This document shows, piece by piece, positions 1 through 64,000 of a DNA stretch of 64,000 nucleotides. The stretch is from the human T2T-CHM13v2.0 reference genome, Homo sapiens. Positions within the stretch are counted from its first letter, which is position 1; every line of letters starts with the position of its first letter. The translations under genes and the position numbers were made by a program. Location: assembly GCF_009914755.1 (NCBI RefSeq), contig NC_060946.1; one strand, given 5' to 3'. The notes below the pieces were generated by a model, which saw nothing but the letters and a program-made list of their open reading frames with translations, was not told where the DNA came from and ran no database searches.

Positions 1-252
1 AATGCAGTGGCTCTATCTTGGCTCACTGCAACCTCAGCCTCCCAGGTTCAAGCTATTCTCCTGCCTTAGCCTCCTGAGTAGCTACGACTAAAGGCATTCA
101 CCACCACGCCCAGCTAATTTGTGTATTTTTTAATACAGGTGGGGTTTTGCCATGTTGCCCAGGCTGGTCTTGAACTCCTGACCTCAAGTGATCCTCCTGC
201 CTCAGCCTCCCTAAGTGTTGGCATTACAGGCATAAGCCACAAGGCTTGGCCT
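1..252 (-). mobile_element. Alu SINE (AluS/J-like), cut by window start
   Basis: Reverse-complement Alu motifs: gctcactgcaacctc, cagctaattt..gtatttt, ctgacctcaagtgatcctcctgcctcagcc. Confidence 0.95.
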
Positions 253-1850
253 GATTCTGTTTTTTAACACAATTCCTATTACTTCTGTTTTAATTTTACA
301 AAGCCATAGGTTTTTAATCTGAGAAACCTTTGAGAAAGCATCCAGATAAATTTATAAATAGAAAAATAAATTCAGATACATAGAATTAAGTTTATGATCT
401 AACTACTGGGTGGCAACTGAAAAATTTTCAAGTTCCATAAACTGAAGTGAAAGGATCACTTTCCTGAAAATATTACAAAGGCTTGATAATTACCTGGATT
501 GTACTAAAACCTACACAATCTAGTATATTCTATAGCAGCAATGCATAAAGACAGCTTCACTTACCATGTAGAATTTATACGTACACTAAATTTAAGGAAT
601 GCGTTACTTGTTATTGGAGTAGGAAAATAACTCCCAGCAGAACTGATTTGCATGAATGGCTATTAAACTATCATCAATGTAGAAATTAAACGTTAAGCTA
701 TTCAGCCCCAGATGTGTGAGAGACAGAGAAAATCTTCAAATGAGTTCAGCTACCAAATCCCTTCCTCAATAGCTCTTTGAGTCTCAAGACAGTTTCAACC
801 ACACACAACCTCAGAGTCTTATGGTCCAAACAACATTTGACTGCAGCTCTAAAGTAAGCAAACATTTGAAAAGAAACAATCAAAGATCTATGCCTATAGT
901 TATGGTCAAGGAGGCCCACCTACTGGTGGGTGAGCATGGCAAGGATAGGGACTAAGAGAAATGATGGATTTACCAAAACAGAAACAAGATAAGCCAATGG
1001 AAGCAGAGTCCAGGTTATAACAGGAGCCCAGGCACTTGATGTGGGAACCCTATTTGTCTCACTTAGCGCTAGAGTTTTAACGTCCTAGGAAGCAGAGCTA
1101 ATGCCCTTCATTATTTTTTTTTGTAATTGACTGCATAGTTTAGAACTATGCCTTGAATTTAATATCTATCTGTTGAATAAATGAATTAATAATGATGAAA
1201 ATCTGTCCACAGGTTATGTGCAGTACTGAAGAGCAACTTCAGCTATTGAGGTATCTATCAGAAGTCTTCCTCTCTAAAAAGCCTCTGGTTAATTACTGAT
1301 ATAGGTTGCTGACAATTTCACTCTCACAATGTAGGGGAAGCAGGAATGTTATCTGGCCTCTTGGCTCCTATTCCTTTGCCTTCCACAGATCTCTCTGCTG
1401 GTTCACAGAGGAACAGTTTTGTGGCTTTCAGTTCATTTTGCAATTCTGCTAGAATCTCATTCCATCCTCAATTGTAACTAGCTTGTCCTTCACCCAATGC
1501 TTATTTATGGAGGGACAGATAGCAAGAAGAAATCGCACTCTGGATTACAAAGTGGGAAGAAGCACCCCTTGGCCAGAATGCCTGCCTCCTATGTTCATGA
1601 TGGATATTTCTAATTGATCTTGGCACTCTATTCCATTGAGCCCATGTCCCAAATTGGCCCTGAGTTAGGGAGAGGGCTCTAGAGTGGGAAAGGTGTACCC
1701 AAAACTTCCCTAATCTGACTATCAAGCCTAAAAAATTAAACTTTCAATTCAACATCCCTTGTTTCTCCAACTTGGAGTGCCTGATTGTGTGGGAAGCCCC
1801 TACTCATAAAAATTCATAGTTGAAGATTGTTGGTAATTTTGCCCAACCCC

Positions 1851-2306
1851 TTCTTTTTTTTGGTTATACTTTAAGTTCTAGGGTACATGTGCACAACGTG
1901 CAGGTTCGTTTCATATGTATACATGTGACATGTTGGTGTGCTGCACCCATTAACTCGTCATTTACATTAGGTATATATCCTAATGCTTTACCTCCCCTAG
2001 CCCCTCACCCCACAACAGGCCCCAGTGTGTGCTGTTCCCCTTCCTGTGTCCATGTGTTCTCATTGTTTAATTCCCACCTATGAGTGAGAACATGTGGGGT
2101 TTGTTTTTTTGTCCTTGTGATAGTTTGCTGAGAATGATGGTTTCCAGCTTCATCCATGTCCCTACAAAGGACATGAACTCATCATTTTTATGGCTGCATA
2201 GTATTCCATGGTGTATATGTGCCACATTTTCTTAATCCAGTCTATCATTGTTGGACATTTGGGTTGGTTCCAAGTCTTTCCTATTGTCAGTAGTGCCTCA
2301 ATAAAC
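1851..2306 (-). mobile_element. 5'-truncated L1 3' end (L1PA5-like)
   Basis: T-run then ttatactttaagttctagggtacatgtgcacaacgtgcagg...gtcatttacattagg, matching the L1PA 3'UTR. Confidence 0.9.
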
Positions 2307-3924
2307 TCCTTCTTTCTTTGCCTAGTTACACCTCAACGCAACCTCCTGGCAGGCCAGCCTTAAGCCCAGCAGTCCAACCATGCATCTAAGCTGAGTTCTC
2401 ATCAGAGCCAACTTCAATTATAAACAACTGAGATGATGCCAGAGGCCAGAATCCCTGAGAACCCAATTTGCTGTCATCACCATGGCTGAAACAAGGCGCT
2501 TGTCATCTAGAAAAGCTGATCTGTAGGAAATTTCCAATAGAGTTCAATTTTTCTAAGTTTAAAGTATACAATATCATCAAGGTCAGACACTCGAGATAAA
2601 ACTAGGCTTGCATTTAAATATAATAAAAATATTTGAAGAATAGTAAGAGTGGTGACTACTTTTACACAGGAATGTTTTAAATAAATTGTTTTTTTCTTGT
2701 GCCTTTAAAATTTTGTGATTTGTCAATGAGATGCTGACATATTTTTAATGAAGCATGCCTTGTAAAATAATAAGTGAATGAAAAATACACAGTAATATTC
2801 ACATCAACAAAGCTAGAAGAAGACTGTATGTCTCAAGAGGCTCCATCATCTACCCAGTGGCGACTTGACCAAATTAAGATCCAAATACCAAAAAGAAAAG
2901 TAATTAAAATTTGTGTTGTATGCCTTATAAGACCAAACGTATAAAATGAGGGGAAACTTCACAATTACTTGTAATTTGCTCTGTGGAATTGTAACAGATG
3001 GATTATAAAGATGATTCCACGATAAACATCTAAATGTGGTTACTACCTTCTGTGCTTTCTTGGTTCATATTTTTATTGTTTTTTTCTTTATAAACAGATA
3101 ATTCATTCTTATCTATGGCAATGCAAACTTTTCAGATGTATTGAATATGTCATAGTTTTTATCTATTGTAGGCATCTCTAAAAAGGTATAGAAAACAAAC
3201 AGAGCAAAGTCTGGTTTTGGAAAGGAGAGAGAAATAAAGCTTGTAAAGGAATGAAAATTAGAGCTTTCTGGAGATAAAAATTGTTAGAAGATACAAAAGC
3301 TAGTTACTGAATTAGATGAAGGTTCTTTTTCAGTTTTTCCCAGTCGTTCACCTCTTAGAAGGCACATATTCACAGCAGAAAAGAAAGAAAGGGTTAAAAA
3401 GAAAATATCTCCGTGTAGTGAGACTGTAATTTCATGAGGGCATTACTGAAGACTCACTTTTTCCAGCATCACTCAACATGGTATTATGCATGCGTGTAAT
3501 GTAAAGGAAAGTGAATACGCATTCTTGGATGGGTGATCAAATTGTAATTCCAGAATATAATCAGAAGCTGATTCATTATCCTCTTGAGATTTCACAATCT
3601 TTCCATCAGCAATTAAAATTCAGAAGAGGGTAAATGTATCTAATCTTTTGAATGTGATAAATTAGAGGGTGGAGCCAAGATGGCCAAATAGGAACAGCTC
3701 CAGTCTACAGCTCCCAGCGTGTGTGATGCAGAAGACGGGTGATTTCTGCATTTCCAACTGAGGTACAAGGCTCATCTCACTGGGGAGTGCTGGACAGTGG
3801 GTGCAGCGCACCATGCATAAGCCAAAGCAGGGCAAGGCATCACCTCACCTGGGAAGCTCTAGGGGTCAGGGAATTCTCTTTCCTAGTCAAAGAAAGAAAG
3901 GGGTGACAGATGGCACCTGGAAAA

Positions 3925-4107
3925 TCAGGTCACTCCCACCCTAATACTGCGCTTTTCCAACAGGCTTATCAAATGGAACACCAGGAGATTACATCCCGCA
4001 CATGGTTTGGAGAGTCCTACACCCACGGAGCCTCGCTGTTTGCTAGCACAGCAGTCTAAGATCAAACTGCAAGGTAACAGTGTGGCTGGGGGAGGGGAGC
4101 CCGCCAT
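3925..4107 (-). pseudogene. ORF0: L1 antisense ORF0 homolog, truncated to 60 aa
   Basis: MAGSPPPATLLPCSLILDCCASKQRGSVGVG...IRVGVT* matches primate L1 ORF0 (MAGAPPPASLPPCSLISDCCAS...) with a premature TGA. Confidence 0.85.
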
Positions 4108-4682
4108 TGCTCAGGCTTGAGTAAGTAAACAAAGCAGCTGGGAATTTCGAACTGGGTGGAGGCCACCAGAGCTCAAGGAGGCCAGCCTGCCTCTGTAGGC
4201 TCCATCTCTGGGGGCAGGGCACAGACAAACAAAAGACAGCAATAACCTCTGCAGACTTAAATGTCCCTGTCTGACAGCTTTGAAGAGAGTAGTGGTTCTC
4301 CCAGCATGCAGCTTGAGATCTGAGAACGGCAGACAACCCCCCCCTAGTTGGTCTCTGACCCCCGAGTAGCCTAACTGGGAGGCACCCCCCAGTAGGCGCA
4401 GACTGACACCTCACATGGCTGGGTACCCCTCTGAGACAAAACTTCCAGAGGAACAATCAGGCAGCAGCATTTGCAGTTCACCAATATCCACAGTTCTGCA
4501 GCCACCACTGCTGATACCCAGGCAAATAGTGTCTGCAGTAGACCTCTAGTAAACTCCAACAGACCTGCAGCTGAGGGTCCTGACTGTTAGAAGGAAAACT
4601 AACAAACAGAAAGGACATCCACACCAAAACCCCATCTGTATGTCACCATCATCAAGGACCAAAGGTAGATAAAACCACAAAG

Positions 4683-5699
4683 ATGGGGAAAAACAGAGCA
4701 GAAAAACCGGAAACTCTAAAACTCAGAGTGCCTCTCCTCCTCCAAAGGAATGCAGCTCCTCACCAGCAATGGAACAAAGCTGAACGGAGAATGACTTTGA
4801 CGAGTTGAGAGAGGAGGGCTTCAGAAGATCAAAGTACTCCGAGCTAGAGGAGGAAGTTCGAACCAATGACAAAGAAGTTAAAAACTTTGAATAAAAAAAT
4901 TAGACAAATGGATAACTAGAATAACCAATGCGGAGAAGTCCTTAAAGGACCTGATGGAGCTGAAAACCATGGCACGAGAACTTCATGACAAGTGCATAAG
5001 CCTCAGTAACCGATGTGATCAACTGGAAGAAAGGGTATCAGCGATGGAAGATGAAATGAATGAAATGAAGCATGAAGAGAAGTTTAGAGAGAAAAGAATA
5101 AAAAAAAATGAACAAAGCTTCCAAGAAATATGGGACTATGTCAAAAGACAAAATCTACGTCTATTTGGTTTACCTGAAAGTGACGGGGAGAATGGAAACA
5201 AGTTGGAAAACACTCTGCAGGATATTATCCAGGAGAACTTCCCCAATCTAGCAAGGCAGGCCAACATACAAATTCAGGAAATACAGAGAATGCCACAAAG
5301 ATACTCCTCGAGAAGCACAACTCCAAGACACATAATTGTCAGATTCACCAAAGTTGAAATGAAGGAAAAAATTTTAAGGAAGCCAGAAAGAAAGGTCGGG
5401 TTACCCACAAAAGGAAGCCCATCAGACTAACTGCTGATCTCTCCACAGAAACTCTACAAGTCAGAAGAGAGTAGGGGCCAATATTCAACAATCTTAAAGG
5501 AAAGAATTTTCAACCCAGAATTTCATATCCAGCCAAACTAAGCTTCATGAGTGAAGGAGAAATAATATACTCCACAGACAAGCAAATGCTGAGAGACTTT
5601 GTCACCACCAGGCCTGTCCTAAAAGAGCTCCTGAAGGAAGCACTAAACATGGAAAGGAACAACTGGTACCAGCCACTGTAAAAACATGCCAAATTGTAA
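4683..5699 (+). pseudogene. L1 ORF1p, disrupted
   Basis: atggggaaaaacag start with frameshifts and stops; fragment 4954-5430 (EIWDYVKR..RYSSR..TPRHIIVRFTKVEMKEK). Confidence 0.92.
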
Positions 5700-5762
5700 A
5701 GACCATCACGGCTAGGAAGAAACTGCGTCAACTAACGAGGAAAATAACCAGTTAACATCATA

Positions 5763-9575
<3,813 letters not shown>

Positions 9576-10920
9576 ACAATGAGAAAACATGGATACAGAA
9601 AGGGGAACATCACACACCGGGGACTGTTGTGGGGTTGGGGGAGGGGATAGGGATAGCATTAGAAGATATACCTCATGTTAAATGACGAGTTAATGGGTGC
9701 AGCACACCAACATGGCACATGTATACATATGTAGCAAACCTGCACGTTGTACACATGTACCCTAAAACTTAAAGTATAATAAAAAAAATAACAGGAGCCT
9801 TTTATACAGATAAATTTGATTTGCATCATGATCAGCACTAAAGAGCATCACAGATTTAAACCATATTTACACAGTTAAAACAATGTAACCAAATATGCAA
9901 TATATTATGTAACATTGTACAAGATGCTTTTCAAACATGCAAATTGACCTTTAAAACAATTTTACATAAAATAACATTTTTTAGGTAAGAGAAAAGACAG
10001 ACATGTTGTTAGGGCAACATATTTCTGCTCAAATTACAAATTCCTGAATGACAAATCACAGGATAGAAAAAAATTATATTGTACCTGGAATTTGAAGTCT
10101 TCAGATGTATTTAGATATATGTATCTATATGTATTAATAGAGACATATTAGTTTAGAACAGTTATATTTTGAAGATGTCATTCTTTAAAAACTATTATAT
10201 CTACAGGATTGCTGCAGATATTTTAATTTTAAACAAATATTTTTCACCAATGTGACCAGTATTATTTCCTATTTTATTAAACAGACATTTCAAGATTCTT
10301 TTAGAGTTAATTTTTAAAAATTAAGCATCACAAATACTTCTGAAGTACTACCGTAAAAAAAAACCCTTTTCTGGCTTTTCATTTAGTTAAACATTTTCAT
10401 AATGACTAAAAAGGTAAAAATAAAATAACAACCATAATTAAATTAGAATTCTACTTTTTATATCAGATGAAATACTATATAAAATGTCCAGAAAATCTAG
10501 TGTTAATGAGGCTGTGCATCCTGGACTTTTGATGTCTCATCTGTGGGAATGTGAACTAACCCAACCATTCTGAATAATTATTGGCTCTGTGTGTTAACAG
10601 TCTAGAGTCCTGAAACAAGGATCTTAATTCTAAAATCAAATCCTACTCTAAGAATATACCAAGGGTTGATGATAATGAAGTTTCAAAGTTATAGAGAAGA
10701 ACCTTCATCCTAGCATTATATATGTAATCATCCATATAAACCAGATAGTGTCGAATGAAACTGCAGAAAAACAAACAGCCTACAGAATATGTTTCTCTTT
10801 GTGTACAACTGTAAATGTACACATCTATCCATGTAAAATTTCACATCTCAGGAAGATAGGTACCAACATGCTAACATGCTATATCTATAAGATAAGAAAT
10901 ATTACTTTTCTACAATTTCA

Positions 10921-11033
10921 TACACACACACACACACACTCACACACACATACACACACACCGAGGATATATACGCACACAAATATATATATAAACATAC
11001 ATATTTATATAGATACACACACATACATATACA
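10921..11033. repeat. (CA)n/(TA)n microsatellite
   Basis: Visible dinucleotide tracts. Confidence 0.9.
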
Positions 11034-11377
11034 CAGATGGTCAACAACTTATAATGGTTCAATTTATTATTTTTTTTACTTTATGATGAAGTAAAAATGA
11101 TAGCTTTGAATAGAATATAACTATTCTGCTTTTCACTTTCAGTACAATATTCAACAAATTACATAAAATATCCAATACTTTATTATAAAGTGGGTTTTGT
11201 GTTCAGTGATTTTGCCCAATTGTCAGCTGATGTAAGTGTTCTGAGCACATTAAAGGTATGCCAGGCTAAGCTGTGATGTTCAGTAAGTTAGGTATTAAAT
11301 ACATTTTTACTGACTCTATTTTCAATTTATGATCAGCTTATCAAGACTTAACCCCATTGTACATTGAAAAGCATTTG
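11034..11377 (-). mobile_element. Tigger-family MITE (MER47A-like)
   Basis: Ends cagatggtc... and ...gcatttg|ta form degenerate TIRs; internal ttttgcccaattgtcagctgatgtaagtgttctgagcac. Confidence 0.75.
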
Positions 11378-11482
11378 TATTGCATTAAGCATGTTATATA
11401 ATATTTTTAAATTGAAATTACTGGCAACTTTTGAAAAAATTAAATGAAATAATGTGCTGTGCTATTGGCTAAAATGTTTTTG

Positions 11483-11800
<318 letters not shown>

Positions 11801-14800
11801 AAAAGTTTTTAGCTTCAAGTAACAGAATAGTCAACTAATTGTAGAAAAAAACACGGAGCAACTTTGACCAAATCGCACAACAAATAGATGGTATCAATGT
11901 TTAGTTAATTCAACATGATCCACTTCTTTGTGATTCTCTTATCTTTCTACCTATGTTTTCAAGATGGCTATGGCATTCCCAGCCTTACAACTTCATGTGA
12001 AAAAATCCAATGGCAGGAAAGAATAAGTGACGGCATTTTGGAACTTTAAGGAAAAACTTTAAGGATTGGAAAACAGGGATGCCATATGTCCAGTAACATG
12101 GGATAGCCGCTCCTAATCAAGGATTGCTGTATGTCCTGAATGACTTTCTAACGTAATGAAGGTGAATAACCTGCTTTGTTTAATTATACAAACCCAAATG
12201 TAACTGCTTAAGTGCCAAGTACTTTTGCATGGTTTTAATATGCCATGAATTTTGCAGGAATGAAACTACTATGTATATGAGAAAAGACGGTAGATTTTTT
12301 TCATTTAGATACTCATTTCAGAGTCTCAATAGGAAAAAGAGAACACACACAAACTAAGATAATTTAACATGGGTTTATTTCCAAAGAGACTACTTACGAA
12401 AATGTCAGGGGAGAAGGGTGAAGGAATCACAGAAATCACACCCCACAATATCTCTGGTTTAGTAGCGGCAGGCAGAGTTCTGGGGAGTAAACTGCCCTGA
12501 TCACACAAGGAAACACTAATTTTCTTAAGAAAAAGACTGGTGAAGGAGACCTGGCAGAGAGGGAGTTTAGGCAATAACCCCCAATCCCATTTCCTCCTTC
12601 CCTTTAATCTCATGAACATGCATAGAAGGCAATGAGCAAGAGAACAAATTGAGATATTCAATATGGACCATTCCACTTGGACAAAAGCCAGTAAATAGGG
12701 GAGTATAACAGGGGACAAGGGACAAACAGAAAGTATCTATTACCTTTACCAATGCAGATCAGTCATGTCAACAATAGAAATGGCAGTTTTGGCATTTGGT
12801 TATTCAATGAAACTATATTTGTGGCTTTTTATTTACAATGTTTCAAGGTATGGGCGAAGATATGAAAATTTCATTATGTTCTATTGTATTTGATATGTAA
12901 ATGTTCTGGCACAATTATATACATTTTGGATTATATATTGACAGTAAATTATTTCTCCTTTGTTAGCTTCAGCATAACATTAATATTTTCAACAACTTGA
13001 ATGCATACATTGTGTTCTCACTAATAGTTTAGAATAGTGAAGGGGTCTTTGAAGAATTTCTTATGAAGTAGAGGCATTGGGTCAGACAGAGCCGAAAACC
13101 ATTGGCTTAGATTAATCACTATTTATCCTAGGGCTGAAGAGGGCCAATTGAAGAAACAAATGTCCAATCCCTCTATGACGTGGGAGTTCTATGAAGCAGA
13201 GAAATAGAGACTGGTTCTTAAGGAGGTAATAAGTGTGCCTTCTATGGTTTATGATAATATGCATTGTCTTAACAATCGAATACTTAAAAGTTAATGCCCT
13301 CATAATATGCAAAATTTTTAGTAAGCACATTGGTTCCTGTGTTCAAGTAGTTGGTAATCAAATTAGTGAAGTATGATAAGTCTTTTGAAGAACATTAAAC
13401 AGCAGAGAATGTAAGAAATTTGTCTCTATAATAGTGTGGGCCTTCTGTGTTTCCTAAGGGCACATTCATATGATCTAATAACTGAGAAGAGAGAAGCCTA
13501 AAGGATAGTTTATGGTTTCATTTGTTTGTTTTTGCCAATTAACATACATTTCTACATTAAAAGTCAACTATCTTTTCCTTGGGAGTCAACTATAGGAGAA
13601 GACAGTGAAGAGTCAAGGAAAATTACAGCAGCTCAACAGCTTTACCCTGGAAATATCTGTATTGTGTACTGCTATAGCCTACCTTTATCAGTCAGATAAC
13701 AATGTCAAAGAGGCAAGCTTGGCACCATTGCTCTTAGTGAATCCCTGCTGCCAGCCTTTTATCCTAAGTGCTCTCAAAAGACCCATTTAATGGACCTTCC
13801 TGAAATTGTGCTCAGGATCAATATGAGGCTCATTGATACAGCAGCTTTGGAACTCACCATTTGCTTATTTATTAAACCTGGGATAGTTGCCCGACTTCTA
13901 TCATCTGAAACACTCTCCATGACTTTCAAAATTACCAACATTGGTTCCAACATCATTCCTAGAAAACATTTCAGTGGAGTATATTTATCTGACATTTGAC
14001 TGTATTTATAGCAGTAAGAATCTATGATGATTCCTCCCAAAATAATCCCACAATTACACATTTTGGGTCACTTTTGAGGGTCTTACCCTTAATATCAGAG
14101 ATCTGTTCCATATATTTGAGTCTTAGAAATAATTACTAGCTTCTCTCTGAATTTAACTGAAGTTCCTTACTTTTATTCAGCCTGTTACCCAAATTACATA
14201 ATGTATTGAAGGCTAAAAACTGTCCAAATTTCTGATTACATTTAGTTAAAAATGGGAATATGACTTTTTCTTTTTCTAACTTGGCAAAGATTATGTTTTT
14301 TTATGAAGAAATATAGGCATAATTTAAACACTCAGTATCTGAGAATTTGCAATACATGAAACTTAGCAAGTGGTCTTTAAGTAGTTTTCATTTCTAAATT
14401 ATAGTACATACCATTGAATGCTATAGAAGAAAAGACAATGAGGGATTACTCATAAACATTGCCTTTATGATATCCTTCCAAAGAAAACCAAGTGTCCCTG
14501 TGCTTGGACTCATAAAGCAGAAATTCTTACCTTGCTTTTATGTCACTAACAAACAATTGTGCCTAGTCATTTAATTCTAACGCATTTAAGCCATCTTGGG
14601 AGTAGAGCCCCTAGGGAAAACTACAAATGGAAAATTCATTGATTTTCCATTTGGCTTTCCTATGGATTAAATTTAACACTTTCTTGTAAATCTCTCCCTT
14701 TGCAGATCATATGTGATAAATAGTTATCCAAATTTCTAGATGTCCACCCAGAGCTGCTTCCATATGAAGAGGTGGAAACGGATTCTGTGCATGATACTGG

Positions 14801-15789
14801 TTAGGATTGGGAACTGTTTTTTTTAAAGGAGATTTTTAAAATTTGTTTTCCTTGTACACATAGCCATAATATTGTGTTGCTAACTGCCCTCTGGGAACAA
14901 AGTCATACCAATCACAAATATATTGCCTAAACCGGGAGGCTTATTACTCTGTTGTGAATTCCATCTCCTATTATGATTTAAAGATGCTACAAACTTGAGA
15001 CATTACTATGTAGATGAGATTCCCAGCAAATCCCCCAACAACACTTAATGAGATTTCACATACCAGGATCATGAAACAGTAAAAGATATAAGGAAATAAA
15101 GAAAAGTACAGTATATGTGTAGAAGGCATTAAAACACAAATTTTATAATTATGAATGCATATAATAAGGAACAAGTTTTATTCTAAATAGCAATTAAATC
15201 AGAACTACAATACAGGGAATAAAAGTGAATATTAAACCATTGTACCGACAATAACAGAGCCCTTTTTCTGCTGCGTGATGGAATTTAGTGTTTACTAAGG
15301 AAGAAAAAAAATGCAAGATATCTTATATTTGGTACTTTCCAACAAATTTAAGAAATGTGTACACACTTGAGGAGACTTAAGAAGTCTCTGACTAAAACAC
15401 TAGAAAAGAAAAGCAGTGAAAAGCCAAATAACTATTACTCAACAATAACATTTGTTACTATTATATTAATATTAAACACACTATTAGGCAACAACATTTC
15501 AGTTACTCACTGAGCCCAAAGTCATTTTTCATGAACCATTCACAACACTGATAACCTATTGAAAAATGATTGAAAACAAAAAAGCTTATTGCTTTCCAAG
15601 TCCTTTTAAAGCCTTCTCATGTGTCATTTCATATAATACTTATAACGAATCTATGGAGTATATACTGACTTTATCTCTGTACAGAAAAGAAAACTGAGTC
15701 ATATTCAGAATAAGTTGCAAATATTCCCCAGATAATCAGTGTCCTGGGTGAAATTTTACGTCACAGTGTACTCAAGTGTAATTTAGGGA

Positions 15790-16015
15790 AGCAGCACAAA
15801 TGACGGCTGAAAGCACAGGTTCTGGGGTAAATAGCCTGAAGTCAAAATCTAGTTCATATCCTCAGTGGCTGTGTGATCTTGGGAAATTTCCCTTAACTCT
15901 CTGTGTCTTGGTCTTATAGTTTCATCCATTATTGCCTCTCATATGAGAGGTGAGCATTACACTAGTTTATGCTTCTAGGACACTGAAAACAGTACCTGGC
16001 TCTTGATAAATATTA
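15790..16015 (+). mobile_element. MIR SINE
   Basis: Core ggctgtgtgatcttgggaaatttcccttaactctctgtgtc. Confidence 0.7.
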
Positions 16016-16639
16016 ACAATTTTATTTCATTTTCTTCACCTTGAGTATTTCATGGCCAGATGGAAATCAATGTCAATATGAAAAAATGTTCATAATTCAA
16101 CAGGAAGAAATACAAAACCATATAAACAACTTTGTTTTACTGGCAAGTGTATTTGGAAGCTATGTTAAATTGAGAAGGGGAAGGGAAAGCCTCTAAGGGC
16201 ATTGATTAATCAATGACCAAAAGCTGATGAGACTTGTCTGGAGTTTTTTTTTTGGAGACTCTGAGACTTAAAATTTCTCCAAAATAAGGAGATGAATTGA
16301 GTAGTGTGGAAGAGACATTTTCTGAAGTCAACAGAGAAAGGAGAGACAAATATGGTAAGGGGAAAATGGTATGAAGTAATAATATCTATGAAGTGCTTTC
16401 TAAAGTATAACACATGTAAATTGTGTTAAATGTAAACTATCATGATTATATCATTACTGTCTGACTGATACAACTATATCCACCTCAGTTAGCCACATAA
16501 GATCAATTTTCCTATACCTTAGAGAACACCAGTAACCTCCGGTTCAGAAACAGCATAAATATCTATCCACAGCTGAGCAGACACATACAGCTAGCTACTA
16601 GATGAAATGGGCCATATCTTCAAATACTATTGTTTTCCA

Positions 16640-16850
16640 TTTTTTAATTGTGGCAAAACACACTCAACAATTTGCATCTTAACCACTGTTAAGTATACAA
16701 TTCAGTGTCATTAAATGTATTCACAATGTTGTGCAAGCATCACCACCACCCATCTCCATAATTCTTTTTGTCTTTTGTCACCCATTAAAAAGTGACTCCC
16801 CATTCCCTGCCCTCCCAGGGCAACTACAGCTTTACTTTCTGTCTTGATGA
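16640..16850 (-). mobile_element. Old L1M (L1MB-like) 3' end fragment
   Basis: ttaagtatacaattcagtgtcattaaatgtattcacaatgttgtgcaagcatcaccacc. Confidence 0.7.
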
Positions 16851-18487
16851 ATCACATAATATCAAATGCAATTTTTAAGATATTTAAAATATTTTGTCTG
16901 GAAGCAAAGTGGAAGTTAATATCAATGGCTATGCCTTTAGTGAGTTCTCAGACCACATTACAATGTAGTTAACTATTTATCTTTTATTACTTTCTAGACC
17001 TATTATTTCTTTCTGGTTCAAAAATATCTTCTTTGTAGATTATGGCATTTACCTCTATCTCCACACCTATTTGCGTCTCTCATCCACAGATCATCAGCCT
17101 CTTGCTTAGTCTTCCATTTAATGACAAATTCTATTTAGTATACAACAGTCCTTCCCCCTGCAAAGCAATTTCTTCACTCTGAAAAGCTCTGAATCTGGCT
17201 AATGGTCTCTGTTATGTACTCATCCCTAGAGCCATGTCTTCAAATATTTCTCAGAACTTCTTCACATCTAAAAATCTAAGATTAATTTATTGCTCTCTGA
17301 TTATATTCTTCTGGTATTTCAAGTATCCTGTATAACTTCTTCATCTGCCCTTGCTTTTCTTCTACATCAAGATGTCAAGTTCATGGACTTCCCAATTAAT
17401 CATTTTAAAAATTTATTTCAAGCCTTTATGAGTCACTACAATATACATATGTTCTCAGGCATTATGGCCCTACAATTTGTATGTGAGAATAGTTCCTGTG
17501 TCAGGCATTATGGACATAAGAGGAAATAAATTCTAGCCCCTGCCTACAAGGAGCTAATTCCCAGCCTAAGACAGATTGCAAGCCAATAATATGCAGACTT
17601 GTAAGTCTAAGGAAACTGATTGGGATGTACCTAATTCGAGCTGGGAATATCAGAAGAAAAACTTATTGAAAGTCATGAGACATGAGCTGTGCCTAAAAGA
17701 ATGAAAAATAGAGAGAGAAATAAGAAGAAATAAATTAGGGAATGAGGTGGGTATAATAGTAGAAAAAGGAAATCTCTTTAGATAAAACAGGGTATGAGAG
17801 TATATAAGAGGCTTATTAACTCAGTGTGGTTGGAGAAAATAGGTTGAAAGGAGAAATAGGGGAGAAAGTTCCAAAGGGAATCAAACGTGTTAATAGTTGA
17901 GGGAAAAGGAAATATTGAATACGACCCATAGATCTTGGATAATCCAGTGTTTGGTAGTAGCTTACATAAAAGGTTGTGACAAAATAACCAGAGGTATGCA
18001 GAGAAAATAATAACTGAGTGTCATATTTCCTCTCAGTAGAAACCTAAAAATGAAATGTAATCACACACTGATCTTTTAACTGACCTCCACTTATCTTGCT
18101 GCCTGGATTGGTATACATATTCCTCTGCCTGAAAAATTGCTCAAAACTTTTGAAAGGTTGTTTCTCACTGTTACACCCAGGCATTTCTGCTAACACCAGC
18201 TGAGTTGTAAGGGGCCCTCCAGGAGGCCTAGGTTGTTCTCCTTATCACATACATAATTTTCATTTATCAATTTACCCAGAACATCTAATGAAATATTATG
18301 GACACCAATAACATGAATACAAATATAGCTATAGACCCTAAAAAGTAAATTGATGTCTCTTGAAAGGCTGTCATGTCTTAGATGCTTAATTTGGAGTATG
18401 TGTTTCTAATAAATAAATAGCTTGCTTTAATCATTCTGATTTATGAATGTAATATAGGGGAGCAGCTTTGATTTCACCCTTAATCTT

Positions 18488-18660
18488 AAAAAACAATTAG
18501 CCGGGTGTGGTGGTGGGCACCTGTAGTCCCAACTACTCAGGAGGCTGAAGCAGGAGAATGGTGTGCACCTGGGAGGCGGAGCTTGCAGTAAGCCAAAATT
18601 GTGCCACTGCACTCCAGCCTGAGTGACAGTGCGAGACTCTGTGTCAAAAAAAAAAAAAAA
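18488..18660 (+). mobile_element. 5'-truncated Alu (right monomer, AluY-like)
   Basis: attagccgggtgtggtgg...gaggcggagcttgcagt...poly(A). Confidence 0.92.
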
Positions 18661-19074
18661 GATCATACAAGGAGTAAATGATGATTTAGCATAAAACACA
18701 ACTTTGGCCTAAAACACAGTTCATAGGGCTCAAACTTTGTTATTTTATGGGATTATACTAACCAGTTAATATTCAAAATTTACCATTTCAAAAGAAGAAA
18801 TATTGGCCTGGGAAAATTGCCATTGCTTATACAGAAGAATGGAGGAATCTTTTTGAGCAAAACAATTCTAATGATCTTCCTCATCACTGGTTCAAAAACC
18901 AAGCCCATGGAAGGCCTGCATAAGGATAATGTGGAGAACATACAAAAGAAATACACATCACCAGCTCCTCAACTCAGAGCTCCAAGGGAATGACCAAGGA
19001 AGCTGTATTGTCCTAAGAAATTTGAGACTGTTTTGACTTACATTAAATCCTGCTCAATCATATGTATGTATATA

Positions 19075-19102
19075 CAAACACACACACACACACACACACA
19101 CA
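19075..19102. repeat. (CA)n microsatellite
   Basis: Visible tract. Confidence 0.9.
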
Positions 19103-19598
19103 GACGTGTTGTCAGTGAAGCCTCTAACAATGCATCTTGACTGGACAGATTTGACAATTAAAATGGCTGGAAGAAAATAGGGCTTCATAAGTGGCACTTA
19201 CTATTCACATTACACATTAAAAGGACATCTCATAAATTAAATCTTGTTTATGATAAAAAGGCAGAAAATCATGACCCAAGGCTAGTTTATAACTGCAGAA
19301 ATGTTCAAGATAGACCAACGCTTGCTATGTTTAGGAACTGACAAGAAAGTACAGGTCTTTATAATCTACCATTTTGCCTCATTTGATACCAGGTGACCTT
19401 CATACTGCAGGCAATAGAGAATTGCAAGATTTGTCAGAGATTTCAGGTTTTGGAAAGCTGTGCTCTTTCACAAGAACAGCCATGGAAACAGGAAGAAAGT
19501 CAATTCCCACTTAAGGTAATCAGAATTTACAAATATTCATTTCTTCATTGAAATCTCAATAGGCACTTAAATATTATCTTTAATTAATTCTTTTGTTA

Positions 19599-19973
19599 CA
19601 ATCATGCATCACATAACAACATTTTGGTCAAGGATAGTGCACATGTATGACAGTGGTGCAATAAAATCATAACACTGTACTTTTACTGTACCTCTTGTAT
19701 GTTTAGACATGTATAGATACACTTACTGTATAGATACAAATAAGTATAGATATACTTAACTGTTGTGTTACAATTGCTTACAGTATTCAGTACAGTAACA
19801 TGCTGCACAGGTTTGTAGCCTAGGAGGAATAAGCTATACCACTTAACCTAGGTATGTAATCAGCTATAGCATCTAGGTTTGTGTAAGTAAACTCTGTGAT
19901 GTTCATACATTAATAAAATTGTCCAGCAATGCATTTCTCAGACACACCCCTGTCATTAAGTGACACATGACTG
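19599..19973 (+). mobile_element. Tigger3a/MER7A-like DNA transposon
   Basis: ta|caatcatgcatcacataac ... gacacatgactg|ta TIRs with TA target duplication; internal caggtttgtagcctaggag. Confidence 0.85.
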
Positions 19974-21890
19974 TATTAGTTAACACTATGGGAACTGCAT
20001 GGGAAATGGACACTGCAGCTTCACCATAAATAGAAACTGTTTATGTCAAAAAACACATAAAAGCATAGTTGCAAGATTACAATTCCTTCCAGATATTTCA
20101 TTTAGTATCTCCACAGATCACTCACTGCCTGAATAGCATTCTTGTGTCTCCACTGCCTCACATTTGATTTCAGGTCATTCCATCAATTGTCAAAGACGCA
20201 TCCAACATTAACTTTCCAACTACTGGTTTGGATTCTGTCAACATTGTCATCCTGGGCCACAACAACACAAAAGGCTAACTCAGTGAGGTAACATAGACAC
20301 TGATCAGTGAGATTTTGCTGATGGGTGGTACCATTTTTTACTAAGATCAAGGGTATTCATACCTTCAGGCATCTAGATAACATTGAAAAGGGCAGGTTCA
20401 TAGATAAAAAAGGAAAGAGGAAGGGTTTTTGCAGTATACATGAGCTACCGTGTCTCCTGTTTAACCTGAGTCTGAAGAGATTCAAAGTGCAGGTGCCATG
20501 AATGCCTCTTTAATAGTTCAATGTCGATTGATTTTCTGGGCTACATTTCCCAGCATTCAAATTGCTAAATGCATATAAACTACTACTGAATATTTATTAC
20601 CTGGATTTGTGCTTTTGAGTGACCTTATCTATAGTTATGTGCTTCAGTGATCCATCTTGGGGTGGACTCCAACCTTTGATAAATTAAAGACGCTGCTTAT
20701 TCCTTGAGTAATGCTACACTGACAACTGATTTAGTGAATGCCATTGTGAAAATAATAAACCTCTTGGTGAATATATTTAGACATGTCTTGTAACCTGTAC
20801 ACATCTTAACCAGGGATGTTACTTGGTCTTTCTATGTTCAGGAGTGTGTGGAGATAGAAAAACATACAGGATTGTAATTGTTTCCTGTGAGACTAACAGA
20901 AAATTCAAGCTAGTGAAGTATGTTTATGCATGGCACACTTCTCACCAGCAATTTTAGGAAGTTCTGCCCACAACCCATATGTCTTTTGATATGTGTGTTA
21001 CCTTGGAGAGAGAAAAAGAAACTCTGAACACAAGCATGAAATATTTTAGAATTTTATCTAGAGCTGGACTTGTCCAAAAGCTTTTGTATAAACTTGCCTG
21101 ATGAGCAACTGTTGTCCACTGGTACCTTCACTGTACAATCCACACACAACCAAACTTCACAACTGGACACCTAAATTTGCACTTTGTTTGGTAAAGTTGA
21201 ATGAAAAATGTTGTCTTTTAAGCTTATGTTCTCTTATGAAAGCTGTTATTAGATGAATTTTACTCCAAGATATGCCAGTTAAGAAATAACTTCCAATTTA
21301 ATTTCACCAGCTCCCTGTGGGTGGACTAATTAGTCATACATCACACTTACTCTGGTGGTGAAATGCCTCAAAATAAGGTCTCCAGAGTGTTGCTCTACCT
21401 AGAAGGACAAGAATGAAGAGACATAAAAATCATTCATTAAGAAGGAAGATTTTCCTTGCCTAGATTTTCACTTGTAGGATCCAATTAATTTTATCACTTA
21501 ATATTTTTTCCTGGTGGGCATTCATTTTACAAATTTGTAAGGTCAGTAGAAATGGAAACTTTTGGAAATCGAACTGTAAATGTTCTGTAGACGTTGACAG
21601 AAATAGCTATTTGGAGCTGTGCTTTTGCCAACTAGACACTGTTAGAAAATCTGTGAGAGGATATTTTCAGGAAGTCATTGAACCCCCTAAAAATCAAGTT
21701 TATTGCTTTTACCATAAATATAAATAATTAATTTATTATCAACCACTTTCAATATTCCAATAAGTAACCTTTATTGTTTATTTCATTGACATGACCTACA
21801 TAGACACACAATTTATCTTCTTTTGCGATACATTCAGAAAATTTGCTGCCTGTAAAAGCCATGTTTTAAAATTACCACCTGTTTGATGAC

Positions 21891-22135
21891 TTTTTTTTGT
21901 ACTTTAAGTTTTAGGGCATATGTGCAAAACGTGCAGTTTAGTTACATATGTATACATGTGCCATGTTGGTGTGCTGCACCCATTAACTCGTCATTTAGCG
22001 TTAGGTATATGTCCTAATGCTATCCCTCCCCCCTCCCCCACCCCACAACAGGCCCTGGTGTGTGATGTTCCCCTTCCTGTGTCCATGTGTTCTCATTGTT
22101 CAATTCCCACCTATGAGTGAGAACATGCAGTGTTT
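21891..22135 (-). mobile_element. 5'-truncated L1 3' end (L1PA3-like)
   Basis: tactttaagttttaggg...gtcatttagcgttagg...gagtgagaacatgcagtgttt. Confidence 0.9.
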
Positions 22136-24639
22136 CATTTCCACTTAAGTATCTATCTCTATTTGTCCTTTATTTTCACTTCCATCCTAGCTCTATCCCT
22201 TGTCTCCTTCGTGTGTCTCATGATAAGTGCCCTATAACATTTTATATTTCTGGAAACCCTTCAATATAAAGTTATTACATGTAAAAATAAAAAGTCTGTT
22301 TTAGCGAACTTTTTCTTCACAAATTATATTTTCCTACTTCCCTATTAGACAATTTTTGTAGGCTCCATATGCTATTAATTTATATTCACTTTTAGAAGAA
22401 TTTTCATCAAAAGCAAAAGTCTTATGTAAATTGATTATATGCTATTTCTACTTCTATGTATATATACGCACATAGCCACATACTATATGTAACTCCAGAG
22501 GCCTGCCTGGACTGTTTAATAACTGTATTGAACAACAGCAAGAAAAAGCTGTTCAAATTTCAAACAACAAGTTGAACTGAAGACCTCACATCTTTGAATT
22601 AAATAGACACTAGTAGCCTTTAAAAATTAAACATTTCTACTGTTTTAAAAAATTATAGCCATCATAGTATGAGGAAAAAATGTAATAATCTTTTTTAATT
22701 CTTGCCATTTTATTAACCACGGACTCCTTATGCCCTAACTTCATTGGTACCCCTTTGAGATTAAACAGAACTCTTAATTTAAAATTGTGATAAATAAATT
22801 AACTACACCATTTACTTGAGGTACTCTTTCACCTTTCAAGAAATATTTTGAGAATTCATTAGCTAAATATTTCTATAATGCAGGCTAGTAACAAACGGAA
22901 AGAATGAATTCATTGTAAAGTTTAAACTAATGATGGTATGATCTGGAATTTTTGTTAACTTAGAAGACATAATTAGCTTTAGAGGTGAAATGAAAGACAA
23001 AATCACTTCACATATTAGTAAAAAACAAATAATATAACTTTATAAGCTACTGCTGTTCTTTTGCTATTAGGAACCAATGACATCTGTAATTAGGGAAGAT
23101 TATGGAAAGGTTAAGGATGAGAATACATGCAGTCTATCTACAGGAAACCTAAACTGTTTAGGTTAAGGAAATGTTTGAGAAAGTCATATTAATTAGCAGG
23201 TTCACAGGAAACTAACATTTATTGTATAAATTCCATGGTCAAATGTATTAGGGCTCCATGCACACAACTATGTGCCATCTACGTTACCACACGGTGCTTA
23301 CTTCTTTCAGTCTTTATTCATTTCTCTCCTAATGGTCTGTATGGTATTATTACATAGTTCTAAAAACCTTCCATGAGGCAGAAATTTCATTTAACCATAT
23401 AGCTTCAAAAATAATGAAAAACAGTAGAAAATTTCTATTTTTTATGAAGCAGAATTGTTGAATTTTCAGTTTCATTTATTTAATATTACAAGATGACAAA
23501 CATATTTCTTTAACTCCATCTTTTTATTTTTGTCTAACATCAACCAAAGCCATTTCTTTCATTTGAAGTTGAAAACTGCTCATCAAAATCCACTTTAAGC
23601 TGAGAAACAAAGAACTAAATGTTGCATGAGAGATTATACACTGCATAAGTAAAAAACAGGACCAGAAACAATGGTGGATTAGCAATTTTTAAAAAGACAA
23701 AAACAGGTTATCATCAAATCAATTGTTACCAACACACCAATTCCACCTCTAGGCCAGAAAATTAGCCACTTACCCACGGGAAAACAATGATTGAAGACAA
23801 AGTTCACCAGTGAAAGTTGGTTATTTTTTTCCATCCTTGCATCAACTAAAATGATATCTACAGTTCCTCTTAACACTTTTCTGAGTTTCAAATATGTGGG
23901 TATGCTTCATTAGCTGAAGCCATTTTCCATGTGTACATCTGGCTACAAGGGAAACTGGGAATGTGAGCCCTGATCCTAATGTTTGTAGAATATTTAGAAA
24001 TTTGAGAATTCCCTCCAAATAAAGAGTTTTTTAAAACATTGTTAGACAAAAAGTTTGAATTACAAAATGTGGTAGTAGCTCAGGTCTAACTCAAATGCAG
24101 GGAAAAAAACTATTAACTGTAAAAAAAATTAAATACACATTTGATGGCAATGAGAAACAGAAAACAGGCAGAAATAGTAGAATATTCAACCACTGATGAA
24201 GTATTTGACCATTGAATAAAGAAAATTGCAATGATTTAAATTTGCATCAGTGCAACTTCACACCTCATGAAGCTTCCCAGTCTGTGCAAAATTAGATGTC
24301 TACGAGTAAAGTGGTGAGTTTTACTAGCTTGAGGAATAAGAGCACAGAGTTCCAGGCTGACAGAAAAGAAGAACTGGGAAATTTGAATGACATGGGAGGA
24401 AATCTCACACAACTGAAAGTCACAGAGGAGAATGTCACAGAGTAAAAATCTAAAATCAGCACTTCAACTTCATTCAGATATAAGATGGCTGCTACATTTC
24501 ACATTCATAAAAAGAGACTCCATAGAATCTAGCAGAAAACAACAGCTAAATTGCTAGTACAGAGCAGAGATTTCAACCATTGCATATAGCTCAGGAGTGA
24601 AAGTTTGGTGTTTGACTACAGAAAAAAGACTAATGTTAG

Positions 24640-27699
<3,060 letters not shown>

Positions 27700-27700
<1 letters not shown>

Positions 27701-28305
27701 TAATCTGTGATTCTAATGAATTTGGCTATCTTAGATACTTTATACAAGTGGAATCATACAGTTTGTCCTTCTGTGACTGATTTACTTTACTTAGCATTAA
27801 TGTCCTCTAGGTTCATCCATGTTGCATATTGCCGGGCTTTCTTGTTTTAAAGCTGAATAATATTCCGTTGTATGAATATACCACATTTTCTTTATCTATT
27901 CATCTGCCAATAGACATTAACCTCATTTCCACATTTTGATTAGTGTAAATAATGCTGCAATGAGCCTGAGAATTATCCCAATCTCTATTCTTTCAGATAA
28001 ATAGCCTGAAGTGGATTGCTAGATCATATGGTAGTTCTAGTTTGTTAATTTTTTTGAGGAACCACCGTACTGTTTTCCATAGAGGCTGCACAGTTTTACT
28101 TTCCCAGAAACACTGTAGAAGTGTTCCAATTTCTCCCGATTGTTAACACTCGTTATTTTTTCTTTTAATAAGACCATTCTAACAGGTTTGAGGCAATATC
28201 TCTTTGTGGTTTTGATTTGCATTTCCCTGATGATTAGTGATGCTGAGCATTTTTTTCATGTATCTGTTGGTCATTTGGATATTTTCTTTGGAGAAATATC
28301 TATTG
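27700..28305 (-). mobile_element. L1MA/MB 3' region nested in the older L1M
   Basis: aagtggaatcatacag...tgtggttttgatttgcatttccctgatgattagtgatgctgagc; ORF 28037-28222 (MQIKTT..) is the ORF2 C-terminus. Confidence 0.8.
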
Positions 28306-28319
28306 CTGATTTAAAAAAA

Positions 28320-28500
28320 AACTCTCAGCAAGCTAGAAAAGGAAATTTTCTCAAAGTGATGGAAAGCATCCACAACAAGACATATAAACATTATATTTAA
28401 TGGTGAAAGCGTAAATATTTAAACTACATAGATTAGGACAAGAAAGGAATGTGTGTGTTCATCACCTCTATTCAACATTGTACTGGTGATCCTAGATTCT
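28320..28500 (+). mobile_element. Continuation of ancient L1M ORF2
   Basis: actctcagcaagctagaaaaggaaattttctc...ctattcaacattgtactgg. Confidence 0.6.
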
Positions 28501-30731
28501 GAGTATAAATATTTAGGGGACATCTATTGTCACTGAAGCCCAAATCTTGGTCATCCTCAGAAAAAAAAAAAAAGTTGATTAGATTGTATATAATCTAATT
28601 CTACTTGCTAACTTAATTTCTCTAAAATTACAGCTTGCATCAACTCTAGAATTTATTGGGCACCTCCTAGGACATAAACACTGGAATTTGGTGAGAGACA
28701 TCAAATAGGAAAGAACCTGGCTCTGACATAAATTCAACACACGGAGGGGGACACATGTTATGAGACTGACCTGGCCTCTCCATCTCATAAAAGGGGTTCT
28801 TGTTGCTGGTAACACAGATTAAAACTATTTCAATTACATTCAAGATAAAAAGATTAGCAATGTTATGTAAGATGAAAAAATCACCCCACAGGAAGACAAA
28901 AGTCTCACAAAAGGATATTTAAACTAGCCAACCCTTTGAAATTCAGGCAGAGATCGTGCTTTCTGGGTGAACTAAGGTAGCAAGAACAAAGTAGAGGCCC
29001 CAATTCTAGGAAAAATGGGCCCCAATAAGGTTTACAATCCAGAAACTCAAGAAATCCAGACAGAAGGATGCAGTCTCCGCTTTCAAGGCAGTAGCAGTAC
29101 CTGGATTACTAAGCCAATCCCCAACACAATCATAAACACAAATTTGATTGAGGAAGAACTTGCCCACCAGAAGATTTAGGTTATTACAAGGTAGAATGTG
29201 ATAGAGAAAAAGAGCATGGGACTGGAAACAAAAGGAGGTAGCCCCATGATCACAACTGGAATATATCTGTCAGAGATGGTGCGGAAATAAGACTGAAGAG
29301 AGAGATCCTTAAACCCCACGTGCCTTACATCAGGACTAATCCTGGACACAGGCTGGAAAGCATAGCCTACAGGTGGTGAGGGAGGAGGAGTGGGCTCAGC
29401 TGTGAGAAGGAGAAGGAAATATGGCTGAAAACCAGATATGGGTCTTGAAATCACACCAAGGATTTGGGCCTTTGCTGCTGTCTGCCAGCAGCTGCCAGTA
29501 GTTCTCACACTTTGGCTGGCATCAAAATAACCTGGGGCAGTGGTGGGGAAGTGGGGGGAGTGTTGTAAAACCACAAGTGACCAGGAAAAAATCACCTGTA
29601 TGTTTTCCAATTCAGTAAGTACAGAAATATTAATTGGAAAAAGGTGGAGATCAGACATTGATAGTGCTGTGGACTGCTCCAGGGACATAAGCATGATCTT
29701 TAGAGAGGTGACTCTAATCAGTTGAGGGCAACCACTGGACAGAAAGAGGTCCAGACTAACCGTACACAGAGACATCATACAACTACACTTTAGCAACTTC
29801 TCCAAATAACATGTCTCTTACTGAAACTTGGGAGGTTGAAAGTTAAAAACATAAAATCCAGTGGCATTTATGTATCCTAGGCACTTACATTTGTCTGATT
29901 CTTCCAACTTGCCCTTGCTTGGTTAGAGTTTTGGGTAGATAAGAGGTGGATTTACATGTGCTAGTGTGAGAACTTTGATACACTCATTTAGACATTGACC
30001 TACTATCTTGATGTTTGAAAGTTAAAACCCAAAGAAATTTGTCTTTTTAGATAAAACAAATTCAGCCCTTACCTTCCTTATCGATTACATCTTCCACTAG
30101 CAGTAATAAAAAAGTAACAATATGCATAAGTCAAAGTATCTTCTTAAATCTTCTGTAGTGTTTTATTATTTAGTTGTGTTAATTAAAGTAACTGTCTCAA
30201 AATTTCAAGGAATGCCTGAGAATAAATTCATGTTCAAAGGCTGCCCTCTTGTGACAATGTGTTGTATGTTTTATTGTAAAAGTAATCTTATTTTACCTTA
30301 TAACCTCTACAATCCAATTCATAACAGCATAAAAAGGAAATAAAACCTTACATAATTTTGAATTTTGAAAAGTACCTTGTTTATATGATTCCTTTAGCTA
30401 ATGAATAGACAATTTGATAAATATTCCAGTGAGTTGAAGGTTTGAATCTATCTCACTTAACTAGCTTAATGGATGTATTTCTAAACCTGTACAACCCACT
30501 CCTCTGCTTTTAAAAAATTAAAGTTAGCTGTAGTTTGAGATGTCAGTGACACAGTTTATAGAACATAACTTAGATTGTCATCTACATTACTGTAACTACA
30601 AATACCACCCTCAGATGGAAGAATCAGTTTTATCAGTGAACATCTAATTGAACTATAAATGGTGTATGTCTTCTGGCTTTTACAAGCTCTTGGTCTAACA
30701 CGGGATATATGATGTAAAAATTACAAAGCAA

Positions 30732-31139
<408 letters not shown>

Positions 31140-31659
31140 TTATTCTAAGCTCACTGATGCAAACGAATAGAAAGAAAAGGTTTGGTGGAAAAACTAATAA
31201 CTTGCTATCCTTTCTGTCTTTTGTTTTTTAAAAGCTTGAGCATTTGGGAGAATTTGGAAAGATTGTGGAGTAAGGGCAAAGAAGGAATTTGCTAAAAAAA
31301 TTATATAGGTTAAAATTAGTTTTTTCCAGGTTAGAAAATATCCACTCCCTACACTCCTACATTCCTTTCCCATGGTTAAGAAGAGGAAAAAACGAAGGCC
31401 TCTTGGTGAGCAGTGGTGACTTCGGCAGTTTCTTAGAAATATTCTAGAAGGCATAGTCATCTTTTAAAAAAAATAGCTACAAGGATATGTCTAAGCAGAA
31501 GGGACCATGGGCCAAATTACGTGTAGATTTTTGTATTCCAAATATGGTAAAGAAGAAGCAGGAAGCTGGGGGGCCTAAACAAGCCACACAGAAAAGGACA
31601 AGGAAGAGGCCAGCAGCAGCTTGTGGGGACAAGACGTCAAGCCCCAAATGTTAAACCCA

Positions 31660-32096
31660 CCATCCATCTTCCAAATTCTGGCTCTGCTTAACAAGGCTGT
31701 GGTCTGACACTAGATGCCGCCTCAGTGACTAAAGCATAATTCCCCTTCTCCTGGGAGTGTTGACAGCTGACTCCTGTCAACAATACTCACAGCACAGTAA
31801 AGTTCCTTCATCCAAATCCATGTCCCTTCTCAAGGCATCCCACAACCGAGAACTGCTTGGTACAGAAATATAATGGCCTTGTTTGCTTGCTCCAATTTGA
31901 GGTCATTAGGTAAACTCACCAAGATCCCTGTAGAGTGCACTGCGGCCATGATAGTGACTGCATTCCAGCCGACTTCCTGCTCCACCCAATCCTATTGCTT
32001 TCGCTCTTCCACAGGTGTTGGGAATATCATTTCAACCTCCTTGCATGCAAATCTCCAACTCGGAGTCGGCTTCCTAGGACACTTGACTGGTGACAT
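31660..32096 (+). mobile_element. ERVL solo LTR (LTR16A-like)
   Basis: 3' end cctccttgcatgcaaatctccaactcggagtcggcttcctaggacac...gaca resembles the recalled LTR16 terminus; 5' boundary approximate. Confidence 0.55.
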
Positions 32097-33403
32097 CTCT
32101 ATCACTATCACAGTACTTAGAGGGGAACATCTTAAAATGATTGAGGGCTAACTGCCCTAACAGCACAGGCAGATGGTGGCTTAAAATAGAATTTAAGTGG
32201 ACTTAAAAAAACATGAAAAAAGTTGACATTGCACGCTCATATGAGCTTATGGATCAAACCATACGTATGATTTTTAAGATCCCTCGTGCAGTATATATTT
32301 GCACTGTTTATAAATGACATCCCCTTAAATTGAATTCAGTGCAATTCAAAACAGTAATTTGTGGGAAAAATTAGATATGCAGATAACCTGGACTCTAGAG
32401 AGGAACACATCATTTGGAGAATAATAGTGAACCGGCTGGTCTATGAGGGAAGAAAAAACAGTGAATATAGACTATTATTGAACAAGGATATTTTCCCATG
32501 TATATTCAAATTAAGGTGAATTTTTTTACAGAATTATGCCTTAGATAGAAAAAGTATTTCCCTATATTTGAGTCCTCACAAGTTTTCCTACGATGAGTGC
32601 TTTTGTGATTATTTTGAATAACAAAATAATATTTAAGGAAACTCTCTTGCCCTGAATGTACTTTAATTTATGTCAATTGAAGTTGCATATAGAGATCATC
32701 AAAGTCAAGCTACAAGAAAAAGAGGAACATAACTTAGCAAAGACTTAGAGGATTAGTCCTAATAGTGTGAAATCAAAATTTCAAGTGAGGGAATAAATGC
32801 AGCTTTTAATGATTACTTAAATGAAGTTTAACTCTAGCAGGATCTACAAGAAATTGGCAACATTTGGCTTCAGTAACAGAATCTCAAGGTATATGCCCTT
32901 CAGTGCGTTTGCATTCTGCCTCATATTGAGAGACACTCCTTTAAACAGCAATAAGAAACTTCCTGTGACAACATAATAAATTCAAAAAGTTCTGTAACTC
33001 AGACAATTTAGATAGAAGTCATAACTTTGGCCTATAAAGCCCTGTTCACCCTAAAGATGGATTAAACAATGAAAAAGATATTGATATCAAAAATTCAATC
33101 AGGAATTTGATTAAAGCATTTCATTAAATGTGATAATTTCTTAGTATATTATCTTACATATGCAATATTCATGTGTAACAAATTAAATACAAGTAAACAT
33201 TTGACCATATTATCTGCAGCATAATTTACATATCAATTTACATATTCAGTTTTGCTCACATGAAAACTTGGATCTTCTAAATAAGAAAATGTATGAAATC
33301 TTTAACTCCTCATCCCCAGGAATGTAAATAAATAAATATAAATACTGTAAGTCAGTGATTTTTTCCTAGGAAGACAGTAAAAATACTTTACACGCCTTCT
33401 CAT

Positions 33404-33902
33404 TGTAAACCTAAATAACAAACAGAGAAAGGCTCTCTAAAGGAAAAAGACACATCTTAGGGAGGAGGGCACTGCAATGAGAATATGCATGACAAAGCAA
33501 GCTATATAGATTCAAATGGTAAAGGAAGACAAGGTCTTTAAAAGAAAAATGATCAACCTGGAAGTATGGAGGAGTAGAAAAAAAATAAATAAGGGAAAAG
33601 TGAAGAGGCTTCTATAATTGTTTTGATATAGTTACCTTTAACTATAAAGATCAACAACAAGGTCAATGTCAGTTGAAGTTTGGGCAGGCGGTTGCTGGAT
33701 AGATGTCCTCACAGAAGTGTATTTTGTGTAAGGTTGCTATGGCCTTTGTGCAAGGTTGTGGTTTTTGTGGTATTTTGTAATAGTTTTTATCAGGCCTAGA
33801 AGCATGAGAACCCTCTCTTCAAGGCCTTCTCTGAATCTATTTGTTCAGGTTTTTTCTTCTCTTTTTAAACATTAGTGACAGTTTTGATTCTGATAACTTT
33901 CA
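33404..33902 (-). mobile_element. ERV1 solo LTR (MER67-like)
   Basis: Reverse complement begins tgaaagttatcagaatcaaaa and ends ..ttaca (TG..CA); internal aaccacaaccttgcacaaaggccat. Confidence 0.6.
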
Positions 33903-34144
33903 TATCATGATCCCTAATTTCAAAGAAAATTAAACGTGTAACTTATTTATGATGTATTTGATAGGCTTGGATTTGTGAATCACCTCTACTATCTATAGTG
34001 GTAGATATATCTGAGCCTGCTTACACAGGACTTCCATCAGATTCTCTCTTCAGTGGAATTGGAAGAGGGGGTTTTGGAGAAGGGAATGAAGGAATTGTGC
34101 TGCATCAGCACAGGGCCTTTTTCTGTGCTCTTGCCAGGCCGTCG

Positions 34145-34192
34145 TATTGGCTGATGCAAAAGTAATTTTGGTTTTGTCATTGAAAGTAATGA
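34145..34192. mobile_element. Partial MADE1 (mariner-derived MITE)
   Basis: tattggctgatgcaaaagtaattttggttttgtcattgaaagtaatg. Confidence 0.6.
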
Positions 34193-34605
34193 GACCATCT
34201 GACTTACAATGTCTGTGCCATAACCAGCTCCTAATAGCCTCCGAGGACAGCTTTGCCCTGACATATACTGTCCTGGAATCACGTCTGCTTTGTAACTCCT
34301 GAGGTAGCTGCCACCATGACCAATGCCTTCTCATCTTTACTCTACATGCAGGTAGCAGTTATAATTATATCTCTGTGTATTCATAGAACATTTAGTACAT
34401 CTGGGACTTCTACAAAATTTCCCTAGCTGATTTTGGTGTTCTGGGGTACTGGCAGCTCTAGCCATGAAGGGATGATGCTTTATTAGCATTTCTGTTGACT
34501 TTTTTGCTTTTTCTCAAAAACTGATTCCACTTTTCCCACATACGTTTGACAATTCATTTGAACTCATTTATTCTAAACCCATTATTTTTGGTCTATTATT
34601 TAATA

Positions 34606-34772
34606 GGGAGGGAGGCGAGGGATAAAAGATTACAAATAGGGTGCAGTGTACACTGCTCGGGTGATGGGTGCACCCAAATCTCACAAATCTCCAGTAAAGA
34701 ACTTACCCATGGAACCAAATACCACCGTACCCCAATAACCTATGGAAAAAAAATAAAAAATAAAGTAAAAAA
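34606..34772 (+). mobile_element. L1PB-like 3' end
   Basis: gggataaaagattacaaatagggtgcagtgtacactgctcgggtgatgggtgcacc followed by A-tail. Confidence 0.85.
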
Positions 34773-35384
34773 GAGTCAGAAAGAAAGAAAATAATCACTG
34801 TACTTACCATGATACTTAGAAATGGTGACTAGCATTTTTTGTAAGTGTCACCTAATAATATTATTATTTTTTCTTTATGCTACAAACTAGCTCTGCTATT
34901 ACAATCACTATTATTTGAAGTGTTACTAAATTAAATTAAATCTATTGTATCCTTCTGGACTCAGAAATGGGGGTAAATGCCAAGACGATTTCAGAATATG
35001 ATCACATATTAAAAGCATATTATATGGGGAAAATTTGATTTTTAAAAAATAGAAATTGGTAGAGAAACAATTTTTGGGTCTTTAATTTCCGCACATTTTG
35101 CAAGTATGGACAATGACTTTATTGTTCCAAATGATTGTTTTCAAGCATGTTTGTATAGAAAACAGCCTTGGAATAGAAAACCAGTACCTCCTTCTGGAAC
35201 AAAGGAAAAGTTTATTTACTGTCTAGTATAATGCAGATAATTTCTCCCTCTTGGGAAGCATACAGCCAAGTGAACTTCCAATAACACAAGTTGGGGTTTC
35301 TTGAGCTTGGGTTTTTCTTTCACAGTGTAATGTGCAGGTGCCACTTGGCTCTCTTTGTGTTATCCTGGGAAAGCTGATGGCTGT

Positions 35385-36162
35385 AGGTGCATGTGTTTAT
35401 TTTGGGGTTCTCTATTCTGTTTCATTGGTCTTTGTGTCTGTTTTCATATCAGTACCATGTTATTTTGTCTACTGTGGCCTTAGGGTATAGTATGAAGTCA
35501 AGTAATGTGATGTCTCCAGCGTTGTTCTTCTTGCTTAGATTTCCTTTGGTTGTCTGGGCTCTTTAAAAATCCCTATGAAATTTAGAATATTTTTTTCTAA
35601 TTTTGTGAAAAACGACACTGGTTGTTCATAGGAATAGTGTTGAATGTGTAGATTGCTTTTGGCAGTATAGCCATTTTAACAATATTGATCTTTCTAATCC
35701 ATGAGCATGGAATGGTTTTCCATTTATTTCGACATCTGTGATTTCTTTCTGCAGTGTTTTGCAGTTCTCCTTTTAGATATCCTTTACCTCCTTGGTTAGA
35801 CATATTCTTCTTTTATTTTATTTTGGGGGTTGCTGTTGTAAACAGGATTGCACTCTTGATTTACCTTTCAGTTTAAATATTTTTGGTGAACAGCAATGCT
35901 ACTTCTTTTTATATGTTGATTTTTTTTTTATCCTGAAAGTTTGCTGAAGTTTTTTTTTATCAGTTCTGGGAGCCTTTTGGCACAGTCTTTAGGGATTTCT
36001 AGGTGTAGAATCATATCATCAGTGAAGAGAGATAATTTGACTTCATTTCCTATTTGGATGCTTTTTATCGCTTTCTCTTGCCTGCTTGCTCTGGCTAGGA
36101 CTTGTTAAACAGGAGTGGGGAGAACAGGCATCCCTATTTTATTCCTGTTCATAAGGGGAATG
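35385..36162 (-). mobile_element. L1 ORF2 fragment interrupted by an ERV LTR at 36163
   Basis: ORF 35597-35803 ([25 protein letters not shown]); sequence stops at aaggggaatg|tgttggg. Confidence 0.85.
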
Positions 36163-36449
36163 TGTTGGGAGAAAAGCTGAGTGTTGGAAGAGAAGCTGAG
36201 GCAGGGCCATATGTTTCTCATTCACTTGATACACCATTTCCTTTTAACCCCCACATCCTCACCACCTGTTTCTTTGTTTGAGCACCAACAAATAGCGTGG
36301 GCTCCCAGAGCTTGGGGACTTTGCAGACTCCACACTCGTGATGGTCTCCTGGTCCCACTTTCTCTCTCAAACTGTCTTTTTCTCATTCCTTTGACTCTGC
36401 CGGACTTCATCACCCCCATGACCTAGTGTTGGGTCTGATCACCCCAACA
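36163..36449 (+). mobile_element. HERV-K 5' LTR (LTR14A-like, HML-1)
   Basis: tgttggg...cccaaca inverted termini, followed by a Lys PBS; family name from recalled consensus. Confidence 0.75.
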
Positions 36450-36453
36450 TGCC

Positions 36454-36471
36454 TGGCGCCCAACATGGGGT
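36454..36471 (+). promoter_or_regulatory. tRNA-Lys primer binding site
   Basis: tggcgcccaacatgggg versus canonical TGGCGCCCAACGTGGGGC, 4 nt after the LTR. Confidence 0.9.
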
Positions 36472-36549
36472 GACAAAGACCCGGTGAAGGAAGGCTAGAG
36501 CATATGAAAGCAGAGGACACATCATCAAAAGACACCCGAGGACATACAA

Positions 36550-38221
36550 AGATGGGGAGTGAAATTTAGTACTTAGAATTTGTTATCACTCTTTAGTACA
36601 GTAAAGCAGTTTTGCCCATGGTTTCCAGAGCAAAGGACTATGAAGTTGGATGAATGGGAGAGAATTGGAAGAGGTTTTTAAAAGGCATATAAAGATGGAG
36701 CAGAAATTCCAGTTTATATATGGTCAGTGTGGGCACTAATAAAGGCAGCCCTTGAGCCATTTCAAACAGATGATGAGGCAGATTCAGATGAGGAAGAGGA
36801 GGATGAGTGTAAAAAACTAACCTCAAATTCTGAGTGTGAGGAGCAGCTACCGGAGGAGATTAAAGAAAAGAAAGAAAAACTTTAAAAAGTGTGTTTTACT
36901 AGCCCGTTGGCTCCACCTGCTGAATTAAGTGAATGGCCACCTCCTCTCTCTCCCCTAAATGGGTGAGAAAATAAATTAGCTGAAAAACTTACTGCTCCTG
37001 TAGTTACAACATTAAAACCTGGAGCAATTGGTGGTGCTAGACAAAATTCTATTCAAAAAGCTAAAGCCAAGGGAGACCTTGAAGCATGGCAATTTCCTGT
37101 TACTATAATCCAGCAAGTAGGACAGAATATAGCTAATTAACCTGCTTTTTCTTTTAAGTTACTAAAGAATTTAAGCAAGTCATTAGTCAATATGGACTGA
37201 ACTCTCTTTTTGCGCAATCTTTATTAAAAATATGGCTCTTGATAATAGATTAATACCATATAATTAGGATACTTTGACAAAACCTGTTCTCACTCCATCT
37301 CAGTACTTGTAGTTTAAAACTTGGTAGGCTGATGAACTCAAACTCAGGCAAAAGAAAACACACACCTGCAGCCACCTGTGCCTGTTTTCTTTGATCAGTT
37401 AATATGAGTTGGCCCTAACTGGGGTTGATTAGAGAATCAAGCAGTAATGGAAGATGTTGCCATTGTTCAGCTGTGCTTCATGTGCTTACATGCATAGAAA
37501 AGGATAAATGTTACAGGGGAAAAGTATCCTTATTTCAGTTCTGTCTGACAAGGACCTAAAGAACCATATATTAATTTTATTGCTCAGCTCCAAGAGGCTG
37601 TGTATAAAGCCATAAATGATCAAAACAGCTCAGGATGTTGTAATACAGCTTCTTGCATACAATAATGCTAATGCAGAGTGTCAAACTGCTATTAGATATC
37701 TGAGAAGGCTCATTTAACTAAATATATTAAGTCTTGCGATGGCATTGGAGGTAACTTACATAAGGCTATTCTTTTAGCTCAGGCTATGGCTAGATTAAGA
37801 GTAAGAAAAAATATGTTTCACTTCTCAGGCTCTTGCCTTAATTGTGGGCAAATTGGACACAAGAAAGGAATGTAGAAAGGAATTCAAAAGACGAAAACTA
37901 CTACCATCAATCAACAGAAAAGACCCAGTGTATGTCCCTGGTGTAAGAAAGGCAATCACTAGGCAAGTCCGTGTCATTCTAAATTTAGCAAAGATGAACA
38001 ACCTCTTTGAGGAAATAGGAAGAGGGACCCACCTCAAGCCCCTCAACAAACTGAGGCATACCCAGCACAGCCACTGCCCTTACAAATGTACAGCAATTGT
38101 CCCCCGCCTCAGCAAGCAGTGCTGCTGTAGACCTCTACAGCACAATTCCCATCTCCTTACTTCCTGAGGAGCCACGAAAGAAGGTCCCCACAGGAGTTAG
38201 GGCACCCTTACCCTGAGGAAC
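36550..38221 (+). pseudogene. gag: Betaretroviral gag plus start of pro (dUTPase), HML-1-like, disrupted
   Basis: Hand translation: QFCPWFPEQ (MA), GDLEAWQFPV, QGPKEPYINFIAQLQEA (MHR), CLNCGQIGH and CPWCKKGNH*ASPC knuckles, AAVDLYSTIPISLLPEEPRKKVPTGV (dUTPase). Confidence 0.9.
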
Positions 38222-38669
38222 TGTTGGGAACAAGCTCCCCCCAAATCCGGCCATAAACTGGCCCCAAAACTGGCCATAAACAAAATCTCTGCAGCACTGT
38301 GTCATGTTCTTGATGGCCATAACACCCACCCTGGAAGGTTGTGGGTTTACCGGAATGAGGACAAGGAACACCTGGCCCGTCCAGGGTGGAAAACCACTTA
38401 AAGGCATTCTTAAGCCACAAACAATAGTATGAGTGATCTGTGCCTTAAGAATATGGGATACTTTTAGTTAATCTAATATCTATAGAAACAATGCTAATGA
38501 CTGGCTTGCTGTTAATAAATACGTGGGTAAATCTCTGTTCAGGGCTCTCAGCTCTGAAGGCTGTGAGACCCCTGATTTCCCACTTCACACCTCTATATTT
38601 CAGTGTGTGTGTCTTTAATTCCTCTAGTGCTGCTGGGTTAGGGTCTCCCCAACCGACCTGGTCTCAGCA
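38222..38669 (+). mobile_element. MER9 LTR (HERV-K HML-3 5' LTR)
   Basis: tgttgggaac...ggccataaactggccccaaaactggccataaacaaaatctctgcagcactg...aataaa...tctcagca, followed by PBS-like tggtgccca. Confidence 0.9.
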
Positions 38670-38820
38670 AGTGGTGCCCATTCATGGGGGCTCGAATACA
38701 GGTCAAAGGATCGCTGGAGCAACGATTGGAGAATGTGGAACTAGCTGGAGGACATCCGAGTACTCTTAAAGCAATCCCCGTGGTGAGTCAGAAGGGGAGC
38801 TCAGAAGCATCAGGGTAACA

Positions 38821-40120
38821 ATGGGACAAGTGTGGGCTGTGGTTCGTTCTACTTTGGAATTTTTTCACACTGATAATGAGGAGGAAGGAGAGTATAACAA
38901 AGTAACAGTAGAGGTTACAGACCAGGTTTATTTGCCACCTAAAGCTAAAGCAGAAAAGGAGGGAGAGGTTCATCCCTACCCTTCTGCACCCCCTCATTAT
39001 TATTTTGAAGAAAACGACCCTCTAGATCTTTCTTTTCTGGAGGACACTAGGTGAAAAATAGTTGCCCTGGTGACTTGAGCGACTGCTTAGTTCTATTCAG
39101 GCAGGAATTCAGCAAGCTAGACAAAAGTGGGATTTAGAGGCTTGGCAGTTCCCTGTTTGAATACACCCCCCAGATCAACAGGGAAATATTATAGCTACAT
39201 TTGAGCCTTTTCCTTTTAAATTACTCAAAAAAAAATTAAACAAGCTATAAATCAGTATGGACCAGGTTCTCCTTTTGAAATGGGACTGTTAAAGAATGTT
39301 GCTGTTTCCAGTCGGATGATTCCTACTGACTGGGACACTCTTACTCTAGCTTGTCTAACTCCTGCTCAGTTCTTACAATTTAAAACTTAGTGGGCAGATG
39401 AAGCTTCCATTCAGGCTGCTCTCAATGCCTGGGCCCAACCTCAAATTAATATAACTGCAGACCAACTTTTGGGGGTTGGTGGCTGGGCTGGTTTACATGC
39501 ACAAGTGGTCAAGCAGGATGATGCCATAGAACAGCTTAGAGGAGTATGCATTAGAGCTTGGAAAAAATCACTTCATATGGAGAACAATACCCTTCATTTA
39601 GTGCTATAAAACAGGGACCAAGAGAACCATATGTGCATTTTATAGCTTGGTTACAGGAGTCTCTTAAAAAGATGATTGCAGATTTGGCTGCTTAGGATAT
39701 AGTGTTGCAGTTATTAGTTTTGACAATGCTAATCCCTATTGCCAGACTGCTCTGTGACCTATCAGAGGGAAAGCACATTTAGTTGATTATAACAAGGCCT
39801 GTGATGATATCAGAGATAATCTACATAAAGCTACTTTGTTGGCACAGGCGATGGCAGGACTGAGAGTGGATAAAGGAAATACTCTATTTCCTGGCGCTTG
39901 TTTTAACTGTGGAAAGCATGGTCATACTAAAAAGAATGTAAAAAAAAATCAGCAAGTCAGGCCACCAGATAGGTGAAAAAAGAAAACTGCGGATCCTGAA
40001 ATATGTCTAAAATGTAAAAAAGGAAAACTTTGGGCTAATCAGTGTCACTCTAAGTTTGATAAAGAAGGGAACCCGATTTTGGGAAACTCCCTGATGGGCC
40101 CATCCCAGGCCCTGTTCTAA
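38821..40120 (+). pseudogene. gag: HML-3 gag, disrupted
   Basis: MGQVWAVVRSTLE start; AWQFPV; KQGPREPYVHFIA; CFNCGKHGHTKKEC; GGGAAAC slippery site at 40081-40087. Confidence 0.9.
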
Positions 40121-41024
40121 ACAAGGGCATTTCCAGCTCAGGCCATTCCCTCACCCCCATACATTATCTGTCCCCCACCATAGCCCATAGTGTCGCAGTA
40201 GATTTATGCTGCACAAAAGCTGTGAGCCTTCTGCCTGGGGAACCCCCGCAAAAGGTCCCAACAGGAGTCTGTGGACCGTTGCCAGGAGGGACAATGGGAT
40301 TACTTTTAGGAAGGTCTAGTTTAAGTTTAAAAGGGGTACAAATACACACTGGAGTCATTGATTCAGATTACAATGAAGAAATTCAAATTGTGATATCTAC
40401 TTCTGTTCCCTGGAAAGCACAGCCAGGAGTGCGCATAGCACAGCTCCTGAGTGTGCCGCATGTGGGAATGGGAAAAAGTGAAATTAAATGAACTGGAGGA
40501 TTTGGAAGCACAAATAAAAAAGGCAAGGCAGCTTATTGGGTAAATCAAATTACTGATAAACATCCTATCTGTGAAATAACTATCCAGGGAAAGAACTTTA
40601 AAGGTTTGGTAGATACTATTTTTTTTTTTTTAGTAGGAGTGGACATTTCAATCATTTCTCTACAGCACTGGTTGTCCATGTGGCCAATTCAGCCCACTCA
40701 ATTTAACACAGTGGAAACTGCTAAAGCTCCAGAAGTGTATCAAAGTAGCTATATTTTACATTGTGAAGGGCCCGATGGACAACCTGGGACTGTTCAACCA
40801 ATTGCAATTTCTGTACCTATAAATTTATGGGGGAGAGATTTATTATGACGATGGGGAGCACAAGTTCTAATTCCATAACAATTATACAGCCCTCAAAGTC
40901 AACATATGATGCACGAAATGGGGCATGTCCCTGGTATAGGAGTAGAAAAAAATTGCAAGGTTTGAAAGAACTGCTTCAAACGGAAAGACAAAGTTCCTGC
41001 CAAAGATTAGGATACCATTTTTGA
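40081..41024 (+). pseudogene. pro: HML-3 pro (dUTPase plus protease), disrupted
   Basis: GLLLGRSSLSLKGVQIHTGVIDSDY (dUTPase motifs); GLVDT..GVD and INLWGRDLL (aspartic protease). Confidence 0.9.
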
Positions 41025-42015
41025 TGGTGGCCACTGTTAAGCCTCCAAAACCTATACCTTTAAAATGGTTAACAGATAAGCCAATTTGGATAGAATAATG
41101 GCTGCTAGGCAAAGAGAAACTGGATGCTTTAGAGAAATTAGTTACTGAACAATTAGAAAATGGGCACATAGCTCCAACATTTTCCCCTTGGAATTCTCCA
41201 GTGTTCATAATTAAGAAAAAATCAGGTAAATGGAGAATGTTAACTGACTTAAGAGCCATCAATTCAGTTATACAACCTATGGAAACATAACAGCCAGGAT
41301 TGCCTTCTCCTACTATAATTCCAAAAAATTGGCCTTTAATAGTCACAGATTTAAAAGACTGTTTCTTTACTACCCTTTTAGCTGAGCAAGACTGTGAACG
41401 GTTTGCATTTACAATTCCTGCAGTAAACAACCTGCAGCCTGCTAAGCGTTTTCGTTGTTTCACAGATGGGTCTAGTAATGGTAAAGCTTCTTATTCTGGA
41501 TCAAAAGGTAAAGTTTTCCAGACACCCTATACTTCAGCTCAAAAAGCGGAGCTTGTATCTGTAATTGAGGTATTGACTGCTTTTGATATGCCTGTTAATG
41601 TGATTTCTGATTCTTCATACATAGTTCATTCCACACAGTGAATTGAAAATGCTCAGTTACGATTGCATACAGATGAACAACTGATAATAAAAACAAAAAA
41701 AAGGGGGAGAAACAGGGATTATGGGATAGCCCATACACAATTGAATCTAACATTATTAACTTTCAAATTTTTGAGCCTGCCCAAAGGCCAGATGTTACCA
41801 GCAGCTGAACAGCATCTACAGAAACCAGCTGCAAAGACAGAAGCAGAACAACTGGTTTGGTAGAGAGATCCAATAACAAAAAGTTGGGAAATAGGTAAAA
41901 TTATAACTTGGCATAGAGATTATGCTTGTGTTCCTCCAGGACCGAATCAACAACTGATTTAGATACCATCAAGACACCTGAAATTTTATCATGAGTCAGA
42001 TGCTGAGGAAGAGAT
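41015..42015 (+). pseudogene. pol: HML-3 pol with two large internal deletions
   Basis: RT N-terminus ([35 protein letters not shown]) joined to RNase H ([21 protein letters not shown]), then to the integrase C-terminus ([17 protein letters not shown]). Confidence 0.88.
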
Positions 42016-42049
42016 AAAAAGCACAATCATCATTGAAATTAGAGCTTCT

Positions 42050-42263
42050 GGCTGGGCGCGGTGGCTCACGACTGTAATCCCAGCACTCTGGGAGGCTGAG
42101 GTGGGCAGTTCACAAGGTCAGGAGATCGAGACCATCCTGGCTAACACGGTGAAACCCCATCTCTACTAAAAATACAAAAAATTAGCTGGGTGAGGTGGCG
42201 GGCGCCTATAGTCTCAGCTACTCAGGAGGCTGAGGCAGGAGAATGGCATCAACCCGGGAGGCA
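42050..42263 (+). mobile_element. AluY-like, abruptly 3'-truncated
   Basis: Ends at aacccgggaggca with no tail. Confidence 0.93.
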
Positions 42264-42385
42264 AAACTTCAGGTTTTGCCAAGAATGACACTGTAAATAT
42301 AACAAAGCTTCTGTGCTTGTTAGTGAACACCAAATCAGCTACTCTCCTGTATTCGGAGATCAGGATGAAATGAAAAGAACAAGCA

Positions 42386-42686
<301 letters not shown>

Positions 42687-43428
42687 GACCCCCAACCTTG
42701 TCTAGACTGTGGGGTTTCAGTTTCACCCCAGGAGGGTCCTGGTTTGGTTAGAATCCTGAATCTGGTTTGAGTTCAAACCCTAAAGAATAAAGGGAATAAA
42801 GGCTGTAGGTACTGAGCTACTCAATCTGGTCTGGTTCTGGCTTTTGTGTGTCTATCTGTATTTTTGGTCTAAATATTTGGCCCAACAGAGGTTAAAGGCT
42901 TTGATGTTCTCAGCAAAAGCCTTGTGAGATTTCTAGTTTATCTGTGTGCTCAACTGGAACAAAGAGACTCCATAAACTAGAAAAACCTAAAGAAAATGGC
43001 ACACGTGAAAAATTGAGAGCCAACTCTTGTTTGTTGTTCTGTCCACCTCCCTCTCTCACTCCTCCTTCTGCCTTTGCTGTGGTCCCATGGTGTTTCTGTC
43101 TTTCTGGGGACCTGAGATTCAGTGTAGGAGTGAAGTCCATTATTTTAAAGCCTTCATGTCTCTGCTTTTTAATTCTGCCTGCTTTGCTGAGCTCTTATAA
43201 TGAGAAATAAACGATTCAGAACAGAAACAACAGGGCATCAGAAAACCAACTTCAGGCAGCGCTCTGGCAAGTACCTCCCTAGAGGGCAAGGGCTTACTAA
43301 AGGAGATTTAATCTTGAAAAGGCCAAAATGAGAAGCTCTAACCTTAAGCTTGCTAGGTTTTCTGGGACTCGACCTGGTTATATATTATGGACCATACTAG
43401 CCACACAAACACACACACACACACACAC

Positions 43429-44246
<818 letters not shown>

Positions 44247-44483
44247 TCTAGTGCACACTTTAAACCTGACGGCCAAATTACATGAAAGAAAATTCAAAAC
44301 TCAAATAGTTACTATTTTAAAAAACCCTAAAATGAAAAAGTCTCAGTTCTTTTGCCTATCTTTTTTTTTCCCTGCCTACTTTGAATCTGCTGATTTGCCT
44401 ACTGGTGTTGAGATAAGACTTACTGTCTGTGGTGTTACCAATTCAAGGTTACTTGGCTGAAGAAAAACAAAAGAATGAAACCA

Positions 44484-44802
<319 letters not shown>

Positions 44803-45281
44803 AAAAGAGTTCTTTTATAAATACAAATAATTTAAAAAGTATTGATAAAATAAAAATAGAAATGTCTTCAGAATTGTCAGCATACATTTTTGACTGTGTT
44901 TTATATTTACATTTGCTAGATATTTTAAGGTGCTAGGGTTTGGCATGAAGGTTATAAAGCTATAAACACAGGGAAAAAAAGAATATTTGTTTATGTGATT
45001 TTTTAAATACATAAGACCAATTTAATACGGTTTGTTGAACAAAAATAATGTAATTTTCTGAGTTATTGGTAAAATACCCTTGTATTTAACTTTGAAATCC
45101 TCACTTATGTGAACACCTGATATTCACAGGCTATAACATGGTTAAAAAGAAAATAACCTAGAAATGATGACTAGCTTTGTCTAATACCTCAGTTCTCACA
45201 AATACTCTAGATAAACTGTCAAAAATAAGTAAATGTAAATGGATAAATGTCTATACAAGACATTTTAATGTATTTTTGAAA

Positions 45282-45555
45282 TTTTTTTGAGCCAATGTCT
45301 CTGCCTGTCACCCAGGCTGAAGTGCAGTGGCATGATCACAGCTCGTTGCAACCTTGACCTCCTGCACTCAAGGGATCCTCCCACCTCAACCTCCCAAGAA
45401 GCTGTTAATTACAGGCATGCAACACCATGGTCAGCTAACTTTTATTTTTTTTGTAGAGTCAGCATCTCGCTATTTTGCTCAGGCTGGTCTCACGATACTC
45501 CTGCCTTGGCCTCCTAAAGTGTTGGGATTACAGGTGTGAGCCACCATGCCCAGCC
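45282..45555 (-). mobile_element. AluJ-like
   Basis: Reverse dimer; TSD tatttttgaaatttt on both sides. Confidence 0.93.
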
Positions 45556-45634
45556 TATTTTTGAAATTTTAGTTATGTTAAATTAAATAATAGATACTCA
45601 TTAAATATCTGGGTTATTTCCAATTTAAAACTTA

Positions 45635-45967
<333 letters not shown>

Positions 45968-47103
45968 TCATTCTCATATGTAAGATACTGCTATATGACA
46001 ATTCAAGATTTCTTTCTTCCTAAGTTTTTTATTAAAATAAGGGTTACTAAGTGTTAATATCTTGGTAGATATATGTGATTAAGACTATTAGATACAAGAG
46101 AAACAATTCTGTATGCAAAATGTATACGGGTTTTTGTTTCAGAGAAAGTAAATTCGCTTAGAGATTTTTAAGGATTATTTTAAATTGAAGGAATAAAAAA
46201 GATAGATAAAATTAAATGTGTATAAAAAGTTGGGAAAGATGGAAAAAATTATACAAGGTTATTAAAAGTTTATGTAAATCTTACCTCGAGGTCAAAACTG
46301 ATTGAGATCAGATAGATTGTTTATAAAGTTTATTTAAATTAGCTGTAATATTAAAAACATAGTGATAAAAAGCAAAAAAATTTGGTTAAAACAACAAGGT
46401 TTTCTTAATGTATTTATTTGCTCATAATAAGAGGTAATAAATATTGACTTTTAATCCTGATATCTGTTACTATAAAATTTTTTCAGATTTGTATATCAGA
46501 AGTTCAACGTTTCCTGTACTTTCATGTTACACATGACTCACAGATCACATCACTGTCTTCTGTTTCTTCTTGAGAAGGAATAAAAGGCTTGGGTTTCCTT
46601 CTTGGCTGGGATGATAACTCCTTCAGCTTTTTCATCAGGTCTAATTTTGTACTCTTGGCTTTTAAATATGTCTTAATTACTTCATGTAACCAGGAAACTT
46701 CCATGCTATCATTGTGAGCTATGGATCCCCACTTCTCTATGCTCTGGTTTTCCTGTTTACATTCCTCTGTAATATTATGCTCACTCATGACCCTGGACAC
46801 ACTCTTTCTATGTCTAATTAAATTCAAGTCTCCTTGTCATCGGTTTGACTTCCAAGTGATTTAAATTAGCTTCCCATAAGAAGAGACAATTATGCCACAG
46901 GAGCTTTTACCCTTTAAATGACTGGCCTGTAATAAAGATTTTAGGTTTTATCAAGATAATCCATGTGTTGCCTTTATTTTTTTTTTAATTACTTGGGAAA
47001 ACTGAGGGTTTTCAGTTTTCACATCCATGTAACCTTCTATGTTGCTTTTGATGTCTTTTGGTTGTCATGCTAATTAAATGAATGTTATTTAAAAATGACA
47101 TGT

Positions 47104-47408
47104 GGCTGTGTGCAGCGGCTCTTGTCTGTAATTCCAGCCCTTTGGGAGGCCAAGGTGGGTGGATCACTTGAGCCCAGGAGTTCAAGTCCAGCCTGGGCAA
47201 AATGGCAAAACCCCATCTCTACTAAAAATACAAAAGCTAGCTAGGTGTGGTAGCACATGCTCATAGTCCTGGCTACTTGGGAAACTAAGGTGGAGAATCA
47301 CCTGAGCCTGGGAAGTTGAGGCTGCAGTGAGCCATGATTTCACCACTGCACTCCAGCCTGGGCAACAGGGTGAGACCCTGTCTCAAAAAAGTAATAAAAT
47401 AAAAAACA
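47104..47408 (+). mobile_element. AluJ-like
   Basis: ggatcacttgagcccaggagttcaag. Confidence 0.93.
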
Positions 47409-47524
47409 ATAAACTGCCATTCCGTTTAGGTCAAATGTTTTCAATTTTTTGACATCTTTGCTAAAACTTAGTTGGTAACATTGTATGGGAAGCATTGCCA
47501 AAAGATAAGTAACACTAAATCTTC

Positions 47525-47817
47525 TTTTTTTTTCTCTGAGACAGAATCTTGCTTTGTCACCCAGGCTGGAGTGCTGTGGCATGATCTAGGTTCACTGCAA
47601 ATTCTGCCCCAAGGTTCAAGCAATTCTTCTGCCTCAACCTCCCAAGTAGCTGGGACTACAGACACGTGCCACCATGCCCGGCTAATTTTGTATTTTTAGT
47701 AGAGACAAGATTTCTCCATGTTGGCCAGGCAGATGTCGAACTCCTGACCTCTGATGATCTGTCCAACTTGGCCTCCCAAAGTGTTGGGATTACAGGCATG
47801 AGCCACTGTGCCCAGCT
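47525..47817 (-). mobile_element. AluS-like
   Basis: Reverse dimer; TSD taaatcttcttttt. Confidence 0.93.
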
Positions 47818-48181
47818 TAAATCTTCTTTTGGTTACTTTTATAGGTATGTTATTAATATAAATATTTTAAACGTTATATAAATTATAAAAATCTAATAGG
47901 GTTTCAGTCATAATTTTGATGATGTTAAATATTTTCTAAAGTTGTATGTGTATAGATATATTATTAATATAAATATTCTAAAGATTATATAAAATTTGTG
48001 GAAGTCTGATGGATCTGATGCATTGCCATCAGTCATGATTCTGGCTTAAAATGCTACATATAATACAAATAACTAAATTTTCTCGAGATTTGAGAACTTC
48101 CACTGGATTTTAACCAAAGGCTATTCTAAGTTTTTGTCATCCACGGTGATTGATTAAAGTTCTTCTCTAAAACCCTTTAAA

Positions 48182-48529
48182 GGCCGGGCATGGTGCTGGA
48201 GGCCATGCAGGGCACGGTGCTGGGCATGGTGCAGGGCATGGTGGCTCATGCGTGTAAATATCCCAGCACTTTGCAAGGCTGAGGTGGGTGAATTGCTTAA
48301 ACTAAGAAGTTTGAAAGCAGCCTAGGCAACATGGTAAAATCCTGTCTCTACAAAAATACAAAAATTAGCCAGGCATGATGGTGCATGCCTATGGTCCCAG
48401 CTACTTCAGAGGGTGAGGTAGGAGGATGGCTTGAGTTTGGGAGGGAGAGATTGCAGTGAACCAAGATCATGCCACTGCACTCCATCCTGAGTGATAGAGC
48501 CAGACCGTGTCTCAAAAAAAAAAAAAAAA
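48182..48529 (+). mobile_element. AluJ-like with tandemly expanded 5' end
   Basis: gggca(t/c)ggtg repeated 4 times before gctca; approximate TSD aaaccctttaa / aagcctttac. Confidence 0.93.
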
Positions 48530-48656
48530 GCCTTTACAATCAGCTATCATCTAAATTACTTTTAATGGAAAGGATTCTGACAAGTTCTCTTAAATATGGT
48601 TTCAGATAACTTTGGGGATCATACCATTGGACTAGGAAAATCTTCCAGGACTCTAA

Positions 48657-48740
48657 AAAGCTGAATGAGAATTTCTAATTGAAATCAAGCAAAACACAAA
48701 AAACTGAATGAGAATTGCTATTTGAAATCAAGCAGAACAA
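48657..48740. repeat. 43-bp tandem duplication
   Basis: ctgaatgagaatt.cta.ttgaaatcaagca.aaca at 48661 and 48704. Confidence 0.85.
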
Positions 48741-49313
48741 GATTTAGTTACATGGGACTGAACTTATAAAAGAAGGAAAAGATTTTATCCATGGCCCTTC
48801 CATTAGAAACATTGTTGATCCTCTTTATGTTTTGTTTTCCAAAGTCAAGAATTTTTTTTCTTTTCAGCTATTTTTAACTTACAATACATTAGTTAAACTA
48901 CATTGTGAACAAAAATTTGAGCCATTTATCTGTCTCTCTAGCTGATTTCTCCAAAATTCAGAAGCCATTCGTGAGCATTCTTAAATTATGGCAATATAAT
49001 TATTTACATAATTTCAATAAGAATCTGTTTTTGGAAACAAGATTCAATTGGAGACACTGTTTGTTTTATCAAGGCTTTAACTCGAATGGCAGATACAACC
49101 AGACCACTTTAAGGAATTGAGGTTGACTTTATAGCACCAATACAAAGCCCCTTAGAATGACTGGCTTGATGTCCTGTCTACAAAGGTCCTTTACAAAGTT
49201 GCTATCCTTGTGGTAAGAAGTAAAGAATGTCACTTTCTGAAGGGCCCAGGAACCTCAAGATATTTGGGGACCTTGAGAAGAGAGGACTACACCCATTCAT
49301 TAAAGTATTACAG

Positions 49314-52300
49314 GAGATCTGGCAAGATTTCTGAATAGGAACAGCTCCGGCCTGCAGCACCCAGTGAGATCAACACAGAAGTCAGGTGGTTCATGCATTT
49401 CCAACTGAGCCTCCACTGGTGATACCCAGGCAAACAGGGTCTGGAGTGGACCTCCAGCAAACTCGAGAAAACCTGCAGCAGAGGGACCTGACTGTTAGAA
49501 GGAAAACTAACAAACAGAAAGGAATAGTATCGACATCACCAACATCAAAGACCAAAGGTAAATAAATCCACAAAGATGGGGAGAAACCAGTGCAAAAATG
49601 CTGAAAACTCCAAAAGTCAGAATGCCTCTTCTCCTCCAGAAGATCACAACTCCCCGCCAGCAAGGGAACAAAACTGGACAGACAATGAGTTTGACGAATT
49701 GACAGAAGTAGGCTTCGGAAGGTGGGTAATAACAAACTCCTCCGAGCTAAAGGAGCATGTTCTAACCCAATGCAAGGAAGCTAAGAGTCTGAAAAATAAA
49801 GGTTAGATGAATTGTTAACTAGAATAACCAGTTTAGAGAAGAATATAAATGACCTGATGGAGCTGAAAAACCCAGCACAAGAACTTCATGAAGCATACAC
49901 AAGTATCAATAGTTGACTCAATCAATCAGGAGAAAGGATATCAGAGATTGAAGATCAACTCAATGAAATAAAGCAAGAAGGCAAGATTAGAGAAAAAAGA
50001 GTGAAAAGAAATGAACAAAGCCTCCAAGAAATAGAGGTCTATGTTAAAAGACTGAATCTACGTTTGATTGGTGTACCTGAAAGTGACAGAAAGAATGGAA
50101 CCAAGTTGGAAAAAACTCTTAAGGATATTATCCAGGAGAACTTCCCCAACCTAGCAAGACAGGCCAACATTCAAATTCAGGAAATACAGAGAACACCACT
50201 AAGATACTCCTCAAGAAGAGCAACCCCAAGACACAAAATCATCAGATTCACCAAGGTTGAAATGAAGGAAAAAATATTAAGGGCATCCAGAGAGAAAGGT
50301 TGAGTTACCCACAAAGGGAAGCCCATCAGACTAACAGTGGATCTCTTGGCAGAAAACCTACAAGCCAGAAGAGACTGGGGGCCAATACACAACATTCCTA
50401 AAGAAAAGAATTTTCAAGCCAGAATTTCATATCCAGCCAAACTAAGCTTCATAATTGAAGGAGAAATAAAATCCTTTACAAGCAAATGCTGAGAGATATT
50501 GTCACCACCAGGCCTGCCTTACAAGAGCTCCTGAAGGAAGCACTAAACACGGAAAGGAACTACTGGTAACAGCCACTGCAAAAACATACCAAATTATAAA
50601 GACTATTGACACGATGAAAAAACTGCATCAACTAATGAGCAAAATAACCAGCTAGTATCATAATGACAGGATCAAATTCACACATAACAATATTAACCTT
50701 AAATGTAAATGAGCTAAATGTCCCCAGTTGACACAGTCTGGCAAATTGGATAAAGAGTCAAGACCCATCAATGTGTTGTATTCAGGAGACCCATCTCATA
50801 CACATAGGCTCAAAATAAAGGGATGAATAAACATTTACCAAGCAAGTGGAAAGCAACAAAAGGCAGGGGTTGCAATCCTAGTTTCTGATAAAACAGATCT
50901 TAAGCCAACAAAGATAAAAAGAGACAAAGAAGGGCATTACATAATGGTAAAGGGATCAATGCAACAAGAAGAGCTAACTATCCTAGACATATATGCACCC
51001 AATACAGGAGCACTCAGATTCATAAAGCAAGTTCTTAAAGACCTACAAAGAGACTTAGGCTCCCACACAATAATAGTGGGAGACTTTAACACTCCACTGT
51101 CAATATTAGATCGATGAGACAGAAAATTAACAAGAATATCCAGGACTTGAACTCAGTTCTGGACCAAGTGGACCTAAAAGATATCTACAGAACTCTCCAC
51201 CCCAAATCAACAGAATGTACATTCTTCTCAGCACCGCATTGTACTTATTCTAAAATTGACCACATAATTGGAAGTAAAACACTCCTCAGGAAATGCAAAA
51301 GAATGGAAATCATAACAAACAGTCTCTCAGACCACAATGTATTCAAATTAGTATGCAGGATTAAGAAACTCACTCAAAACCTCACAACTACATGGAAACT
51401 GGGCAACCTGCTCCTGAATGACTACTGGGTAAATAACGAAATGAAGGCAGAAATAAAGATGTTCTTCAAAACCAATGAGAACAAAGACACAACGTACCAG
51501 AATCTCTGGGACACATTTAAAGCAGTGTGTAGAGGGAAATTTATAGCACTAAATGCCCACAAGAGAAAGCAGGAAAGATCTAAAATTGACACCTTAACAT
51601 CAAAATTAAAAGAACTAGAGAAGAAAGAACAAACAAATTCAAAAGCTAGGAGATGACAAGACATAAATAAGATCAGAGCAGAATTGAACGAGATAGAGAC
51701 ATGAAAAACCCTTCAAAAAATCAATGAATCCAGGAGCTGGTTTTTTGAAAAGATCAACAAAACAGACCACTAGCCAGACTAATAAAGAAGAAAAGACAGA
51801 AGAATCAAATAGATGCAATAAAAAATGATTAAGGGGATATCACCACTGATCCCACAGAAATACAAATTATCATCAGAGAATACTACCAAGACTAAACATG
51901 GAAGAAGTCAAATTCCTGAATAGACCAATAACAAGTTCTGAAATTGAGGCATTAATCTATAGCCTACCAACCAAAAAAAGTCCAGGACCAGACGGATTCA
52001 CAGCCAAATTCTACCAGAGGTACAAAGAGGAGCTGGTACCATTCCTTCTGAAACTATTCCAAACAATAGAAAAAGAGAATCCTCCCTAACTCATTTTATG
52101 AGGCCAACACAACCAAAAAAAGGAAATTTTAGGCCAATATCCCTGATGAACATCAATGCAGAAATCCTGAATAAAATACTGGAAAATTGAATCCAGCAGC
52201 ATATCAAAAAGCTTGTCCACCATGACCAAGTTGGCTTCATCCCTGGGATGCAAGGCTGGTTCAACATGCAAATCAATAAATGTAATCCATCACATAAACG

Positions 52301-54574
52301 GAATCAATGACAAAAACTACATGATTATCTCAATAGATGCAGAAAAGGCCTTTGACAAAATTCAACAGCCCTTCATGCTAAAAACTCTCAATAAACTGGT
52401 ATTGATGGAACGTATCTCAAAATATTAAGTGCTATTTATGGCAAACCCACAGCCAATAACATACTGAATGTGCAAAAACTGGAAGCATTCCCTTTGAAAA
52501 TCAGCACAAGACAAGGATGCCCTCTCTCACTACTCCTATTCCACATAGTGTTGGAAGTTCTGGCCAGGGTAATCAGGCAAGAGAAAGAAATACATGGTGT
52601 TCAATTAGGAAAAGAAGAAGTCAAATTGTCTCTGTTTGCAGATGACATGATTATATATTTAGAAAACCCCATCGTCTCAGCCCAAAATCTCCTTAAGCTG
52701 ATAAGCAACTTCAGCAAAGTTTTAGGATAAAAAATTAATGTGCAAAAATCACAAGCTTTCTTATACACCAATAACAGACAAACAGAGAGCCAAACTATGA
52801 GTGAACTCCCATTCTCCATTGCTACAACAAGAATGAAATACCTAGGAATACAACTTACAAGGATGTGAAGGACCTCTTCAAGGAGAACTATAAACCACTC
52901 CTCAAGGAAACAAGAGAGGACAAAAACAAATGGAAAAACATTCCATGCTCATCAATAGGAAGAATCAATATCGTGAAAATGGCCATACTACCCAAAGTAA
53001 TTTATAGATTCACTGCTATCCCCATTAAACTCTATTGACTTTCTCCACAGAATTGGAAAAATATATTTTAAATTTCATACGGAATCAAAAAGAGCCCGAA
53101 TAGCCAAGACAATCCTAAGCAAAAAGAACAAAGCTTCAAGCATCATGCTACCTGACTTCAAACTATACTACAAGGCTACGATAAACAAAAGAACATGGTA
53201 CTGGTACCAAAACAGATATATAGATCAAAGGAACAGAACCGAAACCTCAGAAATAACACCACATATCTACAACCATCTGATCTTTGACAAACCTGAGAAA
53301 AACAAGCACTGGGGAAAGGATTCCCTATTTAATAAATGGTGTTGAGAAAACTGGCTAGCCTTAGGCAGAAAGCTGAAACTGGATCCCTTCCTTACACCTT
53401 ATATAAAAATTAACTCAAGATGAATTAAAGATTTAAATCTAATACCTAAAGCCGTAAAAACCCTAGAGGAAAACCTAGGCAATACCATTCAGGACATAGG
53501 CATGGGCAAAGACTTCATGACTAAAACACGAAAAACAATGGCAACAAAAACCAAAATTGAAAAATGGGACCTAATTAAACTAAAGAGTTTCTGGACAGCA
53601 AAAGAAACTATGAGAGTGAAAGGGCAACCTACGAAATGGGAGAAAATTTTTGCAATCTATCCATCTGACAAAGGCCTAATATCCAGAATCTACAAAGAAC
53701 TTAAACAAATTTACAAGAAAGAACAATCCCATCAAAAAGTGGGCAAAGGATGTGAACAGACACTTCTTAAAAGAGGACAATTATGCAACCAACAAACATA
53801 TGAAAAAAAGCTCATCATCACTAGTCATTAGAGAAATGCAAATCAAAACCACAATGAGATGCCATCTCATGCCAGTTAGAATGGCAATCATTAAAAAGTC
53901 AGGAAACAAAAGATACTGGAGAGGATGCGGAGAAATAGGATTGCTTTTACACTGTTGGTGGGAGTGTAAATTAGTTCAACCATTGTGGAAGACAGTGTGG
54001 CTATTCCTCAAGGATCTAGAACTAGAAATGCCATTTGGCCCAGCAATCCCATTACTGGGTATATACCCAAAGGATTATAAATCATTCTACCATAAAGACA
54101 CATGCACACGTATGTTTATTGCAGGACTGTTCACAATAACAAAGACTTGGAATCAACCCAAATGCCCATCAATTATAGACTGGATAAAGAAAATGTGGCA
54201 CATATACACCATGGAATACTATGCAGCCATAAAAAAGGATGAGTTCATGTCCTTTGTAGGGACATGGATGAAGCTGGAAACCGTCATTCTCAGCAAACTA
54301 ACACAAGAATAGAAAACAAAACACCACATGTTCTCACTCATAAGTGGGAGTTGAACAACGAGAACACAAGGACACAGGGAGGGGAACATCACACACTGGG
54401 GCGTGTTGGGGGTTGGGGGCGGGGGGAGGGATAGCATTAGGACAAATACCTAATATAGGTGATGGGTTGATGGGTGCAGCAAACCACCACAGCACATGTA
54501 TACCTATGTAACAAACCTCAGCATTCTGCACGTGTACCCCACAACTTAAACTATAATAAAAAAGTAGGTTAAAA
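49314..54574 (+). mobile_element. L1PA7-like element with spliced 5'UTR; ORF1 from 49576 and ORF2 from 50663, both disrupted
   Basis: 12-bp TSD aaagtattacag (49302-49313 and 54575-54586); 5' end present; ORF1/ORF2 fragments; 3' diagnostics gatgggttgatgggtgcagcaaaccacc. Confidence 0.95.
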
Positions 54575-55174
54575 AAAGTATTACAGACACAGTATGATGC
54601 AAATCTTTGACTTGGCTAGCCTCAAGGCTTTTAAAAGTCTAAGATTCCTTATTAGAAAGTTCCAACAAAGCCAATTTTAAGAAGCCTATATGGTCAATAA
54701 ATATTCTTGCTGCACTTTATGCAAATAATCAGACCAGGTATGATAAGACTAAAACTTATTTTGCACAGAAATTTGTCCTACTATGGTTTGTCTTTGATAA
54801 AATGATGGACTAGAGAGAGAAAATTCATGTTTCAAATGAAAACTGTGACATATGCTATTAGATTCCAGCCCTGATCATTCTTTTCCGAGTTTTTATTATT
54901 TGCCTATAATTTGGGCTGAATCCTGAATTATTTCCTGGCTCCAAGTGTTCCCTAGTGAACCCAGATAAAATATATTTTTAAAAAACTTGTTTTATCCTGT
55001 CAGGAATGAGATGTATTTTTGAAGGACTACTTAAACTAGCAATTACAATTCGATTATTATGATTATAGAATCTCGGGATTTCTCTTCCTTCTTGTCAAGG
55101 TCTTTACCTGATGTTTGTCTCATTAAAAAAAAAAAAGAAATCAGACTGATTACACTCTACTCAAGACTGAAGAC

Positions 55175-55730
55175 ATGTACTTTAACCTGTCTCTGTTACC
55201 AGTAAACGAAAGCCTTAAATTTCAGAATCCGTCAGGGACCCTGTGTGGTCCCTGGATCAAGCACACATGGGCTTATGAATGTGTTGACCGCTGGCATATG
55301 AGAGGTAATTGTCTATTAGGTTATGTGGCTCTTCCTCTTCCTATTTATAACTCCAATGTTTCTGAACGCTGAAGTAGTTCATCGAAATTATTTTCCAGGA
55401 TTAGACAAACCATACCTGCAAACCAAGGAGATGAATTTTGGCCTATGTTTGGCAGAAATCTCTTGCCATGGTGGGGAGTAACCTCTCATGAACGTATAAT
55501 TAGAAATCTGTCAACCACTCTAGGTAACTTAGCAAATGAACTAGCTGAAGCCATAGCTACCAAATAAAGATCTTCAGACTCTTTAGCCAGGATAGTCATG
55601 GATTACGGAATAACTTTAGGCTACATAGTGGTGAAACAGGGAGAAACTCATATGGCAGCTAGCTAACACATCATGTTGTGTTTAGATCCATACATCTTCT
55701 GAAGTTGAAACACATGTAAAAAAATAGACG
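55175..55730 (+). pseudogene. env: ERV1 env remnant (SU C-terminus plus TM ectodomain)
   Basis: Hand translation: LCGPW..WAYECVDRWHMRGNCLLGY..SRIRQ..PWWGVTSHERIIRNLSTTLGNLANE..SLARIVMDYGITLGYIVVKQGE / ANTSCCV*IHTSSEVE (heptad repeat, ISD-like segment, CC motif). Confidence 0.8.
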
Positions 55731-55759
55731 ATATGGGAATTAATTATGACAAATCCTAG

Positions 55760-56288
55760 GGAAGAGGCTGAAAGAGCTGTAACACAAACAGGGCTGAGAC
55801 ATGCCCCTTGCTCGCCACATTGTGGGCAAAGAGAAGGAAAGAAGAGCTATGGCCCTTTGGGGAGCCCAGACCTGGGAGCTCCCCGAGCCAGAGCTGTGAT
55901 TCCTTCTTTGGGGCCTTTGGTTCCTGATATCTCCAAGCTTCTGGGTGCCACTGTGTTCCCAGTGTGCCAGCTGTGGAAGCTTCTTGAGGTGCCCATGGTC
56001 CAGCCACAGCCTTGTGGAGAGCTGGCGCCTGTGTTGGCACCTGGAGCTACCTGCTCCACTTCAGCAGCCAGCAAATCTGACTGCACAGTGGCCAGACCCC
56101 ATGCTCACTCACACACCCCTTGCCACTCCATGCAGTCTCCCTTGGCAGGCATGGGATCCAACGTGGTAGCATGAGCAGAGCACAGCCTGCCAGGCTGAGT
56201 GTGTGGGGCCCAGCAAAACTCAGGCAAAGGTGCCACCAGTCATAGAGGTTTCTGTCTAGAAAAGTAACACCCCAAAGATCCCATAACA
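55760..56288 (+). mobile_element. MER52-like ERV1 LTR (3' part)
   Basis: gaaagagctgtaacacaaacagggctgagacatgccccttgctcgccac...gaggtttct...ccccaaagatcccataaca. Confidence 0.75.
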
Positions 56289-56940
56289 CCGCTACTCTTC
56301 CCAGCCTCTGGAAACTCTCAGTCTACTCTCTATCTTGATGAGTTCAATTGTTTTAATTTTTAGCTCCCACAAATGAGTGAGAACATGCGAAGTCTGTCTT
56401 TCTGTGCCTGGCTCATTGTACTTAACATAATGTCTTCTAGTTCCATCCATGTTGTTGCAAATGACAGAATCTTATTCTTTTTCATGGCCGAAGAGTACTC
56501 CATTGTGTATATGTACTACATTTTCTTTATCCCTTCATCTGTTGATGCACACTTAGGTTGCTTCCAAATCTTGGCTATTATGAATAGTGCTGAAATAAAT
56601 ATGGGAATGCAGATATCTCTTTGATATACTAATTTTCCCTCTCTTGGGTATATACCCAGCAGTGGGATTGCTGGATCATATGATAGTTCTATTTTTAATT
56701 TTTTGAGGGACCTCCATACTGTTCTCCATAGTGAATATATTAATTTACATTCCCACCAACAGAGTAAGAGTGTTCCCTTTTCCCCACATTCTTGAAAGCA
56801 TTTGTTATGGTCTGTCTTTTGCATAAAAGCCATTTTAATGGGGTAAGATGATATATTTTTGTAGTTTTGATTTCAATTTCTGTCATGATCAATGATATTG
56901 AGCAACTTTTCATATACCTATTTGACATTTATACATGTTC

Positions 56941-57230
56941 TTTTTTGTTTTTGCTCATTTTTTGAGACAGGGTCTCACTCTGTCACCCAGGCTGGAGTGC
57001 AGTGGTATGATCATGGCTTAATGTAGTGTTGACTGCCAGGGTTCAAGCAATCCTCCCACCTCAGCCTCCTGAGTAGCTGGGACCACAGGCATGCATCACC
57101 ATGCCCAGGTAGTTTTTAAAATTATTTGCTATGTTGTTCAGGTTGGTCTTGAACTCCTGGGCTCAAGTGGCCCACCCGTCTTGGCTCCCCAAAGTGCTGG
57201 AATTACATGTGTCAGCCACTGCGCCTGACC
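56941..57230 (-). mobile_element. AluJ-like
   Basis: Reverse dimer. Confidence 0.92.
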
Positions 57231-57660
57231 TGTGTGACTTCTTTTGAGAACTGTCTGTTCAGATCTTTTGCCCATTTAAATAATTAGATTGTTAGTTTTT
57301 TTTCTTATAGAGTTGTTTGAGCTCCTTATATATTCTGGTTATTAATCCCTTGTCAGTTATATAGTTTGCAAAAATATTTTCTTCCATTCTGTGGATTGTC
57401 TTTTCACTTTGTCCATTGTTTTCTTTACTGTGCAGAAACTTTTGAACTTGATGTGATACCACTTGTTCATTTTTGCTTTGGTTGCCTGAGCTTTTGGACT
57501 ATTACTCAAGAAATCTGTTCCAAGAGCAATTTCCTGGAGAGTTTCCGTAATGTTTTCTTTCAGTAGTTTCGTGTCTTTGATTTAGGTCTTTAACCCATTT
57601 GGATTTGATTTTTGTATATAGTGCAAGAGAGGTTTCTAGTTTAACTATTCTGCCAATGAC

Positions 57661-57920
57661 TTGGGAGGCCGAGGTGGGCGGATCATGGGGGCAGGAGATC
57701 GAGACCATCCTGGCTAACACGGTGAAACTCTGTCTCTACTAAAAGTACAAAAAAAAATTTAGCCAGGCGTGGTGGTGGGCACCTGTACTCCCAGCTACTT
57801 GGGAGGCTGAGGAGGAGAATGGTGTGAACCCGGGAGGTGGAGCTTGCAGTGAGCCCAGATCGCGCCACTGCACTCCAGCCTGAGCAACAGAGCTAGACTC
57901 CATCTCAAAAAAAAAAAAAA
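57661..57920 (+). mobile_element. 5'-truncated AluY-like
   Basis: Starts ttgggaggccgagg; approximate TSD ctgccaatga / ctgacaatga. Confidence 0.93.
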
Positions 57921-59242
57921 GCTGACAATGAATATCTAGTTTTCCCAGCACAATTTGTTGAAGAGACTGTCCTCTCCCCCATGTATATTCTTGGCACCTT
58001 CATTGAAAATGAGTTAATTGTAAATGTATGGATTTATTTCTGGGTTCTCTATTCTGTTCCATTGGTCTATGTGTCTGTTTTATGCCAGTACCATGCTGTT
58101 TTGTTTATAATTTCTCTGTACTATAATTTAAAGTCAGGTGATGTGATTCTTCCAGTTTTGTTCTTTTTGCTCAGGATGGCTTTTGGTATTCTGGGTCTTT
58201 TATGGTTTCATGTAAATTTTAGGATTTTTTTTCTATTTCTGTGAAGAGAGTTATTAGTATTTCAATAGGGATTGCATTGAATCTGTAGATTGCTTTGTGA
58301 AGTATGGGTATTTTAACAATATTTACTCTTCCAATAAATGAACATGGACTATCTTTCCATTTTTTTTGGTGTCCTCTTTAATTTTTTTGCATCTATGTTT
58401 TATAGTTTTCATTGTAGAGATCTTTCACTTCTTCTGTTATGTTTATTCCCAGTTATTTTATTTTATTTGTAGCTATTGTAAATGGGATTACATTCTTGAT
58501 TTTCTTCTTTAGATTGTTCATTTTTGTCATTTAGAAATGCTACTGACTTTTGTAGTTTGATTTTGTATGCTGTGACTCTGAATTTGTTGATCAGTTCTAA
58601 TAGTTTTTGGTGGAGTCCTTAGGTTTTTCCAAATATAAGAGCTAATCATCTGCAAACAAGAAAACTGTAATAATTTTACTTCTTTCCAATTTGGATCCCT
58701 TTTATTGTTTTTCTCTTGTCTGAATTGCTCTAGCTAGGACTTCTAGTACTATGTTGAGTAACAGTGTTGGAAGTGGACATTCTTGTCTTGTTCCAGATCT
58801 TAGAAGAAAGGCTTTCAGCTTTTCCCTGTCCAGGATGATACTGGCTGTGGGTCTGTTGCATATGGTTTTTATTGTGTTGTGGTATGTTCCTTCTATATCT
58901 AGTTTTTTTTTGAGGGTTTCTTTTTATCACAGGGATGTTGAATTTTATTAAATGCTTTTCAGCATCAATTGAAATTATCATATGGTTTTTGTCCTTCATT
59001 CTGTTGATATGATGTGTCACATTGATTGATTTGCATACGTTGAACCATGTTGGCATCCTCGGGATAAATCCCACTTAGACATGAGGACTGGTCTTTTTCA
59101 GAGGATGAGTTTGGAAATACTACAGCCTTCTCTGTTTTTTGGAATAGTTTGAGTAGGATTGATAGTAATTCTGCCTTCAATGCTTGGTAAAATTAATCAG
59201 TGAAGCCAGTGAAGCCATTGAATCCAGGCTTTTCTTTGCTAG

Positions 59243-59582
<340 letters not shown>

Positions 59583-59976
59583 ACTTCTTCCAGGTTTTTC
59601 AATTTATTGGAATATAGTTGGTCTTAATAGTTTCTAATGATTCTTTGAATTTCCACAGTATCAGTTATAGTGCCTCCTTTTTAATCTCTGGTTTTATGTA
59701 TTTGAATCTTCTCTCTTTTTTCTTAGTCTGGTTAAGTGTTTGTTGATTTTGTTGGTCTTTTAAAAATATTAACTTTTCATTTCATTGATATTTTATATTT
59801 TTAAATTTCAATTTCATTTATTTCTGCTCCGATCTTTGCTATGTTTCCTTCTACTAATTTTGGTTTTGGCTTGCTCTTGCTTTTTTAATTATTTAAGATG
59901 CATTATTAGGTTGTTTATTTGAAGCTTTTCTACTTTTTTTGATGTAGGTGCTTATTTCTATAAACTTACCTCTTAG

Positions 59977-60313
<337 letters not shown>

Positions 60314-60429
60314 TGTACCCTAGGTTTTGGTTTGACTTTAAACTTTTTCTTTTCTCGAAAACTCAGTGTCATGGTACCGGCTTCTTGTGCTTTGGGCAGT
60401 GAGACCCTTTTACTTGATAACAGTGGTAG

Positions 60430-60730
60430 CTGGGACAAGTTGGCAATGTAAATAAATAAACAGCATCTAGATTGGAAAGGAAGAAGTACAGTTATCTTTA
60501 TGTACAGATGACATGATCTTGCATTTAGAAAATCGTAAGAAATTTACTAAAACGTATTAGGACTCATGAACAAATTTAAGAATGTAACACTATATAAGAT
60601 TGGTATACAAAAATAACTGTATTTCTTTACCAAGAAATCAAGAATCCAAAAATGGAATTACAAAAATAAATCTTGTTACAATAGAATTAAAGCTGGGGAA
60701 GCTTAAACTTGAACACTAAAAACTACAATA
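60430..60730 (+). mobile_element. Ancient L1M ORF2 (RT) fragment
   Basis: ggaaaggaagaagtacagttatctttatgtacagatgacatgatc translates to GKEEVQLSLCTDDMI. Confidence 0.75.
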
Positions 60731-61247
60731 CATGGTTAGCGTTGGAAACACCCAGATAACATCCCTGAGCATTCTCTCCTTGGCTCTGAGGGCTTTACCT
60801 TCACTGGGTGAGGAAAGGGGTTGCATTCTTGGTTTTACATTATATTAGGTGGGTTCGGGTTGAGGTATCTGCAATTCAAATGAGTATTACAATCACTACT
60901 TTTATGGATAAGAGACTAAGGCCCACCAAGAGAGGGAATGACAGTCCATATCCTGGAAGGTGAATTGTCAGACACTAATTTCCGCTATTTAACCCCTGCC
61001 AATCATCATGTATTTAAAGGATCCCCAGATACCATACCAATAGGTGTTCAAGAGAGAGGCCTGTAATCTAGGCGTCTGAGAAAACAAGGCTAGAGATTCC
61101 AATATTGGAGACAACAGAGCTCTGGGAAGATTAAGTTTGAGTTTTCTGGATCTGCAGAATAGAGTCACTGAGGACCAATTGCAAGATCAGAGGAGATGAA
61201 AGAACAAGTCAGGGCATGCTTAGGAAAAGAGAATACCAGGGATAGGT

Positions 61248-61610
61248 TTTAGGCAAGAGTCACACTGAGGAAGGGCAGGTTCTTCGCGTCGCTCAGGAAG
61301 AAATCCAAAAGCAAGCCTGTGGTGGAAGAAAGCAGCTCTACGGAGGCATTGGCGGTGTTACAGCCCTGCGTCCACTCCAGCAAGGCAGGGAGCCCTCCGT
61401 GGGTTGTGCTCCCAGAGCAGCAGCCTAGGGGTGGCTTGTAGTCATTTTTATGATTCACTTTTAATGGTATGCTAATTAAGGGGCGGGTTATTCAGAAATA
61501 GCTAGAAATGGGCAGTAACTTCCATCTGTTTCCATGGCAAGGGGTGGGGACTTCTCGTGATGACATGGCATTGGCAAACTGTCATGGCACTGGTGGGAGC
61601 GTCTTCTGGT
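61248..61610 (-). mobile_element. ERV1 LTR fragment (MER50/LTR27-like)
   Basis: aattaaggggcgggttattcagaaat...gtaacttcc...aaactgtcatggcactggtgggagcgtc; family uncertain. Confidence 0.55.
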
Positions 61611-61826
61611 GACAGGTGTACCTAATAAAAATATGCTTAGTGACTTGGGATAAACCAATAGTTGTTCAAAAGTGATGGAGAGCCGTGAAAGAGAGATAGC
61701 GGTAAATAGTTACAATAACACAATTTTCCTGCACCTGTCGAGGATTTCCCCCAAAAAACGCAGAATGTGGGATGCACCTAAGGCATATGAAAGAGAGAGG
61801 GCAGAAGGAGTAAGAGAGAAATAGGA

Positions 61827-61936
61827 GGAAGGAAGGAAGGAAGGAAGGAAGGAAGGAAGGAAGGAAGGAAGGAAAGAAGGAAGGTAGGACGGAAGGAAGG
61901 AAGGAAGGAAGGAAGGAAAGAAGGACGAAAGGAAGG
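61827..61936 (+). repeat. (GGAA)n microsatellite
   Basis: 12 perfect units at 61827-61874 and 7 perfect units at 61891-61918. Confidence 0.97.
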
Positions 61937-61989
61937 AGAAAACACCAGTGTTACTAAAACCCCCCAAAAAGTGGTTTCCCCCTGTGGGT

Positions 61990-62325
61990 AAGCCTACAAT
62001 GTGGATGAATCTTGAAAATATTGTGCTACGTGTTATGTCAGTCATAGCAGCTCACCTATTGTGCAATTCCGTTTATAGGAAATGTCCACAATATGGAAAT
62101 CTATGCATATGGGATTGATCGCACTAGGTAGTTGCTACCTAGGGCTGAGGGTCAGGGAGAGGGTTTGAGACAGAATGAGGAGTGACTAATGTCTACAGGG
62201 TTTTTCTCTGGTCGGGGGTGATAAGACGTTCTACAATGGATTGCGAATTAAAATTGAATGTGCACAACCACAGGTATAGTAAAAGCCACTCAATTCATGA
62301 CGTTTAATGGGGGAATCTTATGTGG
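61990..62325 (+). mobile_element. Old L1M 3' region
   Basis: tggatgaatcttgaaaatattgtgcta...attccgtttataggaaatgtcca...ggtgataagacgttcta. Confidence 0.7.
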
Positions 62326-62534
62326 CGCACTCTCATGGAGACCACGGCAGACATAGTGAGAGAGAAAAAGGTGAGTAAGTGTCTGAAACGGAGGCAGAAA
62401 CAGAGAGAATGAAAAGCCCTGTGAATGGAAGGGAGAGCGAAAAGGGAAAATGGTCCTATTTACAAATGACGGATGTGAAACTGGGGTTCACATCAACAGT
62501 GTCACTGCCAGGAAGGAGGGTCATGCTAGCCATG

Positions 62535-63998
62535 TCACCGGTAGTGTGGCCCGCAGGGACGCCGACCTGCTGGAGCGTCGTGCCAGCATGGGCTGTGGCA
62601 TCCACGTGGGCCAGCAGGAGGTTCCCGCTGCACAGCTGTGGGGTGAGGATAGACTGGGTGGTGATATCGGCCATTACAGGGGCCTCTTCTGCTGGCAAGA
62701 GTGTGACAGTAGCAAGTAGATGGACAGGCCTGTGTGTGAGGACGTAATGCAGGAGGGGCTCTTGTGCGGCTGGGTGTGGGGCCCTCACGGGAACCGTGGA
62801 GAAATGGCCAGGTAACTGCGTCATGTGGGCTGGTAGATTGGCCAGGGCTTCGAACTGAAGGACGATAACGGGGAGTAGCTGTCAGGCCCTGGGAGTGCCT
62901 GAGTGTAAGTGAAGATGGGTTTGGGGTCACTGAGGGATGCGTGGGAGCCATCCCTGTATAGGTACAGGTCGCAGGGAGATAGCCTCGTGAGGCCTGTGAG
63001 TGTCTAGGGTTGTCCTGGGTGCCTGGGGCTGACTGTGGCAGAAATCTGGGGAAGGCTGGAGAGAAGCTGGGAGACCCAGGAGAGTCCCTGAAGGCAGGGG
63101 GTGAAGAGGTGAAAGAAATGGGGGTGGGTTGCAGTAAGGTCCGTGAGTTTGTAGGTGATTCCTGGGTGCGGGAAGCTGACTCCAGGTGAAATCTGGAGAT
63201 GGTTGGAGAGTAGCTGAGAGAGACAGAAGAGTCCCTGAGGGTTGGGGGTGAGAACATGAGGGAGACGGGGGAGTAAGTCAGTGAAATTCGTGAGTTCGGT
63301 GGTGTATCGTGGGTGCCTGAAACTGACTCCAGCTGGAATCTAGAGAAGTTTTGAGAGTAGCTGAAAGAGACACAAGAGTCCCTGTGGGCTGAGGGCAAAG
63401 ACCTGAGAGAGACCAGGGAGGACCTCAGTGAAGTCTGTGAGTCTGTAGGTGATTCCGGAGTGTGGGAGGCTGACTCCCGCTGAAATGTGGGCGTGGTGGG
63501 AGAGTAGCTGGGACAGACAGGAGAGTCCCAGGGGGCTGGGGGTGAAGACATGAGAGAGAGTGGGGAGTAACTCAGTGAAATTGCTGAGTTGGTTGGTGAT
63601 ACCTGGGTGCCTGGAACTGACCCCCGCTGAAATCTGGGCATGGTTGGAGAGTAGCTGGGACACACAGGAGAGTCCCTGAGGGCTGGGGGTGAAGACATGA
63701 GAGAGACCGGGGAGTAACTGAGTGAAACTGGTGAGTTTGGTGGCGACTCCGGGGTGCGTGGAACTGACTCCAGCTGAAATGTGGGCGTGGTTGGAGAGTA
63801 GCTGGGACAGTCAGGAGAGTCCCTGAGGACTGGTGAAGACATGAGAGAGACTGGAGAGTAATTGAGTGAAATTGGTGAGTTTGGTGGTGATTCCTGGGTG
63901 CCTGGAACTGACTCCCGCTGAAGTGTGGGCGTGGTTGGAGAGTAGCTGGGACACACAGGAGAGTCCCTGAGGGTTGGAGATAAAGACGTGCTAGAGAC
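62535..63998 (-). CDS. Putative Pol II CTD-like heptad-repeat protein (5'-incomplete ORF; translation unproven)
   Basis: The 473-aa track ORF starts at a GTG, but the frame stays open to the window edge (VSSTSLSPTLRDSP before VCPSYSPTTP). 49-aa repeats with SYSPTTP/SYSPVSL; unique C-terminus; TGA at 62535-62537. Confidence 0.4.
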   Translation of the reverse strand, partial: VSSTSLSPTLRDSPVCPSYSPTTPTLQRESVPGTQESPPNSPISLNYSPVSLMSSPVLRDSPDCPSYSPTTPTFQLESVPRTPESPPNSPVSLSYSPVSLMSSPPALRDSPVCPSYSPTMPRFQRGSVPGTQVSPTNSAISLSYSPLSLMSSPPAPWDSPVCPSYSPTTPTFQRESASHTPESPTDSQTSLRSSLVSLRSLPSAHRDSCVSFSYSQNFSRFQLESVSGTHDTPPNSRISLTYSPVSLMFSPPTLRDSSVSLSYSPTISRFHLESASRTQESPTNSRTLLQPTPISFTSSPPAFRDSPGSPSFSPAFPRFLPQSAPGTQDNPRHSQASRGYLPATCTYTGMAPTHPSVTPNPSSLTLRHSQGLTATPRYRPSVRSPGQSTSPHDAVTWPFLHGSREGPTPSRTRAPPALRPHTQACPSTCYCHTLASRRGPCNGRYHHPVYPHPTAVQREPPAGPRGCHSPCWHDAPAGRRPCGPHYR

Positions 63999-64000
63999 TG
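62990..64000. repeat. 147-bp tandem satellite (ACRO1-type), about 7 units, running off the window
   Basis: Anchor gagtccc at 63082, 63229, 63376, 63523, 63670, 63817 and 63961 (spacings 147 x5, then 144); G-rich plus strand. Confidence 0.92.

What the first reader, a model, noticed from the sequence alone, without database searches (positions are those of the whole stretch)
63082..64000. The 147-bp unit is a 7 x 21-bp higher-order repeat of heptads
Seen: the consensus 49-aa unit parses as YSPTTPT / FQRESVP / GTQESPP / NSPVSLS / YSPVSLM / SSPPALR / DSPVCPS. Five of seven heptads keep Ser2-Pro3 in register, two keep Tyr1, and most keep Ser or Thr at position 5. Inference: the satellite grew from a 21-bp CTD-coding unit, possibly a retrocopied or duplicated POLR2A CTD exon or a convergent S/P repeat, which then amplified as a heptamer. 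147 bp also equals the nucleosome core length, an alternative non-coding reason for the period.
Basis: partly seen in the sequence, partly recalled or inferred. Interest (0 to 1): 0.7.

Follow-up and report, generated by a model that had tools for sequence, protein, structure and literature searches.

The report
Hidden gene inside ACRO1 satellite
A human "satellite" repeat long filed as non-coding is the repeated middle of an unbroken ~1,000-codon reading frame kept in over 100 copies on the acrocentric short arms and chromosome 3, likely an unannotated mammalian gene whose predicted protein resembles the tail of RNA polymerase II.

Summary
The 7 x 21-bp substructure is real (0 of 5000 shuffles). 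The repeat is the ACRO1 satellite, whose likeness to the Pol II CTD was published in 2020 (PMC7714431).

What that paper did not report: the CTD-like frame runs stop-free from an ATG through unique N-terminal sequence, both ACRO1 blocks and a unique C-terminus, 993 codons in all. 113 of 126 scored genomic copies keep a frame of 955 codons or more. Canonical units carry a GC box and TATA box upstream, and 172 copies carry a DUX4-motif context. Colinear database proteins exist in marmoset (67%), and homologues in rabbit and whales, against the published "primate-only" claim.

The heptads differ mostly at third codon positions. Neutral simulations almost never keep the frame open (0 of 900 runs for 800 codons).

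Against: dN/dS is about 1 among human copies, no protein or ribosome evidence was available, dispersed copies are often broken, and this copy lacks its promoter. Descent from POLR2A itself is not shown: no synonymous or flanking signal.

Verdict: likely a DUX4-type macrosatellite-borne gene family encoding a disordered CTD-like protein.

The parts
62535..64000 (-). 3' half of a 993-codon ATG-to-stop reading frame; stop codon at 62535-62537. The 5' half and the ATG lie beyond the window end (L021:4001-5516; see Noticed in passing)
   Evidence: longest of 5 stop-free frames of 200+ codons in the window
63013..64000 (-). Long ACRO1 block: 147/144-bp monomers, each 7 x 21 bp = 49-aa unit of 7 CTD-like heptads; continues past the window to L021:4568
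62538..63012 (-). Non-repeat C-terminal coding region, shared with marmoset, titi, rabbit and unnamed distant homologues
62703..62726 (-). CPSTCYCH Cys/His motif, kept in marmoset and titi models, rabbit (CPSSCYCH) and P0039
   Evidence: clustering beyond background only p=0.06
62303..62308 (-). ATTAAA, candidate poly(A) signal 226 nt after the stop (predicted, untested)
62159..64000 (.). Left arm (in-window part) of a 3.4-kb head-to-head inverted duplication; the right arm (L021:6670-10034) is a broken partner copy

Best explanation
ACRO1 is the tandem-repeat middle of an unbroken ~1,000-codon reading frame present in over 100 copies, likely a real multicopy gene whose predicted product is a disordered, Ser/Pro-rich mimic of the Pol II tail. 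Shown: frame, start, stop, copy number, upstream GC/TATA/DUX4-type motifs, homologous protein records in other mammals. Inferred history: a CTD-like 21-bp coding heptad expanded to a 49-codon unit before the primate-rabbit split; the unit then expanded in frame, and in apes the whole ~6.5-kb gene amplified into arrays, as DUX4 did in D4Z4. Arrays keep the frame while many dispersed copies decay. Inferred mechanism: DUX4 switches the arrays on in cleavage-stage embryos, and the protein (99 S/T-P sites, 17 YSP motifs) would be phosphorylated by CTD kinases and would compete for or scaffold CTD-binding factors during genome activation. Odds: coding origin with a selected frame about 0.8; translated in humans today about 0.55; acts as a CTD decoy or scaffold about 0.3. 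The window copy itself lacks its promoter and may be silent.
For: 993-codon ATG ORF across repeat and unique parts; stops per frame over this span are 0 against 10, 17, 91, 44, 45. 113 of 126 scored copies on C3, C13, C14, C15, C21, C22 have frames of 955+ codons; 234 ATG-context matches, control 1. Length changes among 29 array copies are 291, 144 or 3 nt, apart from one rearranged copy and one 2-nt end-of-alignment gap. Third-position excess among heptads, p=0.0027. 0 stops among 122 distinct monomer variants, 4.2 expected, P about 0.015; internal duplication stop-free in 1.5% of simulations. Marmoset model colinear from the first Met, 67% over 593 aa. Rabbit and whale models (named): rabbit C-terminal and gray-whale N-terminal unique regions score above all 300 shuffles; rabbit units are spaced 47-49 aa. 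Neutral two-lineage simulations stay open in 0 of 900 runs (800 codons) and 1 of 900 (300 codons), stops only. GC box at -380 and TATTTAAA at -345 in a canonical unit. Papers: ACRO1 RNA peaks at the 4-cell stage (PMC6545021), is DUX4-activated (PMC8990217), and ACRO1 DNA is hypomethylated in spermatogonia and sperm (PMC5832720).
Against: dN/dS is about 1 in all human comparisons: 0.84-1.46 between paralogues, 0.85-0.99 among monomers, 0.68-0.82 (p 0.05-0.20) in the old duplication. Motif clustering is not significant (p=0.06 and 0.44). The strand is stop-poor: consensus frames +1 and +2 hold only 1 and 0 stops. The short branch alone is weak: P(no stop) 0.017-0.087. Array copies are homogenised, so not independent, and ranks intact copies first. 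Database proteins are automatic models selected for being open. The marmoset model has a ~60-aa out-of-frame stretch; baboon and colobus models end at 282 and 291 aa, and the titi models lack the N-terminal part. The rabbit period is marginal (0.177 vs 95% shuffle bound 0.174). RefSeq annotates no gene here. No peptide, ribosome or full-length transcript data were seen. Boots et al. found no stable ACRO1 transcripts in HeLa and showed the RNA blocks elongation in cis.
Confidence: 0.6

Rival explanations
1. Relic gene, now a non-coding satellite. The sequence once coded, but human arrays are open only because they amplified recently from one intact, stop-poor copy; any function lies in the RNA, which binds Pol II and silences itself in cis (Boots et al. 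2020).
For: dN/dS about 1; near-identical array copies (99%); some copies on C2, C4, C13, C15, C19, C20 carry stops; published SELEX enrichment and reporter silencing; truncated Old World monkey models.
Against: The founder still had to stay open since the marmoset split (P(no stop) 0.002 at an assumed 6% branch). Subfamilies 93-96% identical in protein to this copy are also open. Length changes are in frame. The reporter work used HeLa and heterologous promoters.
Confidence: 0.27
2. Origin question, compatible with either reading above: the gene began as a retrocopy or duplicate of the POLR2A CTD exon rather than as a convergent S/P heptad repeat.
For: In-register match to POLR2A heptads; 22 of 49 residues match YSPTSPS, 23 of 49 in the paper; majority 21-mers share 13 of 21 bases; Ser2 and Ser5 use TCN and Ser7 AGY, the commonest classes in POLR2A; the monomer HMM scores true RPB1 CTDs at up to 24-30 bits, like rabbit units; heptad register runs on into the C-terminal region in distant homologues.
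Against: No synonymous excess (8 of 60); profile log-odds is negative (-37.9); no same-strand match to sequence 5' or 3' of the CTD exon; the CTD was chosen as target after seeing the likeness.
Confidence: 0.4
3. The 147-bp period was selected as a nucleosome-positioning satellite and the reading frame is incidental.
For: 147 bp equals the core length (recalled). A/T dinucleotides show 10.5-bp periodicity (1 of 2000 base shuffles), with G/C dinucleotides about 4 bp out of phase; codon-column shuffles reach it in 0.2%.
Against: All 20 POLR2A CTD windows show similar amplitude (2.2-3.0 vs 2.78), and synonymous recoding reproduces it in 17% of runs (6% with uniform codons). A head-to-tail 147 leaves no linker. 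Whale homologues use 20- and 63-codon periods. It does not explain the open unique flanks.
Confidence: 0.05

Closest known systems
ACRO1 satellite / ACRE / ACRO composite (PMC2588610; PMC7714431; 10.1101/2021.07.12.451456)
   Same: It is this element: 147-bp unit, long block plus spacer plus two-monomer block, ~6-kb unit on acrocentrics, chr3 and chr4; CTD likeness already reported.
   Different: The text read calls it a satellite or gene-free megasatellite, and primate-only (the non-primate search was default MegaBLAST). Here it lies inside a ~1,000-codon ORF with promoter motifs and rabbit and whale homologues.
D4Z4 / DUX4 macrosatellite gene
   Same: One long ORF per tandem unit, cleavage-stage expression, decayed dispersed copies on acrocentric short arms.
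   Different: DUX4 has folded homeodomains and proven protein. This product has no Pfam match, no confident fold and no protein evidence.
RNA polymerase II RPB1 CTD (PF05001, POLR2A)
   Same: Y-S-P-x-S/T-P heptads in register; automatic annotators name the homologues 'RPB1' or 'RPB1-like'.
   Different: No polymerase body; heptads degenerate (Y1 2 of 7, P6 3 of 7); no PF05001 hit at this locus.
ZNF768 N-terminal CTD-like heptads (name recalled; locus L020)
   Same: Non-polymerase human protein with CTD-like heptads, found by PF05001.
   Different: Single locus with C2H2 fingers; its heptad profile does not match ACRO1 (1176 of 2000 shuffles score as well).

Membership tests
ACRO1 / ACRE | 147-bp unit in 1.3-2.4-kb and ~256-bp blocks | tested here: met
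   Blocks of about 1.55 kb and 0.24 kb; definition
ACRO1 / ACRE | 7-15 monomers, 325-362-bp spacer, then two monomers | tested here: met
   10.3-10.5 copies; gap 350 bp between BLAST hits; definition
ACRO1 / ACRE | ~6-kb higher-order unit on acrocentrics, chr3, chr4 | tested here: met
   About 6.2-6.7-kb spacing on C3, C4, C13, C14, C15, C21, C22
ACRO1 / ACRE | Published Acro FISH primers match | tested here: met
   Both primers of PMC2588610 match exactly in L021, L030 and L056; ~1.2-kb product in canonical copies, same-strand in the window's inverted junction
ACRO1 / ACRE | Identity to the Repbase/Dfam ACRO1 consensus | not testable with these tools
   No repeat library held
RPB1 CTD (PF05001) | Pfam match above cut-off | tested here: not met
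   no match; one search lists only C17, C16 and C1 among 150 scored of 629 candidates
RPB1 CTD (PF05001) | Attached to a polymerase largest subunit | tested here: not met
   Whole ORF is S/P-rich with no family hit
RPB1 CTD (PF05001) | Phosphorylated by CDK7/CDK9 at Ser2/Ser5 | not testable with these tools
   Needs a kinase assay
POLR2A retrocopy | Shared synonymous codons or flanking/UTR homology | tested here: not met
   age may have erased both
Macrosatellite-encoded gene (D4Z4/DUX4 type) | One long ORF per tandem unit | tested here: met
   113 of 126 scored copies; C-terminal matches lie in frames of the same lengths
Macrosatellite-encoded gene (D4Z4/DUX4 type) | Promoter within the unit | tested here: inconclusive
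   GC box, TATTTAAA and donor-like site in the canonical unit; motifs only; absent from the window copy
Macrosatellite-encoded gene (D4Z4/DUX4 type) | ORF kept open across species | tested here: inconclusive
   Marmoset, rabbit and whale models plus unnamed contig ORFs are long and open; model DNA not seen, and Old World monkey models are truncated
Macrosatellite-encoded gene (D4Z4/DUX4 type) | Purifying selection on amino acids (dN/dS < 1) | tested here: not met
   About 1 among human copies; deep third-position excess is the exception. Lowers 'is a constrained gene', not 'is built like one'
Macrosatellite-encoded gene (D4Z4/DUX4 type) | Translated protein detected | not testable with these tools
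   No Ribo-seq or proteomics

The most novel reading that the evidence does not exclude
All five human acrocentric short arms and chromosome 3 carry more than 100 intact copies of an unannotated, DUX4-switched gene, older than the primate-whale split and next to a DUX gene in whales, that makes a free ~1,000-residue mimic of the Pol II CTD in cleavage-stage embryos and titrates CTD kinases and readers during genome activation.
Probability: 0.2. Interest if true: 0.95.

Novelty: new variant of a known kind. Interest (0 to 1): 0.78.

Why it matters
ACRO is reported as the repeat most specific to great-ape acrocentric chromosomes, rivalling rDNA, and the passages read give it no role (10.64898/2025.12.22.696095). 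If it is a gene, it would be among the highest-copy protein-coding families in the human genome, masked as satellite and missing from annotation. It would explain why ACRO1 RNA peaks at the 4-cell stage and responds to DUX4, add a candidate effector in genome activation, FSHD and cancers that derepress ACRO1, and give a natural free-standing CTD mimic. It can be tested at once by remapping existing embryo Ribo-seq, Iso-Seq and proteomics data.

Tried and rejected
Pfam found nothing meaningful for the window ORF, the full ORF, the C2 paralogue or four homologues. PDB sequence search of the whale model: 0 hits. AlphaFold on the 358-aa C2 paralogue with a 10-sequence alignment: mean pLDDT 40.8, pTM 0.12, no fold; consistent with disorder but the alignment is shallow, so no fold search was run. 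ESM Atlas: a 993-aa 'putative extensin-like' cluster (70 members, 0.96, low recognition, probably its own cluster) and an 'RPB1-like' cluster at 0.85; no usable hit for the short paralogue.

ZNF768-type heptads as donor: rejected. POLR2A flanks: one opposite-strand score of z 4.1 among 30 comparisons, read as chance. ACRO138 of the distal junction is a different repeat. Plasmodium ovale-labelled hits and most unnamed fragments are read as human contamination (inference; PMC6581058 lists ACRO1 among contaminants of prokaryotic assemblies) and were not counted as evidence. The 'spacer 332' line is arithmetic on a figure taken from the paper, not a measurement; 350 bp is used.

Only 3 dispersed paralogues (two C19, one C2) were read in full. 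Synteny of the ancestral locus and the C1, C4, C20 and distal C14/C22 copies were not examined at DNA level. PMC5703070 (primary DUX4-ACRO1 data, id recalled) was not held.

Full report
1. Observation. The window ends in a 147-bp array whose autocorrelation peaks at 147, 294 and then 21 and its multiples. The 21-bp sub-period beats every shuffle (0 of 5000, 0 of 2000, 0 of 5000; best-lag test 0 of 1000).

2. Identity. The array recurs at 99% in 6.3-6.6-kb units on C3, C15 and C22 (40 scored of 249 candidates). Block layout and published primers make it ACRO1 within the ACRE/ACRO composite. Boots et al. 2020 (PMC7714431) already aligned the translated unit to the CTD (23 of 49), noted the heptad nature and proposed derivation from CTD mRNA.

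3. What lies around it. Reading past the window, the same frame is stop-free for 1,021 codons, with an ATG at L021:5516 giving 993 aa. It covers a unique N-terminus, an old internal duplication, the short block, the long block and a unique C-terminus. The other five frames hold 10-91 stops. Of 126 scored copies (2,348 candidates), 113 have frames of 955+ codons and 13 are shorter, 389-755. The start context occurs 234 times. A canonical unit has a GC box at -380, TATTTAAA at -345 and a donor-like site at -199 (element names recalled). A DUX4-motif context occurs 172 times; the listed places lie about 860 bp upstream of ATG places, while the canonical copies L030 and L056 lack the exact motif. 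The window copy is half of a head-to-head pair: its promoter is lost at a junction 8 bp upstream of the ATG, and its partner keeps the promoter but is broken.

4. Relatives. A marmoset model is colinear from the first Met (67% over 593 aa), with 49-aa units and one ~60-aa out-of-frame stretch. Baboon and colobus models are truncated and titi models partial. A profile search names two more distant hits as rabbit and gray whale and adds Rice's whale (12 hits among 7,985 scored candidates; the rabbit and gray-whale sequences were in the query alignment, having been found by the single-sequence search at E 2e-26 and 6e-4). The rabbit C-terminus scores 172 (shuffle maximum 94) and the whale N-terminus 160 (maximum 101); the rabbit N-terminus and whale C-terminus are not significant. 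Unnamed P0039 matches both ends at about 45% with a single unit. Rabbit units are 47-49 aa apart, a marginal signal; whales expanded 20- and 63-aa units. This contradicts 'no non-primate homologue', which rested on default MegaBLAST.

5. Selection. For: heptads differ most at third positions (p=0.0027); 0 stops among 122 monomer variants against 4.2 expected. In 29 array copies, length changes are 291, 144 or 3 nt, leaving aside rearranged L052 and one end-of-alignment gap, with 1 stop among 215 distinct substitutions (top-scoring copies, and repeat misalignment inflates the count). Neutral simulations matched to the observed identities stay open in 0 of 900 and 1 of 900 runs. Against: dN/dS about 1 throughout, motif clustering not significant, a stop-poor strand, and ascertainment of open models. 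The pattern fits selection on an open frame and composition rather than on exact residues, as expected for a disordered region (no fold), but it also fits a recently relaxed gene.

6. Origin. ACRO1 matches POLR2A heptads (locus L011, found with PF05001; gene name recalled) in register beyond periodicity-preserving nulls, and does not match ZNF768-type heptads. There is no synonymous or flanking signal. Coding origin is supported; POLR2A descent is about 0.4. The nucleosome-like 10.5-bp signal is likely a by-product of heptad codons.

7. Likely working. Shown: frame, copies, motifs, homologue records. From papers: ACRO1 RNA rises in early embryos, is DUX4-activated, and ACRO1 RNA binds Pol II and blocks elongation in HeLa reporters. 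Inferred: DUX4-driven transcription, translation of a disordered protein of 23% Ser and 18% Pro, phosphorylation by CTD kinases and competition for CTD readers. Cis self-silencing by the RNA could be what keeps the gene off in somatic cells.

8. Novelty. Five searches aimed at the question listed no paper describing an ACRO1-spanning ORF or gene; searches added none. The library lacks most subscription papers, and not all hits were listed (28 of 35, 8 of 10). Automatic models exist in non-human annotation under the misleading name RPB1. Supplements of the two bioRxiv papers on composites and ape acrocentrics were not seen and could annotate coding content in ACRO.

9. What was read. PMC7714431: main-text parts 1-4 of 5, supplement part 1 of 3 and searched passages. 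Passages only: PMC2588610, 10.64898/2025.12.22.696095, 10.1101/2021.07.12.451456, PMC6545021, 10.64898/2025.12.22.696056, PMC3847771, PMC6581058, PMC5832720, PMC8990217, PMC3836709, PMC3616921, PMC8997349.

10. Verdict. Observation confirmed and CTD likeness known. The underlying element is likely an unrecognised macrosatellite-borne gene family. Interest 0.78.

Noticed in passing
L021:4001-5516 (-), just past the window end: Belongs to the finding but lies outside the window: rest of the long ACRO1 block (to 4568), ~350-bp spacer, two-monomer short block, N-terminal region with an internal ~197-codon duplication, and the ATG at 5516 with A at -3.
   Followed up: yes
L021:5823-5833 (-): TAATCCAATCA, a match to the DUX4 core motif, 317 bp upstream of the window copy's ATG; 0.02 expected per 10 kb; the same context occurs 172 times in the genome.
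   Followed up: partly
L021:6331-10034 (+): Head-to-head partner unit, 96.5% identical over 3.4 kb, with GC box and TATTTAAA but a broken frame (2 stops, 3 one-base indels); no further ACRO1 monomers in the next 30 kb.
   Followed up: yes
P0089 (gray whale model), last ~65 aa: The model's tail matches the 3.3-kb-spaced array at C4:193.43-193.53 Mb and many acrocentric copies, i.e. a DUX4-type C-terminal domain (D4Z4 name recalled). The model joins the ACRO-family exon to a DUX exon, suggesting the two genes are neighbours in whales; it may be a mis-joined model.
   Followed up: partly
L071:634-1710 (G000:C2:161.74 Mb): A solitary long-arm paralogue with a 1,905-nt in-frame deletion keeps an intact 358-aa ORF, its TATA promoter and both unique ends; a 98%-identical 361-aa protein (P0091) lies on an unnamed 264-Mb contig. 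A good single-copy target for expression tests.
   Followed up: partly
L070 and L072 (G000:C19:47.23 and 47.28 Mb): Two inverted copies 52 kb apart, about 7% diverged from the window copy and both broken; among the best-scoring matches to distant homologue P0039. Candidate ancestral locus; synteny not checked.
   Followed up: partly
G000:C15:100000-160000 and C21 distal copies: Some distal-array copies have longer open frames, 1,145-1,387 codons, probably more monomers still in frame.
   Followed up: no
L022:1170-3550 and 7259-8348: Sequence with several 200-316-codon open frames about 7-14 kb past the window; probably other acrocentric repeats.
   Followed up: no
window 61826-61937: (AGGA)n microsatellite of 28 units just 3' of the gene; PMC11060741 reports ETS fusions activating GGAA-rich pericentromeric repeats and mentions ACRO1 (search listing only).
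   Followed up: no
window 48655-48739: 43-bp tandem duplication, 2 copies at 90%.
   Followed up: no

What the first reader, a model, noticed from the sequence alone, without database searches (positions are those of the whole stretch)
62535..64000. Satellite array that reads as one long ORF for an RNA Pol II CTD-like protein
Seen: the minus strand of the 147-bp satellite is stop-free for at least 487 codons, even though the units differ visibly (SYSPTTPTFQ, SYSQNFSRFQ, SFSPAFPRFL). The only length variant among the clear units is 144 bp, a one-codon loss that keeps the frame. The other minus frames are interrupted. The frame continues past the array into unique sequence and ends in TGA. Known: YSPTSPS heptads are the RPB1 CTD, a substrate of CDK7/9/12/13 and a docking platform. 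From memory (to verify), ACRO1 RNA was reported to contain Pol II-binding aptamers and to resemble CTD codons. Inference: this could be an overlooked satellite-encoded, copy-number-variable gene for a disordered CTD mimic or decoy, rather than inert DNA.
Basis: partly seen in the sequence, partly recalled or inferred. Interest (0 to 1): 0.85.

Follow-up and report, generated by a model that had tools for sequence, protein, structure and literature searches.

The report
Long open frame in ACRO1 satellite
The ACRO1 satellite on human acrocentric short arms carries a roughly 1,000-codon open reading frame for a serine/proline-rich protein that resembles the RNA polymerase II tail, and the same frame is kept in marmoset and rabbit relatives, so it may be a real, fast-evolving gene.

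Summary
The 487-codon open minus frame in the window is the 3' part of a 1,021-codon stop-to-stop frame, window 62538-65600.

- **Copies:** 125 of the 150 scored ACRO composites in this genome have an open frame of at least 950 aa.
- **Already in print:** the Pol II CTD likeness of translated ACRO1 is published (Boots 2020). A 2025 preprint calls it a "putative protein coding gene".
- **Against coding:**
  - Human copies differ neutrally (omega 0.95, frameshifts, stops).
  - The C-rich strand is stop-poor in all frames.
  - The 3n period follows from a 21-bp sub-repeat.
- **For coding:**
  - Predicted proteins with the same architecture and the same frame exist in marmoset, red colobus, rabbit and unnamed sources.
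  - Human and marmoset differ by about 30% of residues but by one 1-codon gap in 477 aligned non-array codons.
  - Older duplicates lack frameshifting indels.
  - Each composite has one proven DUX4 site about 0.8 kb upstream.

Best reading (about 0.5): a selection-kept frame of a fast-evolving disordered protein gene embedded in a macrosatellite.

The parts
62535..62537 (-). TGA stop codon of the long frame
62538..62993 (-). C-terminal tail, about 150 codons of non-array sequence. It includes the most conserved stretch, ACPSTCYCHTLASRRGPCNGRYHHP.
   Evidence: C, P, S, H, R and N columns are invariant in 9 aligned sequences; the tail aligns to marmoset over 159 of 176 aa at 74% identity with no gap, and to P0011 over 168 of 176 aa at 55% with no gap; 150 copies in the genome at 93-100% identity.
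63013..64000 (-). ACRO1 array, 147-bp units of 49 codons, each made of seven 21-bp sub-repeats. The array continues outside the window to about 64568.
   Evidence: TRF; lag 21 gives 66 of 147 matches, against a 99th percentile of 60 for the maximum in shuffles; the folded 21-mer matches the POLR2A CTD 21-mer in 15 of 21 positions, in frame.
62538..64000 (-). The in-window part (487 codons) of the 1,021-codon stop-to-stop frame. The full frame is window 62538-65600, and positions above 64000 lie outside the window. The first ATG is at 65516 (MSAPKKSRV), in a weak Kozak context.
62308..62313 (-). ATTAAA, 229 nt after the stop. It sits at the same distance (232 nt) in a chr15-contig copy and is a candidate poly(A) signal.
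   Evidence: A consensus match only.

Best explanation
The window holds the 3' half of one copy of the ORF carried by the ~6.3-6.6 kb ACRO composite repeat of the acrocentric short arms.

**Architecture of the frame**
- ATG (MSAPK...) and a short N-terminus.
- A 105-codon Ser/Pro-rich block, X1.
- Two 49-codon ACRO1 units.
- A second copy of the block, X2.
- 10-15 ACRO1 units.
- A ~150-codon tail with a conserved CPSTCYCH...NG..HHP stretch, then TGA.

Each 49-codon unit is seven diverged heptads (xSPxSxx; one per unit reads SYSPTTP). Its folded 21-nt consensus matches the POLR2A CTD repeat at the DNA level, in the same frame.

**Reading**
I read it as a frame that selection has kept open. It would belong to a fast-evolving, intrinsically disordered Ser/Pro-rich protein gene older than primates. 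Compact one- or two-unit forms exist elsewhere. In primates the internal units and then the whole gene were amplified into a macrosatellite, and each unit has a DUX4 site about 0.8 kb upstream.

**Shown:** the ORF, its architecture, its copies, the motif, same-frame homologues, and the scarcity of indels in old comparisons.

**Inferred:** that DUX4-driven transcripts (reported at the 4-cell stage) include this frame, that it is translated, and that the product acts through its CTD-like heptads. It could be a substrate or competitor for CTD kinases and CTD-binding factors, or a partner in Pol II condensates.

The window's own copy is an outlying, inverted pair: arm A is intact and arm B is broken.
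For: 1. **Length and ubiquity.** The frame is 1,021 codons here. 25 of 26 composites on the chr15 contig have 955-1,101 codons. 125 of 150 scored copies (303 candidates) have at least 950 codons.
2. **Homologues in the same frame.**
   - Marmoset: 832 aa, with the same N-terminus, X1, two units, X2, units and tail.
   - Red colobus: 291 aa.
   - Rabbit: 575 aa, about ten strongly diverged units at 47-49 aa spacing plus the tail.
   - Unnamed P0016: 355 aa with N-terminus, X block, one unit and tail.
   - Unnamed P0020: 361 aa.
   - Rabbit against human frame 0 scores 146 bits (E 3e-40), against at most 23.5 bits in the other five frames.
3. **Frame conservation at near-neutral residue divergence.**
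   - Human-marmoset: 318 of 319 aa aligned at 70% identity with one 1-aa gap, and 159 of 176 tail aa at 74% with none.
   - P0011 tail: 168 of 176 aa at 55% with no gap.
   - A neutral simulation giving 71% identity leaves 478 codons stop-free in at most 0.5% of runs.
4. **Old duplicates.** Units plus X1/X2 show 1 indel (3 nt) per 202 substitutions. Recent copies show 8 per 147, of which 7 are frameshifting. Fisher p is 0.012 for all indels and 0.0026 for frameshifting ones.
5. **DUX4 site.**
   - One TAATCCAATCA lies 821-828 nt upstream in 25 of 26 chr15-contig units.
   - One lies in the spacer beside the window copy, where 0.03 are expected by chance.
   - This 11-mer is the EMSA-tested DUX4 site (passage).
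   - Papers state that DUX4 activates ACRO1 transcripts, and that ACRO1 RNA peaks at the 4-cell stage (passages).
6. **Disorder.** AlphaFold2 of the compact homologue gives mean pLDDT 42 and no secondary structure. The composition is 23% Ser and 18% Pro.
Against: 1. **No residue-level constraint.**
   - Between units: 92 nonsynonymous, 47 synonymous and 1 stop, against a neutral 95.2 / 40.6 / 4.3.
   - Between about 33 paralogues: omega 0.95, or 1.08 without the broken arm, with flat codon-position counts.
   - X1 against X2: omega 0.66 against a neutral-simulation median of 0.79, and 27% of simulations are lower.
2. **Recent copies decay neutrally.**
   - The inverted arm has 104 / 40 / 4 against 101.9 / 41.2 / 4.9, and indels of 4, 1, 1 and 1 nt.
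   - About 5 of 26 chr15-contig copies carry frameshifts and 2 carry an early stop.
   - The ORF is no less diverse than its 3' flank: 0.0086 and 0.0071 against 0.0058.
3. **Stop-creating changes are about 3-fold rarer than modelled in all three frames**, so the lack of stops is partly compositional.
4. **The 3n period follows from a 21-bp base repeat**.
5. **Weak start context:** cttatcATGt.
6. **Published transcription block.** Boots 2020 reports that 1-1.4 kb of ACRO1, but not its reverse complement, almost abolishes reporter RNA, and that no stable ACRO1 transcript was found in HeLa. That the ORF strand is the aptamer strand is my inference.
7. **Weak database support.**
   - No gene is annotated in the window (hub note).
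   - No human or ape protein from NCBI nr or UniRef was among the hits.
   - The other-species proteins are predictions and I had no DNA for them.
   - The marmoset model has a ~60-aa excursion into another frame.
   - Other database fragments show frame switches in the tail.
8. **Two of the recent 1-nt indels sit in C runs** and could be assembly errors, which would weaken the old-versus-recent contrast.
Confidence: 0.5

Rival explanations
1. Incidental ORF in a non-coding satellite. ACRO1 would be DNA or RNA-level sequence: a self-silencing Pol II-binding nascent RNA as in Boots 2020, or inert. The frame stays open because the unit is built of 21-bp (3n) modules, the C-rich strand has almost no stop triplets, and the arrays were homogenised very recently. 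The predicted proteins in other species would then be annotation by-products of the same stop-poor sequence.
For: - Strand composition and stop counts.
- The consensus unit is open in 2 of 3 frames.
- The POLR2A CTD exon is open in a wrong frame for 425 aa.
- The 21-bp sub-period.
- Copies differ from their consensus by only 0-8 substitutions per ~950 nt.
- Omega is about 1, with neutral indels and stops among paralogues.
- ACRO1 RNA binds Pol II (1,029 sense against 1 antisense mappings) and blocks elongation in cis.
- No Pfam domain. The AlphaFold2 model has no fold.
Against: - It does not explain the near absence of indels and stops across about 480 non-array codons between human and marmoset at ~30% residue divergence.
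- It does not explain the ungapped 168-aa tail match at 55% identity.
- It does not explain ten strongly diverged rabbit units all in frame 0.
- It does not explain the conserved ATG (MSAP) in four sources.
- It does not explain X1 and X2 keeping exactly 105 codons at 20% divergence.
Confidence: 0.3
2. Relic of an old gene. A real Ser/Pro-rich gene of the primate-rabbit ancestor was captured in the ACRO composite and amplified. The frame was under selection in the past, but the human copies are now unconstrained pseudogene-like units that have not yet had time to decay.
For: - The same cross-species evidence as the best explanation.
- The neutral pattern of all recent human variation.
- 25 of 150 scored copies have a shortened frame.
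- No annotated gene in the window.
Against: - With some 300 copies, selection on any one copy is expected to be weak, so neutral-looking paralogue variation does not show loss of function.
- 125 of 150 scored copies still carry at least 950 open codons.
- The DUX4 site is kept in 25 of 26 units.
- Papers report regulated ACRO1 RNA in embryos.
Confidence: 0.2

Closest known systems
ACRO1 satellite / ACRO 6-kb composite, with the Pol II-binding aptamers of Boots et al. 2020 (PMC7714431)
   Same: This is that sequence: 147-bp units inside a ~6 kb higher-order repeat on acrocentric arms (passages). The paper already reports that the translated consensus is about 50% identical (23 of 49) to a CTD fragment, and it raises descent from CTD mRNA.
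   Different: - The paper treats the RNA as the active agent and describes no full-length ORF.
- It states that no non-primate homologue was found. Here a rabbit predicted protein aligns colinearly at E 8e-40.
- New here: the 1,003-1,101-codon architecture, the DNA-level match of the 21-mer, the DUX4 site position and the evolutionary tests.
RPB1 (POLR2A) C-terminal domain heptad repeats
   Same: - Heptad periodicity, with one SYSPTTP-type heptad per unit.
- The only PDB sequence matches are RPB1 CTDs, at E about 1e-5 with heavy compositional bias.
- The folded 21-nt consensus matches the CTD repeat in 15 of 21 positions, in frame. That includes AGN at heptad position 7 where the CTD uses AGC. 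0 of 20,000 column permutations reach the observed score.
   Different: - No polymerase body.
- The Pfam PF05001 model does not match.
- A genome scan with it lists POLR2A and a chr16-contig locus but no ACRO copy among 150 scored of 629 candidates.
- Only 8 of about 146 heptads in the 1,021-aa frame fit Y[ST]P.[ST]P.
- The rabbit homologue has no PDB match at all.
Macrosatellite-embedded genes, such as DUX4 in D4Z4 (others recalled from memory: USP17 in RS447, TSPY in DYZ5)
   Same: One long ORF per several-kb tandem unit, a copy number that varies between people (passage), and an ORF retained across species as the main argument for function.
   Different: - No folded domain.
- Residue evolution is near neutral.
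- Transcript structure and protein are unproven.
- The ORF itself contains a satellite whose unit number varies in frame.
Database predictions named 'DNA-directed RNA polymerase II subunit RPB1(-like)' in marmoset, red colobus and rabbit
   Same: Homologous to this ORF in the same frame.
   Different: They are automatic models named for their best hit, not RPB1 orthologues. No experimental support for them was seen here.

Membership tests
RPB1 CTD repeat (Pfam PF05001) | Tandem YSPTSPS heptads recognised by the family model | tested here: not met
   No PF05001 hit at E up to 10 for the 1,021-aa frame. In the genome scan the model reaches POLR2A but lists no ACRO copy among 150 scored of 629 candidates.
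RPB1 CTD repeat (Pfam PF05001) | 7-residue (21-nt) periodicity with Ser-Pro at fixed positions | tested here: met
   Lag-21 autocorrelation is 66 of 147. The folded consensus matches the CTD 21-mer in 15 of 21 positions, with 0 of 20,000 permutations as good.
RPB1 CTD repeat (Pfam PF05001) | Attached to the RNA polymerase II largest-subunit body | tested here: not met
   No polymerase domain. Only two sub-threshold Pfam rows, both at E 1.4.
ACRO1 satellite / ACRO composite | 147-bp tandem unit within a ~6 kb higher-order repeat on acrocentric short arms | tested here: met
   TRF period 147. Spacing of 6.3-6.6 kb on contigs 13, 14, 15, 21 and 22, plus one array on contig 3. Definitions come from passages.
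Macrosatellite-embedded protein-coding gene (D4Z4/DUX4 type) | One conserved ORF per repeat unit | tested here: met
   25 of 26 units. 125 of 150 scored copies have at least 950 open codons.
Macrosatellite-embedded protein-coding gene (D4Z4/DUX4 type) | ORF kept across species beyond the neutral expectation | tested here: inconclusive
   The protein-level evidence is positive. It rests on predicted proteins without their DNA, and residue-level omega is about 1 in human.
Macrosatellite-embedded protein-coding gene (D4Z4/DUX4 type) | mRNA and protein demonstrated | not testable with these tools
   Only literature statements on ACRO1 RNA. No paper found pairing ACRO1 with translation data: one unrelated hit for ACRO1 + Ribo-seq, and nothing relevant in the listing for ACRO1 + satellite + peptide.
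DUX4 target locus | DUX4 binding motif near the transcription unit | tested here: met
   TAATCCAATCA once per unit in 25 of 26 units, 821-828 nt upstream. One in L009, where 0.03 are expected by chance. It is the EMSA-tested motif.
DUX4 target locus | DUX4 binding and activation at this site | not testable with these tools
   Review and introduction passages say DUX4 activates ACRO1 transcripts. The primary papers were not read.

The most novel reading that the evidence does not exclude
Every ACRO composite (about 300 in this genome) is a DUX4-switched gene. At zygotic genome activation, and in FSHD muscle or tumours that express DUX4, it would make a ~110-kDa disordered protein carrying a dozen or more CTD-like heptad blocks. 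That protein would compete with, or co-condense with, the Pol II CTD for its kinases, phosphatases and readers. The unit would descend from a captured piece of POLR2A CTD coding sequence more than ~90 million years ago, and its dose would vary between people with array length.
Probability: 0.15. Interest if true: 0.9.

Novelty: new member of a known kind. Interest (0 to 1): 0.62.

Why it matters
If the frame is translated, the acrocentric short arms would carry a several-hundred-copy, copy-number-variable protein gene. These arms were long absent from reference genomes.

The gene would be tied to DUX4 and to the first wave of embryonic transcription, and its product would look like the regulatory tail of RNA polymerase II. 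That bears on zygotic genome activation, on FSHD, and on tumours that re-express DUX4 or ACRO1 RNA.

If the frame is not translated, the case is still useful as a calibrated warning. A 1,000-codon ORF can persist in C-rich, 21-bp-periodic DNA, and paralogue-level dN/dS cannot settle the question for multi-copy arrays.

The rabbit and unnamed compact homologues also revise the printed statement that ACRO1 is primate-specific.

Tried and rejected
- **Pfam** on the 1,021-aa frame gave nothing usable.
- **Rfam** on the 10-kb locus gave no family.
- **PDB sequence search** found only RPB1 CTDs with heavy compositional bias, and none for the rabbit protein.
- **A zinc-binding reading of the Cys/His-rich tail** was considered and dropped. 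Only one Cys and one His are invariant in 9 sequences.
- **AlphaFold2** on the compact homologue gave no fold: pLDDT 42 with a 9-sequence alignment. This fits disorder but is also what a non-protein would give.
- **My first reading**, a purely incidental ORF, rested on paralogue omega of about 1. I lowered it after the homologue searches.
- **Stop depletion within the array** is not frame-specific. Frames 1 and 2 show the same shortfall against my model, so I do not count it as evidence.
Their ORF state comes only from the open-frame column.
- **Literature search** for 'RPB1-like' plus 'acrocentric' found no paper.
- **Supplements** of the bioRxiv preprints, including the figure naming the ACRO1 gene model, could not be read.
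Full report
**1. The observation**

- The minus-strand frame 62535..63998 is open for 487 codons and runs off the window's end. It stops at TGA: the plus strand reads tca at 62535-62537.
- Tandem Repeats Finder reports a 147-bp array at 63041-63998, 6.5 copies at 77% matches, with 294- and 441-bp higher orders.
- The other two minus frames each have three stops within the array. The plus frames have 16, 19 and 31.
- The window is C22:9734001-9798000 of the held genome.

**2. Extension of the frame**

With 10 kb of adjoining sequence (L009) the frame becomes 1,021 codons stop to stop, window 62538-65600. Its parts are:

- a short N-terminus, with the first ATG at codon 29 (MSAPKKSRV; context cttatcATGt, weak);
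- a 105-codon Ser/Pro-rich block, X1;
- two ACRO1 units;
- a second copy of the block, X2;
- the main array;
- a ~150-codon non-array tail.

The composition is 23% Ser, 18% Pro and 8% Thr.

**3. The locus**

- L009 is an inverted pair. Arm B (L009 4670-8034) is 96.5% identical to arm A (159-3524), and about 1.1 kb lies between them.
- Arm A's frame is intact. Arm B has in-frame stops and indels of 4, 1, 1 and 1 nt.
- The inversion breakpoint sits a few bases upstream of arm A's ATG.
- Elsewhere the same sequence forms head-to-tail arrays with a 6.3-6.6 kb period on contigs 13, 14, 15, 21 and 22, and one array on contig 3.
- This is the published ACRO composite: ACRO1 plus L1PA10, MER21B and L1MB8 pieces (passages).

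**4. How many copies carry the frame**

- In 170 kb of the contig-15 array, 25 of 26 units have a minus frame of 955-1,101 codons and one is split by a frameshift.
- A genome search with the tail scored 150 of 303 candidates, all at 93-100% identity.
- Of those 150, 125 lie in an open frame of at least 950 aa, 10 in 700-949 aa, and 15 in less than 700 aa.
- The main length classes are 1003 (47 copies), 1101 (34), 1052 (16), 1149 (2) and 1248 (1). They differ by whole 49-aa units.

**5. Reasons a long frame is cheap here**

- The minus strand is 40% C and 15-17% G. It has 6 stop triplets in any phase in 988 nt, against 66 on the plus strand.
- The consensus unit is open in two of three minus frames.
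- The unit has a clear 21-bp sub-period: 66 of 147 matches at lag 21. Shuffles give a mean of 40.9, and the 99th percentile of their maximum is 60. So 147, 144, 291 and 438 bp are all 3n by construction.
- The real POLR2A CTD exon shows the same property. It is open for 399 aa in the true frame and 425 aa in another.

**6. Tests within the human genome**

| Comparison | Nonsyn / syn / stop observed | Neutral expectation | Other results |
|---|---|---|---|
| 15 units of one ORF, 140 distinct substitutions | 92 / 47 / 1 | 95.2 / 40.6 / 4.3 | Frames 1 and 2 also show fewer stop-creating changes than modelled (1 vs 3.8; 2 vs 3.1) |
| The two arms | 104 / 40 / 4 | 101.9 / 41.2 / 4.9 | The first ~76 nt of the ORF is not homologous between arms, which inflates counts slightly |
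| 33-34 paralogues, two non-array segments (954 and 913 nt) | 104 / 40 / 3 | 103.0 / 37.5 / 6.3 | Omega 0.95, or 1.08 without arm B; flat codon positions (41, 56, 50) |

- Small indels among the paralogues number 8, and 7 of them are not 3n.
- Pairwise diversity is 0.0086 and 0.0071 in the ORF against 0.0058 in the 537 nt after the stop.
- However, most copies differ from their consensus by only 0-8 substitutions per ~950 nt. With hundreds of copies, selection on any one copy is expected to be weak. I therefore treat this test as uninformative rather than negative.

**7. Older comparisons**

- X1 and X2 are each exactly 315 nt. They differ at 62 sites (80.3% identity) and have no indel.
- Their omega is 0.66 in frame 0 and 0.97 in the other frames. 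A neutral simulation has a median of 0.79, and 27% of runs fall at or below 0.66. 17.6% of runs stay stop-free.
- Units plus X1/X2 together show one indel type (3 nt) per 202 substitutions. The recent paralogue variation shows 8 per 147.
- Fisher p is 0.012 for all indels and 0.0026 for frameshifting ones.
- Caveat: two of the recent 1-nt indels lie in C runs and could be assembly errors. Unequal crossing-over may also police unit length inside the array.

**8. Other species**

A word-indexed search of 5.8 billion proteins gave five hits:

- two unnamed;
- one with no listed source (97% identical, probably another human copy);
- a marmoset protein of 832 aa, from nr/UniRef and named RPB1;
- a rabbit protein of 575 aa, from nr and named RPB1.

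An exhaustive HMMER search with the tail gave 14 representatives. A third search added a red colobus 'RPB1-like' protein and two unnamed ones.

- **Marmoset:** the same start (MSASKNTGV), X1, two units, X2, units and tail.
- **P0016 (355 aa):** the start (MSAPEERRV), one X block, one unit and the tail.
- **P0020 (361 aa):** X1, two units and the tail.
- **Rabbit:** about ten strongly diverged units at 47-49 aa spacing, then the tail. It aligns colinearly with human residues 454-982 at 34% identity, E 8e-40 with compositional adjustment.

Each of these matches only the human frame 0 among six frames. Rabbit scores 146 bits against at most 23.5. The exception is a ~70-aa stretch of the marmoset protein, which matches frame 1.

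Boots 2020 states that no non-primate homologue was found. The rabbit protein contradicts that.

**9. Is the frame kept beyond chance between species?**

- Human against marmoset: 318 of 319 N-terminal-to-X2 residues align at 70% identity with one 1-aa gap. 159 of 176 tail residues align at 74% with no gap.
- P0011: 168 of 176 tail residues at 55% with no gap.
- P0016: 170 of 176 at 47% with four short gaps.
- In a neutral simulation with the local substitution spectrum, 71% residue identity needs about 0.16 substitutions per site. The 478 codons then stay stop-free in at most 0.5% of 400 runs.
- That model over-predicts stops about 3-fold (section 6), so the true figure may be a few percent.
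- At the local ratio of one indel per ~18 substitutions, 8-11 indels are expected and one is seen. Poisson gives 0.003 to 0.0002. Even at 5 expected it gives 0.04.
- Choosing an intact copy cannot remove indels fixed across a homogenised array.

Weaknesses:
- These are predicted proteins and I had no DNA for them.
- The marmoset model leaves and re-enters the frame once.
- Several database fragments switch frame inside the tail.

**10. CTD likeness**

- The only PDB sequence matches are RPB1 CTDs, at E about 1e-5 with 169 bits of bias correction.
- Pfam's CTD-repeat model does not match. A genome scan with it lists POLR2A and a contig-16 locus but no ACRO copy among 150 scored of 629 candidates.
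- At the DNA level the ACRO1 units folded to 21 columns give a consensus identical to the POLR2A CTD 21-mer at 15 of 21 positions, in the same frame. Four of the six mismatches are at third codon positions.
- Position 7 is AGN where the CTD uses AGC, while positions 2 and 5 are TCN in both.
- None of 20,000 column permutations reached the observed profile score.
- This supports either descent from CTD-coding sequence, which Boots 2020 raised as a possibility, or convergence. I cannot tell which.
- Only 8 heptads in the 1,021-aa frame fit Y[ST]P.[ST]P. There are 99 Ser-Pro or Thr-Pro pairs.

**11. Regulation**

- The 11-mer TAATCCAATCA occurs once per composite in 25 of 26 contig-15 units. It lies 821-828 nt upstream of the frame, on the opposite strand.
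- It occurs once in L009, at window 65823-65833 in the spacer, where 0.03 are expected by chance. That site is 307 nt from arm A's ATG and about 840 nt from arm B's start.
- It is the sequence shown to bind DUX4 by EMSA (passage).
- Papers state that DUX4 activates ACRO1 transcripts (passages in introductions or reviews, primary papers not read).
[quoted passage not shown] ACRO1 is reported hypomethylated in spermatogonial stem cells and sperm (passage).
- ATTAAA lies 229-232 nt after the stop in both copies examined. An AATAAA lies between the DUX4 site and the frame.
- No transcription start site can be placed from sequence.

**12. Evidence against an mRNA**

- Boots 2020 found no stable ACRO1 transcript in HeLa.
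- The paper showed that 1-1.4 kb of ACRO1, but not its reverse complement, almost abolishes reporter RNA co-transcriptionally.
- Their aptamers map 1,029 sense against 1 antisense and are CA-rich.
- That the aptamer strand is the ORF strand is my inference from composition and from their translating it.

**13. Structure**

AlphaFold2 of the compact homologue P0020 with a 9-sequence alignment gave mean pLDDT 42, pTM 0.12 and no secondary structure. This fits a disordered protein and is equally what a non-protein would give. Rfam has no match in the locus.

**14. What is in print**

- The CTD-like in-silico translation.
[quoted passage not shown] 2020)" and varies in copy number between generations. 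Its supplementary figure could not be read.
- I found no paper linking ACRO1 to ribosome profiling or peptides. ACRO1 + Ribo-seq gave one review that is not about this. ACRO1 + satellite + peptide gave five listings with nothing relevant. ACRO1 + open reading frame gave eight listings; passages from three were read, with nothing on this ORF, and the other five were judged from title and abstract alone. 'RPB1-like' + acrocentric gave none.

**15. Verdict**

The human-only tests look neutral, but they have little power for a 300-copy family. The deeper comparisons favour a frame kept by selection while residues drift almost freely.
- I put 0.5 on a selection-kept coding frame of a fast-evolving disordered protein gene embedded in a DUX4-linked macrosatellite.
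- I put 0.3 on an incidental ORF in a non-coding satellite or aptamer RNA.
- I put 0.2 on a decaying relic of an older gene.

Noticed in passing
window 62159-65524 and 66670-70034 (L009 159-3524 and 4670-8034); partly outside the window: Inverted duplication of the ACRO ORF region. The arms are 96.5% identical with a ~1.1 kb spacer that holds a (CA)n run and the DUX4 motif. One arm has an intact frame and the other is broken. This pair lies far from the main arrays, and its tail is 4-7% diverged from the other 149 scored copies at the protein level.
   Followed up: partly
L009 8148-9564 (window 70148-71564, outside the window): A second tandem repeat with a period of about 202/395 bp, 71-75% matches and G+C-rich, just beyond the inverted arm. 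Not identified.
   Followed up: no
window 61826-61937: A (GGAA)n microsatellite, 28 copies, about 600 bp downstream of the ORF stop.
   Followed up: no
L027 (G000:C17:7416409-7419450): The POLR2A CTD exon is stop-free in two frames: 399 aa in the true frame and 425 aa in a shifted frame. The shifted frame reads LPATRPP-type repeats that resemble the shifted-frame translation of ACRO1.
   Followed up: partly
G000:C16:30912683-30912931, minus strand: The Pfam CTD-repeat model also matches three stretches inside a 536-aa open frame on contig 16, outside POLR2A. The gene was not identified.
   Followed up: no
G000:C3:95753901-95862770: An ACRO composite array of at least 17 units on contig 3, which is not one of the acrocentric contigs. 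Its copies are as similar to the acrocentric ones as those are to each other. Several of its units have shortened frames (637, 484, 540 and 440 aa).
   Followed up: no
proteins P0005 (rabbit) and P0016 (unnamed source): Homologues of the ACRO ORF outside primates, including a compact one-unit form. This contradicts the printed statement that ACRO1 has no non-primate homologue.
   Followed up: partly
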